Of a stretch of DNA of 64,000 nucleotides, positions 1-64,000 are shown piece by piece; the stretch's first letter is position 1; every line of letters begins with the position of its first letter. The DNA is from Candidatus Pelearchaeum maunauluense. GTDB lineage: Archaea > Thermoproteota > Nitrososphaeria_A > Caldarchaeales > Caldarchaeaceae. The notes beneath the pieces were generated by a model, which was given only the letters and a program-made list of their open reading frames with translations, had not been told where the DNA came from and searched no databases. The translations under genes were made by a program, and so were the position numbers. The DNA lies in contig JANVYQ010000001.1 in NCBI GenBank assembly GCA_030059675.1, forward strand, positions 192,001 to 256,000, in the 5' to 3' direction.

Positions 1-650
1 TCATCCACTATCAAGAGAGCGCCAACTCTTCTACAACGCTCCTCCAACGCGCGGAGGAACTCAGCAGTAGCGGGGACAACACCCCCCTCACCCTGAACAG
101 GCTCAACAATAACAGCCGCATACTCCTCGTCAAGGCTCTTCTCAACAGCTTCAACGTTGTTATAGGGTATGAATTTGGTCTCCCATGGGAAGGGGTCGTA
201 TCCCTCGCGGTATTTTGGGTTCCATGTAACTGAGAGGGCGCCCATTGTCCTACCGTGGAAGGCGTTGATGAACGCGAGGAATTTCTTACGTTTTGTTGTC
301 TTTCGCGCTGTTTTGAGGGCTAGCTCCACCGCCTCCGCTCCGCTGTTCTGGAAGAAGACCATGTTTAGATGTCTTGGGAGTATTCTGCCCAGCTTCTTCA
401 GGCACTCCTCCATCGTGTAGGTCTCAAAGGCTGGGGTTGCTGTTGTGAATCTCTGCATCTGCTCGGCTAGCGCCTTGATGATGCGGGGGTTTCTATGGCC
501 TAGGAAGGCCGCCCCATGTCCCGTGTGGAAGTCTAGGTAGCGTCTTCCAGCGTTATCCCAGACATACTGGCCCTCGGCCCTTACTATACGGAGGCCGCGC
601 GACGGGTGGAATGGGATAACCGAGACGGCCGTGCCTTCATGGCTGCTCAC
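1..650 (-). CDS. lysJ: [LysW]-aminoadipate semialdehyde/glutamate semialdehyde transaminase (class III aminotransferase), runs off the window edge
   Basis: Manual translation from GTG at 650 (GTGA overlap with the lysX stop): MSSHEGTAVSVIPFHPSRGLRIVRAEGQYVWDNAGRRYLDFHTGHGAAFLGHRNP...FHGRTMGALS...IVEPVQGEGG...DE. Not in the ORF track because it is truncated. Lies in the lysW/X/Z context. Confidence 0.9.
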   Translation of the reverse strand, partial: MSSHEGTAVSVIPFHPSRGLRIVRAEGQYVWDNAGRRYLDFHTGHGAAFLGHRNPRIIKALAEQMQRFTTATPAFETYTMEECLKKLGRILPRHLNMVFFQNSGAEAVELALKTARKTTKRKKFLAFINAFHGRTMGALSVTWNPKYREGYDPFPWETKFIPYNNVEAVEKSLDEEYAAVIVEPVQGEGGVVPATAEFLRALEERCRRVGALLIVD

Positions 651-1492
651 CTACGCATCACCCTAACCGTCTCCTCCACAATCTTCCCAGCCAAGTCGTA
701 GCCAGTAGCCCTCACCGTATTCCTAAACTCAACTATAGCGTTTATCTCGCTTACTAGAAGCCTGCCGTCTGGGGACTCCATGAGGTCTATCCCTAGAACT
801 CCACCACCAAGCGCCTCGCCTGACTTTATCACAATCTCGCGGAGCTCGTCAGTTATTGGCGCTGGCTCAGCCTTCCCACCCAGGGCTGTGTTCGTCTTCC
901 AGTTGCCGCTCACACGGTATATCGCAACTGGGACATCCCCCCAGATGTAGTAAGCCCGTATGTCGCGGCCAGGCTTATCCACGTAGCGTTGGAGGTAGTG
1001 TATCTTGATGTATGGGCTTTGCATGTTTTCACGTAGCTCTATTATGTCTTGTAGTGTTTCCTCGTCTGGTGCGCGGGCTATCATCCTACCCCAGCTTCCG
1101 TAGATTGGCTTTACCACGACAGGATAGCCCAGCCTACGCGAGGCGCTTAGCGCAGGCTCGCGTCTAAATGCCACAGCAGTATCTGGAACATCAACACCAG
1201 CGACCGAGAGCCTCGCGGTAGTGAGAAGCTTATCCTCGCAGTCCCTTATCACATTCAAGCTATTCACAACGGGTATTTGATTCCGCTCAAACACGATGGT
1301 GGAGCTTATGGCTCTGTAATAGCTTACGCAGCGCTGGAAGATGAAGTCGTAGTTCATGCTGTCGGGTTTTGTTACCCAGAATTCCTTGCTGGGTACGTGG
1401 ATGAGCGATACCGTGTGGCCTAGCCTACGCGCCGCCTGGAGCAGCGCTTTCTCCTCAAAACGCGCTATGTCATAGGCTAGGCCTATGTTCAA
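647..1492 (-). CDS. lysX: LysW ligase (ATP-grasp, RimK family)
   Basis: KPIYGSWGR, YLQRYVDKPGRDIR, WKTNTALGG, EIN motifs; adjacent to lysW. Confidence 0.93.
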   Translation of the reverse strand: MNIGLAYDIARFEEKALLQAARRLGHTVSLIHVPSKEFWVTKPDSMNYDFIFQRCVSYYRAISSTIVFERNQIPVVNSLNVIRDCEDKLLTTARLSVAGVDVPDTAVAFRREPALSASRRLGYPVVVKPIYGSWGRMIARAPDEETLQDIIELRENMQSPYIKIHYLQRYVDKPGRDIRAYYIWGDVPVAIYRVSGNWKTNTALGGKAEPAPITDELREIVIKSGEALGGGVLGIDLMESPDGRLLVSEINAIVEFRNTVRATGYDLAGKIVEETVRVMRR

Positions 1493-1495
1493 CCG

Positions 1496-1693
1496 CTACT
1501 CGCCCCAGTCCTCTGCTACTTCCTCGGCCATCTTGAGACTCATAGAGCCGTTGTCATCCACGATAAGCTCCAGCTGCGCTCCACAGTCTCCATGCTCAAA
1601 CAGCTCTCCAGCTAGCGCATCTTCAGGCACCGCCATCGTTCCGCCGCAAACTGGGCATGAAAGCTCTGGCAACACTACATCACCAGTTTTCAC
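1496..1693 (-). CDS. lysW: amino-group carrier protein LysW
   Basis: CPVC...HGDCG zinc ribbon and C-terminal EDWGE signature. Confidence 0.95.
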   Translation of the reverse strand: MKTGDVVLPELSCPVCGGTMAVPEDALAGELFEHGDCGAQLELIVDDNGSMSLKMAEEVAEDWGE

Positions 1694-1778
1694 TGATTTC
1701 GTATTATCGGCACTATATAATGCTTAATGGTGTTGTTTTTTCACGAAAATCGTATGATAGATACGTTATTCGTCATGT

Positions 1779-2576
1779 TTAGTCTGGTGTTATTTCCGTC
1801 CCAGAGCCGTCCTCCAGCCTGCTGAGTGGGTCTGGCCCCTCTCCTGAACAGATGACCGCACGGCCTACTCCCTGCTCAACCGCTTTAGCCGCCATCATCA
1901 CCTTACGATTCATCCCAGCACCTATCTTCTCAAGAAGAGCGTTGGCTTCGCCGCATCGTATCTTCTTGACGAGCTGGCCGTCTATGATTACGCCCTCTAC
2001 ATCTGTTAAGAGGGCTAGTGTTTCTGCTTTAAGCGCCGCCGCTACTGCGGAGGCCGCGGTGTCGCCGTCTATGTTAAGTAGCTCGCCCTCCTCACCCAGC
2101 GCTACGGGGGAGATTATGACAACGAGTCCCATTCCCAGGAGTTGGGTTAGAAGCTCTCCATCAACCCGCGTTATGCTTCCCGTATAGCCTCCGTCTATGA
2201 TACGCTTACGGCCACGCTCATCCATTATGATAATCCTCTTCTTCCTCTGAGCGCGTATAATTCCAGCGTCAACGCCGCTTAGGCTAACAGCCCTAACTCC
2301 ACGCGCGTTGAGGTATGCTGAGATTTCTTTCCCCAGCTTCCCTGACATTACCATGTTATACACCTCTATCTCACGCTCATCCGTCAGCCTGCTCCGTATC
2401 CCGCTGGGCGAGACTACTATCTTCGGCTCTATTCCCAGAGCCTTCTCAAAGCGCGATACCACATCACCCCCTCCATGTACGAAGACTACACCATGCCCGC
2501 GCTGTGCCGCTATGGAGTTTAGGATGTTGGTCATGTTGTTCTCAAGTACCCTGCCGCCAGCCTTGACCACAATCAT
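1779..2576 (-). CDS. lysZ: [LysW]-aminoadipate/glutamate kinase
   Basis: MIVVKAGG, VHGGG, GGYTG, LLNIDGD, GAGMNRK amino-acid kinase motifs. Confidence 0.92.
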   Translation of the reverse strand: MIVVKAGGRVLENNMTNILNSIAAQRGHGVVFVHGGGDVVSRFEKALGIEPKIVVSPSGIRSRLTDEREIEVYNMVMSGKLGKEISAYLNARGVRAVSLSGVDAGIIRAQRKKRIIIMDERGRKRIIDGGYTGSITRVDGELLTQLLGMGLVVIISPVALGEEGELLNIDGDTAASAVAAALKAETLALLTDVEGVIIDGQLVKKIRCGEANALLEKIGAGMNRKVMMAAKAVEQGVGRAVICSGEGPDPLSRLEDGSGTEITPD

Positions 2577-2789
2577 ACCGCATCAGACTACGTTGGATGA
2601 ACAACTATAGCTGCAACAAAAACAATAATACGGGGCAGGTGGATTGTTGGGTTTTCTGGCTCCGAGATTAATTATTTAAAGCTTTCTAACCTCCATTATG
2701 GATTCCGCAAAATTAAACCACATAACATACTGTCCTCCTTAATAGATTGGTTTCTTGCTTACTCATTCAGTAGTTGGGAGCTGGGTTGG

Positions 2790-3710
2790 ATGGTTGAGGT
2801 TATTCGTGTGGGGACTAGAAGGAGCCCGCTCGCGCTGGCGCAGACAGAGCGGGTTATAGAGCTGCTCAAGAGAGCCAGCCCAGACACGCAGTTTGAGGTC
2901 GTCAAGATAGTGGCAGCGGGCGATGAGGATGTCAGATGGAAGCACGACGCCATGACTGGAAAGGACATGTTCACCCGCGCTATTGAGGAGAGGCTTCTCA
3001 GGGCTGAGATAGACCTGGCGGTTCATAGTTTGAAGGATATGCCAGCACGCCTCCATCCTGAGCTGGTTATAGCTGCCATACCTCTCCGCGGAGACCCGCG
3101 CGATGCGCTGGTATCAGCTAATGGCGCGGGTCTTAAACAACTACCACAAGGCGCGCGGGTAGGCACTAGCAGCCTCCGTAGAAGAGCCCAGCTACTCGCA
3201 TACAGGCCTGACCTAACCATAGTAGAGCTTCATGGTAACGTGGGGACGCGGCTTAGGAAGCTTCGTGAGGAGGAGCTGGATGCGATAATCTTGGCGGCGG
3301 CAGGTCTTGAGAGGCTCGGCCTAAGCGGGGAGATAACCGAGATACTCCCGACAGACGTGATGCTCCCAGCGGCAGGCCAGGGCGCTTTAGCTGTGGAAGC
3401 CAGACGTGATGATAGCTATGTAATCAGAATCGCAGGAGCAATAGATGACGTATCCACGCGAAGAGCTGTTGAGGCTGAGAGATACTTCACAGCAACGATG
3501 GGTGGTGGATGCAACATGCCCGTGGCGGCGTACGCTAGGATTGGTGATGGGATGCTCATTCTTGATGGGATGGTGGCCTCTCCTGATGGTTCTAGGCTTA
3601 TGCGGGACAGCGCTGTTGGTGATTCGGAGAACCCCCGCGCAGTAGCGCAGCAGCTAGTCCAGAGGCTCACCGCCAAGGGAGCCTTGGAGATAGTAGGTGG
3701 TGGAGCATGA
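2790..3710 (+). CDS. hemC: hydroxymethylbilane synthase (porphobilinogen deaminase)
   Basis: GTRRSPLALAQ, VHSLKDMP, GTSSLRRRAQL, GNVGTRL, GGGCNMP (cofactor Cys). Confidence 0.96.
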   Translation: MVEVIRVGTRRSPLALAQTERVIELLKRASPDTQFEVVKIVAAGDEDVRWKHDAMTGKDMFTRAIEERLLRAEIDLAVHSLKDMPARLHPELVIAAIPLRGDPRDALVSANGAGLKQLPQGARVGTSSLRRRAQLLAYRPDLTIVELHGNVGTRLRKLREEELDAIILAAAGLERLGLSGEITEILPTDVMLPAAGQGALAVEARRDDSYVIRIAGAIDDVSTRRAVEAERYFTATMGGGCNMPVAAYARIGDGMLILDGMVASPDGSRLMRDSAVGDSENPRAVAQQLVQRLTAKGALEIVGGGA

Positions 3711-4456
3711 GCGAGAGGCCTCTAGCAGGAATGCGCATAGTAATAACCCGTCCAAAAGAAGGCGGCGACAAGCTGGTCGCGAAGATAAAGGAACTGGGAG
3801 GAACACCAATAGAGCTGCCAGCAATAGAGATAGCGCCTCCACAGAGCTACGAGAATCTAGACAAGGCTCTCAAACGTCTGAATGACTATGATTGGCTGGT
3901 CTTCACAAGCGCTAATGGTGTGCGGTTCTTCTTTGAGCGCGCTAACGTAGTAGGCGTGGTATCTGGGGTTAGGGCGCGTATAGCCGCTGTCGGCCCCTCA
4001 ACGGCTGAGGCTCTAGATAGCCATGGCCTCAAGGCCAGCTTCATCCCCTCACTCTACCTAACCCGACGCCTTGCCGAGGAGCTTCCAGAGGTTGCTGGTA
4101 AGCGCGTGCTTCTAGTTAGGTCTGAAAACGCCGACAACGAGATGATGGAGATACTATCTAGGCGTGGCGCTCTAGTGGATGAGGTGCGCGCATACCGCGT
4201 GCTAGTGAGGAGTGAAAGCGCCGAGAAGCTGGGAGACTTTGATGCGGTCATCTTCACAAGCCCATCAACCGCGAGAGGATTCAAAGAAATCCTTGAGAGT
4301 AGCAAGGCGTGTAAGAAGAGTGGATTCAAGGTTTTCTGTATAGGGCCTGTTACTGCGCGCGCCGCTGAGGAGCTTGGCTTCAGCGTTAGCGGTGTTGCGG
4401 TGGAGCATACTGTTGATGGTTTGGTAAAGATGTTGGTGGAGGTGGCTGGTGGTTGA
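3707..4456 (+). CDS. hemD: uroporphyrinogen-III synthase
   Basis: [31 protein letters not shown]; ATGA overlap with hemC. Confidence 0.93.
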
Positions 4457-5451
4457 TTCTCCGAGAGAGGGAGAGGATAGTAGTTAGGTTGCGTAGGCTT
4501 AGAAGAAGCGGCCAGCTTAGGAAGCTGGTGCGCGAGACGCGGGTATCTACGTCAGACTTGGTGCAGCCCATCTTCGTTAGAGAGGGCGAGAAGATTAGGG
4601 AGGAGATAGAACAGATGCCAGGCGTCTACCGAATGAGCATTGACATACTCGTTGATGAAGCTAAGGAGCTGGTGGAGCTGGGCGTGCCCGCCATTCTTCT
4701 CTTCGGGATACCCTCCGCCAAGGATGAGCGCGGCTCTGGGGCATATAGCAGTGATGGCATCGTCCAGCGCGCTGTGCGCGCTGTGAAGAGCGAGGTGAGC
4801 GGGCTTGTGGTGATGACTGACGTGTGTCTCTGTCAATATACAAGTCATGGACACTGCGGCATCGTAGCTAATGGTGTGGTTCTCAACGACATTACGCTGG
4901 AGCTTCTTGCTAAGACGGCCGTCTCCCACGCTGAGGCTGGTGCTGATGTTGTTGCGCCCAGCGCCATGATGGACCACCAAGTAGCCGCGATACGTGAAGC
5001 CTTAGATAATGAGGGCTTTAGCGACGTGGCCATCATGGGGTATAGCGCCAAGTTCGCCTCATCATTCTACGGCCCCTTCAGAGAAGCTGCATACTCGGCG
5101 CCAGCCTTCGGCGACAGACGGAGCTACCAGATGGATATAGGAAACGCGCGGGAAGCGCTTAGGGAGATTGAACAAGACATAAGGGAAGGCGCTGATATAG
5201 TGATGGTTAAGCCTGCCCTGGCTTATCTTGACATTATAGCGCGCGCCAGGTCTAGGTTTAGCGCACCCATAGCTGCGTATAGCGTCAGCGGCGAGTATTC
5301 TCTCATTAAGGCCGCGGCCTCCAAGGGCTGGATAGACGAACGCGCACTAGCTCTTGAGGTGCTTACAGCGATAAAGAGGGCTGGAGCAGACATTATAATC
5401 ACATACTTTACACGCGATTTTGCACGTTGGCAGCGGGGTGATGATATATAA
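4453..5451 (+). CDS. hemB: porphobilinogen synthase (Zn-type ALA dehydratase)
   Basis: [46 protein letters not shown]. Confidence 0.97.
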
Positions 5452-5537
5452 AGCAATTATGCTTTCCACAACATAAAGACGAAGCCTCTATGTTTCCCTT
5501 AATAAATAGGCTTAACATATATGGAAATGATAAAGCG

Positions 5538-6758
5538 ATGTCAGAATGGCCCTCCAGCATCCACCTAACTATGTTCGGCGCAAACTACAGGCTTTCTAGT
5601 ATTGAGGAGCTGGAGAGGCTCACTTCATACATAACCCCAGAGCTCTTAAGCAGGCTATCCTCCAAGAATGCCCACACCTCCTACGCTCTCCTCTCAACAT
5701 GTAATAGGGTTGAGGTATATGCCCTCTCCCTGGGAGGTGGCGACTGCGCAAGATTGTATGAAGTCTCTGAAATTGTAGGGATGAATCTGGATAGTGTGTT
5801 GGTGTATCAGGGTAGGGAGGCTGTACGCCATCTTATACGCGTCGCTTCAGGGCTGGAGTCGCTAGCTGTAGGCGAGCCCCAGATACTCTTCCAAGTAAGG
5901 AACGCGTCCATCATAGCAGGGGATAGCTTGAGCAGGCGCGCTATTGAACGACTCTTCAGACACGCGTATAACGCGGGCAGGCGAATAAGAAAAAAACTAG
6001 GAATGACTGGTGATTCTTCAATAGGCGCGCTCGCCGCGAAGCTCATACGCTCAGTATCAAAACCCAGCCCGCGAATCTTAGTGATAGGCTCTGGCGAGAT
6101 GGCCCGCGCATTCATAAGCTCCCTCAACCAAGAAGAGCGTAGCAACATTATAGTAGCTACACGAAGACCAGAAAAAGCAGGATGGCTCAGAGAGCGCGGA
6201 ATAACAGTCATCCCACTGGAGGAGTTTAAGAACATACTACCCAGTGTTGATGCTGCAATAACAGCGACATCATCAAAGAACTATATCATAACTAAGCAAC
6301 TTCTAGAGGGGCTAAAGCTCCCCAAGAACCTAACGCTTGTTGATATTTCTGTCCCGCGCAATATTGAGCCTGATGTGGCGTCGTTGCCCAACGTTAGGCT
6401 CTATAACATAAACGACCTGAGGGAGTATTCCCAGCCTGAGGCGGTGGATTGCTTCGGCCTCGCGGATGGCCTGGTTGATGCGGAGGTTGAGCGCTACGTC
6501 TGCTGGCTCTCCACCTTAGAAGTATTTGAGACCATCAGGTGTGTTAGGATGCGGGCTGAGGAGATACGCGCTGAAGAGCTGGCGGAATGTCTTAAGAGGC
6601 TCAACGGCCAGAGAGAGCACGACGAGCAGGTATTAGCAACCATGACGCGGAGGATAATCAACAGGCTTCTCCACGAGCCTACCATACGCTTGAAGGAGAG
6701 GGCACGGAACGGCGACGTTGAAATCTACAAGCGGGTATTGACGGAGTTGTTCGGATAA
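5538..6758 (+). CDS. hemA: glutamyl-tRNA reductase
   Basis: LSTCNRVE catalytic motif, ASGLESLAVGEPQI, GSGEMA, DISVPRNIE; start placed at MSEWP (the ORF track extends to 5490). Confidence 0.93.
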   Translation: MSEWPSSIHLTMFGANYRLSSIEELERLTSYITPELLSRLSSKNAHTSYALLSTCNRVEVYALSLGGGDCARLYEVSEIVGMNLDSVLVYQGREAVRHLIRVASGLESLAVGEPQILFQVRNASIIAGDSLSRRAIERLFRHAYNAGRRIRKKLGMTGDSSIGALAAKLIRSVSKPSPRILVIGSGEMARAFISSLNQEERSNIIVATRRPEKAGWLRERGITVIPLEEFKNILPSVDAAITATSSKNYIITKQLLEGLKLPKNLTLVDISVPRNIEPDVASLPNVRLYNINDLREYSQPEAVDCFGLADGLVDAEVERYVCWLSTLEVFETIRCVRMRAEEIRAEELAECLKRLNGQREHDEQVLATMTRRIINRLLHEPTIRLKERARNGDVEIYKRVLTELFG

Positions 6759-6783
6759 AATGTTAATGAGAGAGTGATGCTAT

Positions 6784-7470
6784 ATGCCTGGTAAGATACC
6801 TGAAAACCCAGTGGTTCAATTTCTCGTACTGGGTCTTAACCCAGCGTGGCGTATGCTTAGTGAGCATGAACGCTCTAAGGGCCGTGAGGAGCTACTCAAC
6901 ACCATGCGTAGCTGGGATGATGGGATAACGACGTATCCATACAGCTTGGTGGGCATTAAGGCGGGTGCGGATATTCTTCTGTGGCGTGTGGCTGGGAGCA
7001 TAGACCAGCTCCAGGAAAGCTACGCCGCCATGACGCGAACTGGGCTGGGCAGATACCTAGAAGCCAGGTACATCATGACAGGGTTTGTGAGACAATCCAC
7101 CTACGTTAAGAAGCCCACAGCCCAAGAACAAGCGATACTGGAGCCAAACCGCAAACGCTACCTCATAGTATACCCCTTTACAAAAACCGCCGATTGGTAC
7201 CTGCTGAAGCGCGACACCAGGCAGGGGATGATGAACGAGCACATAAGGGTTGGCCGCGAGTTCCCAACAATAAGCCAAGTCCTAGTCTATTCATTCGGCC
7301 TAGATGACCAAGAGTTCATCGTGGCTTACGAGACGGATGACCTCAAGACGTTCCAAGACTGCGTTATCGCTCTCAGGGAGACCGAGGCGAGGCGCTACAC
7401 ACTCCGCGACACGCCGATATTCACCGCCATACATAGGCCGCTTGAAGAGGTCTTGGAGCTGTTGGGCTAG
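6784..7470 (+). CDS. chdC: chlorite dismutase-family protein, probable coproheme decarboxylase (ChdC/HemQ)
   Basis: YPFTK...WYLL...MMNEH proximal motifs and SFGLDDQEF; Gln rather than Arg at the distal position (ISQVLVYSFG); located inside the hem operon. Confidence 0.8.
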   Translation: MPGKIPENPVVQFLVLGLNPAWRMLSEHERSKGREELLNTMRSWDDGITTYPYSLVGIKAGADILLWRVAGSIDQLQESYAAMTRTGLGRYLEARYIMTGFVRQSTYVKKPTAQEQAILEPNRKRYLIVYPFTKTADWYLLKRDTRQGMMNEHIRVGREFPTISQVLVYSFGLDDQEFIVAYETDDLKTFQDCVIALRETEARRYTLRDTPIFTAIHRPLEEVLELLG

Positions 7471-7471
7471 C

Positions 7472-8800
7472 ATGAGTAGCATAGGTTCGCTGGGAAATAG
7501 GATGTTCAGGAGGTCTTCCGAGCTTTATGCCAGGGCTCGGCGGGTGCTGGTTGGCGGTGTTAATAGTCCTGTCCGCTCCTTCAAGTCTGTCGGCGGCGAG
7601 CCTCTCTTTATCCAGCGTGGCAAGGGATGCTACATCTACGACGCAGACGGTAATGGGTATGTTGATTACGTATGCTCGTGGGGCGCCCTCATCCTAGGCC
7701 ACGCCGACGCTGACGTGGTGAGGGCAATCCAAGAACAGGCCACACAGGGAACATCATACGGCGCCTCAACAGAGCTTGAAGTTGAGCTGGCGGAGAAGAT
7801 AGCCAGCGCAATACCCTCAATAGAGCTTCTGAGATTCGTCAATTCGGGAACAGAAGCCACCATGTCAGCTATCCGGCTGGCGCGCGGCTATACTGGGAAG
7901 AAGAAGCTGGTGAAGTTTGAAGGCTGCTATCACGGCCATGCCGATTATCTCCTCACGAGAGCAGGCTCTGGGCTGGCCACATACTCCATTCCCAGCTCAG
8001 CCGGAGTTCCTGAGAGCCTTGCACAGGAGACGATTACACTCCCCTTCAACGATGTAGCCGCTGTTGAGTACGTTTTCAAGAGAGAAGGCGCGGAGATAGC
8101 TGCGGTGATCGTTGAGCCTATAGCTGGTAATATGGGCGTGGTTCCAGCTAGCAGGGAATTTCTAGCAACACTCCGCGAGCTGACAGAACGCTATAACGCG
8201 CTTCTCATCTTTGACGAGGTGATAACAGGTTTCCGCCTAACATACGGAGGCGCGCAGAACATCTATGGCATAACCCCAGACCTGACTTGCCTCGGCAAAG
8301 TCATAGGAGGCGGCCTTCCAATAGGCGCTTACGGCGGACGTGAGGAGGTGATGAAGAAACTCGCGCCGCTTGGGCCTGTGTATCAAGCTGGAACACTCTC
8401 TGGAAACCCCCTCTCGATGGCGGCTGGTCTAGCAACACTCAAAAAGCTCTCACAGACGACCTACGAGTCGTTGAGCAGTAAAATTGAGAGTATAACGACA
8501 GCCCTTCAGAAGACAGCGGAGGAGATGGGCATACATGCGAAGATAACGAAAGCAGGCTCCATGTTCAGCATCTTCTTCACAGACAAGGATGATATTACAA
8601 GCTATGATGATGTGCTCGCATGTGATAGGGAGAGGTTTTCACGCTTCTTCTGGAACATGCTGGGTAGAGGCGTTTATCTTCCTCCTTCACAGTTTGAAGC
8701 GATGTTCATCTCAACCGCGCATGATGAGGAAGCTCTTGACAAGACCTTGGAGGCGGCCAGCGCTTCCTTGGCTGAGCTTTCGCGTGAAAAAGATGAATGA
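7472..8800 (+). CDS. hemL: glutamate-1-semialdehyde 2,1-aminomutase
   Basis: GGVNSPVR, NSGTEATM, KFEGCYHGH, FDEVITGFR, GKVIGGGLP, AGTLSGNP; real start is most likely the ATG right after the chdC stop. Confidence 0.96.
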   Translation: MSSIGSLGNRMFRRSSELYARARRVLVGGVNSPVRSFKSVGGEPLFIQRGKGCYIYDADGNGYVDYVCSWGALILGHADADVVRAIQEQATQGTSYGASTELEVELAEKIASAIPSIELLRFVNSGTEATMSAIRLARGYTGKKKLVKFEGCYHGHADYLLTRAGSGLATYSIPSSAGVPESLAQETITLPFNDVAAVEYVFKREGAEIAAVIVEPIAGNMGVVPASREFLATLRELTERYNALLIFDEVITGFRLTYGGAQNIYGITPDLTCLGKVIGGGLPIGAYGGREEVMKKLAPLGPVYQAGTLSGNPLSMAAGLATLKKLSQTTYESLSSKIESITTALQKTAEEMGIHAKITKAGSMFSIFFTDKDDITSYDDVLACDRERFSRFFWNMLGRGVYLPPSQFEAMFISTAHDEEALDKTLEAASASLAELSREKDE

Positions 8801-9827
8801 CAGACTTCTGAGAGCATGTCGTAGAGAGAAGACGGACACTAGGCCAGTGTGGTTTATGCGTCAGGCTGGGAGATACCTGCCAGAATACAGGAAAATCCGC
8901 GAGGAGTATGACCTACTAACAATATGCAGAACCCCAGGACTCGCAGCGGAGGTGGCGGCAATCCCAGTAGAGAAATTCGGCCTAGATGCTGCCATAGTAT
9001 TCGCAGACCTCCTAACACCATTAGAGGGAATGAACATTACGATAAAGCTGATTGAGAACAGCGGCCCATTCGTTGATGAGCCTATTAGGAGCGCTCAAGA
9101 CGTTAAGCGTCTTAAGGGGTTTGAGCCTGATGCGGTCGCGTATGTCTATGATAATATTAGGATGCTAAGCGGTTTGCTGGGTGATGTCCCCATTATAGGT
9201 TTTTGCGGCGCTCCCTTCACGCTGGCCAGCTACCTTATTGAGGGGAGGGTATCCCGCGACCTAGTAGAGACGCGGCGCTTCATGCTCACAGCGGGAAAGG
9301 CGTGGAGAGAACTCATGGACAAGCTTACCAATATGGCCTTAGAATACCTGAAGATGCAGATAAAGGCTGGAGCTAGAGTTGTACAGATTTTTGATAGCTG
9401 GGTAGGCTGCCTAAACCCCAGCCAATACACTACATACATCCTCCCACACATGCGGAAGCTCTTAAATCAACTATCAACACACGACATCCCCATAATACAC
9501 TTCACCACTGGAAACCCAGCCCTGCTAAGCGCGATAAGCAGCGCGGGAGGCCATGTAATAGGCGTGGACTGGCGCATAGACATAGGAGAAGCATGGAGAA
9601 TAGTCGGCTACGATAAGGCCATCCAAGGTAATCTAGACCCAGCCATACTCCTAGCAAGCCCAGCAACAATCAAACAAGCAGCCGAGGAGATACTCAGGAA
9701 AACCGCGGGAAGACCTGGCCATATCTTCAACCTAGGGCACGGGATACATCCAACAACACCACCAGAGAACGTAAAGCTACTGGTTGAATTTGTGAGGGAG
9801 TTTGACGCTAATTACGCTGATGGCTAG
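8793..9827 (+). CDS. hemE: uroporphyrinogen decarboxylase
   Basis: PVWFMRQAGRYLPEY, GFCGAPFTLASY, QIFDSW, QGNLDP, FNLGHGI; start MNDRLL overlaps the hemL stop. Confidence 0.95.
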   Translation: MNDRLLRACRREKTDTRPVWFMRQAGRYLPEYRKIREEYDLLTICRTPGLAAEVAAIPVEKFGLDAAIVFADLLTPLEGMNITIKLIENSGPFVDEPIRSAQDVKRLKGFEPDAVAYVYDNIRMLSGLLGDVPIIGFCGAPFTLASYLIEGRVSRDLVETRRFMLTAGKAWRELMDKLTNMALEYLKMQIKAGARVVQIFDSWVGCLNPSQYTTYILPHMRKLLNQLSTHDIPIIHFTTGNPALLSAISSAGGHVIGVDWRIDIGEAWRIVGYDKAIQGNLDPAILLASPATIKQAAEEILRKTAGRPGHIFNLGHGIHPTTPPENVKLLVEFVREFDANYADG

Positions 9828-9853
9828 AGCTTGGAATATTTGTTATGGTTGTG

Positions 9854-10954
9854 CTAAAGCTCTAGGGCTGCAAGCCGCATTATAGGGTCCAGGAAGAAGT
9901 ATCTACCGTTGCTTTTTCCAACTATGCTTAGATTTTGAAGTCGCGTTAATAGTCTTGTGAGAGCCGCGTTGCTCATATACTTACCGCTCCATGATTCTAT
10001 TCGTCTCTTAATCTTAGACCACTCATCAACTCCTTCCGCGACGGCCTTCAGAACCAGCCTATAGTTATGTGAGGCGTAGATTAGTTTCCTTAATTCCTGT
10101 GTTGCTACTGACTTGGCTTCGGTTATTACTTGTTGAAGGATTTCCTTCGGCTCTTTGTCTGGGTTGCGTGTTGCCGTATAGCCATAGAGCGCAAGCCATC
10201 CCACAACGCCATCCAGCTTCTCCACAGCATCTATGATGCTATTATCCTCGGGTTCTATACCTAACTCCCTAAAACCAGCCCTAAGATAACCTATAGCCTC
10301 CTCGCGGTTAAATCTCTCTAATATAACCTCCTCCCTATACCTACCATAAAACTCTGATTCCTTTCCTCCAGCCTCCAAAAACTCCATGAGAAGCCCAATC
10401 TCAGAACCAGTTAGGACTGTGGTCAGCTGTCTTAGATTATCATATACGTGTGCAAGTAATGCTCTGAAGTTCAGCCTTCCTTTACCGCCTGTCATATAAC
10501 GGAGAAGTTGTGCCTCGTCTAGTGCTATTATTATGCGTGTTTGTTGTTCTATTGCCCAGTTGTTGAGCGCTGTGAAGAGCTGGTTTAGCAGCGGCGGCTT
10601 CATGCCCCAGTCAAGCTCCACACCACTACCTAGTATCTTCACACCCCTCACCCGTCTAAGATAGTCAGCAATCCTATACCTAGTTGAAAGTCTGCTCAAC
10701 GCGCCCGAGAGCTGAATGTAAAGCGCGGCCCTCGTGAAACCATCTTCCCCAACAGCCCTCAAGTCCAAGTATATGTATGGTAGGCCTGACTCTCTCAACG
10801 CAACTTTGAGCAGAGATGTCTTTCCCACACGCCTAATTCCTAGGAGTAGGATTAGCGGCTCTCCACGCTTGAACGCAGTAAGCAGACGCCGTAATTCCTT
10901 TTGCCTTCCATAAAGTTCGTGGCTACACTCTTTTGGTCTTGGGTCAAAGAGCAT
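9854..10954 (-). CDS. archaeal AAA+/P-loop ATPase (ATPase_2 type) with probable C-terminal winged-helix domain
   Basis: MLFDPRPKE..LYGRQKE start, Walker A GIRRVGKTS, Walker B IALDEAQ, LTGSEIG, C-terminal L..L.NLSIVGK..GRY.FLDP. Confidence 0.85.
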   Translation of the reverse strand: MLFDPRPKECSHELYGRQKELRRLLTAFKRGEPLILLLGIRRVGKTSLLKVALRESGLPYIYLDLRAVGEDGFTRAALYIQLSGALSRLSTRYRIADYLRRVRGVKILGSGVELDWGMKPPLLNQLFTALNNWAIEQQTRIIIALDEAQLLRYMTGGKGRLNFRALLAHVYDNLRQLTTVLTGSEIGLLMEFLEAGGKESEFYGRYREEVILERFNREEAIGYLRAGFRELGIEPEDNSIIDAVEKLDGVVGWLALYGYTATRNPDKEPKEILQQVITEAKSVATQELRKLIYASHNYRLVLKAVAEGVDEWSKIKRRIESWSGKYMSNAALTRLLTRLQNLSIVGKSNGRYFFLDPIMRLAALEL

Positions 10955-10992
10955 GTATCGCCCCCGATACCTAAGTATCACCCCTGATACTT
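10955..10992. promoter_or_regulatory. two tandem perfect palindromes (candidate operators) directly upstream of the ATPase ATG
   Basis: GTATCG-cccc-CGATAC (10955-10970) and AAGTATCA-cccc-TGATACTT (10973-10992), 20-bp period, between an AT-rich TATA-like box (about 10991-11000) and the start codon. Confidence 0.7.
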
Positions 10993-11079
10993 AACATTTA
11001 CAGCCCAGAGAAAGCCTAATCTCTCAAAAATTTTGGGGCATTAAGCATCGTCTGAGCCTCTGGTCGGGGTATTTGATTG

Positions 11080-12144
11080 TTAGGCTGGTCTTAGAGGTGG
11101 GTTGTTTAGGCCTGTCTTCTCGTCTATTTTGAGCATTATGTTCATGCATTGGACCGCTTGGCCTGCTGCGCCTTTCATGAGGTTGTCTATCGCCGCCATT
11201 AGGGCTACTCGGCCTATTCTCTTCTCTACTGCGAAGCCTACGTCTGCGAAGTTGCTGCCCACGACGTATTTGGGGTCTGGATATCTGAATGGCGCGCCTC
11301 TGACTATTCTTATGAATGGCTCGCGGCCGTAGCGCTGGGCGTATAGGCGCCAGACCTGCTGCTCATCAACGTCCTGTGTGAGCCATACGTGGGCTGTGGC
11401 TAGAGCGCCGCGAACACTCCCTACCGCGTGTGGAACAAGCGCCACTTGGATTTTCTCATTAGCTAGGCGTTTTAGCTCCTGCTCAACTTCTGCCACGTGC
11501 CTATGGCCGTCTGCCTCGTAGGGACGTATGACGTTAGCCCTCTCTGGATGATGTGTCCCTAGGCTCGGCTTGATGCCCGCCTCACTGCTTCCAACTTTCA
11601 CATCAACAACTATACGTGAGAGCTCTATTATCTTGGCCTCCACCGCTGGTATTAGGGCGAGGAGCGCAGCAGTGGAGTTGCAGCCTGGACACGCAACCAA
11701 TTCCGCATCCTTTATCTCCTCGCGATGAAGCTCAGGCATACCATAAACAGCTTTATCCAACAATTCTGGACGGGGATGCTCAAAATCATACCACACACGA
11801 TAATCTTGTTGATTCCTCAGCCTGAAGTCGGGGCTTAAGTCTATAACACGCATACCCTGCTCCAGGAGCTTTGGAGCAAGCTCACTAGCTACCCCCTGTG
11901 GGGTGTTGATGAAGAGTATGTCGCATTTCTTGAGCATCTCATCCAGCGATACGTTGGAGAACTTGAGCGTGCCGTAGAAGCCGCGTAGATTAGGATGTAT
12001 TGCGGTTATTGGTTTCCCCGCATACTCGCGGGAGGACGCGTAAGTTACCTCTGCGTCAGGATGTGTTGCGAGTATCCTGAGCAGCTCTCCCCCCGTGTAT
12101 CCTGAAGCCCCGACAACGCCGACACGCACCATGCAAAACATCAA
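11080..12144 (-). CDS. lysY: [LysW]-aminoadipate/glutamate phosphate reductase (ArgC family)
   Basis: GASGYTGGE, IDLSPDFRL, YGMPE, ACPGCNST, IDNLMKGAAGQAVQ; real start may be MVRVGVV a few codons in. Confidence 0.93.
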   Translation of the reverse strand: MMFCMVRVGVVGASGYTGGELLRILATHPDAEVTYASSREYAGKPITAIHPNLRGFYGTLKFSNVSLDEMLKKCDILFINTPQGVASELAPKLLEQGMRVIDLSPDFRLRNQQDYRVWYDFEHPRPELLDKAVYGMPELHREEIKDAELVACPGCNSTAALLALIPAVEAKIIELSRIVVDVKVGSSEAGIKPSLGTHHPERANVIRPYEADGHRHVAEVEQELKRLANEKIQVALVPHAVGSVRGALATAHVWLTQDVDEQQVWRLYAQRYGREPFIRIVRGAPFRYPDPKYVVGSNFADVGFAVEKRIGRVALMAAIDNLMKGAAGQAVQCMNIMLKIDEKTGLNNPPLRPA

Positions 12145-12225
12145 AGACGACGCTTATATAAAGTCAAACAAATAATAGCATCTCCCTAACAATAGTAGCA
12201 TGGGTAGAGAAGTGATATCAGGCAT

Positions 12226-12414
12226 GTGGAAAAATACTACGCAATAATGCTGACTGGCCTCCTCATACTCGTCCTAGGTGTTAGCGCGATTTTGCTGCTG
12301 GTAGAAGCTCCTCAGGGGCCGTTGACCGGCGTGTTTGTCTTGTTTAGCTTCGCTGCCATTGTTGTGAGTGGTGTAGCTATCTTTATGGCGTTGTCGTTTG
12401 GTGTTGCTGTTTAA
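12226..12414 (+). CDS. small two-TM membrane protein
   Basis: 62 aa, two hydrophobic stretches, fills an intergenic gap. Confidence 0.55.
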   Translation: MEKYYAIMLTGLLILVLGVSAILLLVEAPQGPLTGVFVLFSFAAIVVSGVAIFMALSFGVAV

Positions 12415-12519
12415 ACGATATTGAGGGCTCGCGAAGAGTATGATGCAACAAAACGCGAGTATGAGCAAGTATAGTAATGGTTTGTGAGGAGAGCCCGCCG
12501 CTGCTATGCGCGTGTTGTG

Positions 12520-12969
12520 CTAGTTTTGCGTATCTTCTCCGTCTTCCCGTTCTTGCATCGTCTCGCCAGACTCGCTAACCTTCTCCCTAACCTCCCTCAA
12601 TACTCGTTTCATGAAGTCTCGTGTAAGGACACCTGCTTCAAGCAGGTTTACTATGGAGTTGGGCGACGCCTCTCCCGTAACTCTTCCCAAACTCCCGCGT
12701 AGCTGTCTCCATTTGAGCTGGGTGTTTCCGCTCTTTGATTTGTATATCACGCCTAGCACGTCTATTGCTTTGACGAAGGTTATGTCGCGTATCTTGTTCA
12801 GCTCTATCTTGGAGGCCGCCTCAACATATATCGTTCCCTCGGATGAGTTTCGCTCAGGGAATATTGAAGAGTCGTGAAGATAGCCTTTTGGCATAAATGA
12901 GTAGCATGTGTTGAGTATTATGAAGCGTCTAAACTTGTCCAGTGGGGTTCTGGTGTCTATTTGAACCAT
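12520..12969 (-). CDS. hypothetical protein
   Basis: 149-aa ORF with normal composition and no recognised motif. Confidence 0.65.
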   Translation of the reverse strand: MVQIDTRTPLDKFRRFIILNTCYSFMPKGYLHDSSIFPERNSSEGTIYVEAASKIELNKIRDITFVKAIDVLGVIYKSKSGNTQLKWRQLRGSLGRVTGEASPNSIVNLLEAGVLTRDFMKRVLREVREKVSESGETMQEREDGEDTQN

Positions 12970-13105
12970 CTCACTCTCTAAACCTCGTGGCGCTCTAGGT
13001 TATCCGTGGGCTGGTATCCAATATTCCTTACTCACTTTTCTACCTTAATAAAATCTCCTAATACCACGGTCTCTTATCTAAAAATATCCGTCTATTTGAC
13101 GACTC

Positions 13106-13426
13106 CTAGCGGCGCACTATTCTTATGTCTTTTCTTCTTGGCAGGACGCGGTCAAGCAGTGTTTTCAGTGTGTTGTCGTCAATGGGTGTTCTTAGCTGGC
13201 CAGCCTGCGCTGCCTGTATGAGGTATTCCTCTATCCTCTCAGCAATCTCAGGCTTGACAAGCTTTAGGTTGTTTAGCCTCTGTCTCGCTTCAGGTGTTAG
13301 AATTATACGCATGGCAGCGGCTCTCTCAATCTCCCTCTGCCGCCTAGCCTGCTCCTCCGCAATACGCGCCTGAAGCTCGGCCATCTTCTGCTGCCTTATA
13401 CGCGCAAGCTCCTCATCCTCAGACAT
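13106..13426 (-). CDS. PDCD5-family DNA-binding protein
   Basis: DEELARIRQQKMAEL...ILTPEARQRLNNLKLVKPE..E.IE..LIQ.AQ.G...I....LK.LL. Confidence 0.92.
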   Translation of the reverse strand: MSEDEELARIRQQKMAELQARIAEEQARRQREIERAAAMRIILTPEARQRLNNLKLVKPEIAERIEEYLIQAAQAGQLRTPIDDNTLKTLLDRVLPRRKDIRIVRR

Positions 13427-13625
13427 CCCAAGCCTCCTCCACAGACGTCTAAACCAAGATTCGGCAGCGGCAGCTATTAACTACTTCTCTGAACATAAAT
13501 TTTTAAGGATTTAGAAAGACATGGCTCCACTCTCGGCGAAAAATATTGAGGACTGCTGATCCTTTATTAGTTGGTTGTATGAAGACCATCCAAAAGCCTA
13601 GTATGGAGAGCTCTATGTAGGTGGT

Positions 13626-16346
13626 TTGATGGGTAACGCTGCCTCTGAGCTGGCTGAATGGCACGCTCTAAGTATTGAGGAAGTGGCCAGGGCGCTGGAG
13701 ACAGACCTGACTCATGGCCTAGCCGATGATGAAGCACGGCGGAGGCTTGAGATTTACGGCCCAAACCAGCTTGAGGCAGCCAAGAAAATATCACCCATTA
13801 AAATCTTTCTGAAACAATTCACAAACATACTCCTGGGAATACTACTCATAGCTACGCTTGTATCAGCGTTTCTAGGAGAGGTTATAGATGCTCTAGTTAT
13901 CCTCATAATAGTTTTCTTCGTAGCTGTTTTAGGATTTATCCAAGAGTATCGTGCTGAGCGTTCATTGGAAGAGCTGCGCAAATTACTAAGCCCAACATGC
14001 AGCGTTTTACGCGGTGGTGTTGTCCGTAGGATTGAAGTGAGAGAGATTGTTCCAGGCGATGTGGTTATTCTTGAAGCGGGGGACAAGACGCCAGCAGACC
14101 TTAGGCTGGTTGAGTCAATTAGCCTCAAGATTGATGAATCACCCCTTACGGGGGAGTCAACGCCTGTTGAGAAGGATGTTAAGCCGTTGCTGCGCGAGAC
14201 GCCGTTAGCTGACCGTGTTAATATGGCGTTCTCTGGTACTGTCGTGGTTTATGGGCGCGGCCGCGGTGTTGTGGTAGCAACGGGGATGCGTACGGAGTTG
14301 GGGAAGATAGCGCGTGCAGCCGCTGAGGTTGAGGAGGAAAAGACTCCACTGGAGCTGAAGATGGCTGAGATAGGGAGGAAGTTCGGCGCTATAGCGTTGG
14401 TGGTTATTGCTATAATTGCAGCCGTAGAGGCGGGTCAGGAAATCATCACCACAGGGCTTAGTATGCAGTTCCTCTTGGATGTTCTCCTCTTCGCTATAGC
14501 GCTTGCCGTAGCAGCGATACCCGAAGCCCTCCCCGCGATAATCACCGCGAGCCTAGCAATAGGCATGCGCATAATGGCTAAGCGGAACGCTCTTGTTAGG
14601 CGGATGCCAGCGGTAGAGACCCTAGGTGCAACTCAGGTAATATGCTTTGACAAAACTGGCACGCTAACACGTGGGGAGATGACGGTCAGAATAATACGAA
14701 CCATGGATAATGTTTTTGATATTACGGGGACTGGGTATAGTCTTGATGGGGAGGTTCTCATAGATGGTGGGCGTGTGAATCTTGATGATTATCCGATTTT
14801 GGCCAGGCTGGCGCGGGTGGCGGTTCTCTGTAATGATGCTACTCTGGAGGTTGAAGATAGTAGCGTTTCTACGCAGGGCGACCCTACTGAGGTGGCTCTT
14901 CTAATAATGGCCGTGAAGCTTGGGCTTGACATCAACGCGGTGAGACGTGAGAATCCGCGTGTTGGTGAGGTTCCTTTCAGCCCTGAGCGGCGTAGGATGA
15001 CCACCATAAACCTCGTTGATGGTGTTAGGAAAGCCTACATGAAGGGTGCGCCAGAGGCTGTGCTGGCTTCATGCAACAGTATCCGAATCAACGGCGAGGT
15101 GCGTAGGCTAACCAGCCAAGACAGGGAGAGGATTATGCAGTCTGTAGATTCTATGGCTGGCCAGGCTCTCCGCGTCTTAGCCCTTGCCGAGAAAGAGGAC
15201 CTAGATGATAATGAGACGGAGAGCGGATTCGCATTCCTCGGCCTTGTGGGTATGATGGACCCGCCTAGGCCTGATGCTATAGCTGCCGTAGCATCTGCGC
15301 GCGAAGCTGGTATGAGGTCAATAATGATAACTGGAGACCATAAGCTAACCGCTGTAGCGGTAGCTAGTGAGGCTGGGATACTACGCGAGGGCGATTACGT
15401 GATTACTGGCGATGAGTTGGAGAGAATGAGCGACGCGGAGCTGGATAAGGTTGTGGAGCGGACAACCGTGTATGCGCGTATATCGCCGCTCCATAAGCTG
15501 CGTATAGTTGAGGCCTGGCGGAGGCGCGGGTTTGTGGTGGCTATGACTGGAGATGGTGTTAATGATGCCCCCGCGTTGAGGCGCGCCGATATAGGGATAG
15601 CTATGGGTAGGACAGGGACGGAGGTCGCCAAAGAGTCAGCCGACATGATACTTAATGATGATAACTTCGCCACAATAGTGAAGGCTGTAGAACTTGGACG
15701 GTGGATATACGATAATATCAAGAAGTATCTAGCTTACTTGCTCCAGGCGAATCTGGTAGAGATAGCTGTTATCGCCGTGTCATCTCTAGTAATACTACGT
15801 CTCATGGGTTTTGAGGGGGAGGAGGCGCTCCCTCTGCTGCCCGTCCACATACTCTACATAAACCTGGCCACAGACGGGTTGCCAGCACTCGCTTTGGGCT
15901 TCAGCCCAGCAGACCCAGACATTATGAAGAGACCACCGCGAGCCAAGGACGAGCCCGTCTTCACGCGGGAGATTAAGCTCTTTCTAGCCAGAGCGCTGCT
16001 CATAGAGGCCCCGCTACTTCTACTGGCGTTCTACACAGCCCTACCATCAGGCGTTGAGGCTGCGCGAACGAGGCTGTTTCTAATGTTCATCTTCATAGAG
16101 CTTGCGGTAGCGATAAACTGCCGCTCCTTGATACACCCAGTAACACACGCTAAGCCGCATGGGTCTCTTATTCTCGCCGTCTTATGGGAGGCCGCGCTGA
16201 TAATAGTGTTGATGACAATTCCAGCGGCGCGTGAGGCTCTTCAGGTTGCTATACCAAGTATGGTTGACCTAGCCTGGGTAGTGGGAGGGATGTTCATAAC
16301 ATTCTCCAGCATGGAGCTATTGAAGTACTATGCGCTTAGACGCTAG
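13626..16346 (+). CDS. P-type ATPase, type IIA (Ca2+-transporting-like)
   Basis: TGES, AIPEALP, DKTGT, KGAPE, TGD, GDGVND; SERCA-like membrane ligands ANLVE and NLATD. Confidence 0.93.
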   Translation: MMGNAASELAEWHALSIEEVARALETDLTHGLADDEARRRLEIYGPNQLEAAKKISPIKIFLKQFTNILLGILLIATLVSAFLGEVIDALVILIIVFFVAVLGFIQEYRAERSLEELRKLLSPTCSVLRGGVVRRIEVREIVPGDVVILEAGDKTPADLRLVESISLKIDESPLTGESTPVEKDVKPLLRETPLADRVNMAFSGTVVVYGRGRGVVVATGMRTELGKIARAAAEVEEEKTPLELKMAEIGRKFGAIALVVIAIIAAVEAGQEIITTGLSMQFLLDVLLFAIALAVAAIPEALPAIITASLAIGMRIMAKRNALVRRMPAVETLGATQVICFDKTGTLTRGEMTVRIIRTMDNVFDITGTGYSLDGEVLIDGGRVNLDDYPILARLARVAVLCNDATLEVEDSSVSTQGDPTEVALLIMAVKLGLDINAVRRENPRVGEVPFSPERRRMTTINLVDGVRKAYMKGAPEAVLASCNSIRINGEVRRLTSQDRERIMQSVDSMAGQALRVLALAEKEDLDDNETESGFAFLGLVGMMDPPRPDAIAAVASAREAGMRSIMITGDHKLTAVAVASEAGILREGDYVITGDELERMSDAELDKVVERTTVYARISPLHKLRIVEAWRRRGFVVAMTGDGVNDAPALRRADIGIAMGRTGTEVAKESADMILNDDNFATIVKAVELGRWIYDNIKKYLAYLLQANLVEIAVIAVSSLVILRLMGFEGEEALPLLPVHILYINLATDGLPALALGFSPADPDIMKRPPRAKDEPVFTREIKLFLARALLIEAPLLLLAFYTALPSGVEAARTRLFLMFIFIELAVAINCRSLIHPVTHAKPHGSLILAVLWEAALIIVLMTIPAAREALQVAIPSMVDLAWVVGGMFITFSSMELLKYYALRR

Positions 16347-17056
16347 AACGTCTCTAGCTCCTGCACAGAAGCTACATAGATGCGTGAGAGCTCATCAGCC
16401 GTTGGGACGTTTATGCCCAGGTCAAGTAGCTTGTTAAGCGCCTCTATAGCTCTCCTGGCGGCGTAGAAGTCTGGGATCATCTCAGCCGTCTCAACGAGCA
16501 TAGCGAAGTTCTTCATGTTATGCTCCGCGGCCAAAACCGCGAGAAGGCCTGCTGCGCCTACTATCTGGCCAGCGTAGCGCACACCACCAACCTTACTCGT
16601 CCACTCCTCCAGCGTATCTGGGTCGGTTGAGCTACAGTATATCTCGCGTAGCTCTGAGACACTTTCCTTACCATAGCCTCCTAGCGTTATTATAGTGTTG
16701 CATCCAAGGTCTTTGGCGAAGCGGACAACTTTATCGCAGAAGTCGTGCTGGCCGAAGCTCGTTGAGGGCTGGGAGTTGCCGTAGAGGAGGAATAGGTTTA
16801 GGGGTTTTGATGCATAGTAAATGTCAGCGAAGCTGAAGATAATCTTCCCTTCCGACACATATCCGACAGATGGGAAGTGCGGCGAGAATATTCTACAAAC
16901 ATGCTTCACGTCAAGCTGCTTGATTACATACGAGACGGCGACTTTCGCAACTAGCCCAATACCAGGAAGCCCCTCAATAAGAACACCATCACTAACACGC
17001 GGGGCTTCTACACCATCCGCCAAAACAAACTCGGTCTCAATCACAGCAATCCACAA
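16343..17056 (-). CDS. PAC2-family proteasome assembly chaperone
   Basis: IEGLPGIGLVAK, IFSPHFP, IITLGGYG, IVGAAGLL, ET...PD..AA. Confidence 0.88.
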   Translation of the reverse strand: MWIAVIETEFVLADGVEAPRVSDGVLIEGLPGIGLVAKVAVSYVIKQLDVKHVCRIFSPHFPSVGYVSEGKIIFSFADIYYASKPLNLFLLYGNSQPSTSFGQHDFCDKVVRFAKDLGCNTIITLGGYGKESVSELREIYCSSTDPDTLEEWTSKVGGVRYAGQIVGAAGLLAVLAAEHNMKNFAMLVETAEMIPDFYAARRAIEALNKLLDLGINVPTADELSRIYVASVQELETF

Positions 17057-17181
17057 TACCTACCCAGTATTAAGACGTTTCCCCCTAAGAAGAGACAGGG
17101 ATGGGATTGTCGTAGTTTATAAGGAGGGGACGTGGAGTGTTGGGTATTTTAAGCTGGTGCTGGCGTCGCTCTGGTGTGGCG

Positions 17182-18747
17182 ATGAAGATTCTCTTTGAGG
17201 TTCGTGCTAAGGATTTGCTGGGTAGGCTGGGGAGGGTTAGGATAGGGGATAAGTCCATAGAAACCCCCGCGTTCGTTCCAGTCATAAACCCCATAAACCA
17301 GATAATACCAGCGCAGGAGATTAAGCATGAGTTCGGATGCGGTATTGTAATAACCAATTCTTACATTCTTTACCGCCGCCTTCGCGATGAGGCGGCTGAG
17401 CGTGGCGTTCATTCAATAATAGGGTTTGACGGCGTGGTTATGACCGATTCTGGTGGCTATCAAGTTCTTGAGTATGGAGGCGTTGATGCTGGGCCTGTTG
17501 AGACAGCTTTGTTTCAGGAGAGTATAGGAACGGATGTGGCTATTCCGCTTGATAAGCCAACTGGAGTCGTTGGCCGTGCTGAGGCATTAGCTACTGTTGA
17601 GCAGACCTTGGCTAATGTTAGGGAGACTATAAGGGCTCTGGGTGATTCTAGGCGATGCGCGTGGGCGGCTCCTATACAGGGTGGCATATACGCGGATTTG
17701 GTTAAGCGGTGTGCGGAGGAGCTCTCAGAGATGGGGTTCTTTGACATCTACGCCCTCGGAAGCCCCACACCGCTTATGCAGAACTATCAATACGAAAAGC
17801 TGGTTAAGATGATGGCCGTCGCTAAGCTCGCCTCGCCAGTTGATAGGCCTCTCCACCTCTTCGGTGCAGGGCATCCCATGATGTTTGCTTTCGCCGCCGC
17901 CCTCGGATACGATACGTTTGACTCTGCCAGCTATGTTCTATTCGCGCGTGAGGGTAGGTATATGCTTGATACTAGGACGGTTAAGCTGGAGAAGCTGGAA
18001 TACCTGCCCTGCGAGTGTAAGGCTTGCAGGGGGGTTAGTGTCCGCGAGCTGCGTAGCATGGAGCATCGCGAGAGGACACGGCTATTGGCGTATCATAATT
18101 TGAGCGTCTGCTTCCGCGAGGTTGCTCTAGTTAAGCAGGCGATAGCCGAGGGGCGGCTATTTGAGCTGCTGGAGCTACGCGCCAGGGGGCATCCAGCCCT
18201 CATGCAAGCGCTCCACCATCTTATACATGATGACAAGACCCTCTCAGCTATGGAGAGCCATACGCCAATAAGCAAGCCCCGCGCCCTCGCGCTTTATGAT
18301 TCTAGCAGCCTAGCTAGACCCGAGGTGCGACGAGCTACTAAACGCCTAGCCTATATCAGTCTCAACCCATACTCAAGGGTTAGGGCTGTAATGATACCAC
18401 AGCGCGTAGTAACTACGAAGAGGCTTGAAGACCTGCTCACACGACTACGGGAGCACGTGAATATAGAGGAGGCTATTCTGATGACATACTACTCTCCCTT
18501 CGGAGCTGTTCCCCTACCGCTCGCGCGCACGTATCCATTCTCCCAAGTTATCTACCCAAGCTCGCTGCTCTCAAGTGATGTTGAGGATAATATAGGCAGG
18601 GCCGTGGATGTTTTAAGAAGAAGCAAAGTTCGCGAGGTTTTATTGGTTAAATGGCGGCGCGAACCCCCTGAATGGTTCATAAAAGCACTAAAGGAAAGGA
18701 TAATTGAGGAATTGAGAGACGTGAAGGCTGGGACAGTAGAGATTTAA
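17182..18747 (+). CDS. tgtA: archaeosine tRNA-guanine(15) transglycosylase
   Basis: FEVRAKDLLGRLG, ETPAFVPV, TDSGGYQ, HLFGAGHP, FDSASY, CECKAC...H zinc site. Confidence 0.94.
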   Translation: MKILFEVRAKDLLGRLGRVRIGDKSIETPAFVPVINPINQIIPAQEIKHEFGCGIVITNSYILYRRLRDEAAERGVHSIIGFDGVVMTDSGGYQVLEYGGVDAGPVETALFQESIGTDVAIPLDKPTGVVGRAEALATVEQTLANVRETIRALGDSRRCAWAAPIQGGIYADLVKRCAEELSEMGFFDIYALGSPTPLMQNYQYEKLVKMMAVAKLASPVDRPLHLFGAGHPMMFAFAAALGYDTFDSASYVLFAREGRYMLDTRTVKLEKLEYLPCECKACRGVSVRELRSMEHRERTRLLAYHNLSVCFREVALVKQAIAEGRLFELLELRARGHPALMQALHHLIHDDKTLSAMESHTPISKPRALALYDSSSLARPEVRRATKRLAYISLNPYSRVRAVMIPQRVVTTKRLEDLLTRLREHVNIEEAILMTYYSPFGAVPLPLARTYPFSQVIYPSSLLSSDVEDNIGRAVDVLRRSKVREVLLVKWRREPPEWFIKALKERIIEELRDVKAGTVEI

Positions 18748-18973
18748 CAGTCCGAGCCTCCTCTTCTTGGAGATAAGGCAGACTTAAGACTAAATTCGCC
18801 TAGGCTAGCCGACTTCACCAGCCTTGGGCTGGTATACATCTATAAATAATACATCCCCGTATATGCGCTTAGCTGGTAATTGGCGAAATAGGGCATCAGT
18901 AAGAAAGGGAAGGGGTTGCTTAAGCAGAAATGACGCTTACCGTATCATAGGTGTTTGGAGGGCTGGATGACGC

Positions 18974-20227
18974 TTGGAGATTACTTTTTTAGGAGGGGCT
19001 AGGGAGGTCGGCAGGTCAGCCGTTCTAGTCAGGTACAAGAACACGCAGGTATTGTTGGACTATGGTGTAATGCTTAACGACCATCCAGAGTTCCCCATGC
19101 ACGTAGAGCCTAGGAAGATAGACGCCATACTGCTCACCCACTCGCATCTAGACCATTCGGGCAGCATACCCATGCTGTACATAAGCCATACGCCGCGGAT
19201 ATACGCTACACGCATGACGCGCGAGACCGCCGAGCTACTCCTACAAGACTTCATCAAACTATCAGGATACTACCTACCATTTGAGCGGGTTGAGATGGAG
19301 TCCATGCTACGGCTATGCCGCGAGGTCTATTACCGCGAGCCATTCAAAGTACGCGACCTTGAGATAGAGTTTATAGACGCAGGCCACATACCTGGTAGCG
19401 CGCAGATACTAATCAAGGGTGATAAGACTCTAGTCTATACTGGGGACTTTACCACGATTAGGTCTAAGATGCTTGATGGCGCAGATACTCAGGTGGGCGA
19501 CGCCGATGGAGTTATAATAGAATCCACCTACGCCTTGGAGGACCATCCTGAGCGCGAGGAGCTGGAGCGAAGCTTTGTAGAGGCGTGTAAAGAGGTTGTG
19601 GAAAATGGAGGGCGTGTTCTTGTTCCAGCGTTCTCTGTAGGCAGGGCACAAGAGATAATGTGCGTTTTGCACGCGCGAGGGTTCAAGCACCCTATATGGC
19701 TGGACGGGATGGCGCGCCGCACACTTGACCACTATCTTGAAGATAGACGCTTCGTGGATAACTATGATTTGTTGAATAAAGCTGGCAGAAGGGTGAGGCG
19801 TGTGATTGGTAGGCGCGGGAGGGAGGCTGCGCTCTCAGAGCCAGGGGTAATCATAAGCCCAGCAGGCATGCTCAAAGGCGGGCCAGCACTTCACTACGCA
19901 GCGAAGCTTGCCGACGACCCGCGCTCAGCCATCTTCTTAGTTAGCTTCCAGATACCTGGCACACCTGGGGCTACGTTGCTGGAAGAAAAGATACTGGTCG
20001 CTGATGGTGAGGAGAGGAAGGTAAAATGTAGAGTTGAGCAGTTCAGGTTCTCAGGCCATGCTGGGAGAAGCCAGCTCCATAACTATCTTAGGAGCGTGGA
20101 GACTGCAGCCAAGATATACGCCATACATGGCGAGGAGCAGGCATGCACGGCTTTGGCCGAGTGGAGCATAAACGAGCTGGGAGCAGAGGCACACGCACCC
20201 CAAAAAGGCCAAACCTACACAATCTAG
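18974..20227 (+). CDS. metallo-beta-lactamase/beta-CASP ribonuclease (aCPSF2-like, no KH domains)
   Basis: GGAREVGRS, THSHLDHSG, AGHIPGS, YTGD, IESTY, PAFSVGRAQE, FSGHA, HGE. Confidence 0.92.
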   Translation: MEITFLGGAREVGRSAVLVRYKNTQVLLDYGVMLNDHPEFPMHVEPRKIDAILLTHSHLDHSGSIPMLYISHTPRIYATRMTRETAELLLQDFIKLSGYYLPFERVEMESMLRLCREVYYREPFKVRDLEIEFIDAGHIPGSAQILIKGDKTLVYTGDFTTIRSKMLDGADTQVGDADGVIIESTYALEDHPEREELERSFVEACKEVVENGGRVLVPAFSVGRAQEIMCVLHARGFKHPIWLDGMARRTLDHYLEDRRFVDNYDLLNKAGRRVRRVIGRRGREAALSEPGVIISPAGMLKGGPALHYAAKLADDPRSAIFLVSFQIPGTPGATLLEEKILVADGEERKVKCRVEQFRFSGHAGRSQLHNYLRSVETAAKIYAIHGEEQACTALAEWSINELGAEAHAPQKGQTYTI

Positions 20228-20309
20228 CCCGAAGCTAGATTAACTAAACAATATACACCCTGGTAAAATTTTAACAATTATACCATAACCGTAGCTATGT
20301 TAGCACATC

Positions 20310-20621
20310 ATGACGGTAATGGAGATAATAGTAGATTCGCTGGTCATCTTCCTCTCATTAGGCTTATCATTCTACGCTTACTACCTCTCGCGGGTATTTA
20401 GAGGCGGTGTAATGGAAAACCATTCAGGATTCTTGCACTAGCACCGTTATTCTTTGTGATTGGCGAAAGTATGCACATACTAGAAGTAACAAGAACCTTG
20501 ACAGGATTCGTTGACATGCTACATACCGTTGGTGAAGGATTTTTCATAGTGGTATTATTCTTATGGATTATCGGTGCTTAGCTCAATATGGCGTTCAAAG
20601 AAGCTGGACCAAACGGCATGA
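20310..20621 (+). pseudogene. frameshifted small multi-TM membrane protein
   Basis: Reconstructed MTVMEIIVDSLVIFLSLGLSFYAYYLSRVFRGGVME/KPFRILALAPLFFVIGESMH...HTVGEGFFIVVLF/YGLSVLSSIWRSKKLDQTA*; shifts near 20416-20419 (A run) and about 20560; the restored stop overlaps the next ATG (ATGA). Confidence 0.6.
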
Positions 20622-20989
20622 CGCTGGAAAGCCCCACCATAAGCATAGTTAGACGCATGATAGAGAATGCATTTGAGGCCATATTAGGCCCAAACGCTCA
20701 TAGAGTGCTGATGTACCATCTGAGCCGGAGACTCCATGACGAGCCGTATAACATTCTGTTGGAAGAACCGTCACGCTTCTATGCCGCCTTAAAAGAAATA
20801 TTTGGGGTAGGGGCTGATACGTTAATTCTAAATCTGGGCGATATACTCATAGTTAAGTACAGTGTCAATATTTCACGCGGCCAAATTTCGAAACTCATGC
20901 CCGATGGAAATGGAGAAGAAAAACAGATTCTACTAAGGCGGTTGGAGCAAGCCACTAGACTCGCTGCCCACCATAGGCCCTTAAAATAA
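20618..20989 (+). CDS. DUF3227/NitrOD5-like small helical protein
   Basis: F..ILG....VL.YHL...EEPSRFY.AL.EIFG.GA..L pattern; ATG at 20618. Confidence 0.6.
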   Translation: MTLESPTISIVRRMIENAFEAILGPNAHRVLMYHLSRRLHDEPYNILLEEPSRFYAALKEIFGVGADTLILNLGDILIVKYSVNISRGQISKLMPDGNGEEKQILLRRLEQATRLAAHHRPLK

Positions 20990-21008
20990 CAAAACATTAT
21001 GAGAGAGT

Positions 21009-21524
21009 TTAAGGCTCTACGACTATCTTGCCATACATCCCCTTATCTGCGTGTGTCTGCGGGAACGTTATCTCCAACTCTGTACATAGGTAGGAGTAAG
21101 TTCCTGGAGCGTCAAACTTTAGGAAGAAAGTTTTAGTTTCTCCAGGCTCCACAGCAACGTCTTCCTCAGCATATTTCTCATGTATCTCGTGTATTTCATG
21201 CGAGCCCTCAATATCTTCTTCATCAAGTCCTTGCGCTTTTAATTCATTTACCGTGTCTCTTATCTCCGTCAGCATTGCATCCTTATCCTTTACCACCATG
21301 AATTCATGTCCTACTCCCCCTCTGTTTATGAGTATTATCTTCACAGTTTCTCCTACTTTCATTTTTATCGTGGGGCCTCCTGAAGGGCCGTTATAGCCGA
21401 AGTCCCACATCTCAAGCGTTGTTTCGCGTATTTTTGGCTGTGCTAGAAGGTAGAAAGAAGTAACAGCACCCACTGCTATTACGGCTATAGCGGCAATAAT
21501 GGCGAGGCCTGTATTTTTCTTCAC
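21009..21524 (-). CDS. membrane-anchored cupredoxin (type 1 blue-copper protein)
   Basis: N-terminal TM; HEF...YLC-x10-H-x4-M copper ligands; His-rich insert SHEIHEIHE. Confidence 0.82.
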   Translation of the reverse strand: MKKNTGLAIIAAIAVIAVGAVTSFYLLAQPKIRETTLEMWDFGYNGPSGGPTIKMKVGETVKIILINRGGVGHEFMVVKDKDAMLTEIRDTVNELKAQGLDEEDIEGSHEIHEIHEKYAEEDVAVEPGETKTFFLKFDAPGTYSYLCTELEITFPQTHADKGMYGKIVVEP

Positions 21525-21608
21525 ATGAGAAGTACAGAGGGGAAAATCTTATAATTATTATCCTTCAAATATTGTGGTGCTGTAAAAATCATTCCTTATT
21601 ACAAAAAA

Positions 21609-21968
21609 TCATGCATCATTAGAGATGGTTTCTTTATTGCTTCTAATGAAAATGGACCTCTGTCTTGTTATTATTTCGGTTGAAGGCGCTGGGATTTCAT
21701 TTGTTTTTATCTCAAATATAATGATAGCAGTTATTACTGGTATTAATGCTGCTGGAATAATTGTGATTACGCTATGAGTATAGTGAGGTAGGAATACAGT
21801 AAGGTCATGAGCTAGATTGCTTAGGGTTAGTCCTGTACCAGCGCTAGCAATTATTGTCTTGTTAACCATGCTTAACGGCTTAAATGCATAGATGAAGGTA
21901 TATGCTAATATGAGAACAGTCAATCCAGTAATCCACGCGAGGACCAGCTGGGACATAAGTCCTGCCAT
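21609..21968 (-). CDS. hypothetical membrane protein
   Basis: 119 aa, three hydrophobic segments, AT-rich region. Confidence 0.5.
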   Translation of the reverse strand: MAGLMSQLVLAWITGLTVLILAYTFIYAFKPLSMVNKTIIASAGTGLTLSNLAHDLTVFLPHYTHSVITIIPAALIPVITAIIIFEIKTNEIPAPSTEIITRQRSIFIRSNKETISNDA

Positions 21969-22190
21969 ATGCGGGTTATCCTCACAAACTAATCCAGCAC
22001 CTGTTAATGTATGAGAGATTAAAACGTCCCGCTATTGCTTGAAATAGCTATTATCGCGAGAACCAGATAAAGAAGGCGTAAATTGTCTATCCTCTTCACA
22101 ACACCTCAAAGGGGAATATTCCTCTATCTGGCTATTAACTAAATACCTAACATCTTAGGGTATTAAAAATTTAAGAGGTTATTTAAGCTC

Positions 22191-22679
22191 TTATTCTTCA
22201 ACGATTAGGTTGCCGTACATTCCCAGCTCTATATGGCCTGGCACTTGGCAGACGTAGTTGTATATTCCTGGCTTGTTGGGTTTGAAGATTGTTGTTCCCT
22301 GCTCTCCTGGTTGTACTGGACGGGCTGCCGAGCCTATGGCGGCGTTGAACAGGACTGGAGCGTCAAACTTCTTCTCTGAGACTACGGCGAAGGAGTGGGG
22401 TATCCTGCCTATGTTGATGAATGTTACCTTGACGGTCTCGCTGACCTTCACGCGTATATCTGGGCCTGGTGATGATAGGTCTTCTCCCCGTATCCCGAAG
22501 GCGAATTTCCCGTCTATCTCGCCGCCGATTATCGTTATCTCTATTGCTGGTTTCTCTTCTTCCGCTGCTGGTGGTGTTGTAGGGGCTCCCGCTGGGAAGA
22601 GTAGAACCACGGCCACTGCGAGCAGTAGAGCTAAGCCGCCTACGAACGCGAGTGTGGCAGCCGCTTTCACACCATCCAT
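22191..22679 (-). CDS. membrane-anchored cupredoxin (sulfocyanin/plastocyanin-like)
   Basis: N-terminal TM, Pro/Thr linker, PHSF...YVCQVPGHIELGM type 1 Cu site. Confidence 0.88.
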   Translation of the reverse strand: MDGVKAAATLAFVGGLALLLAVAVVLLFPAGAPTTPPAAEEEKPAIEITIIGGEIDGKFAFGIRGEDLSSPGPDIRVKVSETVKVTFINIGRIPHSFAVVSEKKFDAPVLFNAAIGSAARPVQPGEQGTTIFKPNKPGIYNYVCQVPGHIELGMYGNLIVEE

Positions 22680-22699
22680 AGCGCTTGCTCACCTCCTCT

Positions 22700-22981
22700 C
22701 TAGAAGCTGCCGAGACCAGCCTGCACGCCGAGGCTCACCACCATGCCTATGATAAGCCCAAGAGCCGCCAGTAGGCCTGCTATGTAGAGCGTCGCTACTC
22801 CACGTGGCTCTCTTATGAGATGCTGATAGAATACAGCAACCAGCAACGCAGCGACGCTGGCCAGGCCGATTATCCCAGCGCGCGCCTGCGCAGGAGGTAG
22901 ACCAGCGTAGAAGACTACAAGCTCCAGCGCCACCAGTATCACAAGCCCAACCCAAACAGCTACGTAATGAACCACCCGCAC
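22700..22981 (-). CDS. heme-copper oxidase subunit IV-like protein
   Basis: Three TM helices, Y..VW.GL..L..LE...FYQHL..E pattern; directly after subunit I/III. Confidence 0.75.
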   Translation of the reverse strand: MRVVHYVAVWVGLVILVALELVVFYAGLPPAQARAGIIGLASVAALLVAVFYQHLIREPRGVATLYIAGLLAALGLIIGMVVSLGVQAGLGSF

Positions 22982-22998
22982 CGCGCATCACCCCCTCC

Positions 22999-25335
22999 TC
23001 ATATAAGGTAGAAGAGCGGGAAGAGGAAGAGCCAGACTATGTCGACGAAGTGCCAGTAGAGGTCGAAGCCCTCAAGCCCTACGTGGTTCTCCTTCGTTAT
23101 CCTACCCTTGAACGCCCGTATTATGAGGTATATGAGTACTGCCAGCCCTGCTGCTACGTGCATCCCATGCGCTCCTGTCGTGATGTAGAATGTTGTTGCT
23201 GGTAGGCCGCTGCTGAAGGTTATTCCATGGCTGAATAGCTCGCTCCATTCGCGGCCTTTGTTGAAGAGGAAGATGAAACCTAGGACGAACGTGGCTATGA
23301 GCCCTCCGCGTAGCAGTGTTTGGTTTCCTGACTTCGCGCCAGCGAGGGCGAGTATGGCTGTCAGGCTACTCGTTACTAGTATGAATGTGTTTATCGCGCC
23401 TTCTATGGGGTTGAGGAACTCTCCTGGCGCTGGCCATGTTGCACTGTTTATCCTCACGAAGATATAGGAGCCTATTAGAGCGCCGAAGAGAACAATCTCG
23501 CCGAAGAGTAGAGTCCATACACCTAGTCTTACTCTCTCAACACTCACGAAGGGCCATCGTTCTCCTTCGGCAGGCTCTACGGCTATGAACTCCTCCTTCG
23601 CCCAGCCCACTATAGAGCTTATGAGTATCAGTGCGCCCAGCAACAGTACTGGGAGTCCTAAACCTGCCCCCAGGAATGTTATGAACATTCCGAGCGACAT
23701 GAAGAGTGGCCACCTGCTATAGTGTGTCTCGTGTATATGGTGGCCGCCGTTGGCTGGTATTGGCTGTATTGTTATCGTACCATCAGCCTTGACTACTGGC
23801 TGGCCATCATAGTTATGGCGTGGAGGCGGTGATGGGACGAGCCACTCTAGGCTCCATGCTCCCCATGGGTTGTTTCCAGCAGGCTCTCCCTTCCTGAGGC
23901 TCTGGTAGAGGTTTACGAAGAGTATCAGCCATGAGAAGGCGAATATTATCGTCCCCAGAGTGGATAGCATGTTGGGCAGCTCCCACCCCATATCTGCTGG
24001 GTAGGTAAATACGCGGCGGGGCATGTCTATGAGGAAGTGCATCGGGAAGTAGAGGAGGTTGAAGCCTATCATATACACTATGAAGTGAAGCTTACCCAGC
24101 TTCTCGTTGAACATCCTCCCAGTCATCTTGGGCCACCAGTAGTAGAGCGCGGCCAACAGCCCTGTTGTAGCTCCGCCGACAAGAGTGTAGTGGAAGTGGG
24201 CCACTATCCAGTAGGTTCCGCGCAGGTAGTAGTCAAGCGCTACTGAGGAGTTGAAGACACCTGTAACGCCACCTATGATGAAGAGCGCCACACCACCTAG
24301 AGCGAAGAGCACGGGAGTGGTGAATCTAATAGAAGCGCCCACGAGAGTCAGTATGAAGGCCAGGGTAGCAACACCAAACGGAATGGATATAGTCTCAGTA
24401 GTGATTGTCATAAACTTACGGAAGCCAGGGTCTGTACCAGTTACGAACATATGATGAGCCCATACCATGAAGCTCATTATTGAGCCGATGATTAGGGCTG
24501 TTATGAGTATCTTCTTTCCGTAGAGTGGTTTTCGCGCGAATACTGGCAATACTTCTGCTATTGCTACTAGTCCTGGGACTAGGACGATATACACTTCTGG
24601 GTGGCCGAAGAACCAGAAGAGGTGGTCCCAGAGTATTGCGCCTCCCTCAACCGAGGAGAAGTAGAGTGTGCCGAGGAGCCTGTCGGCGGCCAGCATTATC
24701 ACGCCAGCTGCTATGGAGGGGAAGGCGAAGAGCATCATGAAGACAGTAAGCAGTATCCCCCAAGTGTATATCGGCATGCGTAGCAACGTCATTCCAGGCG
24801 CTCTTGAACGGAATATCGTTACCAAGAAGTTCACGGTGCTCATGGTTACTGAGGCTATGAGCATCAGTAGCCCAGCGCCTCCCAGCGTTACGCCTAGCTG
24901 AGGCGCGTATTTTGTTGTGTTGAGCGGTGCGTAGACGGTCCAGCCCGTGTCTATGGCTCCTCCAGGTGTGAAGAAGCCTATAGCCGCTAGCAGGCCGCCG
25001 AATAGGTAAAACCAGTAGCTCAAAGCATTTAGTCGCGGGAAAGCGAGGTCTCTGGCACCTATTTGGAGTGGGACGAAATAGTTGGCAAAGGCGAAGGCTA
25101 GCGGCGATAAGAACCATAGCACCATGACAAGGCCGTGGACTGTTACAGCCTGGTTGAAGGGCGCGCTCTGTAGTATGTTAAGACCTGGAGCCATTAGTTG
25201 TAGCCGCATGAGAACCGCTAGTGCCCCACCTACGACTAGGAAGTAGAGCGAGGTAATGAAATATAGTATGCCCACATCCTTGTGGTTTGTGGTGAATAAC
25301 CATCTTCTAACAGAGTTTAGCGGAACCTCCATCAT
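22999..25335 (-). CDS. heme-copper oxidase subunit I+III fusion (A-family, SoxM-like)
   Basis: TNHKDVG, TVHG, GWTVYAPL, WFFGHPEVY, WAHHMF, HFHY, PRR; subunit III motifs FGEIVLFG, HGMHV, YWHFVDIVW. Confidence 0.95.
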   Translation of the reverse strand: MMEVPLNSVRRWLFTTNHKDVGILYFITSLYFLVVGGALAVLMRLQLMAPGLNILQSAPFNQAVTVHGLVMVLWFLSPLAFAFANYFVPLQIGARDLAFPRLNALSYWFYLFGGLLAAIGFFTPGGAIDTGWTVYAPLNTTKYAPQLGVTLGGAGLLMLIASVTMSTVNFLVTIFRSRAPGMTLLRMPIYTWGILLTVFMMLFAFPSIAAGVIMLAADRLLGTLYFSSVEGGAILWDHLFWFFGHPEVYIVLVPGLVAIAEVLPVFARKPLYGKKILITALIIGSIMSFMVWAHHMFVTGTDPGFRKFMTITTETISIPFGVATLAFILTLVGASIRFTTPVLFALGGVALFIIGGVTGVFNSSVALDYYLRGTYWIVAHFHYTLVGGATTGLLAALYYWWPKMTGRMFNEKLGKLHFIVYMIGFNLLYFPMHFLIDMPRRVFTYPADMGWELPNMLSTLGTIIFAFSWLILFVNLYQSLRKGEPAGNNPWGAWSLEWLVPSPPPRHNYDGQPVVKADGTITIQPIPANGGHHIHETHYSRWPLFMSLGMFITFLGAGLGLPVLLLGALILISSIVGWAKEEFIAVEPAEGERWPFVSVERVRLGVWTLLFGEIVLFGALIGSYIFVRINSATWPAPGEFLNPIEGAINTFILVTSSLTAILALAGAKSGNQTLLRGGLIATFVLGFIFLFNKGREWSELFSHGITFSSGLPATTFYITTGAHGMHVAAGLAVLIYLIIRAFKGRITKENHVGLEGFDLYWHFVDIVWLFLFPLFYLI

Positions 25336-25339
25336 CTAC

Positions 25340-25975
25340 TCACCCCTTATACCATGCTTCAAACTCGCTAGGCTCCATCACGATTAGCCTACCAGTCATG
25401 AAAGCATGACCAACGCCACAGAGCTCAAAGCACTGGATTGTATATTCTCCAGTGTCGGCGGGCTTTATCCAAATCCAGATAACCTTACCTGGTATAGCGT
25501 CCACACCTATCTTGAACTCTATTAACTGGAATTTGTGGAAGACATCATCACTTGTTACTGCGAAGATTATCACTTCATCGCGCGGCACGCGCACCTCATT
25601 AACCGTCTCTAGCCCATTTGGGTAAATGAACTTCCACCCCCACTGGAATCCATGAACTTTTATGACCATAGCCCCCTTCTCAGGAGGCTTTTCAATTAAA
25701 TCAACGGTCTCCATCGTTCCCAGTGTTATTGTGAAGAGTATTCCCGTGACTATGAGCGTTAGTATTAGTGCAGCGCCTATTGTTCCCCTCTCTGCTGGTA
25801 TTTTTCCTGGGGTTGGAGCGTCTGCTGGCTCTGGAGAGCCAGGCTTGTGGCGGTATCGTATTATATTATAGATAAGCAGGGCTATGACGAATGTTCCGAC
25901 GATTGTTCCGATTGTTAGGTAGAGGTTGAAAAGCTCTTGCCACTGCGCAGTAACGGGGGAAAGAGCGGCAGTCAT
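25340..25975 (-). CDS. coxB: heme-copper oxidase subunit II with CuA site
   Basis: Two TMs, GFQWGW, DVFH...CFELCGVGHAFM. Confidence 0.93.
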   Translation of the reverse strand: MTAALSPVTAQWQELFNLYLTIGTIVGTFVIALLIYNIIRYRHKPGSPEPADAPTPGKIPAERGTIGAALILTLIVTGILFTITLGTMETVDLIEKPPEKGAMVIKVHGFQWGWKFIYPNGLETVNEVRVPRDEVIIFAVTSDDVFHKFQLIEFKIGVDAIPGKVIWIWIKPADTGEYTIQCFELCGVGHAFMTGRLIVMEPSEFEAWYKG

Positions 25976-26019
25976 ATTCCTTCTCAGATAGGGCTGACCT
26001 ACAGTATTGTGGATTAAGC

Positions 26020-26057
26020 TTATCCTTCAAATCTGAAGGCTGAATATAAGCTTCAGC
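26020..26057. promoter_or_regulatory. candidate regulator binding site between the divergent coxB and SCO genes
   Basis: CCTTCA-aatc-TGAAGG palindrome (26024-26039) plus GCTGAA-N7-TTCAGC (26039-26057); TTATCCTTCAAAT recurs at 21558-21570. Confidence 0.5.
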
Positions 26058-26153
26058 ACATACAATATCTTACGGAAGCTACACGCGAATATGGTTTATG
26101 ATTGAACCATTATGCTTAAATCATGCTGACAAACTAATTAGTGATTCTCAGAA

Positions 26154-26760
26154 CTGCTCCTGACCAGGCGTAGAATACTATTCCTTACGGTTATTGTAAT
26201 AGTTGTGGCCACTTTAGGAGGAGTGATAGCCTATACAGCTCTACAGCCCTCTTACAAACTAGCAATAGAACTGCCAGGAAACGAGAAACTGAAAAATTTC
26301 ACACTCACTGACCAGTATGGAAGGAAGTTTCCATATCTTCCGTCGGGGGGAGGTTGTCCTCCTATATTTTGGCTATACTAACTGTCCAGATATATGCCCA
26401 CTCGTCATGAGCAGATTCGCATATCTTGAGGAGAAGTTAGGTGATGATATTGATGAGGTGGCCATGATTCTTGTGGCTACCGACCCAGAGCGCGACACGC
26501 CTGATGCCCTACGGCGTTATGTTGAGCGATATAGTAGTAGGATTATCGCGCTTACAGGAACACCACAGCAGATTGAGGAAGTCTTGAAGCTATATGGCAT
26601 ATATTCTGAGAAGTCATTAGAGGAGGATAGAGAATATCTCATCCCACATTTCGCTCTAGTCATAGTTGCTGATAAGAACATGGTTATGCGTTATGCTCTT
26701 ACGCCTGAGATGGAGCCTGACGAGTATGTGCGGGCTGTTAGATACCTACTTGAGAGGTGA
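26154..26760 (+). pseudogene. SCO1/SenC copper chaperone, frameshifted (or sequencing error)
   Basis: 5' frame LTRRRILFLTVIVIVVATLGG...NFTLTDQYGRKF; 3' frame GEVVLLYFGYTNCPDICP...TDPERDT...H; break at 26328-26350; start codon uncertain (CTG?). Confidence 0.8.
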
Positions 26761-27317
26761 ATAGTATGCGACGCGTAAGGATTGCGTTGATTGGAGTAGC
26801 TATTATTTTTTCTCTATTAGCCATGTTTGTTTTTTCTGCATCTGCCCAGACTCAGTGGTGCTCAATAAACTGGGTGGGCGACTACATAGTGGAGTTCCGA
26901 ATTTATCCTAATCCCATAGTTGCGGGCGAAGAATCTCAACTCCTCTTCAGCATACTCAATAAAGACCTTGAGGAAGCTAGGAATATAACAGTCTCAATAG
27001 CCGTGTTTGAGGGCTATAAGCTTCTCCATAAATTCCCTAAGAGGCTTTACAGCATGGGAGACCTAAGCTACACCTACACATTCCCCGACACGGGGGAATA
27101 TATTGTGCTGTTGAACATCTTTGAGGGCAAGGCAATATTAAGCGGCCAATTTACCGTTAATGTGGAGAGGCGCGGGATACACTTCTGGCAGATAGCTGCA
27201 GCTCTCCCCATGGTGGTTGCCGCCGCGCTCACAGCAGTATATTACGTGCATAGATTTAGACAAGCACAACACAGCACGCCGAAAGAATTTATAAACAAGA
27301 CATCAAATAATGAATAA
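26757..27317 (+). CDS. exported beta-sandwich (YtkA/FixH-like) protein with C-terminal membrane anchor
   Basis: Signal peptide (ASA-Q), YTYTFPDTGEY beta-rich core, C-terminal TM; GTGA overlap with SCO. Confidence 0.6.
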   Translation: MNSMRRVRIALIGVAIIFSLLAMFVFSASAQTQWCSINWVGDYIVEFRIYPNPIVAGEESQLLFSILNKDLEEARNITVSIAVFEGYKLLHKFPKRLYSMGDLSYTYTFPDTGEYIVLLNIFEGKAILSGQFTVNVERRGIHFWQIAAALPMVVAAALTAVYYVHRFRQAQHSTPKEFINKTSNNE

Positions 27318-27328
27318 GCAGTAAGGCC

Positions 27329-27982
27329 ATGCTTCGAGTAACACTGAACGTACGGATGAACTGCCCCTGGGTTTCCTACATATCTAGAAAATATAATGCG
27401 CGCATAACAATTCTTCAATGCGTTCCCCACGTAATGTCTGGCGGCGTCTCTGCGTTGGTTAAGGTTAAAAGCCCCAACTGCGGCTCTGAGCAGATATCCC
27501 GCGCGGTACGTAAAGTTCCCACGGTTCAGGACGCTACTTTCACGGAGATTAGGCCAAATGTCCATTTTGGGATAGTCAAGACCAGCTTATGCCCCTGTTC
27601 CTCAACAATTCTGCCGCATTTTAACCTGATTAACGCTGTAGATAACGGTGATGGAGGCCTCCGCTGGACGTTTTTGGTGGATAATGAGAAGAGCTTGAAA
27701 CAGCTTTCGGAGTATTTGGATAATAATGGTATAGACTATCAGATTGAGGAGGCGATTAAAATAGAGGATAGCTGGTGCTTGACTGAGAAGCAGGAGCAGG
27801 TTATTAGAGCTGCCCTTGAGCTAGGGTTCTACGACATACCCCGTAGAGTAGGTCTTAAAGAGCTGGCTAAGCTCTTTAACATATCACCCCGCGCGGTATC
27901 AGAGATCCTAAGAAGAGCCCACAGGAGGATAATAATCCACGCGCTAGAGACCCATCAAGTATCTAAATATAACGAGGCATAA
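27329..27982 (+). CDS. bacterio-opsin activator (HTH_10) family transcriptional regulator
   Basis: LTEKQEQVIRAALELGFYDIPRRVGLKELAKLFNISPRAVSEILRRA; Cys-rich N-domain (CPW, CVPH, CPC). Confidence 0.9.
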   Translation: MLRVTLNVRMNCPWVSYISRKYNARITILQCVPHVMSGGVSALVKVKSPNCGSEQISRAVRKVPTVQDATFTEIRPNVHFGIVKTSLCPCSSTILPHFNLINAVDNGDGGLRWTFLVDNEKSLKQLSEYLDNNGIDYQIEEAIKIEDSWCLTEKQEQVIRAALELGFYDIPRRVGLKELAKLFNISPRAVSEILRRAHRRIIIHALETHQVSKYNEA

Positions 27983-28018
27983 AACCTATAAACAGACCAG
28001 AAACAACCAATAAGCAGG

Positions 28019-28093
28019 GCGGCCGTGGTCTAGCCTGGGTATGACACGGGCCTGCCACGCCCGGAATCGCGGGTTCAAATCCCGCCGGCCGCA
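28019..28093 (+). tRNA. tRNA-Gly(GCC)
   Basis: Acceptor stem GCGGCCG/CGGCCGC + A; anticodon arm CGGGC-CT-GCC-AC-GCCCG; T-loop GGTTCAAATCC; no intron; CCA not encoded. Confidence 0.96.
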
Positions 28094-28109
28094 TACATTA
28101 CTTAGTTGT

Positions 28110-28685
28110 TTATTGTTTGTCTTGTTTCAGCTTCATGTGTATTATTCCTCTTGCTATGTTATGTTCTATTATCGTTATATTGTATTCGTCAAGCAATCCC
28201 TTTAGGAATTCCATTATGCATTTTGTTGATTCTATCTTATTTCCTATTCCTATGAGCCCCACTTCATATGTTATGTTTCCCAGGTATTTTATCTCTAGGT
28301 TTTTGATTGGGAGATACTTGGCGTATGTGTCTGCGAGGTGTATTAGCTGGTCTAGGTCTTTGGCGTATATTTTTATTAGCGCTGATACTTCCTGGCCTAG
28401 TTTATAGAAGCGTTTTAGGAGCTTCTCAGGGTCGTGCCTATAGAGCTTCTCTATTAGGTCGTCCATGAAGTCAGATGGTAGGATTACGGCGTCAACCTCG
28501 CTTAATAGTCTATGGACTAACCAAAGGTTTAATATGACGCGCATATCGGCGCCTTCGTTAAGCAGTGCTACTGCGTTCTCCATTATTTCATTAACGAGAG
28601 CGTAGAGTGTCATCTTGCGCTCTCTAGCTATCGTAGCTAGTTGTTTGGCAATCTTTTCATCAACCGCTAAAGAAGTTCTAGACAC
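28110..28685 (-). CDS. hypothetical protein with N-terminal ribbon-helix-helix-like segment
   Basis: RTSLAVDEKIAKQL..IARE.KMTLYALVNE; AT-rich gene. Confidence 0.65.
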   Translation of the reverse strand: MSRTSLAVDEKIAKQLATIARERKMTLYALVNEIMENAVALLNEGADMRVILNLWLVHRLLSEVDAVILPSDFMDDLIEKLYRHDPEKLLKRFYKLGQEVSALIKIYAKDLDQLIHLADTYAKYLPIKNLEIKYLGNITYEVGLIGIGNKIESTKCIMEFLKGLLDEYNITIIEHNIARGIIHMKLKQDKQ

Positions 28686-28841
28686 TTCGCCGATGTTTGT
28701 GGTATGCTTGTATATGAATTGGCTTCAAATAGGAATAAAGGCTCCATGGGGGCTAAAAGGTGTGTGTAGGTTTGAAAACGTTAAGGTTTGGCATGACAGC
28801 GTTATACTGTTGTAATAGGTTTTGAGAAAGCGGGGGCTGAG

Positions 28842-30056
28842 ATGGTGCAGACCAGTCCAAAGGTTCTTAGCCTAACGCCATTAGATAAGGCGCTCTCTCT
28901 AATCAAAGAAAGCCTATCAAGCTATGTGGCGCGCACTAAGACTATTCAAGTGGAGGATAGTATAGGATATGTTGCAGCTGAAGATGTTTTCTCAAGCGTT
29001 GATATTCCTCCTTATCCTAAGGCTGCTGTTGATGGTGTAGCTGCGAGGAGTGGTCGTTTGGGTGGTGCGTCGCTCAGTAATCCTGTTAGGCTTAGGTTGG
29101 TGCGTAATCCTATTCATGAATTGCAGGAGGGGGAGGCTGTTTTTGTTTCTACCGGCGATGGAATACCCAGCGGCGCTAATGTAGTGGTCAAGATTGAGAA
29201 TGTTAGGCTTGTTGATGACGATTATGCGGAGGTTGTGGTGGCCGTTCCAGAGGGTAAGAATATAATTCCAGAGGGTTATGAGATTAAGGTTGGAGATAAG
29301 CTCGTAGAGAAGGGCAGGCGCATAAAGCCTGAAGACACAGCCCTCCTCATGGAGGCCGAGGTTGATGAGGTGCTCGTCTATGAGCGGCCCAAGATAGGGC
29401 TAATACCCGTAGGTGATGACATATACTTGGAGTTTATGAAGAGCGGGATAAAAGGTGCCAACTACTCGTTTTTAGCCGCAAAGAAGATTAATGAGTTCGG
29501 TGGGGATGTGGTGTTGATTGACCCCTCGCCTGATGATGTTGATACCCTATCTGAGAAAATCTTCAAAGCGTCAAAGACATGCGACGCGATATTCACTGTG
29601 GGCGGCTGTTCTATTGGGAGGAATGATATTGTCCATAGGACGGTAGCGGGAATGTCTGGTGCGCGTATTCTGTTTCATGGACTCAAGTATAATCCTGCTA
29701 AGCCCTCTGGATACGCGCTCATAGGTAGCACGCCTCTCCTCATGCTCCCAGGCCACGTGGTATCTATGGTCGGCGCTCTCCACCTGCTCGGTAAACCACT
29801 GATTAACCATCTCCAAGGCCTAGCGTATGATGACGAGAAACCGATAATAGCTAAGGTAGCGGCTGACCAGAAGCTTAAGCCCGGTATGGGAAACATGGTG
29901 CTGGTTAGACTGGAGAGAAGAGATAAGGACTATCTTGCATGGCCTTTATCATGGGGCACTAACTCCATAAAGAACCTAGTCATAGCTGATGGCTTTGTCT
30001 TGGTTGATGAGGGGGATTTAAAGGCAGGCCAGCAGGTAGATGTATTCCCACTATGA
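28842..30056 (+). CDS. moeA: molybdopterin molybdenumtransferase
   Basis: PPYPKAAVDG, STGDGIPSGANVVVKIE, GGCSIGRND, PAKP, LPGHVVS. Confidence 0.9.
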   Translation: MVQTSPKVLSLTPLDKALSLIKESLSSYVARTKTIQVEDSIGYVAAEDVFSSVDIPPYPKAAVDGVAARSGRLGGASLSNPVRLRLVRNPIHELQEGEAVFVSTGDGIPSGANVVVKIENVRLVDDDYAEVVVAVPEGKNIIPEGYEIKVGDKLVEKGRRIKPEDTALLMEAEVDEVLVYERPKIGLIPVGDDIYLEFMKSGIKGANYSFLAAKKINEFGGDVVLIDPSPDDVDTLSEKIFKASKTCDAIFTVGGCSIGRNDIVHRTVAGMSGARILFHGLKYNPAKPSGYALIGSTPLLMLPGHVVSMVGALHLLGKPLINHLQGLAYDDEKPIIAKVAADQKLKPGMGNMVLVRLERRDKDYLAWPLSWGTNSIKNLVIADGFVLVDEGDLKAGQQVDVFPL

Positions 30057-30068
30057 GCGTGGAGCCAC

Positions 30069-30609
30069 ATTGACTGTTATTATAGCGGTGTTTGGTAAGA
30101 AGAAGAGTGGGAAGACAGCGGTTATAGAAGCATTAATCCGCGCGCTAAACAACGATAATCTAACAATAACAGCCGCAAAGCATGTGCATCACGCTGACTT
30201 CTCCATAGATAATCCAAGCAAGGATAGCTGGCGATTCGGCAAAGCAGGGGCTAGGAGAGTCTTCATATTCTCTCCCAACGAGCTCGTTTCCATTGAGAAG
30301 ACTTCTGGAAATGAGGTTGATGAGGAGAGGCTACTCAATATAATATCAGATTCGGCTACTGATATAGTGTTCTTGGAGGGGTTTTATCAGACTCTTGCGC
30401 GCAATAGCCGTGTCTATAAGCTTGTGGTAGGCCGCGACTCCGGGGATGTTGCCGATATAGTGAGGGGGTGCCACGAACCATTACTAGGGTGTGCTTTATT
30501 GGGTAATGATGACAAATCTAATGAGGTGCTAAAGGCTGGGAAAACATACAAACTCTGGGACGATTTTAACGAGCTTGTTAGAGATATTAGAGCGTTGGCG
30601 AGGCGTTAA
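30069..30609 (+). CDS. mobB: molybdopterin-guanine dinucleotide biosynthesis protein B
   Basis: GKKKSGKT, KHVHH.F.ID...KDSWRF..AGA, FLEGF; next to moeA. Confidence 0.9.
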
Positions 30610-31040
30610 TACTGGTAGTAATATGATGCTGGTCTTTTTGTGAGCCATCGCGCTCCTGCAACTAGGTAGATTAATGCGAATATCGCAGCTAGGGCTAGAA
30701 CAACTAATGATTCTTCTATCGGCCCTCCTCCTATCCGCGAGAGGAATGCAGATGGGGTGAGTATGTGTAGTATGCCTGCGAGTATTCCCAAGACGCCGAC
30801 GGCTTTGGAGCCTGTTCTGCGCGTGGTGAGAAAAGCGGCCAGATATAGTATGTTGCTCACTACCTACATGAAAATTGGAACTAGAAATGCAACGGCGTAT
30901 AACACGACAAATGCTAGTCCGCCTAAGCCAGCTCCGCTTAGCTGTGGTGGTGAGAGGAGTAAGTATAGTAGTATTATTGTGGCGAGGAGCATCAACAGAA
31001 ATCCTACTGCCGAGGGGGTGATTCCAGCCCTCCACCCCAT
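30606..31040 (-). pseudogene. four-TM membrane protein with in-frame TAG
   Basis: A single hydrophobic frame of 145 codons from ATG 31040 (MGWRAGITPSAVGFLL...PIFM*VVSNILYL...YYYQY) is broken by TAG at 30864-30866. Confidence 0.65.
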
Positions 31041-31075
31041 ACGCGGCGCAGCTTTATTTCTATCTTAAAAATCTT

Positions 31076-31291
31076 CTAACGCGACGCAGAGACTCTACTA
31101 GCCATTTTACGTATCTCATCGCGAAGCTGCTTAGCAACATCTAGGATATCGCGGAAATAGGTTGGCTCAAGCTTTTCAGCCCCATCCCTGATAAGGAGTT
31201 GCTCTTCCTCTATTTTCTTCTCCTGAGCATCCAGCTCTATTCCACCCTCTTTGCGCTGTTCCCCGCTTTTAGTAGCGGTTTTAGCGTTCAT
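31076..31291 (-). CDS. small coiled-coil hypothetical protein
   Basis: 71 aa, charged helical composition, overlaps the upstream ORF. Confidence 0.45.
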   Translation of the reverse strand: MNAKTATKSGEQRKEGGIELDAQEKKIEEEQLLIRDGAEKLEPTYFRDILDVAKQLRDEIRKMASRVSASR

Positions 31292-31496
31292 TAGGTTCTG
31301 CTTTTATCTCGTCTAACGTTTTCTCAAGCTGTTCTAGTTTTTGTTCAAATGGTGAGAGCATTAGCGTTGGTGGGCGGGATTCTCTCTGCATCATGTTTTC
31401 TCTTCTTGTTATGGTGGTTTGTTGCTGGCTTCTCTGATGCGTAGAAGCGGGTCTGTTTGATGCTATTATTATAACGGCTATGAGCAGGGCTATCAC
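31281..31496 (-). CDS. small membrane-anchored coiled-coil protein (possibly a truncated remnant)
   Basis: TM followed by EQKLEQLEKTLDEIK; the frame stays open for about 22 codons upstream with no start codon. Confidence 0.4.
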   Translation of the reverse strand: MIALLIAVIIIASNRPASTHQRSQQQTTITRRENMMQRESRPPTLMLSPFEQKLEQLEKTLDEIKAEPNER

Positions 31497-31574
31497 CGCT
31501 GCGGTGGCCAGAATCCATGCTAGGGTGTCATTAGCCTGTGGTGGTATTATTGCGGTTTTCGCCCCCTACGTGGG

Positions 31575-33123
31575 TCATGTGCTCACCAGGCTTGAGAGCT
31601 GCCGCCCTATTGAGGCGAATGCATCAAGCACAAAGCCGCTGAGGGCTGCTACGCCGAGATACGTTATGCCGCTGACCATCAGCAAGACCTCCGCGTGGAA
31701 CGTGAAGGTGAATATGGCGTCTCCGTCTGAGAGGTAGATGTTTAGTGCGCTTATGACCGCTACGGCCACCGCTATCCAGTAGAAGTATAGGGTTGTTAAT
31801 GTTGGTGGGATTGGTGTTATGAGTTGAAGGAACTGCGAGACTAGGGAGGATATTTCGTTGAATATGCCCATGAGCGAGTTCATTAGGCCGAATATTGCTA
31901 CCAGCGTCATCTGGAGGGGTATTACCATCCCCTTGAGAACCCCGCTCACTTGCTTACGCTTCTTATCACGAAGTAGCTGCGTTGTGAGGTACTCGTTCAC
32001 GACCTCAGCAGCGGTTGTTGGCTTACCGCCTGCGCGTAGCGTCTCGCCATAGGCGGCCATGCATTTATAGGCGATGTCGCTGAGCGTCTCCACACCGAAG
32101 AGCCTCAGCGCATGCGCCTGAGGTATGCCAATCCTTATACGCGCATATAGGTTTCTAATCAGCGCGTTAAGCGGGCCATAGTCGCTGAGCATCATCATCT
32201 TGGCCGCGCCAGCGGCCGAGCCTGTGACAGCTATGTAGTCGCCTAGGCTCTTGAAAACATCGGCATATACGCTTCTCTCTCCATAACCAGCCTAACCCAT
32301 CGCCTGCCAGCTATTCCATGCATCAATAGGGGGGCTGAGGCTATGAGCATGGAGAGCGGGCCAGGTATCAACGACCTCATCAACAACCCAGCGTCGCTGG
32401 GGGCTGGTAGCGTTAGTGGGAGTATGATAAGCACGGCCATGGAAGAGACTATGATGATGCGGGAGAGCTGCTCAAGTCTATGTAGTTTCTCAGGCCTATG
32501 TGGCTCTTTGTGCATGAGCCTTCTGCGTATGTTGTTCCTTAGAAAGAGAAGCGTCATGCTGGCTAACGTTGCTATGACTGCCAGGATGGAGATGTTCAGG
32601 ACGGTAGAAGAGTATTGTGAGCCGTAGATTATCGCCATGAGTAGGAACGCTACCGAGAGGAAGCCCATGGAGCTTAGGAGAGCTGAATACGACTCGGCAA
32701 GCCTCTTAAGCTTCTCAACCATCTTCTCAAACTCGGCCTCAGGAGACGCCAGAAACTTCTGGAACTCTATCAGCGTAAAATCGCCAAGACCTACGCCAGC
32801 CTGCGCGGCGTGGCTAAGCCTATTGAGAAGCTCGCGGTGGTTTTGGTCTATATTATCCGAGGCAGCAGCCCTAAGAGCGGCTGTCTGCAAGTACCCCCAC
32901 TTCTCAACCATCACCTGTATTTTGGCGAATAGATACGAGACTGGTGTTAGGAGCTTTTCGCGGCCTAGAATCCGTAGAGCGGTTTTGAGCGGTATCCCTG
33001 AAGCTCCTAGGCTTGTTAGGTAGAGTAGTGTTATTGGGTAGAGTTCTGACAGCCTTCTGTTTAGGGAGAATCGCTTGAGGAGCCTTGTTTTGTGGTTTGT
33101 TCTCTTATTTCTGTCTGAGCCAT
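31575..33123 (-). pseudogene. arlJ: archaellum platform protein ArlJ/FlaJ, frameshifted
   Basis: Multi-TM T2SS-F-like halves 32243-33154 and 31575-32198 joined by a missing T at 32254-32257 (restores FFKSLGDY...SDYGPLN); the ATG at 33123 is also out of frame. Confidence 0.85.
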
Positions 33124-34817
33124 ACGCTCTCTCCCCGCTCAACGCGCTCGGCAACCTTTGCCACGCCCTCGTCGTAGCAGAGCTTCACAACGTTCCAAAC
33201 CTGCTCGTAGTCGGTTATCCCCAGCTCCACTAGGCGCTGGAGAATCCACGCCCTCCTCTCCAGCTCGTCATAAACCCGCCGCGCATCGCGGCGCGAGAAA
33301 CCCATAAGAGTAAGTATCTTGGTCTCAAGAAGAAAGCTGTTTCCCTCACCCCTAAAACATGCACACCATCAACAGCATCCCAGCTGAAGAGCTCTATGAA
33401 GTCAAAACTATCCATGCTTGGGTCGTAGCCCGCCATCTCATTTACGCTCAGTATGCGGCGCTCAACCTTCCCTGTCCGCGGTATCCTTACCGCGCTCTGG
33501 ATTACTACGCAGTTGAGTATATCTATGTAGGTCTTGGGTATGTTTATCGGGTCTCCCGTGAGGCGTTGTATAACCTTCTCCACAGAGCCTGCGTGGAACG
33601 TTGCCAGCACTGGATGCCCTGTCTGCATGGCTTGGAATGCCACCGTGGCCTCGGCTCCGCGTATCTCGCCGACTATGATGAAGTTCGGCCTCTGCCTAAG
33701 CGCCGCCTTGAGCAGGTCAAAGAGCTCCACACTGGGTCCTCCCTGCTCGCCCTGCCTAGTAACCTCCCTAACCCAGTTGCCGTGGGGGACGATTATCTCA
33801 GGCGTGTCCTCTATGCTTATTATCTTGGCCTTTGGGTTGATGAAGACGCAGGCCGCTCTCAGGGCTGTTGTCTTCCCAGAGGCGGTCTCCCACAGAACCA
33901 TACACTAAAGCCATACTCAAGCAGTAGCCAGAGGTAGGCAGCCTCAAGGGCGCTGAGCGTGCCCCACTGTATCAGGCTGGTTATGCTCACAGGCTTCTCG
34001 GAGAACTTTCTTATCGTGAAGTTTGAGCCACACCTGCTAATATCGCTGCCGAACACTATGTTTATGCGCAAGCCGTCTGGGAGGGGGCGTCGACTATGGG
34101 CCGTCTATACGTTACAGGCCTCCCAGCCCTCTCCGAGAGCCTTAAGACAAAGCCATCAAGCTCCTCCGCGCCATTAAACCTAACGTTAGTCTCACAGCTT
34201 CCGAAGATTTTATGCTCAACAAACACGGGCCCGACGCCGTCGCATGGTATATCCTCTATGTATTGGTCGCGGATGAACGGCTCAAGCGGGCCTAGATAGA
34301 CCTTCTCCATGACCATCTCAAAGCGGAGCGCGTCAAACGTTTCCTGATTCACGTATATTGCGAGCAGCTTACCCTTACGTCTCGCTTCATTATATTCCCA
34401 GAGCTCTAGGCTGTCGTCAACTACTAGAATTTGGTCCAGCAGCTCCATGAGGAGCTGTTCATGCTCCTCTTTTGTCGCGAATGTTTTGGTAGCGTCTATG
34501 AGCGCCGCCATTCCTTCTTCAACCAGCATAAGCAGGTCCCGCGCCTCTGGAGGAGCTTGCGGCGTTACCGCGTTGTAATACGCGCGCTCACCCTCGCGCG
34601 AGTAGACGTGTATGAAGATTGGGACTCCCACTGGGTAGATTATGCTGAAGCTCTTCTGGTATCGTAGGTCTCTGGAGAGCTGTTCGCGGTACTCTATTGG
34701 CCTGCCTGTCCTGCGGCTCCATTCTATGATATACCTCTGTAGATGCGGGAAACGCGCGGCTATTCTTCTTATTTCTGCGCCGCCAGCGAGTTTTTGCTGG
34801 GAGACCTGAACCGACAT
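33105..34817 (-). pseudogene. arlI: archaellum motor ATPase ArlI/FlaI, three frameshifts
   Basis: Four ORF pieces; restored motifs PIVDA.LPDG.RINIVFG, NFTIRKF, CGETASGKTT, SIEDTPE, LRQRPNFIIVGEIRG, TGH..TFH; breaks at about 34085, 33890 and 33355. Confidence 0.92.
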
Positions 34818-34830
34818 GTATGGCGCCTCC

Positions 34831-35523
34831 TCATGCTTTGGCCTGTGAGAATGGGAGAACCTTTATCCCGAATGCTTGGTCAACCTCAAACGAGAGCGTA
34901 AGGCCTCCCTTGAGCTTCATGACTTGGAGAACGCGGACAAGCTTTTCGCCAACCTCCTTAACTGAGAGAACAAGATGTGCGTCAGATATTGAGCGGAGAC
35001 GCAGAAACATATCCTGGTCTACTGCGTATTGGTGGATTGTTATTATGACAGTTTTTCCATCCTCATCAACTACGTTTCTTATCCGCGTTAGGAAGTTTAG
35101 AATTTCCCTAGTATCGGCGTGTGTTAAGAGATATGTGAGCGAGTCCAGTATGAAGACGTCATGTTTCTTTTCCTGCTTCATGAATGAGGTTATAACGTTT
35201 AGCAGTATTGATGATATGTTATCAGCCCACTCAAGCGTCTTGACATGCAGCTCGCTTATCTTCAAGCTACCGTTAATGAAGTATGGCTTTACGTCCCAAG
35301 ATAGATTACTCATTCCATAGATTATTCCTTTGAGGCTTGTCTTGGTGGTTATGTAATATACTGTAAAGCCGCTTCTTAGAGCACCATAGCAATACTGCAT
35401 CGCGATTACTGATTTCCCGCTATCGTTGGCTCCTTCTATTAGGCAGAGGGGCGGGGTTGGTATTCCACCAACCTTCCTGTCCAGCTCGGGGTTGAAGCTC
35501 CGTATGACTGCGTCACCCGCCAA
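34831..35523 (-). CDS. arlH: archaellum protein ArlH/FlaH (KaiC/RecA-like ATPase), possibly degenerate
   Basis: NPELDRKVGGIP, EGANDSGKS, ILDSLT, SISDAHL, SFEVDQAFGIKVLP. Confidence 0.88.
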   Translation of the reverse strand: MAGDAVIRSFNPELDRKVGGIPTPPLCLIEGANDSGKSVIAMQYCYGALRSGFTVYYITTKTSLKGIIYGMSNLSWDVKPYFINGSLKISELHVKTLEWADNISSILLNVITSFMKQEKKHDVFILDSLTYLLTHADTREILNFLTRIRNVVDEDGKTVIITIHQYAVDQDMFLRLRSISDAHLVLSVKEVGEKLVRVLQVMKLKGGLTLSFEVDQAFGIKVLPFSQAKA

Positions 35524-36046
35524 CCCACTCAGCCCCCACAAAACGAACCAAGACTGGATACTGCCCGTCAATCAAATCATCGAGCCATGCCTCAACCTCT
35601 ATCGTTTCACGCACATTCCAGATACCAGAATAACCATCAACAAGGTCTATGTGGTCTAGTAGCTCGCCAGCAAAACCGTTGGTATATACAGCTATTATAC
35701 GCCATCCCTCTGGTTTCGCCCTACCTGGGTCGTAAGACAGCCATACACTACGTAAAGCGCCATCAGTCTTTCTTACGTATGTGATTATTACATCAACGTA
35801 TCTAAAGTTGGCCGCCCTATGCGCGTATGGCCCTTCGTTCTCCACGTAGAATTGGATAAGATGGGGCTGGACGACCGTTATGTTTAGTATTTTGTAGTGG
35901 TTTTGTCTTAATGCTATTTCTGCTGATTCTATCGTTGATTTCTGTAATTCTACCAGCAGGCTACCTGCTGCCGTGAATAGTAATAGGGCTGGGATAAGTG
36001 TCATGGCCGCAAGCCACGCAGCAGCTATCGTGGCGAAGCCCGACAT
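35513..36046 (-). CDS. arlF: archaellum stator protein ArlF/FlaF-like
   Basis: N-terminal TM (MSGFATIAAA...), VENEG, VDVIITY, GIWNVRETIEV; position between arlG and arlH. Confidence 0.7.
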   Translation of the reverse strand: MSGFATIAAAWLAAMTLIPALLLFTAAGSLLVELQKSTIESAEIALRQNHYKILNITVVQPHLIQFYVENEGPYAHRAANFRYVDVIITYVRKTDGALRSVWLSYDPGRAKPEGWRIIAVYTNGFAGELLDHIDLVDGYSGIWNVRETIEVEAWLDDLIDGQYPVLVRFVGAEWVGG

Positions 36047-36057
36047 GTCGGAACACA

Positions 36058-37233
36058 CTATACTGAGAAGTAGTAATCAGACTTCTGGCCCAGATAGGCC
36101 ACGAACCTAACGAAGTACTCGCCAGCGCTCAACGTGAAGTTAAGCGTAATCGTTATGAGTAGTGTCTCGCCTGGGTCCCATCTTCCGTCGTTATCAACGT
36201 CGTTCATGGCTGTGTATGTCCAGCCCAGTGATGTTCCTTGGTATGGTATACTTACCAACATGCTTCGGTTCCCTAGGAAGATGTCGGATAGCTTAACCAG
36301 CTCTGGGTGTATGTCTGCGCTTCCCGTATTCTTTACCCATGCTCTTACCTCGCTGCTCCCAGAGGTTGATGTGGCGAATATTATCTCCGTATCTATTGAG
36401 AGCTCCTTTTTGAGCCGTTCTATTTTTTCGCGGTGCGCTTGGCCGAGGTCTCCCAGTGTGGTGAATACCGATGCAGAGAACGCCGACGCAGCCACTATAG
36501 CGGCTATCAGGATTATTGCCTCAGCTATCACGTAGCCCGTCGGCATACCCTTAGAACCCCCAGACTTTCCGTGAATATTGGACTGGCCTGAGAGGCCATG
36601 AAGCCTGTCAAACGCCGTGAGGAGAAGCAATAGTAGTGGGCCGTCTTCCTCATGCGCTACTTTTGATAGTAGATAGAGAACAACCAACACATTACCCAGA
36701 CCATAGTTCTTAGGAGCCAGCGACTCGTATTGAAGGCCAAAATCACTTCTGGCAGAGAGTTCCAGCGCTTCTTTAACGTCATCGGCTATATCCTTAGGCA
36801 ACAATCCTTTCCAGGCCATCATATTTACTATGTTTAAGACCTGCTCGCGGCCAACGAGACCTATCATAAGATACGTGGCAGCCATTATGTTTAGGAACCT
36901 ACCGAGACTTCTCCCCTCTGTTCTACGCGGTATTATTGATAACTGTTCATAATGCTGTTTTAAGGGCTCTATCTGCTGATGAGGCTCTTCTTTATGCTGT
37001 TCCATGTCGGACTTTTTACTCTGCTGGGTTTTTAGCTCAGGGATGTTTGAGCCTAGAAGCGCGCTAACATAGGTGAATGGGTTTTCAAGTGTTCCGAGAA
37101 TTTCACGCACATCTAGGAGTGTCTTCTCTAATGGCTCCTTGAGGCTCTTCACCTCTTCCTCAAGTTGCCGCAGTTTCTTTTCTAAAGGGTCGCGGGATGG
37201 AATCTCTTCGCCTGCCAATACCTCCACCTCCAA
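36058..37233 (-). CDS. arlG: in-frame fusion of an ArlC/D/E-like coiled-coil protein (about 36547-37233) with ArlG/FlaG (36058-36546)
   Basis: N-part LEEEVKSLK...LLDVRE.L..LENPF; C-part MPTGYVIAEAIILIAAIVAASAF...WVKNTG...WDPGETLLI typical of ArlG. Confidence 0.72.
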   Translation of the reverse strand: MEVEVLAGEEIPSRDPLEKKLRQLEEEVKSLKEPLEKTLLDVREILGTLENPFTYVSALLGSNIPELKTQQSKKSDMEQHKEEPHQQIEPLKQHYEQLSIIPRRTEGRSLGRFLNIMAATYLMIGLVGREQVLNIVNMMAWKGLLPKDIADDVKEALELSARSDFGLQYESLAPKNYGLGNVLVVLYLLSKVAHEEDGPLLLLLLTAFDRLHGLSGQSNIHGKSGGSKGMPTGYVIAEAIILIAAIVAASAFSASVFTTLGDLGQAHREKIERLKKELSIDTEIIFATSTSGSSEVRAWVKNTGSADIHPELVKLSDIFLGNRSMLVSIPYQGTSLGWTYTAMNDVDNDGRWDPGETLLITITLNFTLSAGEYFVRFVAYLGQKSDYYFSV

Positions 37234-37242
37234 ACACCCCTA

Positions 37243-37776
37243 TCATTTTGGAATCACGACAAACTCGCAATATTCACCACCGTTGAGAATGCATGTACTC
37301 TCCCAAACCTCCGCACTGCTCTCCATGTATTTGTTGAAGAGCGCGCGAAGCAGCCCTTTTATGAAGCAGCAGCCAACACTTGTTCTCTTATGGCTATGCG
37401 GCAGATCATTTAGGAGGAATGAAATAGGTATCCAGCCGCTGAGGCGGACAAGTACTCCTGAGCGTTCTCCGACAAGGCTTCTGAAAACCGCCAGCTCACT
37501 TCCAAACTGGCCTTTAATCAGCATGTATTCCCGTAGTAATCTCTCTGAGACCGTTAGTATATCTCCCTCGGTTTCCTCAACCTCCTCCGAGCACTCATAC
37601 AGTCTCTCTGCCTCGTATTCGCCTAGTTGCTCCAGCAGGTTGGCCGCCGCGCGCACACCTATGGAGCGCGCGAGCGAGATTCCGATGAACTGAACAAACG
37701 ACCTATCAAACAGTATCCTCTCCCTACGCACAGCGGCTCCCTCTGTTTTGAAGGATTTAAAATGAATCGTATTCAT
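37243..37776 (-). CDS. V4R-domain protein
   Basis: C-terminal CCFIKGLLRALF...VWESTCILNGGEYCEFVV; real start may be GTG at 37731. Confidence 0.8.
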   Translation of the reverse strand: MNTIHFKSFKTEGAAVRRERILFDRSFVQFIGISLARSIGVRAAANLLEQLGEYEAERLYECSEEVEETEGDILTVSERLLREYMLIKGQFGSELAVFRSLVGERSGVLVRLSGWIPISFLLNDLPHSHKRTSVGCCFIKGLLRALFNKYMESSAEVWESTCILNGGEYCEFVVIPK

Positions 37777-37846
37777 ATCTTATTAAAATAAGATTTGAGA
37801 TGTATAAAAATTCATAAACAAACTTATTTAGAATACTACTGAAATA

Positions 37847-38654
37847 ATGATAAAAATACAACAGGATAATTGGAAAAGCAAAAAGATGGAGACGGGGATT
37901 AACTGGGCTTGAGACAGCGATTATACTGATAGCCTTCGTCATCGTCGCCAGCGCCTTCGCCGTAGTCAGCAGTTTCAAGATAGATAGACTTCAGATGGAG
38001 GGGTTTTCCCCAGGCCTAAGGCTCTTCCAAGAGCTTATGGGGGCTTGGGGTGGGTTCACCCTGACAGGGGATGAGGCTGACGAGGGCTCCGATGAACTCA
38101 TGAGGAGCCCGAGGCTGATGAATCCCAAGACTTACGTATGTCTATGAAAGACTACGTAGGTCAGAACCCGTCCTAAATCTGGACATGTTCACGACGCAGA
38201 AGAGCTCAGAAGCCATGCAGGCTGGCTTGCAGGGGTCGCTCAGCTCTATAGAGATTGCGGGCGCGGTCATAGCCCAGGCCGACACAACTGTAACGCCAGC
38301 TAAGGTGAAGAATATCACCATACACATCAAGACGGCTGTCGGGAAGGCAGCCCCATAGACATGTCAAAGGATAAGCTCGTAATAGCCTACCGAGACCCCA
38401 ACACGTTCCTAGAGAACATCTACACAGATACGTACATTCTTAACAATAACATAACCGTAGCAGAAGTAACAGGCGATGGCGACTCTGTGCTGGAGTATGG
38501 TGAGGTCTGGAAAATCGTCATAGCCATACCAGAGCTGGCCAACCTAAACCCCAACGACATATTCGCGGTGGAGATAAAGCCACCTGTAGGCTCGCTACTG
38601 AAGGTTGAGCGAAGGCTACCACCCGCCTTCGACGCTGTTATGGACCTGACCTAA
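37847..38654 (+). pseudogene. arlB: archaellin ArlB/FlaB, interrupted
   Basis: Class III signal RRG|LTGLETAIILIAFVIVASAFA, then after the insert VLNLDMFTTQKSSEA...G...S.E..G, IDMSKDKLVIAY, GDGDSVLEYGE, F.VEIKPPVG; frameshifts at about 37853 and 38350 plus a 202-bp insertion. Confidence 0.92.
37968..38169 (+). mobile_element. 202-bp non-autonomous structured insertion, probably IS200/IS605-derived (tnpB 3' tail / right end)
   Basis: Cleanly splits the archaellin N-terminal helix with GTC on both sides; several hairpins; no terminal inverted repeats and no transposase. The insertion is seen directly; the family assignment is inference. Confidence 0.7.
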
Positions 38655-38721
38655 CCCCAAAATCCCACACCATTTTTATGGCTAATACTAATATAGTGAG
38701 CCACGTCGCTGCACTACGTTT

Positions 38722-39702
38722 ATGACGCTGCTCACAGAACTGGCATACGCGGGGCTCATCATAATAGCCTCATTTGGCATTGCTTCATTATCTTGGGTTA
38801 TTCTAAAGAGATACGCGACCTCATGGGTTACGAAGACCAAAACACCGCTTGACGATATCATCATACAAGTAGTGAGGCTACCGCTCTACCTATCCATACT
38901 ACTGGTGGGCATTAACCTAGCTCTTAAGAGGATTGGCATTTTTGAGCCGTATCTACGCTACCTGGACATGGGATTCTATGCCATGTGGGCAGTCATCATC
39001 GGCCGCATATTTTACCGATTCACCGACTCGGCTGTTCCAGTACTGGCTAGGAAGGCCGATATACCGCTAACCCCCGCTGAAGTGATTAGAAAGACGATAA
39101 AGTGGATAATCATAATCGCCATCATAGTATCGCTCTTCGCTATAGTAGGAATAGAGATGAGCGGCGTCATCTCTGTGATAATGCTAGTCCTGGGCACCCT
39201 GATAATCCTAGCATTCGCAACGTGGAGCATAATGGGCAACATAACCGCTGGCGTAGTTCTAATGATATGGAGACCCATAGAGGTCGGAGACTATATAGAG
39301 ATAAGCCCAGACAACATACAAGGCCGCGTGGAAAACATCAACCTAATGTTCACACGCCTCCGTATGAAGACTGGTGAGACGATGAACATACCAAACACCA
39401 TGGTTCTCCAGAAGTATGTGCGAAACCTCAGCAAGTCAGGAACCTACCTGATACAGCTCTCCTACAAGTTCAACGTCTCGCAAGACCCTGAGACCGTGTC
39501 AGCTCTGCTTATAGACGCTGCCGAGAAGACCGAGGGAATCCTCAAGAACCCCAGGCCATTCGTCAAGGTTAAGAATATTGAAGACGACTCTGTGGTTTAC
39601 GAGCTGAATGCGTATATAAACAGGCCTGCCGACCACGAGGAGATAACCTCTACACTCAGGTTAAATGTGCTTAAAACACTCAAGTCATCTCAAGGACATT
39701 AG
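38722..39702 (+). CDS. small-conductance mechanosensitive channel (MscS family)
   Basis: TKTKTPLDD, GNITAGV...RPIEVGDYI..G.VENINL..T...IPN, P.P.V...YEL. Confidence 0.9.
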   Translation: MTLLTELAYAGLIIIASFGIASLSWVILKRYATSWVTKTKTPLDDIIIQVVRLPLYLSILLVGINLALKRIGIFEPYLRYLDMGFYAMWAVIIGRIFYRFTDSAVPVLARKADIPLTPAEVIRKTIKWIIIIAIIVSLFAIVGIEMSGVISVIMLVLGTLIILAFATWSIMGNITAGVVLMIWRPIEVGDYIEISPDNIQGRVENINLMFTRLRMKTGETMNIPNTMVLQKYVRNLSKSGTYLIQLSYKFNVSQDPETVSALLIDAAEKTEGILKNPRPFVKVKNIEDDSVVYELNAYINRPADHEEITSTLRLNVLKTLKSSQGH

Positions 39703-39704
39703 CC

Positions 39705-40686
39705 ATGCAGGGTATGGAGACTAGGGAGCACGCGTTAATAGGGCTTGTGATAATCTCGATAATAATAGCTACTGGCTCTATCTTATTCTCATTCATGAAG
39801 GGCATAAACATCTTTGACGCGTTCTACTGGACGATAACTGTATTGACAACGATTGGCTTTGGGAATATTGTACCAACGACTCCACAGGCTAAGATTCTGT
39901 ATATAGCGCTGGTAGTGTCGGGTATAGCGTTTTATGGCTATTTCGTAACCAGCATAAGCGAGTCAAAGCCGAAAACATCTTAGCAGCGTATTTGCCTGGG
40001 ATATACATGTCGCGTAGGTTGCAGAACCATACGATAATAATTGGCTGGAATAGGTTCTCTGAGGCTGCCTATGAATAGCTGGAGATAAACGGCAGAAATC
40101 CAGTCGTTGTTGTTGAGGATGAAGAGAGGGCGCGTATGCTCTCTAGGAGCGGTGTTAGGGTTATGTATGGCGACCCCGCAGATGAGAATATTCTAAAAGA
40201 AGCGGGGATAGGTGGATGTAGTTCTCTATAATCATAACTGATGTAAATACTGAGAAGAAGCTTATCTATATGCTCAAGACACGAAAGCTACGCGGGGGTG
40301 TTCCTATCATAGTTCTGAGCAGGAAGCGGGGGATGCGCGACATCTATAAACAAGCGGGAGCAACGCGCATAGTTGACGCATACGATATTGTTGGAAGGCT
40401 TCTGGCGGGAAGTGTCTTTGAGCCGCTAGCGAGTGAGGTTTTATATGATATGGCTGAATCCTCCAAGGATCTAGACATAACCGAGGCGGGGGTAGGAGTA
40501 GAAGCAACGATAGAAGAGCTGGAGCAGCAAGGATTCAAAGCACACATAATACTCGTAGAACGGAACAATGAGAGAATATACACGCCACCATATAATTTCA
40601 GGCTAAAACCTGGCGATAAGGTTGTTTTGGTTGGAAATGCCAGCGATATAGCTAGGGACTTGAGAATGCTCGGCGGTGGGTCATAG
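39705..40686 (+). pseudogene. two-TM potassium channel with RCK (TrkA-N/TrkA-C) domains, disrupted
   Basis: Pore DAFYW...TTIGFGNIVP; RCK NHTIIIGWNRF...YGDPADENILKEAGI; frameshift at about 39960, TAG at 40076-40078, frameshift at about 40225. Confidence 0.88.
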
Positions 40687-40688
40687 GT

Positions 40689-40970
40689 TTAGGCCTGTGA
40701 GGAACGTATGGTTTCTAATATGCTTATGGCCATCCAGAGCTGTGTGCGTGTGAATGTCGGCATATTCGGGTCTGAGATTATCTCTTCAATCATTTCTATA
40801 GAGTTCGCAGCCCTTACTGCGGGTGAATATTTTTCGTTGAAAAGCTCTTCGGCGGCCTGTTTGGCTACTCTACGTATATTGCGCGGCGTACCCATATCGT
40901 TGGCGATTGTCTCAAGTATTTGGACAACATTCTGCCTCTTAGTTTCCCATTCCTGTTTAGCCTCAGCCAT
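40689..40970 (-). CDS. UPF0147 family protein
   Basis: I.ND.GTPRNIRR.A...RAAN.I...EEI..DPNMP.FTRT.LW..IS.LE. Confidence 0.9.
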   Translation of the reverse strand: MAEAKQEWETKRQNVVQILETIANDMGTPRNIRRVAKQAAEELFNEKYSPAVRAANSIEMIEEIISDPNMPTFTRTQLWMAISILETIRSSQA

Positions 40971-41129
40971 ATCTCAGCCGCCTCGGTCATCCTAACGCTA
41001 TATGAGCAACCATGCCTCCTACTTAAAAACATAACCCCAACACGATGGGTATAAAGAATCTTAGCAGAAAACAGTAGTTATACTCACGACATACCGACAG
41101 TAATAACGACAAGTGAAGAAATAATGAAG

Positions 41130-42809
41130 TTATTGTATCGTTGGCTTCGTTATAGCTCCTAGTGATGCAGAGGCTACTAGTGATGCATATTTTGCGAGGA
41201 GTCCGCTGGTATAGCGTGGTGGGCGCGGACGCCAACTCTCAAGTCGTTTCTTCAACTCGTTCTCAGAGACGAGCACGTCAAGCCTACCCTTCTCAGCGTC
41301 TATGACTATCTTATCACCTTCTTCCACCACCGCTATAGGGCCCCCCACAGCAGCCTCAGGCGATGTGTGCCCCACCATCATACCGCGTGTGGCGCCGCTA
41401 AACCTGCCATCAGTAACCATAGCGACATGCTCGCCCAGCCCAGCACCCACGATAGCCGCTGTTACGCGGAGCATCTCAGGCATGCCAGGACCGCCGCGCG
41501 GCCCTTCATACCTAATGACTACCACATCGCCTTCTTGTATCTCGTTACGTCTAAGGGCTTCAAAAACGCCCTCCTCGCCGTCAAAGGGTTTAGCCCTGCC
41601 CTCAAAGCGCGTAATTCCCGTTGCAGCGACCTTCAGTACGGCGCCTTCAGGCGCAAGTGTGCCGCGTAGTATCTTAATGCCGCCAGTCGGCTTGATGGGT
41701 TGGGAAACCTCCTTAACTATATGCGAGTGCTGAACTTCTGGGAATTTGTAGCTCTCCAAGCTCTCCTTGAGGGACTTCCCGCTTATGGTGAGGACATCGC
41801 CATTTAGAAGGCCTGCCTTCATGAGCTTCCGCAGGATTATGGGGACACCACCAACCTGGTCTAGGTCGGACATCACGTAGAGGCCGCCAGGCCTCAGGCT
41901 GGCTATGTAGGGGGTCTTGCTGGATATTCTCTCAAAGTCTTCCAGCGAGAGCTTTACACCAGCCTCGTAAGCTATGGCGAGCAGGTGAAGGATAGCGTTG
42001 GTAGAGCCGCCCATAGCCATCAACACCGCTATGGCATTTTCAAACGCTTCAAAGGTCATGATGTCGCGTGGCTTGAGGCCAGTTTCTATAGCCTTGGCAA
42101 GCGCCATACCAGTCTCATACGCGTACGCTGCTCTCCGCGCTGATGTCGCAGGCGGGGATGCGCTGCCTAGTAGAGCTATGCCCAGGGCCTCGGAGAGGGA
42201 GGCCATAGTATTGGCCGTGAAGAGGCCAGCACATGTTCCATACGTTGGATGGGCGAAACGCTCAACCATCAAGAGCTCTTCCTCGCTAACAATCCCCTTG
42301 ACATAGCCGCCCAGCGACTCATACACATCCTCAATAGTCAGCTTCCTATCGCCGCAGAAGCCAGGCTCCGCAGTTCCACCGTATAGATATGCGGCAGGCC
42401 TGTTGATGCGCGCCATGGCCATCATAAGCCCAGGCTCAGTCTTATCACAGCCTCCTATACCTACGAAACCATCAAACGCGTGAGCCATCACCTGCGCTTC
42501 AGCCGTGTCTGCGATTAGCTCGCGGCTCACCAAACTATAACGCATACCCTCAGTTCCCATGCTTATGTTATCATTCACCACTATCGTAGGCATGGCGAGG
42601 GCTGAGGCACCCATACTTCTAATCCCCTCCTTAACGTATCTGACGAGGTTGAGAGTGTGGAAGTTGCATGGCCCAGCCTCGCTCCAGGCAACCACGACGG
42701 CGGCGAGAGGCTTGCCCACATCCTCGTCCGTCAGCCCTACAGAGCGCAGAAAAGCACGATGGGGAGCATTAACAATACCAACATAACGCTCAACGCTAGG
42801 CCTATCCAT
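41130..42809 (-). CDS. ilvD: dihydroxy-acid dehydratase
   Basis: [55 protein letters not shown]. Confidence 0.96.
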
Positions 42810-42940
42810 AACGCCATCAACAGCCCAGACAGTTAATAAGCATTACTTACATGATGCTTCTTGCTCTGAGCCTTTCTGCTGGTTTCATTTGAGTTATATA
42901 TGGCTTTGGCGCGCAGCTATTAAGCGGGGCTGCTGCGGGT

Positions 42941-43903
42941 TTGGCTGCCAAACTAATGGCACGCGGAATCTACTCAACCGCCCTAGTCAACCTAGCTTTA
43001 AAAGACGGGAAGTTTGAGCTCGTCCAACCCACAGAGTCTCAGAAAAGACGCTTCAACATCCAGGCAGTCGAAGACGAGCCAGACATAACAATCAACGACG
43101 CAAACGATAGGCACGCCGTCAAGATAGCAGGCCGTGAGGATGAGGTTAGAGAGTTCATAAGTCTTCTAAGAGCTTATGACGATAGCTCGGCAATATGGTG
43201 GAAGACCACAGGCAGCACAGCGTTATGCGTGGTTTCGTTCTCTCTAGATTCTAAGGTGAAGCTTGACAAGCTAAGGAGTGAGGTTACATATACTGTTCCC
43301 TGGCACCATTACTGTAGGTCTGGTAGTGAGGGGCTGTCTCTTATGGTTTCTATGGCTGAGAGGTTGGTTGAGGAGGGGCTGGCTGGACCAGAGCAGGTAA
43401 ATCAAGTTTTCCAGGAGGAAATTAACCGCCTCACGCCCCGCGTAGGCACGCGCATACACATAACACACACCAAACTAAATGGCAGGCTAATATCCCTCTC
43501 CCCAGGCAAGGTGATATGGCGACGCAGCGGCGACCTAAAGATAACCCGCACAATAATGAGCAGTGGACTATACGATGGCCTCAGAGTACCTAGAACGCTG
43601 GGAGACACAGCCGTCATGTACATCAAGAGAGGCCAGCCATACACGACAACAAAATACTACAGCCAAGACGGAACGCTCAAAGGAGAATACTACAACATAT
43701 GCACACCCGTTGAAGTATTTGATAGCTACATACGTTATATAGACCTTGGGGTTGATGTTGTACGCCGCCCAAATAGCGAGCCTGAGATTATAGATGCGGA
43801 GGAGCTGGAGGAGGCGTTGGCTAGGGGCGTAATCTCTGAGAGGATTTACCGCGAGGCCATGGATATTGCCAAGAAGCTCTATGATTCGCTCTGCGGCTCA
43901 TAG
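42941..43903 (+). CDS. FAU-1-like / DUF402-domain protein
   Basis: RGIYSTAL N-terminus, GLYDGL, KGEYYNICTPVE...YIDLGVDVV...D.EEL. Confidence 0.85.
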   Translation: MAAKLMARGIYSTALVNLALKDGKFELVQPTESQKRRFNIQAVEDEPDITINDANDRHAVKIAGREDEVREFISLLRAYDDSSAIWWKTTGSTALCVVSFSLDSKVKLDKLRSEVTYTVPWHHYCRSGSEGLSLMVSMAERLVEEGLAGPEQVNQVFQEEINRLTPRVGTRIHITHTKLNGRLISLSPGKVIWRRSGDLKITRTIMSSGLYDGLRVPRTLGDTAVMYIKRGQPYTTTKYYSQDGTLKGEYYNICTPVEVFDSYIRYIDLGVDVVRRPNSEPEIIDAEELEEALARGVISERIYREAMDIAKKLYDSLCGS

Positions 43904-43919
43904 CGTGTTGGTGGTGTTT

Positions 43920-44522
43920 TTGGCTGGTGTCTTAATAGCTGTTGAGGGAATTGATGGGGCAGGCAAAACCACGCAAGCAAAGCGTCTAGTTCGTCTTCTT
44001 AATAGGATGGGAGTTAGGGCGGTCTATACGCGCGAGCCTACAGGCGGCAGCATAGGCAAGCTAGTGAGACGCCATCTATCTGGTAGGAAAACATACTCAG
44101 AAGAGACCGTAACGCTGCTCTTTGCAGCAGATAGGCTAGACCACATACAGCGCTTCATAGAGCCACAGCTAAAACGTGGAATAACAATAGTGGCAGACCG
44201 CTACGTTCATTCATCAATAGCATATCAAGCAGCAGCCACAGGTATGCGCGAGTGGGTGATTTCCGTAAATAGCCTCGCGCGGCGGCCTGACATTTCTATA
44301 TTTGTTGACGTGAATCCTAGGGAGGCGCTGGAGAGATTGAGTAGTAGAAGGAAGTATGTTTATGAGCGTTTGGAGTTTCTGGAAAGGGTGAGGAGCGAAT
44401 ATATTCGTCTCGTAGAGAGTGGTGAGATGATAGTGGTTGATGGTTCGGGAACACGCGGAGAGGTGGCTCAACGTATATCAACGGTTGTTGAGCCTCTTCT
44501 AAGAGAGCGGGGCTTGATATGA
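43920..44522 (+). CDS. tmk: thymidylate kinase
   Basis: EGIDGAGKTTQ, TREP, LFAADR, DRYVHSSIAYQ. Confidence 0.95.
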   Translation: MAGVLIAVEGIDGAGKTTQAKRLVRLLNRMGVRAVYTREPTGGSIGKLVRRHLSGRKTYSEETVTLLFAADRLDHIQRFIEPQLKRGITIVADRYVHSSIAYQAAATGMREWVISVNSLARRPDISIFVDVNPREALERLSSRRKYVYERLEFLERVRSEYIRLVESGEMIVVDGSGTRGEVAQRISTVVEPLLRERGLI

Positions 44523-45712
44523 AGGTCAAGCTCATCAAAGACCCCATACACGGCTACATAGAGCTTAATGAGCATGAGGTAAGGATTATAGACACAGCCG
44601 CGTTTCAGCGTCTTAGGAGGATAATACAGCTACCCCTGGCGTATCTAGTCTATCCTGGGGCTAGACACTCAAGATTTGACCACTCGCTAGGTAGTTTTCA
44701 CCTAGCCAAAGAGTTTGCCACACATCTGGGGCTCGAAGAGTATAGACGCCGCGTCCTAACAGTTGCGGCTCTCTTACACGACATAGGCCACACACCGTAC
44801 TCACATCTCTTGGAGGCAATTCTGTTAGAGAATAGCATGACCCACGAGGATATGAGCATACGGTTAATTAAAGAAGAGACAGAGTTGGCCTCCGCTATTG
44901 AGAGCTACGACATAAGAATACGTGATGTTGTTGATGTTTTGGAGAAACGGCTCCCAGAGAGCGCTGTAATAATAGGCCCCATGGATGTGGATAAGATGGA
45001 TTTTCTGGTTCGCGATTCTTACTTTACTGGAGCCATGTACGGGATGATTGATACTCGCAGGATTATTCGCCTGAGCGCTTTTGTTGAGGGTAGGCTTGCG
45101 GTCAATATAAGGGGGCTTGGGGCTATTGAGGAGATGGCCATAGCGCGTCTTCAGTCATTTCTCAACATCTATTTCCACCACGCAACACGCGGAGCGCAGC
45201 AGCTACTACTTAACGCAGCACGCCAACTATCTGAAGAGCTAGACTTCCCAAGAATGACGGTAGAGGAGTATCTGGAACACGACGATATATCGGTGTGGTC
45301 TCTTCTCAAAAGAAACGAAAAGACACGCGGAGTTATAAAACGGCTTGAGCGCCGTATCTTACCCAAACGGGTTTATGAGACCCGCCTCATAGGTGGTAAA
45401 ACTCCCGCCAGGCTATTGAGCGATAAGGAGCTTCAACATAGCATCGCTACTTCCATAGCGTCGCGCGCTGGCCTACGACGCGAGCTTGTATGGATAGACA
45501 CTCCCTACGTCCCGCCTCTGCCGATGGAGGAACCTTCAGCAGTCATCTTCTTCTCTGAAGATGATGGAGAACGCCGTATAGTTAATGTATCATCACCATT
45601 CCTCCAGCAGGTATCAGAGATTTACAATATAGTCCGCGTATATACGGATTCTCATGAGAGGGAGAAAGTAGCGCGAGCTGCTGCGGAGATTTTCGGCCAG
45701 CCCCAGCTCTAG
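44519..45712 (+). CDS. HD-domain phosphohydrolase (SAMHD1/dNTPase-like)
   Basis: DPIHGYI, FQRLRRI.QL..A..VYPGA.HSRFDHSLG, LLHDIGH.PYSH, DVDKMDFLVRDS, IYFH. Confidence 0.92.
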   Translation: MKVKLIKDPIHGYIELNEHEVRIIDTAAFQRLRRIIQLPLAYLVYPGARHSRFDHSLGSFHLAKEFATHLGLEEYRRRVLTVAALLHDIGHTPYSHLLEAILLENSMTHEDMSIRLIKEETELASAIESYDIRIRDVVDVLEKRLPESAVIIGPMDVDKMDFLVRDSYFTGAMYGMIDTRRIIRLSAFVEGRLAVNIRGLGAIEEMAIARLQSFLNIYFHHATRGAQQLLLNAARQLSEELDFPRMTVEEYLEHDDISVWSLLKRNEKTRGVIKRLERRILPKRVYETRLIGGKTPARLLSDKELQHSIATSIASRAGLRRELVWIDTPYVPPLPMEEPSAVIFFSEDDGERRIVNVSSPFLQQVSEIYNIVRVYTDSHEREKVARAAAEIFGQPQL

Positions 45713-46125
45713 TCATGAGACTCTCCAAACCCCTCTTCCACATCAAGCTTCTTCCCAAGATAACCATATATCGCAGCCTTGAGGGCTTTTAACGAGAGGA
45801 GAGCACACTTAACACGCGCAGGCCCCACCTCAACCCCCAGCATGTTAAAAATATCCTGCTTACCCAGCCGCGTTATCTCATCAACATGCTTATTCTGAAT
45901 ACTCTCTATAAGCATGGATGCGGAAGCCTGGCTTATAGCGCAGCCCTGGCCTCGGAAAGTAGCCTTCTCAATCCTACCATCCTCACCAATCTTCAGATAA
46001 ACCTCAATCATATCACCGCATAGTGGGTTGGAGTCCTTAACCTTCACAGTAGCGTTTTCAAGAACGCCGAAATTACGCGGATTCCGATAATGGTCCAAGA
46101 TTATCTCAAACTGAATATCAGACAA
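45709..46125 (-). CDS. Fe-S cluster scaffold, SufU/IscU family
   Basis: ILDHYRNPRNFG, NPLCGD, GCAISQASAS, RVKCALL. Confidence 0.93.
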   Translation of the reverse strand: MSDIQFEIILDHYRNPRNFGVLENATVKVKDSNPLCGDMIEVYLKIGEDGRIEKATFRGQGCAISQASASMLIESIQNKHVDEITRLGKQDIFNMLGVEVGPARVKCALLSLKALKAAIYGYLGKKLDVEEGFGESHD

Positions 46126-46216
46126 AATCTCCCCTCTACCTAGAGCGTTTCATCCTAGGATATAACCATGTCTCGGATTAAAACTAGAATTGTAAAACAA
46201 TTAATTATGTCAAGAA

Positions 46217-46876
46217 TCAGAGTTGCTGTAGTTCGGCCTTAACCTCCTCACCCTCTATTATTATTGACGCACAGTAGTTATTCCTTGCCGGGCCGGCGTT
46301 TATTACTGTTGTTTTCTCCAGCTTGGAGATTGAACGAGCCTCGTGTATGTGTCCGCATGATACTAGGATTGGCGCGGTTTTCTCCACATATTCGCGTATT
46401 GCCATGCTTCCTACGTGTCTTCCTCCTACGTGGTCTGCTTCCGCTCCATGTGGCGGTGTGTGGCTGAGGAGTATAAATCTACCGCTGGGCGGCTTTAATT
46501 CACTAAGCATAGAGCTGAACTGCTCCTCGTTAAACTCAATTATGGTACCTACAGATTTAGGCCCTCCTCCGCCTAGGCCTACGATTCCCAGCTCGCCGAG
46601 CATGGCCGATTTGAGATGCAGGTTGGTTATCTTCTCCGTCGCGGGCTGCCAGTTGAGCAGCGCCTCTGGGTCGCAGTTACCCGCCACAAAGAAGACACGC
46701 GGACAGTGCTCGGCAATCTTTGATAATATCATCTCGGCCTGAGCTATCGTTCCGAAATTCGTTACATCACCCGCCACAAAAACTACATCATAACCCTCAT
46801 CCGCCTTAGCTGCTATCTTCTCAACCGCCACCATGCTTCCATGTATGTCTGAGACTTGGAGAATTTTCACCGCCAT
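46217..46876 (-). CDS. calcineurin-like metallophosphoesterase
   Basis: SDIHG, AGDVT, GNCD, SHTPP, CGHIHE. Confidence 0.92.
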   Translation of the reverse strand: MAVKILQVSDIHGSMVAVEKIAAKADEGYDVVFVAGDVTNFGTIAQAEMILSKIAEHCPRVFFVAGNCDPEALLNWQPATEKITNLHLKSAMLGELGIVGLGGGGPKSVGTIIEFNEEQFSSMLSELKPPSGRFILLSHTPPHGAEADHVGGRHVGSMAIREYVEKTAPILVSCGHIHEARSISKLEKTTVINAGPARNNYCASIIIEGEEVKAELQQL

Positions 46877-46933
46877 ACGACTATCTCAAAAAAGGAGGTA
46901 AAAATAAATCTTGACCCCCTCAACAGGGCCAGC

Positions 46934-47350
46934 TCAGGTTTTTTGTTGCCCAGACTCGTAGCCGACTAGCTTTAGTATCCAGTAAAGGAGGTCTCGCTCC
47001 GTTACCATGCCGACCAGCTTCCCCTCATCAACTACGGGTAGGCGTCTAATCCTATTCTCATGCATTATGATAAATGCTCTTAGTATGGGTGTGTCTGGAG
47101 GGCATGTTATGAGCTTCTTGGACATTATTCGGGAGACCGGCTGGTCTGGGAGGTTTTCGTATAAGACAATACCACTTAGTATGTCGCGTTCCGTGATTAT
47201 TCCTACTGGCTCATCACCACTGACAACGACTACCGCTCCGATATTCTTTTTATGCATTGTGAGTAAAGCGTCGCGCACAGTTGTATCAGAGTTTACAGTA
47301 ATCACTGGAGAAGACATTATTTCGCCAATATTCTTAGGTATTTCTTTCAT
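46934..47350 (-). CDS. CBS-domain pair protein
   Basis: IMSSPVITV, GIITERD, IRRLPVVD.GKLVGMVTERD. Confidence 0.92.
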   Translation of the reverse strand: MKEIPKNIGEIMSSPVITVNSDTTVRDALLTMHKKNIGAVVVVSGDEPVGIITERDILSGIVLYENLPDQPVSRIMSKKLITCPPDTPILRAFIIMHENRIRRLPVVDEGKLVGMVTERDLLYWILKLVGYESGQQKT

Positions 47351-47417
47351 TATATCATGATTCTGGGATTATGCTGGATATATAATTATTACCCTACAAT
47401 CTTTACAAGCAGGAGTA

Positions 47418-48389
47418 TTATCTTAGCAGGCGTAGAAATACTTTAAGCCTGCTTAGTGTTTTGTCTATACGTATCTCGTCTGCTATTTTTGTGATGCGCT
47501 CAATATCCTCTCCAGCTAGTTTGAACTCTCCTGCTCCCGCGTTATCACGTGCTTGTTGGGGGTTTTTTACACCAGCTATTGCCACTACTTCAGGCTTTTT
47601 GATGAGCCAGTTAAGTGCCACTTGTGCTGGGGTTCTCTCATACTTATCAGCTATTTCTCGGAGCATCGTAATCAGAGATTGGAGCTTTGTAATGTTATTT
47701 TTGTCAAACAAGATGTTGATTTTTCTTACCGCGTCGCGCGGTAGATTGTTAGGGTCGTATTTTCCCGTGAGAAGCCCCTGAGCCAGTGGGCTGTATGCTA
47801 TTATCGTTATCTTCTCACGCTCAGCATAAGGCAGCAACTCCCGCTCAACATCACGCTCAACTATATTGTATTTAACTTGGTTTGAAACTACCTGCTCGCT
47901 CTTCAGAGCCTCCTGCGCTTTTATCAACTGTTTTAGCGAGAAATTACTAACACCTATGTAGCTTATCTTCCCCTCCCTGACCAGCCTCTCCATAGCACGC
48001 ATAGTCTGGCCTATCGGCACTATTGGGTTAGGCCAGTGAACCTGGTATAGGTCTATCATCTTTATTCTAAGTCTCTTGAGACTCCTTTCACATGCTTTGA
48101 TTACGCCATTATAGGTTGCGTGTGTTGGCCAGACTTTTGTAGCTATAACTACTTGTTCGCGTATATTTCGGATTGCTTTCCCCACTACTTGTTCTGATAT
48201 TCCCTTCCCATAGATTTCTGCCGTGTCTATGAAATTTACACCATGCGCTACTGCTTCTTTAATCGCCGTTATAGCTTCCTCCTCTCCGTAGCCTCGTCCC
48301 CATCCCCACCACTTATCGCCGAACTGCCATGTTCCTACACCAATCTGGGAGATGCGTAATCCTGTGGTGCCGAGCTGTGAGTATAGCAT
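47418..48389 (-). CDS. aldo/keto reductase
   Basis: GTWQFG, IDTAEIYG, ATKV, DLYQVHWP, IGVSNF, YSPLAQG, QVALNW. Confidence 0.95.
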   Translation of the reverse strand: MLYSQLGTTGLRISQIGVGTWQFGDKWWGWGRGYGEEEAITAIKEAVAHGVNFIDTAEIYGKGISEQVVGKAIRNIREQVVIATKVWPTHATYNGVIKACERSLKRLRIKMIDLYQVHWPNPIVPIGQTMRAMERLVREGKISYIGVSNFSLKQLIKAQEALKSEQVVSNQVKYNIVERDVERELLPYAEREKITIIAYSPLAQGLLTGKYDPNNLPRDAVRKINILFDKNNITKLQSLITMLREIADKYERTPAQVALNWLIKKPEVVAIAGVKNPQQARDNAGAGEFKLAGEDIERITKIADEIRIDKTLSRLKVFLRLLR

Positions 48390-48464
48390 AGCTTGTTCTT
48401 CAGCATAGTAGACGCATATTAATTCTATGCGGTTTGAGTTTCAGAAAAATAATATAGGGGTTTA

Positions 48465-48848
48465 TTATGCTTTCCATGTTATTGCCAATATTCCTCCTAT
48501 GATTCCGAGTATTGCTCCGATTATGAATCCTCCGCCTGCGGTGATTAGGCTTAGTGCTGAGAGGACTAGTATTAGGGTGCCCCAGGTCTGGGCTTGGTCT
48601 GGCTTACTATTGAGCATCACCGCTCCCACTAGTATGAGTATTCCGAAGACCAGTCCAAGTATCGGGAGGAATATGGGGAACCACATCCATCCTCCACCTA
48701 TCATACCCATCATGCCGCCGCCCATCATACCTATAGGCTGTCCAAACATGCCCCACATAGCGAAGGTGAATGAACTGCCTATGAGTATGAGGAGTCCTCC
48801 CGTTAGGGAGAGAGCAAATGCTGCCGTTGGTTTATTCTCACTACTCAA
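48465..48848 (-). CDS. four-TM membrane protein with Met/Gly-rich loop
   Basis: PTAAFALSLTGG, GMMGGGMMGM loop, WG.LILV.S.LS...GGGF.IG.ILG.IGG.LA. Confidence 0.8.
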   Translation of the reverse strand: MSSENKPTAAFALSLTGGLLILIGSSFTFAMWGMFGQPIGMMGGGMMGMIGGGWMWFPIFLPILGLVFGILILVGAVMLNSKPDQAQTWGTLILVLSALSLITAGGGFIIGAILGIIGGILAITWKA

Positions 48849-48886
48849 TCACGATCGCCTCACTAAAATAATGAAAGTGTTGTTAA

Positions 48887-49633
48887 TTAATACTCTTCTT
48901 CTGGCTCAACTTCTTGTATGAATTGACCATGCCATGTGTGCGGCCATACAGCGCCGTTATAGCCGTTGACGCTTAACATCCCATACATCTCGCCATCTAG
49001 CATGTAGTCTATCGTGTAGTAGCCGTAGAACATTATCGGCTCCTCCACCTCAACTTCCTGGCCGAGGCGCTGCTCTAAGTAGGTGAGAGCTATCTGGACG
49101 GCTTCCTCTGGAGAAACACTCATCTCACCAGACGGAGCGGATGACGGCCACATACTTTGGTGATGACCATACTTAGTATTCCACATCATGTTAGGGCCTG
49201 GTTCTGGTGTTATGTATCCCGTGTATGGGTTTACTAGAACCTCAAACGCTCCTATGCCAGTGTCGCGCTCGTAGATTACTGCATAGAAGTTGTTGGTGAA
49301 CTCCATTACTTCCAAGATTCCATAGTTATCGCCAAGCTCATCTATGTAGGCTTCAAGCCTTTGTATTACCTCGTCTATTGTGAGGCGTTGTCTTGTCTGT
49401 GTCTCGGAGCTCCACATGCCCCAGCCTCCCATCATTCCGCCCATGCCAGCCCCCGCATAGGGGCAGGCGCCGCCCATGCCGCCCATCCACCAGCTACGCT
49501 GGTCAGGGGAGACGCTTGAAGACCATCCATAAACACCCCAAGGTGAGGAAGCCCAAGCATAAGCAGCTAAAACACCCACTAGAACCGCAGCCAAGGCCGC
49601 TGCAAAGACAACAACAATAATCTTACCATCCAA
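48887..49633 (-). CDS. exported Met/Gly-rich protein with PepSY-like repeats
   Basis: Signal/TM, MGGMGG..MGGMMGG, EVMEFTNNFYA, EPGPNMMWNTKYG, FYGYYT, MLSVNG..G.VWPHTWHG. Confidence 0.75.
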   Translation of the reverse strand: MDGKIIVVVFAAALAAVLVGVLAAYAWASSPWGVYGWSSSVSPDQRSWWMGGMGGACPYAGAGMGGMMGGWGMWSSETQTRQRLTIDEVIQRLEAYIDELGDNYGILEVMEFTNNFYAVIYERDTGIGAFEVLVNPYTGYITPEPGPNMMWNTKYGHHQSMWPSSAPSGEMSVSPEEAVQIALTYLEQRLGQEVEVEEPIMFYGYYTIDYMLDGEMYGMLSVNGYNGAVWPHTWHGQFIQEVEPEEEY

Positions 49634-49685
49634 CGACCTATCACCTCGTAGATATATGATAATTAGGCAACTCTTAGAATTATTG

Positions 49686-49724
49686 TGAAACAGCTTTGAA
49701 ACGACCTGATGAAACTGGTTTCAT
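49686..49724. promoter_or_regulatory. TGAAAC repeat array with palindrome (candidate operator)
   Basis: TGAAAC at 49686, 49697 and 49710, and ATGAAAC-TG-GTTTCAT at 49709-49724, between divergent genes. Confidence 0.6.
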
Positions 49725-49813
49725 GCATCACCTATGAGTAGGTGCGTTTATATGAGTAAGTTTTAGGAAGCATTTATTACGGTGATACTTGAGAAATCTA
49801 TTGGAGCAGGGCT

Positions 49814-50263
49814 TTGGATTCTGGGCGGCTGCTAGGCTGGATTCTAGTAATCCTCTCAGCATTCCTGGCCGTGCTTACCGTAGCGGCTTGGAATCTAGCC
49901 TGGCAGCACAGAGACATGATGATGAGGATGATGCCAGGCGTACCTGTGCAGTGGTGGATAGGCCCCACAATCGTTCTTACAATAACCATAATGACCACAA
50001 CATTAGCGCTCTATCTAACAGTATTCAGAGAACGGCAACCACGCCATTATGCCATAGGCCTTACCGCCGAGGAGCAGCAGATAGTTAATTTCCTAGAGCA
50101 ACAGGGCGGTAAAGCTCTACAGAAGGAAATCGCGCGGGAGCTTAATCTCTCTAGGCTTAAAACCCATAGGCTAGTATCCTCTCTTAGAAGGCGTGGAGTG
50201 GTTGAGGTTGAGAGGTGGGGTAATACAAACCTGGTTAAGCTGGTCTCTAGGACGGAGCAATAG
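49814..50263 (+). CDS. membrane-anchored winged-HTH transcriptional regulator
   Basis: Two TMs with an HRDMMMRMMP loop; LTAEEQQIV..L...GG..LQKEI...LNLSRLKTHRLV..L..RGVV...RWGNTN.V. Confidence 0.85.
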   Translation: MDSGRLLGWILVILSAFLAVLTVAAWNLAWQHRDMMMRMMPGVPVQWWIGPTIVLTITIMTTTLALYLTVFRERQPRHYAIGLTAEEQQIVNFLEQQGGKALQKEIARELNLSRLKTHRLVSSLRRRGVVEVERWGNTNLVKLVSRTEQ

Positions 50264-51296
50264 CTAAAGAACGGAGAGACTCAGGCTTTTCAGACGGCTT
50301 ATCATAACTAGGCGGCCATCGTGGTGGGTTTTTCCTATCCAGCTCAGCAAGCCTAGCCTCTATAGCCTCGCGCGACCGCTCAAGCCACGGTGGTAGAATA
50401 AGCCGCGAACCCAGTTCCTCAAGAGACTCATCACGCGTATATCCAGGCCCACGTGTGGCAACCTCCAGCAAGTTTCCATCAGGGTCGCGGAAATATAATG
50501 ACTTGAACCAGAAGCGGTCTATTATTCCCGAATTAGGTATGCGCGCCATGTTAAGCCTGCGCATTATCATACGCTGTTCCTCCTCACCATCAACGCAGAA
50601 CGCTATATGGTGTATGTTTCCCACCCCTACCCAGCCATCGGTAGCCGAGCTGGAAACCAGATATATTAGATAATCTTCTTCATCACCTAAGCCTAAGAGA
50701 AGACTCTCACTATCGTCGGGATTTTGCATCTTGTATAGAGGTTTAACATTTAGAAACTTCTCAAAGAAACGCGCGGTAAGCTCGTGGTCGGAGCTTATAG
50801 GCGTTGCATGGTTAAGAAACGACAGCCTCATATCACTATTTACGCCATCAACCTCCATCTGTGTAGAAATCAGCTCATCAAGATAATCCTCTGCAACACC
50901 TTCTTTCTCTGCTGTTATCTCAATTAAAGCTCCATCCGGGTCGCGGAAATATATTGAGACCCTATCGCCGCGTGCATATGGACCTATTACGTGGATACCG
51001 TTCTTCCTGAGCCAAGACACCCATAGTGGTATGGCCTCAGGCCTCTTTACCGAGTATGCGAGGTGGTGGGGAGAGCCTAAGCCCACTAAGCCTCGTGGAA
51101 GATGCGGCCACTCAAAGAACGTAATAACACTACCAGTAGAGCCTCGCTCATCACCATAAAAGAGATGCCTATGAAAAACATCGTCCTGATTAACTGTGAG
51201 CTTAACAAGTCTAAGCCCAAGAACCTCTGAGTAGAACTTGCGATTAACAACACTATTGCTAGTAACCAGTGTTATATGATGAAGCCCTCTCAGCAT
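50247..51296 (-). CDS. VOC/glyoxalase-family ring-cleaving dioxygenase (MhqO-like)
   Basis: GLHHIT, KLTVNQDD...HLFYGD, TFFEWP, HHIAF, IDRFWFKSLYFRDPDG.L.E.AT.GPG. Confidence 0.9.
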   Translation of the reverse strand: MLRGLHHITLVTSNSVVNRKFYSEVLGLRLVKLTVNQDDVFHRHLFYGDERGSTGSVITFFEWPHLPRGLVGLGSPHHLAYSVKRPEAIPLWVSWLRKNGIHVIGPYARGDRVSIYFRDPDGALIEITAEKEGVAEDYLDELISTQMEVDGVNSDMRLSFLNHATPISSDHELTARFFEKFLNVKPLYKMQNPDDSESLLLGLGDEEDYLIYLVSSSATDGWVGVGNIHHIAFCVDGEEEQRMIMRRLNMARIPNSGIIDRFWFKSLYFRDPDGNLLEVATRGPGYTRDESLEELGSRLILPPWLERSREAIEARLAELDRKNPPRWPPSYDKPSEKPESLRSLAIAPS

Positions 51297-51450
51297 AGCT
51301 GGTTATCACGATACTGTCAATTGACTAAAATAGATAGGTCATTTACGCACTCGTTTGTTCCTTCATCTTAAATCTTCATTTATAGATGGTTGGTTGCTTA
51401 AGATTCATTACAGGAGGCTTAATATGCCGTAATTTCACCATAACTGTTGT

Positions 51451-52353
51451 ATGGTTGTTGTTGGGTTTATCGGTCTAGGTCTGATGGGTAAGCCGATGGC
51501 GAAGCGCATATTATCCGCAGGCTATAGGATGGTCGTCCATAGCAGAAGCAGCCCACCCGTTGAGGAACTGGCAAACCTAGGCGCGGAGAAAGCCTCATCA
51601 CCAAAGGAAGTGGCAGAGAAGGCCGAGATAATAATTATGATGCTCCCAGACTCCCCTGATGTCAGGAAAGTCGTGTTAGGCGAGAACGGTATAGCTGAGG
51701 GAGCGAGCCCTGGAAGCATAGTAATTGATATGTCCACCGTCTCGCCCATCGTTGAGGTGGAGATAGCGGAAGAGCTGCGGAAGAAGGGGGTGGAATACCT
51801 TGACGCTCCAGTAACAGGGAGCACCATGGGAGCCGAGTCAGGAACTCTCACAATAATGGTCGGAGGCAGTAAAGAAGCGTTTGAACGCGCTCTACCAGTA
51901 CTAAAGACCATGGGGAAGAACATAGTCCATATGGGAGGGAACGGCATGGGCCAGATGACGAAAATGTGCAATCAGGTAGCCGTGTCGCTTAACCTTCTGG
52001 GAACCTGCGAAGCCATACTTCTAGCTTCCAAAGCAGGACTAGACCCCAAGAAAGTTATTGAGGTCATAGGCTCAGGTGCTGCTGGCTCATGGCAGCTCAA
52101 CAATCTTGGCCCACGCATGGTAGACCGCGACTTCAGGCCAGGTTTCAAGGTAGAGCATCTAGTAAAGGACCTCCGCATAGTGAGAGAGGTAACATCGCGG
52201 CTTAACCTGCCCCTTCTAGGCGTTAACATGGTGGCAGAGCTCGTGAAGGCATTAGAGCAGCACGGCTACGGCTCTGAGGGGACACAAGCACTCATAACAG
52301 TCTTAGAAAAACTAGCAACACACCAAGTAGGCTCAAGTAGCCGTACAAAATAA
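51451..52353 (+). CDS. NAD(P)-dependent beta-hydroxyacid dehydrogenase (2-hydroxy-3-oxopropionate reductase-like)
   Basis: GFIGLGLMG.PMA, DMST, DAPVTG, MVGG, KMCNQ, F.....KDL. Confidence 0.92.
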   Translation: MVVVGFIGLGLMGKPMAKRILSAGYRMVVHSRSSPPVEELANLGAEKASSPKEVAEKAEIIIMMLPDSPDVRKVVLGENGIAEGASPGSIVIDMSTVSPIVEVEIAEELRKKGVEYLDAPVTGSTMGAESGTLTIMVGGSKEAFERALPVLKTMGKNIVHMGGNGMGQMTKMCNQVAVSLNLLGTCEAILLASKAGLDPKKVIEVIGSGAAGSWQLNNLGPRMVDRDFRPGFKVEHLVKDLRIVREVTSRLNLPLLGVNMVAELVKALEQHGYGSEGTQALITVLEKLATHQVGSSSRTK

Positions 52354-52532
52354 AAATCTCGTCAAGAAGATACTCAACTGAGTAATTTCTACATCACTAT
52401 AAGTGAGGGTATATGAAAAGGGAATGTCAAAACGCTTAAACATCACGTAGGTGTCTTAGCATGTTGAAACGCGGTAGGCGAGGTTCTACTTCCAAAAATT
52501 TTTATAGGATTTAAAAATGAGGCTACCCCGCT

Positions 52533-52662
52533 ATGCAAGCGCAGTACTCTAAAGTTGATGACAAGGTCATCAACGAGCTTGCTGGTGTCGTTGGTGAGAC
52601 AAACGTAAGGACAGAGCTGCATCAACGCGCTATCAGGGCGGCGATTCCCGTTCCGTTCCCGG
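52533..52662 (+). pseudogene. 5' stub of an FAD-binding (GlcD-like) oxidoreductase gene
   Basis: MQAQYSKVDDKVINELAGVVGETNVRT.L.QR resembles the N-terminus of GlcD/FAD-linked oxidases; coding character is lost after about 43 codons. Confidence 0.5.
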
Positions 52663-53676
52663 GCATTCCTAGCAACGACAGTGGGCGCATACCTAGCGTT
52701 CCACGGGCCGAATGCCCTGAAGTGGGCGATGAGAATCGGAGCAGCCTTCCTGATAATAGTTCTACTCTACTTCATAGCGGTCGTCTTCCTAGTCCATGGT
52801 GTAGAGAAGACCTTTGCGGCGCCTCCTCCAGAGCCGTTTGAAGACCCGCGATGGAGCATAGCCTCAGCTATTGAGTGGAACGTTGGTCTAGGATTCTCAT
52901 GGGCGTTCTGGTATGGCCAGTGGACGAGACTCGCTAAAACGGAGAGGACAGCCTACCACGGTACGCTGTGGGGCTGGGGCATACTTTCATGCACCGCGGG
53001 AATCTTTGCAGCGCTCACAGCAATAATAGTAGGCTCCTTCGACCCGACAGACTGGCTAGTCGCATCTCAGATAGCTGCTGTGCCAGTTATAGATCTGGCG
53101 ATGATAATCGTCGCTAACGTCAGCTCAATTGCGCTACTCATATACCCGATGTCAATAACGTTTAGGAGCAGGTTCCCCAATATCAAGTGGGGGTATGTCG
53201 TTGGCATAATGACACTCGGCGGTGTCTTGCTGGAGTTAATACCAGGTGTCTTTGACAGCTATGGCGTATACCTAGCGTACATAGCTCTGTTGACAGGAAT
53301 ATACGGCGGCGTAATGATAGGCGACTACCTACTCACACGCGGAACATACAAGCTTAGGGCACTGTACAATAGGTCTATAGGCTACAGATACGTTGGCGGC
53401 TTTAACCTCAACGCATTAATAGCTACAGTCGTAGCGGTTGCATTCTACCTATGGACTCTTGACCCACTGTCTTGGACGAGCGCGAACGGGCTATTCCCAC
53501 TCATAACAGCGGGAATACCGAGCTATTTCCTCGCTATGGTCCTCTATATCCTGCTGACTAAATCTGGAATCTTTGGCAAAGCAGGCGCATACATGCCAGG
53601 CAAGACGATTCCAACACCAGCCGCCGTAGCTGCGGTCAAAACACCAGACGCATCAATAGATGTAAAACGCTCCTAA
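52663..53676 (+). pseudogene. NCS1 (cytosine/purine/allantoin permease) family transporter lacking its N-terminus
   Basis: Multi-TM; SWAFWYGQWTR, ANVSS, G.MIGDY, YRYVGGFN..AL; the frame begins abruptly at AFLATTVG; only about 335 aa. Confidence 0.7.
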
Positions 53677-53734
53677 AACCCTTTCTAAACCCCCTCCATA
53701 AATTTCCATATTTTTAGAAGACTATCCTATCATG

Positions 53735-54568
53735 TTAATAGAGTTCGGTTTTCGCCTTTGGATAAGAACCGAGAACCTTTAGAAATATTGCTTTCTTAGC
53801 AAGGGCCGATAATGCATCTTTGTAGGGCTCATCATCTTTATGGCCTTCAAAGTCTAGGAAGAAGTAGTACTCCCATGGTCTTTGGCGTGTTGGTCTTGAC
53901 TCTATCTTTGTTAGGTTTATTCCCCGTTTGGCGAACTCTTCTAGGGCGTGGTATAGTGAGCCTGGCGTATGGGGTAGTGAGAAGATTATCGACGTTTTAC
54001 AGTCGTTTTTAGTATCCGCATCACGCCTAGATATTACGAAGAAGCGTGTATAGTTTCTCCCATAGTCCTCTATCCCCTTAGCCAGTATCTTCATACCATA
54101 CATTTGTGCGGCTTTCTCACTGGCGATAGCGGCGGCATCTTTGAGTTGTTTTTCTTTAATTAGCTTCACGCTCCCAGCGGTGTCGTATGTTATCATTGTC
54201 TCCACTCCTAGTGATGCTAGAAAGCCTTTACACTGCGCTAGGGCCTGCGGATGCGAATATACTATTTTCACATCTCTCAGCTCTGTTGAGGGTAGGGCTA
54301 TGAGGCAGTGAATTATCCTTAGAGACACCTCGCCCACTACCTTTACGCTTGACGTTAGGAGCAGGTCATAGGTCTCGTATATGCTGCCCTCTATGGAGTT
54401 TTCAACTGGCACTACGCCATATTCTACTTCTTCCACCTCTGCCAGGTTAAAGACCTCGCGTATAGTTTTGCATGGTATCGTCTCTACTTCGGCTCCGAGG
54501 TATTGATGAACCGCCTCCTCGCTATAAGCGCCATGCTCCCCCTGGAAGGCTACGCGAGTTCTTTTCAA
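53735..54568 (-). CDS. pheA: prephenate dehydratase (with ACT domain)
   Basis: AFQGEHGAYSE, PVENSIEG, SHPQALAQC, NYTRF, INLTKIESRP, FFLDFEG. Confidence 0.95.
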   Translation of the reverse strand: MKRTRVAFQGEHGAYSEEAVHQYLGAEVETIPCKTIREVFNLAEVEEVEYGVVPVENSIEGSIYETYDLLLTSSVKVVGEVSLRIIHCLIALPSTELRDVKIVYSHPQALAQCKGFLASLGVETMITYDTAGSVKLIKEKQLKDAAAIASEKAAQMYGMKILAKGIEDYGRNYTRFFVISRRDADTKNDCKTSIIFSLPHTPGSLYHALEEFAKRGINLTKIESRPTRQRPWEYYFFLDFEGHKDDEPYKDALSALAKKAIFLKVLGSYPKAKTELY

Positions 54569-54674
54569 CGCCTTTTCCCACCTAGTTGGGTTACGTCCTG
54601 TTTAATAATATGAAGAAGGCTGGAAAGCTATATAACTTGACTTACGCGGCGTATGAGAATACGTTTCGCTGGTC

Positions 54675-54926
54675 TTGGGGTGCTACGTGATGGTGAAGAA
54701 TGATCAACAGGAATATTCATGCGACCCTGAAACTGCTCTTGATTTGCTAATAGCTGAGCGTGGTAGGGTGTTGGAGGAGTATGGCGGCTTTATAATAGAG
54801 GTGATAGACCAGCGTGGCTTTCCCTGGCCTGATGTCATACGGATACTCCTGAGGATTAACCATGAGGTTTGGATTGAGGAGCGTGAGGGGAAGCTCTACA
54901 TAATCTCTAAGCCGAAGGCAGATTAG
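54675..54926 (+). CDS. small hypothetical protein
   Basis: About 77-83 aa ORF with protein-like composition filling the gap. Confidence 0.55.
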   Translation: MGCYVMVKNDQQEYSCDPETALDLLIAERGRVLEEYGGFIIEVIDQRGFPWPDVIRILLRINHEVWIEEREGKLYIISKPKAD

Positions 54927-56320
54927 CCAGCCATTAGGGGGACCTGTAGATATAGTAGGATGAGGGCTACCGAGAATGTTGGTATTGCTACAATAGAGCC
55001 GACTTTAACCCATTCCAGTAGTGATATATGCCCCATACGCTGTCTCTCTATAAGCCCTACAGCAACGATGCCAGCCGTGCTCCCTATGTACGTGAGCGTT
55101 CCTGTGAATGTCCCCCCGAAGAGGAGAACCCACCATAGGGGATGGATGTTCATCCCAGCGTCACCCATCCCCTCAACTATGGGGATCCAGAGCGTTACTG
55201 CGAGGACGTTATCCATGAAGGCTGACATGAATCCCATAGTCCAGCCTGTGAAGAGGAAGGTTGTCAGGAAGTCTCCCCCGCCTATCGCTACTAATGTGTT
55301 GGAGAATACATCGGTTACTCCCGTGAATTGGAGAGCGCCGACAGACGCGAAGAGGAGTAGGAAGAAGCTTAGGGTCCACCAATCCACGCGGCGCTCAAGT
55401 AGTTCGCGCGCCTTTCCACGCTCCATCAACAGAGCTATGCCAGCCGCTATTACGGCGACACCTATGAGCATGGTGTTCTTCTCAAGCCCCAGTATAGCTT
55501 CTATCTGGGTGTGAAATATAAGCCCGGCCAGAGTTCCTAGGAAGAGGAGCGTGGGGCCAAGCCCAAGCTTTGATCTCTGCGCCGAGCCGCTCTCAACACC
55601 CGCGATAGCTACCTGCGCTTTCATCTTGGCGTCCATCTCAGCAAGGTAGCGGCGGAAATAGAGCTGGGTGATTGCCATGCACATCAAAAGACCAATTATT
55701 GATATTGGGGTTGCCCAGCGGAGAAAGTCAAAGAAGCTGAGCTTGGCCTTAAGCGCTATGATTACTCCTATCGGATTGCCCACTACTGTGGCGCTACTTC
55801 CTATTATCGTGGCGAATACACTCATCATAATTAGGGGTATTATTGATATGCCCAGTCTAGTAGCTAGGTGTATTGCGGCTGAGCTTATGAAGAGGATTGA
55901 AGTAACCTCATCCACCAACGCCGCCGAGAGTGCTGCCATAGCCATGAGCAGCACGACAGTCTTTCTAGCACTACCGCCAGCTAGACGCAGTATCTTGTCC
56001 AGTATAGCTTCAAAGAAACGCCGCTCCTCAAGAAAACCAACCACCGTCATCATGCTTATTAGGAATATGATTATGTCAAGCCCCGCGGATTTTATGAACT
56101 GCTCAATATCCATAACCCCTGCCGCAAAGAGCGCTCCAAGCCCTAGCAATGTGAAGACTACCCTAAATCTCCAGTAGAGTAGCGCTCCTAGTATGATCGC
56201 TGTGAATATGGTGATGGAGAAGATTTGCTCCCGCGCGAAGCCTGCTACAAATGACGCTGTAGCCGTGAATGCCAGAATAGCTACGTATGCAACTGCGCGC
56301 GGAGCTTGAGCCATTCCCAA
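54923..56320 (-). CDS. ArsB/NhaD/SLC13 (IT superfamily) transporter, paralogue 2
   Basis: ALVDEVTSIL, ATIIGSSATVVGNP, VDWWTL.FF, SAFMDNV, IGSTAGIV. Confidence 0.9.
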   Translation of the reverse strand: MGMAQAPRAVAYVAILAFTATASFVAGFAREQIFSITIFTAIILGALLYWRFRVVFTLLGLGALFAAGVMDIEQFIKSAGLDIIIFLISMMTVVGFLEERRFFEAILDKILRLAGGSARKTVVLLMAMAALSAALVDEVTSILFISSAAIHLATRLGISIIPLIMMSVFATIIGSSATVVGNPIGVIIALKAKLSFFDFLRWATPISIIGLLMCMAITQLYFRRYLAEMDAKMKAQVAIAGVESGSAQRSKLGLGPTLLFLGTLAGLIFHTQIEAILGLEKNTMLIGVAVIAAGIALLMERGKARELLERRVDWWTLSFFLLLFASVGALQFTGVTDVFSNTLVAIGGGDFLTTFLFTGWTMGFMSAFMDNVLAVTLWIPIVEGMGDAGMNIHPLWWVLLFGGTFTGTLTYIGSTAGIVAVGLIERQRMGHISLLEWVKVGSIVAIPTFSVALILLYLQVPLMAG

Positions 56321-56429
56321 TACACCTCATATATTCCATAGCCATCAGGAGGAACGCTTCCCCTCCAAAGGAGGAGGAAGAGAGGACGTAGTACTCCGCT
56401 ATTCCACTAGGATATGAGTCTTACTACGC

Positions 56430-57824
56430 TTAGGGCATGAGCGGTATCTGGATGTAGAGTAGGATTAGCGAGAGTAGGAAGGTCGTGAAGGAGACCAAAG
56501 CGCCGACGACAATCCAGTCGCGCATGGTTACGTGGGCTACTCTCTCGCGCTCCACCATGCCTACAGCCACGATGTTGGCCGTGCTGCCTATTATCGTGAG
56601 ATTCCCCATCAGCGTTCTAGCGAAGAGCATAGCCCACCATAACGGGAAGACATTGAAGCCAAACTCTCCAATTGACTTGACTATCGGAATCCATAGAGCC
56701 ACAGCGAGCACGTTATCCATGAACGCCGTCATGAATCCAACAGTCCATCCGACAAGCATGTAAGTGCTGAAGAACTCTCCCCCGCTGAGGCTGAAGATTG
56801 ACTCTGACATTAGCTGCGCTACTCCCGTGAATTCCAGTGTCCCTACGGTGGCGAAGAAGAGGAAGAAGAAGCTTAGGGTCCACCAATCCACGCGGCGCTC
56901 AGTAAATTCGCGCGCCCTATCCTTGAGTAGGAAGAGCACTATCCCAGCGAATATTACTGGAACGCCTACGAGCATAGTGTCCCGCTCCAGTCCTAGAGCA
57001 TCTTCCAACGGGCTGTGCATCACAAGCCCAGCAACCATACCGCCAAAGATTAGGAGGGAGAGCCAGTCAATCTTGTTTGGATTCTCGCTGGAGGCCGTCT
57101 TTTTCACAATCTTCTCAGCATGATACTGTTTAAGCCTCTCATCCATCTCGCGGATATAGCCGCGGTAGTATAGTAGGCAGAGTAATATCGTAAGCGCTAG
57201 CGTCGCGGCTGATATTGGTGCTGCCCAACGTATGAAGTCTAGGAACGTTAGGCCTGCTCTCAGCGCTATTAAGACTCCTATCGGGTTGCCGATTACTGTG
57301 GCGTTGCTCCCTACGTTGGTTGCGAAGACGGACATAATGAGGAGCGGGACTACAGGAAGCCTAAGCCTCCCCGTTAAGTGTATAACTGTTGCCATGACGA
57401 ATAATATGGACGTTACCTCGCCCACCAAGGCTGACGCGACAGCCGCCATGACCATGAGTAAGGCGATAAGCTTCCTCGCGTTTGCGCCAGCAACAACTAT
57501 AAGCTTCTCCAAGAGGGCTTCAAAGAAACGCCGCTCCTCCAGGAAGCCTATGACCATCATCATGGCTATCAGGAAGAGTATTATGTCAAAGCCCGCGGAT
57601 TCTATGAAGTGTTCTATGTCAAGTAGGCCTGCTCCGAATAGTATTCCTATCCCCACCAAAGCGAATGCTACGCGGAATCTCCAGTAGAGTAGGGCGCCCA
57701 TTATTATTGCCACGAATGCTGTTAGTGCGATTGACTGACGCGGGATTACTCCAAGACCTGTTGAAACTAGGCCGACCAGCGCTACGACAGCCATGTATGC
57801 TGCTACCTTCCTGACATCAGCCAA
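56430..57824 (-). CDS. ArsB/NhaD/SLC13 (IT superfamily) transporter, paralogue 1
   Basis: ALVGEVTSIL, ATNVGSNATVIGNP, VDWWTLSFF, TAFMDNV, GNLTIIGSTANIV. Confidence 0.9.
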   Translation of the reverse strand: MADVRKVAAYMAVVALVGLVSTGLGVIPRQSIALTAFVAIIMGALLYWRFRVAFALVGIGILFGAGLLDIEHFIESAGFDIILFLIAMMMVIGFLEERRFFEALLEKLIVVAGANARKLIALLMVMAAVASALVGEVTSILFVMATVIHLTGRLRLPVVPLLIMSVFATNVGSNATVIGNPIGVLIALRAGLTFLDFIRWAAPISAATLALTILLCLLYYRGYIREMDERLKQYHAEKIVKKTASSENPNKIDWLSLLIFGGMVAGLVMHSPLEDALGLERDTMLVGVPVIFAGIVLFLLKDRAREFTERRVDWWTLSFFFLFFATVGTLEFTGVAQLMSESIFSLSGGEFFSTYMLVGWTVGFMTAFMDNVLAVALWIPIVKSIGEFGFNVFPLWWAMLFARTLMGNLTIIGSTANIVAVGMVERERVAHVTMRDWIVVGALVSFTTFLLSLILLYIQIPLMP

Positions 57825-57900
57825 GGCGTATGTACACCACTAGTTTTTGGATACCTGCAAATCGCGTTTATACGATAAGATAAGTTTACCTAATAGCATG

Positions 57901-59997
57901 TCAGCGTATCTGTATTCTGGCGAAGTCCGTCTCCTCAAGTATCTTCCTGAATGGCCTTCCAGCTCCGTCATAGAACTTTGTAAAGAACTCGTAGAGGTGA
58001 AGCCTGAGAGCCTGGATGAAGGCTAGGAGCCCTTCTAGGAGCATTATCCCGATATTGCCCAGTATTAGCGCAGGTATTGAGGCTGGCCCCAGAGCTTCCC
58101 ACGCGTTGTTGAGGAGCAGGAGCAACGCTATATGGACTATCAGCAGTATCGTAAGTCGTGCATAGGAGATTGTATTGGAGAGGAACTGTATGACGTTCTC
58201 CATAAGCTCCAGCATTCCCTGGCCCATCGCAGCGCTGAATGAGATTTTATGAGCCTTGTCGGCGAGGCCATATAGATACCTGCCAAACATTATTACGAAC
58301 ATGCAGGCAGCTGCGCCTACAACTCCCATCGTGCCTACTATGTATGTTGGTACTCCTATGAACGGGGCTGGCTCTGTGCTGCTCATTATTCCTTCAATCC
58401 TACCACCAGCGCCGAAGAATGCCAGGGCGAAGAATATCCCGAAGACATACATTATTAGTGTTGGAAGCCTTGAGGTGAGAGCCTCAACCTTCTCCCCAGC
58501 TTTGAGGAACTTCACCACGCTAAGGGCGTAGCCTACCATTAGATGGACTACGCCTAGCACTATTGTGAAGAGCAGTAGGCGTTGGACTTCGGTTATGCTG
58601 AACTGCTTCGCTCCCTCCGCCTCTTCTACTAGGTGTAGTATCTGGGGGGAGCCTATGTATTTGCCGAGAGGGAATCCAAATACCTCGCCTATGAGAAAGC
58701 CGCCCACAGCCGCAGACGCTCCCAGAAGGGTTAGGAGCTGGCCCCAGAGCCTTATCCTACCGCGTGTTCTACTAGCCATGAATAGGCCGAAGAGCAGCAA
58801 GACAAGCCCCTGTCCAAAATCTGCAAACATAATGCCGTAGAAGATTGAGAAGAATATCGCCACGAAAGGGGTTGGGTCAACCTCAAAGTATCCTGGCAAT
58901 CCCTGGATTAATGTGATGTTCTCAAACGGCTTCTGTGGTGCTGGGTATTTTACGAGTGAGGGTGGGTCTTCTTCTGTTTCGTGGCTTTTATGTCCGTCGT
59001 GATGGTGGTGATGTGCTCCTGGCTCGCGTGAGAATACGGGATAGCGGCTGCTGAAGGTATTGATGAACTGCTCATATCTGTTTTTGGGTATGTAGCCTTT
59101 GATAACAGCGAATCGTTTGAGCGGGCCTCCCCCACCTAGGCTATGCACCGCATTCTTAAGAGTGTAGTAGCTATCCCGTAGCGAGATTATCCTAACAGCC
59201 TCCTTCTCAGAGACCTCACGAAGACGGGCTTCTATCTTGTTTAACTCCTCCTCAAGCTTAGCCACTTCATCGGATACGCGCTTATACGCTTCTGCTGGTT
59301 TTCGGGGAAAGTCTGGTGGGAGCGTGAATGGACTAATACCAAGCCCGCGTAGCGTTTTTTCTATCTTCTCACCCAGCTTCTTACTACATACTATGAGGAC
59401 CGCGCTCTGCGTTGGGGTGAGCGGGAACTCAAGCACGGCAGCCTCCTGCAAGGCGCGTGAAAGCTCAGCAACATCCTTTGACGGGGCTAGAGCAAAGACC
59501 GCATAGAAGCGGCGCATACGAGCCAGAGAATCAAGGTCTACATCAACATTAGAGAGAAAACTGAGGGCAGCGAGAAGTGTCTTAAGCTCGCCTAACCTCT
59601 CATTAATCTGCTTTCTCCTGCTTACAAGCATGTTAAGCTCCTCTATGAGCGGCTTAGCTTCTGCGTCAAGCTTTTCAAGGAGCTTCCTAATGTCATCTGC
59701 CGTGTATTCGCGTTGTTCTATACGCGTCTTGCCCATGAGCTGGTTTATTACCCCGAGCCCCTCGCGGAGACCCAGCTCTTGGATTAGGACCTCCAGCGGT
59801 ATGTAGCCCCTCTCGGCTGCCTGCTCAAGCTCGCGGAGAACAGGGTCTCCAGCGCCCTCTATTCTTATTGGATGGAACTCCTCAAAGCGGTAAAGCTCCC
59901 TAAGAGCATCTTCCAGCTCGCGGCGCGGGACGATGAGCGTAACCTCGGTGACAGGTATTAGCCCCAAGACCTTCTGCCCCGCAACTGAATTACTCAC
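57901..59997 (-). CDS. atpI: A/V-type ATP synthase subunit I (a)
   Basis: EVDPTP...F..FYGIMFAD.GQG, SNTISYARL (essential Arg), EGL.AFIQALRLHLYEFFTKFY.G.G. Confidence 0.95.
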   Translation of the reverse strand: MSNSVAGQKVLGLIPVTEVTLIVPRRELEDALRELYRFEEFHPIRIEGAGDPVLRELEQAAERGYIPLEVLIQELGLREGLGVINQLMGKTRIEQREYTADDIRKLLEKLDAEAKPLIEELNMLVSRRKQINERLGELKTLLAALSFLSNVDVDLDSLARMRRFYAVFALAPSKDVAELSRALQEAAVLEFPLTPTQSAVLIVCSKKLGEKIEKTLRGLGISPFTLPPDFPRKPAEAYKRVSDEVAKLEEELNKIEARLREVSEKEAVRIISLRDSYYTLKNAVHSLGGGGPLKRFAVIKGYIPKNRYEQFINTFSSRYPVFSREPGAHHHHHDGHKSHETEEDPPSLVKYPAPQKPFENITLIQGLPGYFEVDPTPFVAIFFSIFYGIMFADFGQGLVLLLFGLFMASRTRGRIRLWGQLLTLLGASAAVGGFLIGEVFGFPLGKYIGSPQILHLVEEAEGAKQFSITEVQRLLLFTIVLGVVHLMVGYALSVVKFLKAGEKVEALTSRLPTLIMYVFGIFFALAFFGAGGRIEGIMSSTEPAPFIGVPTYIVGTMGVVGAAACMFVIMFGRYLYGLADKAHKISFSAAMGQGMLELMENVIQFLSNTISYARLTILLIVHIALLLLLNNAWEALGPASIPALILGNIGIMLLEGLLAFIQALRLHLYEFFTKFYDGAGRPFRKILEETDFARIQIR

Positions 59998-60018
59998 GAT
60001 ATAAATCCATCTCAGTTC

Positions 60019-60975
60019 CTATACGTAGTCGGAGCGGCTTACTATGTTGTGTGGTGTCTCGCCCTTGAGGAAGCGTACAACATTCTCGGCGGCAAGCCTG
60101 AGCATGGTAAACCAGACTTCATCATTACCCAAGCCCCCAGCAACCCAGGGCGTTCCTATGACGTTCTTGAAGCGCGTTATCTCGGCATCCTCGGCGAATC
60201 GCTCCTTGTGATGCCACCAAACATCACTCGCAAACCTAAACTCTGGATTGGCTCTCAAGAATTCTATAAGGTCATCCCGTTTAACCAGGTCTGCGCGCGC
60301 TATATTGACAAGTATAGCGTCCTTCTTCATCAGCTCAAGCCTCCGCTTATCTATCATCCAGCGTGTATGCTTCGTTAATGGGGCGGCCAGAACTACAATA
60401 TCACTCTCGCTCAACACCTTGTCTATTGCTTCTGGGCCTCCTACAAAGTCGCATTCAAGCGAGGATTTGCCAGAGCGCGTGGTAGCCATTACCCGCATCT
60501 TGAACGCTCTAGCCACCTCCGCTATCCGCCTGCCTATAGAGCCCATGCCGATTATCCCTATAGTAAGCCCCGCGAGGCTGCGTACTCCAGGGCTTGAGTC
60601 GTAAATCCCCTTCCGCATATTAGCGGCGTGTATGTGGAGGTTCTTCATCTCGGCCAAGATGAGCGCCCAGGCATGCTCTGCAACAGCATCAGAGTTGGAG
60701 CCAGCGTTGCTGCATACCATCACGTTCTCAGGAATCTCGCCCCAGGGAAGGGCATCAACACCAGCAGCTACAGACTGTATCAGCCTAAGCTTCTTCATCT
60801 TACGAAGATGCTCGGCATTAAGATAGAAGCAGAGTACGATATCAACCTCTGGGAGAATCTTCTCAAGCTCTGGTGAGTCTTTTTGATAAACGCTGCCATG
60901 CTTGCTGAGTAGCGCCTCAACATCGTCGTGGAGCTTAACATAAGATAGGATTACAGGCTTCTCCATAATCCACAT
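60019..60975 (-). CDS. D-2-hydroxyacid dehydrogenase family protein
   Basis: AGVD, VAEHA, GMGSIG, NIARA, DVWW, TPWVAG. Confidence 0.9.
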   Translation of the reverse strand: MWIMEKPVILSYVKLHDDVEALLSKHGSVYQKDSPELEKILPEVDIVLCFYLNAEHLRKMKKLRLIQSVAAGVDALPWGEIPENVMVCSNAGSNSDAVAEHAWALILAEMKNLHIHAANMRKGIYDSSPGVRSLAGLTIGIIGMGSIGRRIAEVARAFKMRVMATTRSGKSSLECDFVGGPEAIDKVLSESDIVVLAAPLTKHTRWMIDKRRLELMKKDAILVNIARADLVKRDDLIEFLRANPEFRFASDVWWHHKERFAEDAEITRFKNVIGTPWVAGGLGNDEVWFTMLRLAAENVVRFLKGETPHNIVSRSDYV

Positions 60976-61014
60976 GAGGGGGAGAATACGCGGATTATTA
61001 AATCTCCCCCGCGC

Positions 61015-61593
61015 CTAGCCGCCCATTGTTTCAGAGGGCTCTGGGTAGATTACCTCGGTAACAAGCTTAGAGCTGCAGAAGACGCAGTACACGACGACCT
61101 TGGCGCAGTCTATATGGTAGCGCGCGCCACAGCTGCATTCCACGTACATATCAGCCTCTTCCTGCGGTCTTGAGGGGAGGCGCGGCCTTATCGCCTTGCT
61201 GCAGTAGCCGCATATCCTATGTAGAGCCAGTATGTCGCGCTGGGTGAATATTCCGATGACCTTACCAGCTTCGGTAGCTATGAGGCGGCGTATCTTCTTC
61301 CTACTCATCAGCTCTGCAGCCTCCTCTAGCGTTGCGTTGGCGTCTATGGTGATTAGGGGGCTACTCATTATATCGCGTACCTTCACGCTACCTGGTGAGA
61401 GCCCCCTAGCGGTAACTTTCTTGAGCATATCACGTTCAGTAACCACTCCTACGGGCTTGCCCTTCTCCGTAACGAGAAGCCCGCCTATGTCATTCTCAAC
61501 CATAAGCTTGGCAGCCTTCTCAACGGAGGCATCAACATCCACACTAACTACTTCGCGGACAACCACATCCCTTACGCGAGCATTTATCCACAT
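61015..61593 (-). CDS. CBS-pair protein fused to a C4HC3 zinc finger (RING-variant/PHD-like)
   Basis: Two CBS repeats, then CGYC-x21-CSC-x4-H-x2-C-x6-CVFC. Confidence 0.85.
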   Translation of the reverse strand: MWINARVRDVVVREVVSVDVDASVEKAAKLMVENDIGGLLVTEKGKPVGVVTERDMLKKVTARGLSPGSVKVRDIMSSPLITIDANATLEEAAELMSRKKIRRLIATEAGKVIGIFTQRDILALHRICGYCSKAIRPRLPSRPQEEADMYVECSCGARYHIDCAKVVVYCVFCSSKLVTEVIYPEPSETMGG

Positions 61594-61724
61594 GATTGTG
61601 GAAAACCCCAGCGGAGTTAAGATATAAAACATTTCCGAAGAATAATCAATCAAAACCATCAATCACCCGAAAATTATGAATGTTTAAGAACGGCCAAGAG
61701 ATGGATTGGTTGAGAGCCTGTATA

Positions 61725-62374
61725 ATGAGCATAGATATTGAAGACATAATTAAGAGAGCTGTCACCGCCGCGAGAACCGAAGAGCTCCGCATGATGGCTG
61801 AAGCCGTTAAGTCATTAGCCGAGTATATGCGCGACGGCTTCCAAAAGATTAACCAACGATTAGAGGAGAACTCAAAGATACTCGCAGAACACTCAAACAG
61901 CTAGAGGTTCATTCAAGACAGTTAGAGGCCCATTCAAGGTATCTTGAGAGACTCGTCAACGAGGTGGGTGGATTGAAGACCATGTTAGGCTCCTTTACGT
62001 CTAGGTCTGGTGTCCATATGGAGAGAATGGTGCTGGAGCTTCTTAGAAAAACGCTCCTAGAACGTGTGGCTATTGATGTGGATAGTATTGAAAAGCGGAG
62101 CTTCGTAGATGAGCGTGGTGAGCTTGTTCAAGAATGCCACAAGATAGAGATAGATATCTACATGACGGACAAGCAAGCTTATGCGCTGGAAGTTAAAACG
62201 CTTGTCGAGAGCAAGGATGTGGATTGGATTGTAGCTAAAAAGAGGTTCTTGGAGCGTAGTTATAATATGCGCGCTAGGTGGCTTATTGTGGCTTCGGCGA
62301 TAACGCAAGAAGCGTATATGAAGGCTATTAAGGGGGGTATTGAGGTTGTCTGCAGGAGTATAGTGGGCGAGTAG
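61725..62374 (+). pseudogene. coiled-coil heptad-repeat + PD-(D/E)XK domain protein (DUF3782/PaREP-like), frameshifted
   Basis: EENSKIL-AEHSK/QL-EVHSRQL-EAHSRYL heptads, then IEIDI...ALEVKT; one A missing at 61895-61897. Confidence 0.78.
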
Positions 62375-62419
62375 GGCGCGTCGAATATTAATATATGGAA
62401 ACGCTTTCTGGTTGTCGCT

Positions 62420-63229
62420 ATGGATTGGAGTAAGATTGTTGATTGGTCTAATGTCAGGGTTTACGACCTTTCCCAGCCAACTAGCTGGAGGCAGCCACCC
62501 TTTATGTGGTATCCGCCGATGAAGGTTTATTGGATTAAGCATCTGGGCGAGCATGGAGTTAACGCACAATTCATAGAGACCTCCCTCCACTTCGGAACAC
62601 ATTTCGACGGCCAAGCACACTTCGTTACAGGCGGTAGGGACATAGCCAGCCTACCTCTCGAAGATTACCTAGTCGGCGAGGGTGTTGTTGTGGATATAAG
62701 CCCATACGTGGGTGATTACGACATCTATACTGTTGATACGCTCAAGCAGGCTGCGAAGGATGGAGGTGTGGAGATAAAGAAGGGAGACATCCTCATAATA
62801 CATACTGGCTATCACCGCTATGCTTGGTGTGGTGAGGAGCCTGATGAGGTGCGCTACATGGTTAAGCACCCAGGCCCAGATGTGCGCTTCGCCAAGTGGT
62901 GTCTGGAGATGAAGTTTAAGTGGCTTGGTGTGGATGCAATCTCACAAGACCACCCGCTTAACACCGTGATAAGGAGAGCCCGCCCAGACCTGGTAGCTGA
63001 GGCTGAGAAGAAGTGGGGCAAGAAGATAGATGAGCTTATGCCCTGGCCAGAGAACTACCAAGTAATGCACACTATGCTCTTCCCACACCTCATACTCCAC
63101 GCCGAGAACCTAGGCGGCGATATAAAGAAGGTTCTCAACAGACGTGCAATAATAGGGGCTTTCCCCTTCAAGTTCCAAGACGGGGAATCGGCATTCGCGC
63201 GTATCGTCGCATTTGTCAGCGAAAAATAA
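62420..63229 (+). CDS. cyclase-family (kynurenine formamidase-like) metallohydrolase
   Basis: YDLSQP, HFGTHFDGQAH, IHTG, HPG, GVD, H..L...HAENL, G.SA.AR.VAF. Confidence 0.9.
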   Translation: MDWSKIVDWSNVRVYDLSQPTSWRQPPFMWYPPMKVYWIKHLGEHGVNAQFIETSLHFGTHFDGQAHFVTGGRDIASLPLEDYLVGEGVVVDISPYVGDYDIYTVDTLKQAAKDGGVEIKKGDILIIHTGYHRYAWCGEEPDEVRYMVKHPGPDVRFAKWCLEMKFKWLGVDAISQDHPLNTVIRRARPDLVAEAEKKWGKKIDELMPWPENYQVMHTMLFPHLILHAENLGGDIKKVLNRRAIIGAFPFKFQDGESAFARIVAFVSEK

Positions 63230-63231
63230 CA

Positions 63232-64000
63232 TCAACAATTTATTTGACGTAGAACTCTCTCTATTAGATTCTCCCGCCTACTCAGCGCCGCCAGGGCTGT
63301 CAAAACCCCTAGTGAGATGTCTATCCCAGAGTTGTGTCCGCGCTGCGCCAAAGCTAGAATACAATCCATAAATCCCTCACCATCTTCATCATGTATTGAT
63401 ATTAGCAGACTGGCCAGCGTCTCATCAACAATCCCGTGTTGGGCATAGTCTATGAGTAGGGCGCTGGCCCAGCTGGTATATTTTAGGAGAGTGTTTCTAT
63501 CTATTGTTATCTTATGTTTTGTTAGTGCGTTTATTGTGGTGAGGAAGCCTGCTATGAAGTCGTCGCCTGATGGTGTGAATCCCCCTCCAAGCCCAAGTAG
63601 AGGTGTGTAGTTGTCCAGTTTGCTGGCTGTTTGGGTATTTCCGCGTGAGAGTGGAGTGATTACATTCTGTATGAATTGCTTAAACTCGTGTGTTGCTGGT
63701 AGCTGTATGGGGTTTTGTGATGTTTCGTAAAGTAGGCTGAGCATAAAGGCTGCTTCCGTGATATAATCTTCCAACGACGTAAAGCTTGGCTCACCACTAA
63801 AAATGGGAATGCTCGGCTCATACACGTAAGCCCCACGCAGCTCAATCTCCACATTACCTAGGAAGAGCTTGTCATCTATCCTCTTTAGAGAATCACCAAC
63901 ATTTACCCACGCTTTGAGAGACGCCTGCAACTCTCGCAGGCCTATGTTTATGGGTGCTCGCGGACTTTTCCGCGATATTACCAGAAGCTCGCTGTCTTTC
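63232..64000 (-). CDS. DUF2877 (YahE/AllH-like) protein, 5' end beyond the window
   Basis: LLGLGGGFTPSGDDFIAG and GHNSGID.SLG motifs; the frame stays open to position 64000. Confidence 0.8.
   Translation of the reverse strand, partial: KDSELLVISRKSPRAPINIGLRELQASLKAWVNVGDSLKRIDDKLFLGNVEIELRGAYVYEPSIPIFSGEPSFTSLEDYITEAAFMLSLLYETSQNPIQLPATHEFKQFIQNVITPLSRGNTQTASKLDNYTPLLGLGGGFTPSGDDFIAGFLTTINALTKHKITIDRNTLLKYTSWASALLIDYAQHGIVDETLASLLISIHDEDGEGFMDCILALAQRGHNSGIDISLGVLTALAALSRRENLIERVLRQINC

What the first reader, a model, noticed from the sequence alone, without database searches (positions are those of the whole stretch)
37968..38169. 202-bp non-coding mobile element inside the archaellin gene, possibly an orphan TnpB omegaRNA module whose guide would be archaellin sequence
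Seen: the archaellin helix ...ASAFAVV|VLNL.. is split by a 202-bp insert with GTC on both sides, no terminal inverted repeats and no transposase. The insert folds extensively: a long hairpin CCCCAGGCC-TAAGGCTCTT/AAGAGCTTA-GGCTTGGGG (about 38008-38050), CCCTG/CAGGG, and two subterminal imperfect palindromes AGACTTACGTATGTCT and GACTACGTAGGTC just before the end ...CAGAACCC. Read in the archaellin frame it gives LQMEG..GAWGGFTLTGDE..DELMRSPRLMNPKTYVCL*, which resembles, from memory only, the low-complexity C-terminal tails of thermophilic archaeal TnpB. Established: IS200/IS605 elements have subterminal hairpins instead of inverted repeats, and their omegaRNA overlaps the tnpB 3' end and right end, taking flanking DNA as guide. 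Inference: this is a MITE-like element reduced to its RNA scaffold. Here the guide would be GTCCTAAATCTGGACATG..., so a TnpB supplied in trans could target intact archaellin alleles.
Basis: partly seen in the sequence, partly recalled or inferred. Interest (0 to 1): 0.8.

Follow-up and report, generated by a model that had tools for sequence, protein, structure and literature searches.

The report
Gene-less TnpB mini-transposon inside archaellin gene
A 208-base gene-less offshoot of an IS607-type jumping gene, keeping only the transposon ends and the folded guide-RNA scaffold of the TnpB nuclease, sits inside an already decaying archaeal motility-filament gene; it is a known kind of element and looks stranded, because the assembled genome lacks the enzymes that would move or use it.

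Summary
The insert is real, but it is 208 bp (37962-38169), not 202 bp. The left 'GTC' belongs to the element.

It is one of at least 11 copies in this genome. It is an internally deleted IS607-family element. It keeps 30 nt of the left end, and the last ~180 nt of tnpB together with the right end.

Full-length relatives in other archaeal genomes carry a serine-recombinase tnpA and a 418-432-aa tnpB. The C-terminal tail of that TnpB is 75% identical to the insert's translation.

The retained part folds into a structure kept across 10 copies from 5 genomes. 96.7% of cells are paired and 7 pairs show compensatory changes. It ends exactly at the right boundary, as a TnpB omegaRNA scaffold should.

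Every copy lies 3' of ..GCC and ends ..CCC. This fits a CC crossover core and a WHGCC target/TAM.

The assembled genome has no cognate tnpB, no serine tnpA and no Y1 tnpA. The archaellin gene carries two further frameshifts.

Verdict: a known kind, an omegaRNA-bearing PATE/MITE, probably inert here. The scan has noted gene-less IS607/TnpB remnants on other DNA before.

The parts
37847..37961 (+). 5' part of the archaellin (arlB/flaB-type) pseudogene: leader and N-terminal hydrophobic helix (..GLTGLETAIILIAFVIVASAFA). No ATG/GTG/TTG is in frame with the body; the ATGs at 37847 and 37886 are one base out of frame and run into TGA at 37910-37912.
   Evidence: Read from the sequence. No + strand ORF covers 37896-37967. 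Alignment with the G004 and G002 genes is, and the intact orthologues are.
37957..37961 (+). TCGCC: pre-existing host sequence that matches the conserved left-flank motif (WHGCC) of all copies. It is the presumed target motif / TAM, and its last two bases (CC) are the presumed serine-recombinase crossover core.
   Evidence: GCC directly precedes the left end in 20 of 21 distinct left flanks; the 21st has GCC plus an extra GTAG. GCC is present at the uninterrupted site in G001 and G002. Homology between copy C15b and G001:C20 ends exactly at ..CTGCC.
37962..37991 (+). Left-end remnant of the element (30 nt, GTAGTCAGCAGTTTCAAGATAGATAGACTT). The internal deletion joins it to the tnpB tail at a CTT microhomology (37989-37991).
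   Evidence: Alignment of own copies. Comparison with the full-length L015, where the left end continues ..GACTTAAATAGAC.. and the tnpB tail reads ..ATACCTTCAGATGGAGG. Query positions 1-33 and 31-211 lie about 1.23 kb apart in G039:C9.
37992..38169 (+). Remnant of the tnpB 3' end (codons for ..LQMEG..FTLTGDEADEGSDELMRSPRLMNPKTYVCL*) together with the right end; this is the presumed omegaRNA scaffold. Helices in window coordinates: 38008-38024/38031-38050; 38052-38057 with 38164-38169 (long-range closing stem GGGUUC/GAACCC); 38059-38062/38067-38070; 38075-38116; 38129-38162. It ends ..CAGAACCC.
   Evidence: tblastn gives 75% identity over 56 aa, E = 6.5e-22. Consensus structure of 10 copies: 55 pairs, 96.7% of cells paired against 32-50% when slid, 7 pairs with compensatory change. 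The window copy keeps 55 of 55 pairs, 8 of them G-U. The right end is conserved to ..GAACCC in 24 of 24 element copies, followed by unrelated sequence.
38170..38189 (+). Host sequence immediately 3' of the right end (GTCCTAAATCTGGACATGTT), the position from which a TnpB omegaRNA would take its guide. It is also the resumption of the archaellin reading frame (VLNLDMF..).
   Evidence: Position relative to the right end. Unique in the own genome: the next best site has 4 mismatches. Its use as a guide is inferred from the published TnpB mechanism, not tested here.
38170..38654 (+). 3' part of the archaellin pseudogene. Two extra bases within about 38347-38355, relative to both G001 and G004, shift the frame and give TAG at 38356-38358. 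The rest of the gene (38361-38654) is in another frame.
   Evidence: Alignment. Pfam Arch_flagellin (PF01917) matches both pieces below its cut-off: 22.1 and 26.1 bits against a cut-off of 29.5.

Best explanation
The insert at 37962-38169 is a non-autonomous, gene-less derivative (a PATE/MITE) of an IS607-family insertion sequence.

Parent element. It carries a serine-recombinase tnpA and an RNA-guided-nuclease gene tnpB. An internal deletion between short repeats (..ATAGACTT / ..ATACCTT) removed everything except 30 nt of the left end and the last ~180 nt. That last part is the tnpB 3' tail plus the right end, the segment that in TnpB elements encodes the omegaRNA scaffold.

Insertion. It integrated conservatively, with no duplication, at a ..TCGCC site in the N-terminal helix codons of the archaellin gene, in the same orientation as the gene. 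This most likely happened by serine-recombinase exchange across a CC core that is shared by the target and the element's right terminus. That step is inferred.

Possible RNA. If transcribed, for example from the archaellin promoter, the RNA would be an omegaRNA scaffold followed by the guide GUCCUAAAUCUGGACAUG... With a cognate TnpB it would direct cleavage of uninterrupted archaellin alleles of the same sequence that carry the WHGCC motif. That is the general 'homing/retention' logic of these elements, not a dedicated anti-archaellin function.

Present state. In the genome as assembled there is no cognate TnpB and no transposase. The element is therefore most likely a stranded remnant, and one of at least three disabling lesions in a decaying archaellin gene.

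Shown: multi-copy, origin by deletion, parent gene content, conserved fold, conserved flank motif, absence of the enzymes from the assembly. Inferred: transcription, guide function, recombination mechanism, present inactivity.
For: Copies. There are 12 BLAST places and 11 strong nhmmer hits in the own genome, with unrelated flanks.

Parent.
- In G039:C9 the left 33 nt and the right 181 nt of the insert lie about 1.23 kb apart, around a 418-aa ORF.
- That ORF hits PF07282 at E = 5.3e-13.
- It aligns to solved TnpB, Cas12f and Fanzor-type chains.
- Its last 56 aa are 75% identical to the insert's translation.

Transposase. Longer copies (L067, L070, L071) have a 201-202-aa ORF between the left end and tnpB. 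It carries MerR-type HTH and Resolvase domains (PF00239 at E = 2.3e-22 and 2.1e-18), and other loci hold remnants of it.

Ends.
- No inverted repeats and no duplication.
- GCC lies at the left flank in 20 of 21 distinct copies.
- ..GAACCC lies at the right end in 24 of 24 copies.
- GCC belongs to the host at two sites.
- This matches published IS607 behaviour. IS607 has an identical dinucleotide at the termini and the target. Its TAM equals the TnpA target. Its scaffold ends in the same two bases as the TAM but differs at -3 (passages read).

Fold.
- 55 pairs, with 96.7% of cells paired.
- 16 cells show double changes against 5.2 expected, with 0 of 500 shuffles as high.
- Slid controls give 32-50% paired.
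- The window copy keeps 55 of 55 pairs and uses 8 G-U pairs, which the opposite strand could not form.

Stranding.
- PF00239: 0 hits. PF01797: 0 hits.
- PF07282: 1 hit, in an unrelated rearranged fragment.
- tblastn with the cognate TnpB and TnpA finds only the tail remnants.

Host gene decay. The archaellin gene is also frameshifted. The ATPase-like and membrane-protein-like archaellum genes appear split.
Against: - No transcript evidence could be obtained.
- The assembly is 94% complete in 21 contigs. One partial copy runs off a contig end (C15:42449-42538), so a full-length copy in a gap cannot be excluded.
- The CC-core / serine-recombinase integration rests on analogy. IS607 and the Clostridium IStron use GG, not CC.
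- The long-range stem GGGUUC/GAACCC never varies, so covariation says nothing about it.
- The five ~168-bp copies in this genome lack 43 nt, including the 5' arm of that stem. Transposition therefore does not need the full scaffold. Retention of the scaffold in the 208-bp form may simply reflect where the deletion happened to end.
- No Rfam family matches.
- About half of the parent-clade TnpBs have Asn in place of the third RuvC Asp, so even the parents may not all be nucleases.
- The window allele lacks 6 nt (one GCCTTC unit) relative to 3 of 3 orthologues. The empty-site reconstruction is therefore not base-perfect.
Confidence: 0.85

Rival explanations
1. The element is a working trans-acting guide module. 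It is transcribed (for instance by read-through from the archaellin promoter) and loaded by a cognate TnpB encoded in an unassembled full-length copy or delivered by an incoming element. It would then direct cleavage of intact archaellin alleles, so that the interrupted allele is copied into them (homing) and spreads in the population.
For: The window copy keeps all 55 consensus pairs, whereas its closest paralogue C15a keeps 50. It lies in the sense orientation of a gene with an AT-rich upstream region. The flank motif TCGCC sits in the TAM position. Meers et al. state that PATEs often encode omegaRNAs that TnpBs encoded elsewhere would have to act on in trans (passage read). One partial copy ends at a contig edge.
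Against: No cognate tnpB was found in 1.79 Mb at 94% completeness. No second archaellin target exists in the genome. The gene has two more frameshifts, so the allele is decaying rather than being maintained. The G001 allele mismatches the guide at 3 of 18 positions. The copies differ by 4-6% from one another, so they are not recent.
Confidence: 0.1
2. One reading: it is an IS200/IS605-type PATE. It would be moved as single-stranded DNA by a Y1 (HUH) TnpA that recognises subterminal hairpins and inserts 3' of a short target motif.
For: There is a strong right-end hairpin (DNA fold z = -2.82; covariation). A conserved 5' flank motif is present and there is no duplication. Haloarchaeal PATEs derived from IS1341-type tnpB elements by repeat-mediated core deletion are described (passages read).
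Against: The autonomous relatives encode a serine recombinase, not a Y1 enzyme. No hairpin is predicted in the first 100 nt of three full-length left ends or in the window's left end (z = -0.60 to +0.51). PF01797 has 0 hits in the own genome. Its two hits in five element-rich relatives lie in loci without these ends. The shared terminal dinucleotide fits serine recombination.
Confidence: 0.04
3. The insert is removed from the archaellin mRNA, either as a self-splicing IStron-like intron or as an archaeal bulge-helix-bulge intron, so that the gene still works.
For: IS607-family IStrons that splice out of host mRNA exist in Clostridia (abstract and passages read). The insert lies in the sense orientation.
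Against: No group I intron or any other Rfam family matches at E <= 1. The fold with flanks does not bring the two junctions into one helix. The gene has a start-frame defect and a +2 frameshift outside the insert.
Confidence: 0.01

Closest known systems
omegaRNA-encoding PATEs / gene-less IS derivatives (palindrome-associated transposable elements: Dyall-Smith et al. 2011, PMC3119063, passages read; Meers et al. 2023 preprint, PMC10055086, passages read)
   Same: Gene-less, multi-copy, no inverted repeats and no duplication. Derived from tnpB-bearing elements by repeat-mediated core deletion. Some keep part of the tnpB C-terminal coding region, and they 'often encode omegaRNAs' that a TnpB made elsewhere must use.
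   Different: Those described belong to IS200/IS605 (Y1 TnpA, palindromes near both ends). This one derives from an IS607-type parent, has no left-end hairpin, and comes from a thermophilic archaeal lineage.
IS607-family elements: IS607 / IS1535 (Chen et al. 2018, PMC6188088, passages read) and the Clostridium botulinum IS607-type IStron (bioRxiv 10.1101/2023.11.20.567912, passages read)
   Same: Serine-recombinase TnpA with an N-terminal HTH, plus TnpB. No inverted repeats and no duplication. The same dinucleotide lies at both junctions and in the target. The TnpA target motif equals the TnpB TAM. The omegaRNA scaffold ends with the TAM's last two bases but differs at -3 (TGGG vs UCGG there; HGCC vs ACCC here).
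   Different: The core is CC and the motif is WHGCC instead of GG/TGGG. The window's copy has lost both genes. No intron is present. Nothing here was tested biochemically.
Archaeal tnpB 3'-end RNAs: sotRNAs of IS1341-type genes in Halobacterium (PMC4615843, listing and start of abstract seen) and the SisTnpB1 omegaRNA of Sulfolobus islandicus (bioRxiv 10.1101/2023.03.06.531077, passages read)
   Same: A structured sense RNA overlapping the tnpB 3' end and right end. The guide is taken from the flank. A thermophilic archaeal TnpB has been shown to be TAM-dependent and RNA-guided.
   Different: No sequence or Rfam-level similarity was shown here, the TAM differs (TTTAA there), and those RNAs sit next to their tnpB.
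TldR, nuclease-dead TnpB-derived RNA-guided repressors (PMC10705468, listing and start of abstract seen; that some act on flagellin genes is recalled, not seen in a call)
   Same: A TnpB-type guide RNA aimed at a motility-filament gene. Half of the parent-clade TnpBs here carry Asn at the third RuvC position.
   Different: Here the guide is simply the insertion flank. No TnpB-like gene is linked, and no evidence of domestication was found.

Membership tests
IS607 family (parent element) | Serine-recombinase TnpA with an N-terminal MerR-like HTH followed by the catalytic domain | tested here: met
   The 201-202-aa ORFs lie between the left end and tnpB in L067 and L070. Scores: PF00239 E = 2.3e-22 and 2.1e-18; MerR/HTH_17 E = 1e-8 to 1e-11. 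L071 aligns continuously over 202 aa, and remnants occur in L015, L016, L028, L029 and L073. The gene is absent from the window copy and from the own genome.
IS607 family (parent element) | tnpB downstream of tnpA | tested here: met
   The 418-aa ORF in L015 hits PF07282 at E = 5.3e-13 (49.4 bits, cut-off 26.3). PF01385 scores below its cut-off (20.8 vs 30.5). It also matches solved TnpB and Cas12f chains.
IS607 family (parent element) | No terminal inverted repeats and no target-site duplication | tested here: met
   No terminal inverted pair was found. Flanks are unrelated on the two sides in 7 of 7 full own copies and in all rows.
IS607 family (parent element) | Identical 2-bp core at both junctions and in the target (GG in IS607) | tested here: inconclusive
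   CC lies at the left junction (flank ..GCC) in 20 of 21 distinct copies and at the right terminus (..ACCC) in 24 of 24. GCC is present in uninterrupted sites. The pattern fits, but the dinucleotide is CC, not GG, and the exchange itself was not observed.
IS607 family (parent element) | Multiple subterminal TnpA-binding repeats in both ends | not tested
   A(T/A)AGAC-like words recur in the left end and the right end when read by eye. No statistical test was made.
IS200/IS605 family | Y1 (HUH) TnpA associated with the element ends | tested here: not met
   PF01797 has 0 hits in the own genome. It has 1 hit each in G031 and G038, out of 5 element-rich genomes. Neither of those loci contains the left- or right-end words.
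IS200/IS605 family | Subterminal hairpins at both ends | tested here: not met
   Right end: the DNA hairpin has z = -2.82. Left end: 3 full-length left ends and the window's left end give z = -0.60 to +0.51.
TnpB omegaRNA (reRNA) | Encoded at the tnpB 3' end and right end, with the scaffold ending at the transposon boundary | tested here: met
   The conserved structured block runs from tnpB codon ~362 to the last base of the element in full-length copies.
TnpB omegaRNA (reRNA) | Conserved secondary structure supported by covariation | tested here: met
   Ten sequences from 5 genomes were compared. Of 55 pairs, 96.7% of cells are paired and 7 pairs have both-side changes (6 of 500 shuffles as high). 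The covariation score is 0.201 against 0.150. Slid controls give 32-50% paired. The sequences are related and part of the block is coding, so this is support, not proof.
TnpB omegaRNA (reRNA) | A transcript exists that extends about 16-20 nt into the flank and is bound by TnpB | not testable with these tools
TnpB binding needs RIP-seq or biochemistry.
TnpB omegaRNA (reRNA) | Match to a curated RNA family (Rfam 15) | tested here: not met
   There are 0 matches at E <= 1 in window 37700-38500 on either strand.
PATE / MITE-like non-autonomous element | Too short to encode a transposase, several copies at unrelated sites, ends shared with a full-length element | tested here: met
   In the own genome there are two copies of about 208-210 bp, five of about 168 bp, and four partial copies. 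The left- and right-end words are shared with the L015 and L067 full-length elements.

The most novel reading that the evidence does not exclude
Orphan omegaRNA modules like this one may not be dead. When a full-length element of the same clade enters the cell, its TnpB could load guides from resident gene-less copies. Nearly half of the parent-clade TnpBs have Asn at the third RuvC position and may bind without cutting. The archaellin-derived guide would then drive or silence intact archaellin alleles, linking the spread of a mini-transposon to loss of motility in a hot-spring archaeal population. This would be an archaeal echo of TnpB-derived repressors acting on flagellin genes.
Probability: 0.05. 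Interest if true: 0.7.

Novelty: new member of a known kind. Interest (0 to 1): 0.3.

Why it matters
This case gives a clean reductive series within one element clade: tnpA plus tnpB, then tnpB only with tnpA remnants, then a 208-bp gene-less form, then a 168-bp form.

It suggests that IS607-type elements in thermophilic archaea can use a CC core and a WHGCC target/TAM instead of the GG/TGGG known from bacteria. That is useful for anyone mining TnpB nucleases with new TAMs.

It flags a D/N polymorphism at a catalytic position of the parent nucleases.

For annotation, it explains an apparently 'structured RNA' inside a broken archaellin gene. It also adds one more lesion to a decaying archaellum cluster.

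It does not reveal a new mechanism.

Tried and rejected
1. Public sequencing runs for window 37700-38700: none was listed and no RNA holder was listed. Expression, allele polymorphism and read support could therefore not be examined, and read laying was not used.

2. Empty sites for six other own copies in G001, G002 and G004.
- None gave a clean uninterrupted site.
- For C15b, homology on the left reaches exactly ..CTGCC, but the right flank is diverged.
- For C18, the G001 contig lacks a 754-nt block that contains the copy.
- C14 had no match in G001.

3. Rfam at E <= 1: no family.

4. Y1 transposase as the mobiliser: rejected.

5. Terminal inverted repeats or target duplication (another MITE class): rejected.

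6. Splicing (group I or bulge-helix-bulge): no support.

7. The idea that GCC is the first three bases of the element rather than host sequence was rejected.
- Three of 3 orthologues keep an Ala codon before VLNL, GCC in G001 and G002 and GCG in G004.
- Homology between C15b and G001 runs through GCC.
- Under a CC-core exchange the boundary is in any case ambiguous by 2 nt.

8. Widespread assembly frameshifts as the cause of the broken archaellin: unlikely. ORFs of at least 100 aa cover 86.5% of the window, against 68% in 36001-40000. This could not be excluded without reads.

9. A literature search for TnpB together with archaellin found 2 papers, neither on this topic judging by title and abstract. 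A search for SMN1/ISC1733/IS607 gave one genome paper, which I did not read. Supplementary tables of the PATE and IS607 papers were not seen and may list similar archaeal elements.
Full report
**What is in the sequence**

The window's + strand at 37896-37961 encodes the conserved archaellin N-terminus (..GLTGLETAIILIAFVIVASAFA). The frame resumes at 38170 with VLNLDMFTTQKSSEAMQAGL... Pfam Arch_flagellin matches both downstream pieces weakly, at 22.1 and 26.1 bits against a cut-off of 29.5.

The same-genus genome G001 has the uninterrupted sequence ..GCC TTC GCC TTC GCC GTC CTA AAC CTA GGC ATG... G004 and G002 encode intact 197- and 193-aa archaellins with ..ASAF(A/S)FAVLNLG... The interruption is therefore real.

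**It is a repeat with defined ends**

The 202-bp stretch finds 12 places in the own 1.79-Mb, 21-contig genome:
- Seven are full-length. Two are long forms, the window copy and C15:12196-12405 at 94% identity. Five are ~168-bp forms that lack 43 nt.
- Five are partial pieces, four of them at contig ends.

A profile search gives the same 11 strong hits.

Across all distinct left ends that I could collect, from the own genome and from relatives:
- The element proper begins GTAGTCAGCAG.. in the own copies. The first six bases vary between genomes.
- It is directly preceded by GCC in 20 of 21 cases. The 21st has GCC plus an extra GTAG.
- Position -4 is never G (C 11, T 6, A 4). Position -5 is mostly A or T.
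- The right end is ..GAACCC in 24 of 24 element copies, followed by unrelated bases.

GCC belongs to the host. It precedes GTCCTAA in the uninterrupted G001 and G002 genes. Homology between copy C15b and G001:C20 runs up to ..CTGCC and stops there.

The insert is therefore 37962-38169 (208 bp). The left 'GTC' is element sequence, and there is no duplication. No terminal inverted repeat is present.

**Where it comes from**

Eleven of 40 related genomes have matches at E <= 0.001. G001, the same-genus genome, has none.

In five genomes of the same order, positions 31-211 of the element match at 80-86%. Positions 1-33 match separately. In G039:C9 the two parts lie about 1.23 kb apart.

That locus (L015) holds a 418-aa ORF between the two parts. 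The ORF:
- hits the Cas12f1-like TNB domain of TnpB (PF07282, E = 5.3e-13);
- aligns to solved TnpB, Cas12f and Fanzor-type chains;
- ends ..LQMEGLSPSPKLFKELMRAWSGFTLTGEEADEGSNELKRSPKLMNPKSYVCPPKTT.

The window insert translates to the same tail, with 75% identity over 56 aa and E = 6.5e-22.

The junction in the short element (..ATAGACTT|CAGATGGAGG..) lies at a CTT shared by the left end (..ATAGACTTAAATAGAC..) and the tnpB tail (..ATACCTTCAGATGG..). The gene-less form therefore arose by deletion between short repeats.

**The parent is IS607-type, not IS605-type**

In L067, L070, L071 and L073 the left end lies about 630 nt upstream of tnpB, instead of about 170 nt.

The extra space holds a 201-202-aa ORF with an N-terminal MerR-type HTH and a resolvase catalytic domain. 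PF00239 scores E = 2.3e-22 and 2.1e-18. The ORF is frameshifted in L073. Other loci retain only pieces of it: L015 keeps residues 168-202, and L016 keeps 132-202.

This is the gene order and domain order of IS607-family serine transposases.

A Y1 transposase is not involved:
- PF01797 has 0 hits in the own genome.
- Its two hits among five element-rich relatives lie in loci without these ends.
- No left-end hairpin is predicted, with z = -0.60 to +0.51 for four left ends. The right-end hairpin is clear at z = -2.82.

Published work on IS607 and on an IS607-type IStron reports the following (passages read):
- no inverted repeats and no duplications;
- an identical GG at the termini and the target;
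- a TnpA target motif (TGGG) that equals the TnpB TAM;
- an omegaRNA scaffold ending ..UCGG, which shares the last two bases with the TAM and differs at -3.

The pattern here is the same with other letters: flank ..HGCC, terminus ..ACCC, shared CC, and a difference at -3. I read this as a CC core and a WHGCC target/TAM. This is an inference by analogy, and under it the boundary is ambiguous by 2 nt.

**The retained part is a conserved fold**

Ten long-form 3' segments were aligned: two own gene-less copies and eight from G031, G032, G038 and G039, most of them part of coding tnpB tails. RNAalifold gives 55 pairs in nine helices.

Counting on that structure:
- 96.7% of cells are paired, against 32-50% when partners are slid by 1-3 columns.
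- 7 pairs have changes on both sides (6 of 500 shuffles as high).
- 16 cells have double changes, against 5.2 expected (0 of 500 shuffles as high).

Where ACGU becomes AUGU in one arm, ACGU becomes ACAU in the other.

A long-range stem joins GGGUUC (38052-38057) to the last six bases GAACCC (38164-38169). It is invariant, so covariation neither supports nor opposes it.

The window copy keeps 55 of 55 pairs. Eight of them are G-U pairs that the opposite strand could not form. The + strand also folds better (z = -4.63 against -2.40).

Position, strand and structure are those expected of a TnpB omegaRNA scaffold. No Rfam family matches, and no transcript evidence was obtainable.

**State of the element and of the host gene**

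Searches of the assembled genome gave the following:

| Search | Result |
|---|---|
| Resolvase domain (PF00239) | 0 hits |
| Y1 transposase (PF01797) | 0 hits |
| TnpB TNB domain (PF07282) | 1 hit, in an unrelated rearranged fragment at C13:4111-7302 |
| tblastn with the cognate TnpB and TnpA | only the tail remnants |

The five short copies are 93.9-97.6% identical to each other. They are not fresh.

The archaellin gene has further lesions:
- No ATG/GTG/TTG is in frame with its body. The ATGs at 37847 and 37886 are one base out of frame.
- Two extra bases near 38347-38355, relative to G001 and G004, give a TAG at 38356.
- One GCCTTC unit is missing.

The neighbouring archaellum genes look split. 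A 223-aa fragment covers only positions 151-257 of the 370-position T2SSE model, and a 303-aa fragment carries a weak T2SSF hit.

ORF coverage elsewhere in the window is normal, at 86.5% overall. General assembly error is therefore an unlikely cause, though reads were not available to prove it.

**How it most likely works**

- Shown: it is a gene-less IS607-derived element carrying the scaffold region.
- Inferred: it was inserted by a serine recombinase supplied in trans at a TCGCC site.
- Inferred: any RNA made from it would carry GUCCUAAAUCUGGACAUG.. as its guide.
- With a cognate TnpB, that RNA would target uninterrupted alleles of identical sequence next to WHGCC. This is the ordinary retention/homing logic of these elements.

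The archaellin content of the guide is thus a consequence of the landing site. With no nuclease or transposase in the assembly, a decaying host gene, and a guide that mismatches the only available intact congeneric allele at 3 of 18 positions, I judge it stranded.

**Comparison with what is known, and novelty**

- Gene-less IS605-type derivatives (PATEs) formed by repeat-mediated core deletion were described in 2011. Some of them retain tnpB C-terminal sequence.
- That PATEs often encode omegaRNAs to be used in trans is stated in Meers et al. 2023.
- This scan has already reported gene-less IS607/TnpB remnants in hot-spring and Asgard archaea. One of those shares a few words with this element.
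- Records carrying the same clade are titled as MAGs of Nitrososphaeria/Caldarchaeales, Bathyarchaeia and Methanomethylicales.

This is therefore a new member of a known kind. The modest points of interest are the CC/WHGCC motif, the complete reductive series, and the D/N polymorphism at the third RuvC position of the parent TnpBs. Among 21 loci of the clade, that position is N in 9, D in 10, G in 1 and deleted in 1.

Noticed in passing
own genome, outside the window: G000:C13:34517-34783 (+) and G000:C18:10359-10628 (-): A second gene-less family of about 265 bp with the same architecture. It is flanked by ..GCC, has a related left end that continues ..AAATAGAC.. as in full-length elements, carries a diverged G+C-rich tail (..CTTCAGATGGGGG.., GGG(T/A)TCGACCC), and ends ..CCAGAACCC. 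There are two nearly identical copies.
   Followed up: partly
related loci L015, L016, L017, L022, L023, L027-L030, L033, L036, L037, L039, L041, L067, L069, L070, L072, L074-L076: The position that aligns with the third RuvC catalytic Asp of solved TnpBs varies among 21 loci of the parent clade. It is Asn in 9, Asp in 10, Gly in 1 and deleted in 1. The intact 418-aa ORF of L015 has Asn. The intact ORFs of L016 and L067 have Asp. The Asn forms could be decaying copies or nuclease-dead binders.
   Followed up: partly
window 31578-37776 (- strand): The archaellum cluster next to the archaellin gene looks degraded. The secretion-ATPase-like gene is represented by a 223-aa ORF covering only the middle of the T2SSE model plus a separate 251-aa ORF. 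The T2SSF-like membrane gene is in pieces of 207 and 303 aa. A 391-aa ORF carries an archaellin-like domain at residues 235-374. A 177-aa ORF has a weak V4R-domain hit below its cut-off.
   Followed up: partly
own genome G000:C13:4111-7302 (L013): This locus holds the only TnpB-domain hit in the genome. It is a 297-aa ORF on the - strand with a different tail. A 152-aa ORF that resembles a TnpB N-terminal part lies on the opposite strand about 400 nt away. Together they look like a rearranged remnant of another element clade.
   Followed up: no
related loci L023, L037, L041 and own short copies: The tail/scaffold region is modular. The own 168-bp copies and the tnpB-bearing L023 lack the 43-nt block that contains GGGTTC and the CCCT/GGGG stem. 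L037 and L041 instead lack the GGGCTCC..GGAGCCC hairpin. The same indels occur in coding and gene-less copies.
   Followed up: no
loci L066-L076: TnpBs of this clade, at 60-78% identity, occur in records titled as Nitrososphaeria/Caldarchaeales, Bathyarchaeia and Methanomethylicales MAGs. This suggests transfer of the element between archaeal classes that share hot habitats.
   Followed up: no
own genome G000:C18:1-1000 versus G001:C103: G001 joins positions 212 and 967 of the own sequence at 97-100% identity. The own genome therefore has a 754-nt block absent from G001, and that block contains one of the 168-bp copies.
   Followed up: no
own genome G000:C15, about 250-400 nt upstream of the copy at 12196-12405 (query positions 102-154): A ~50-nt stretch matches several places in G001, G002 and G004 at 84-98% identity. 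It is another short repeat or a conserved small gene next to this copy, and it was not identified.
   Followed up: no
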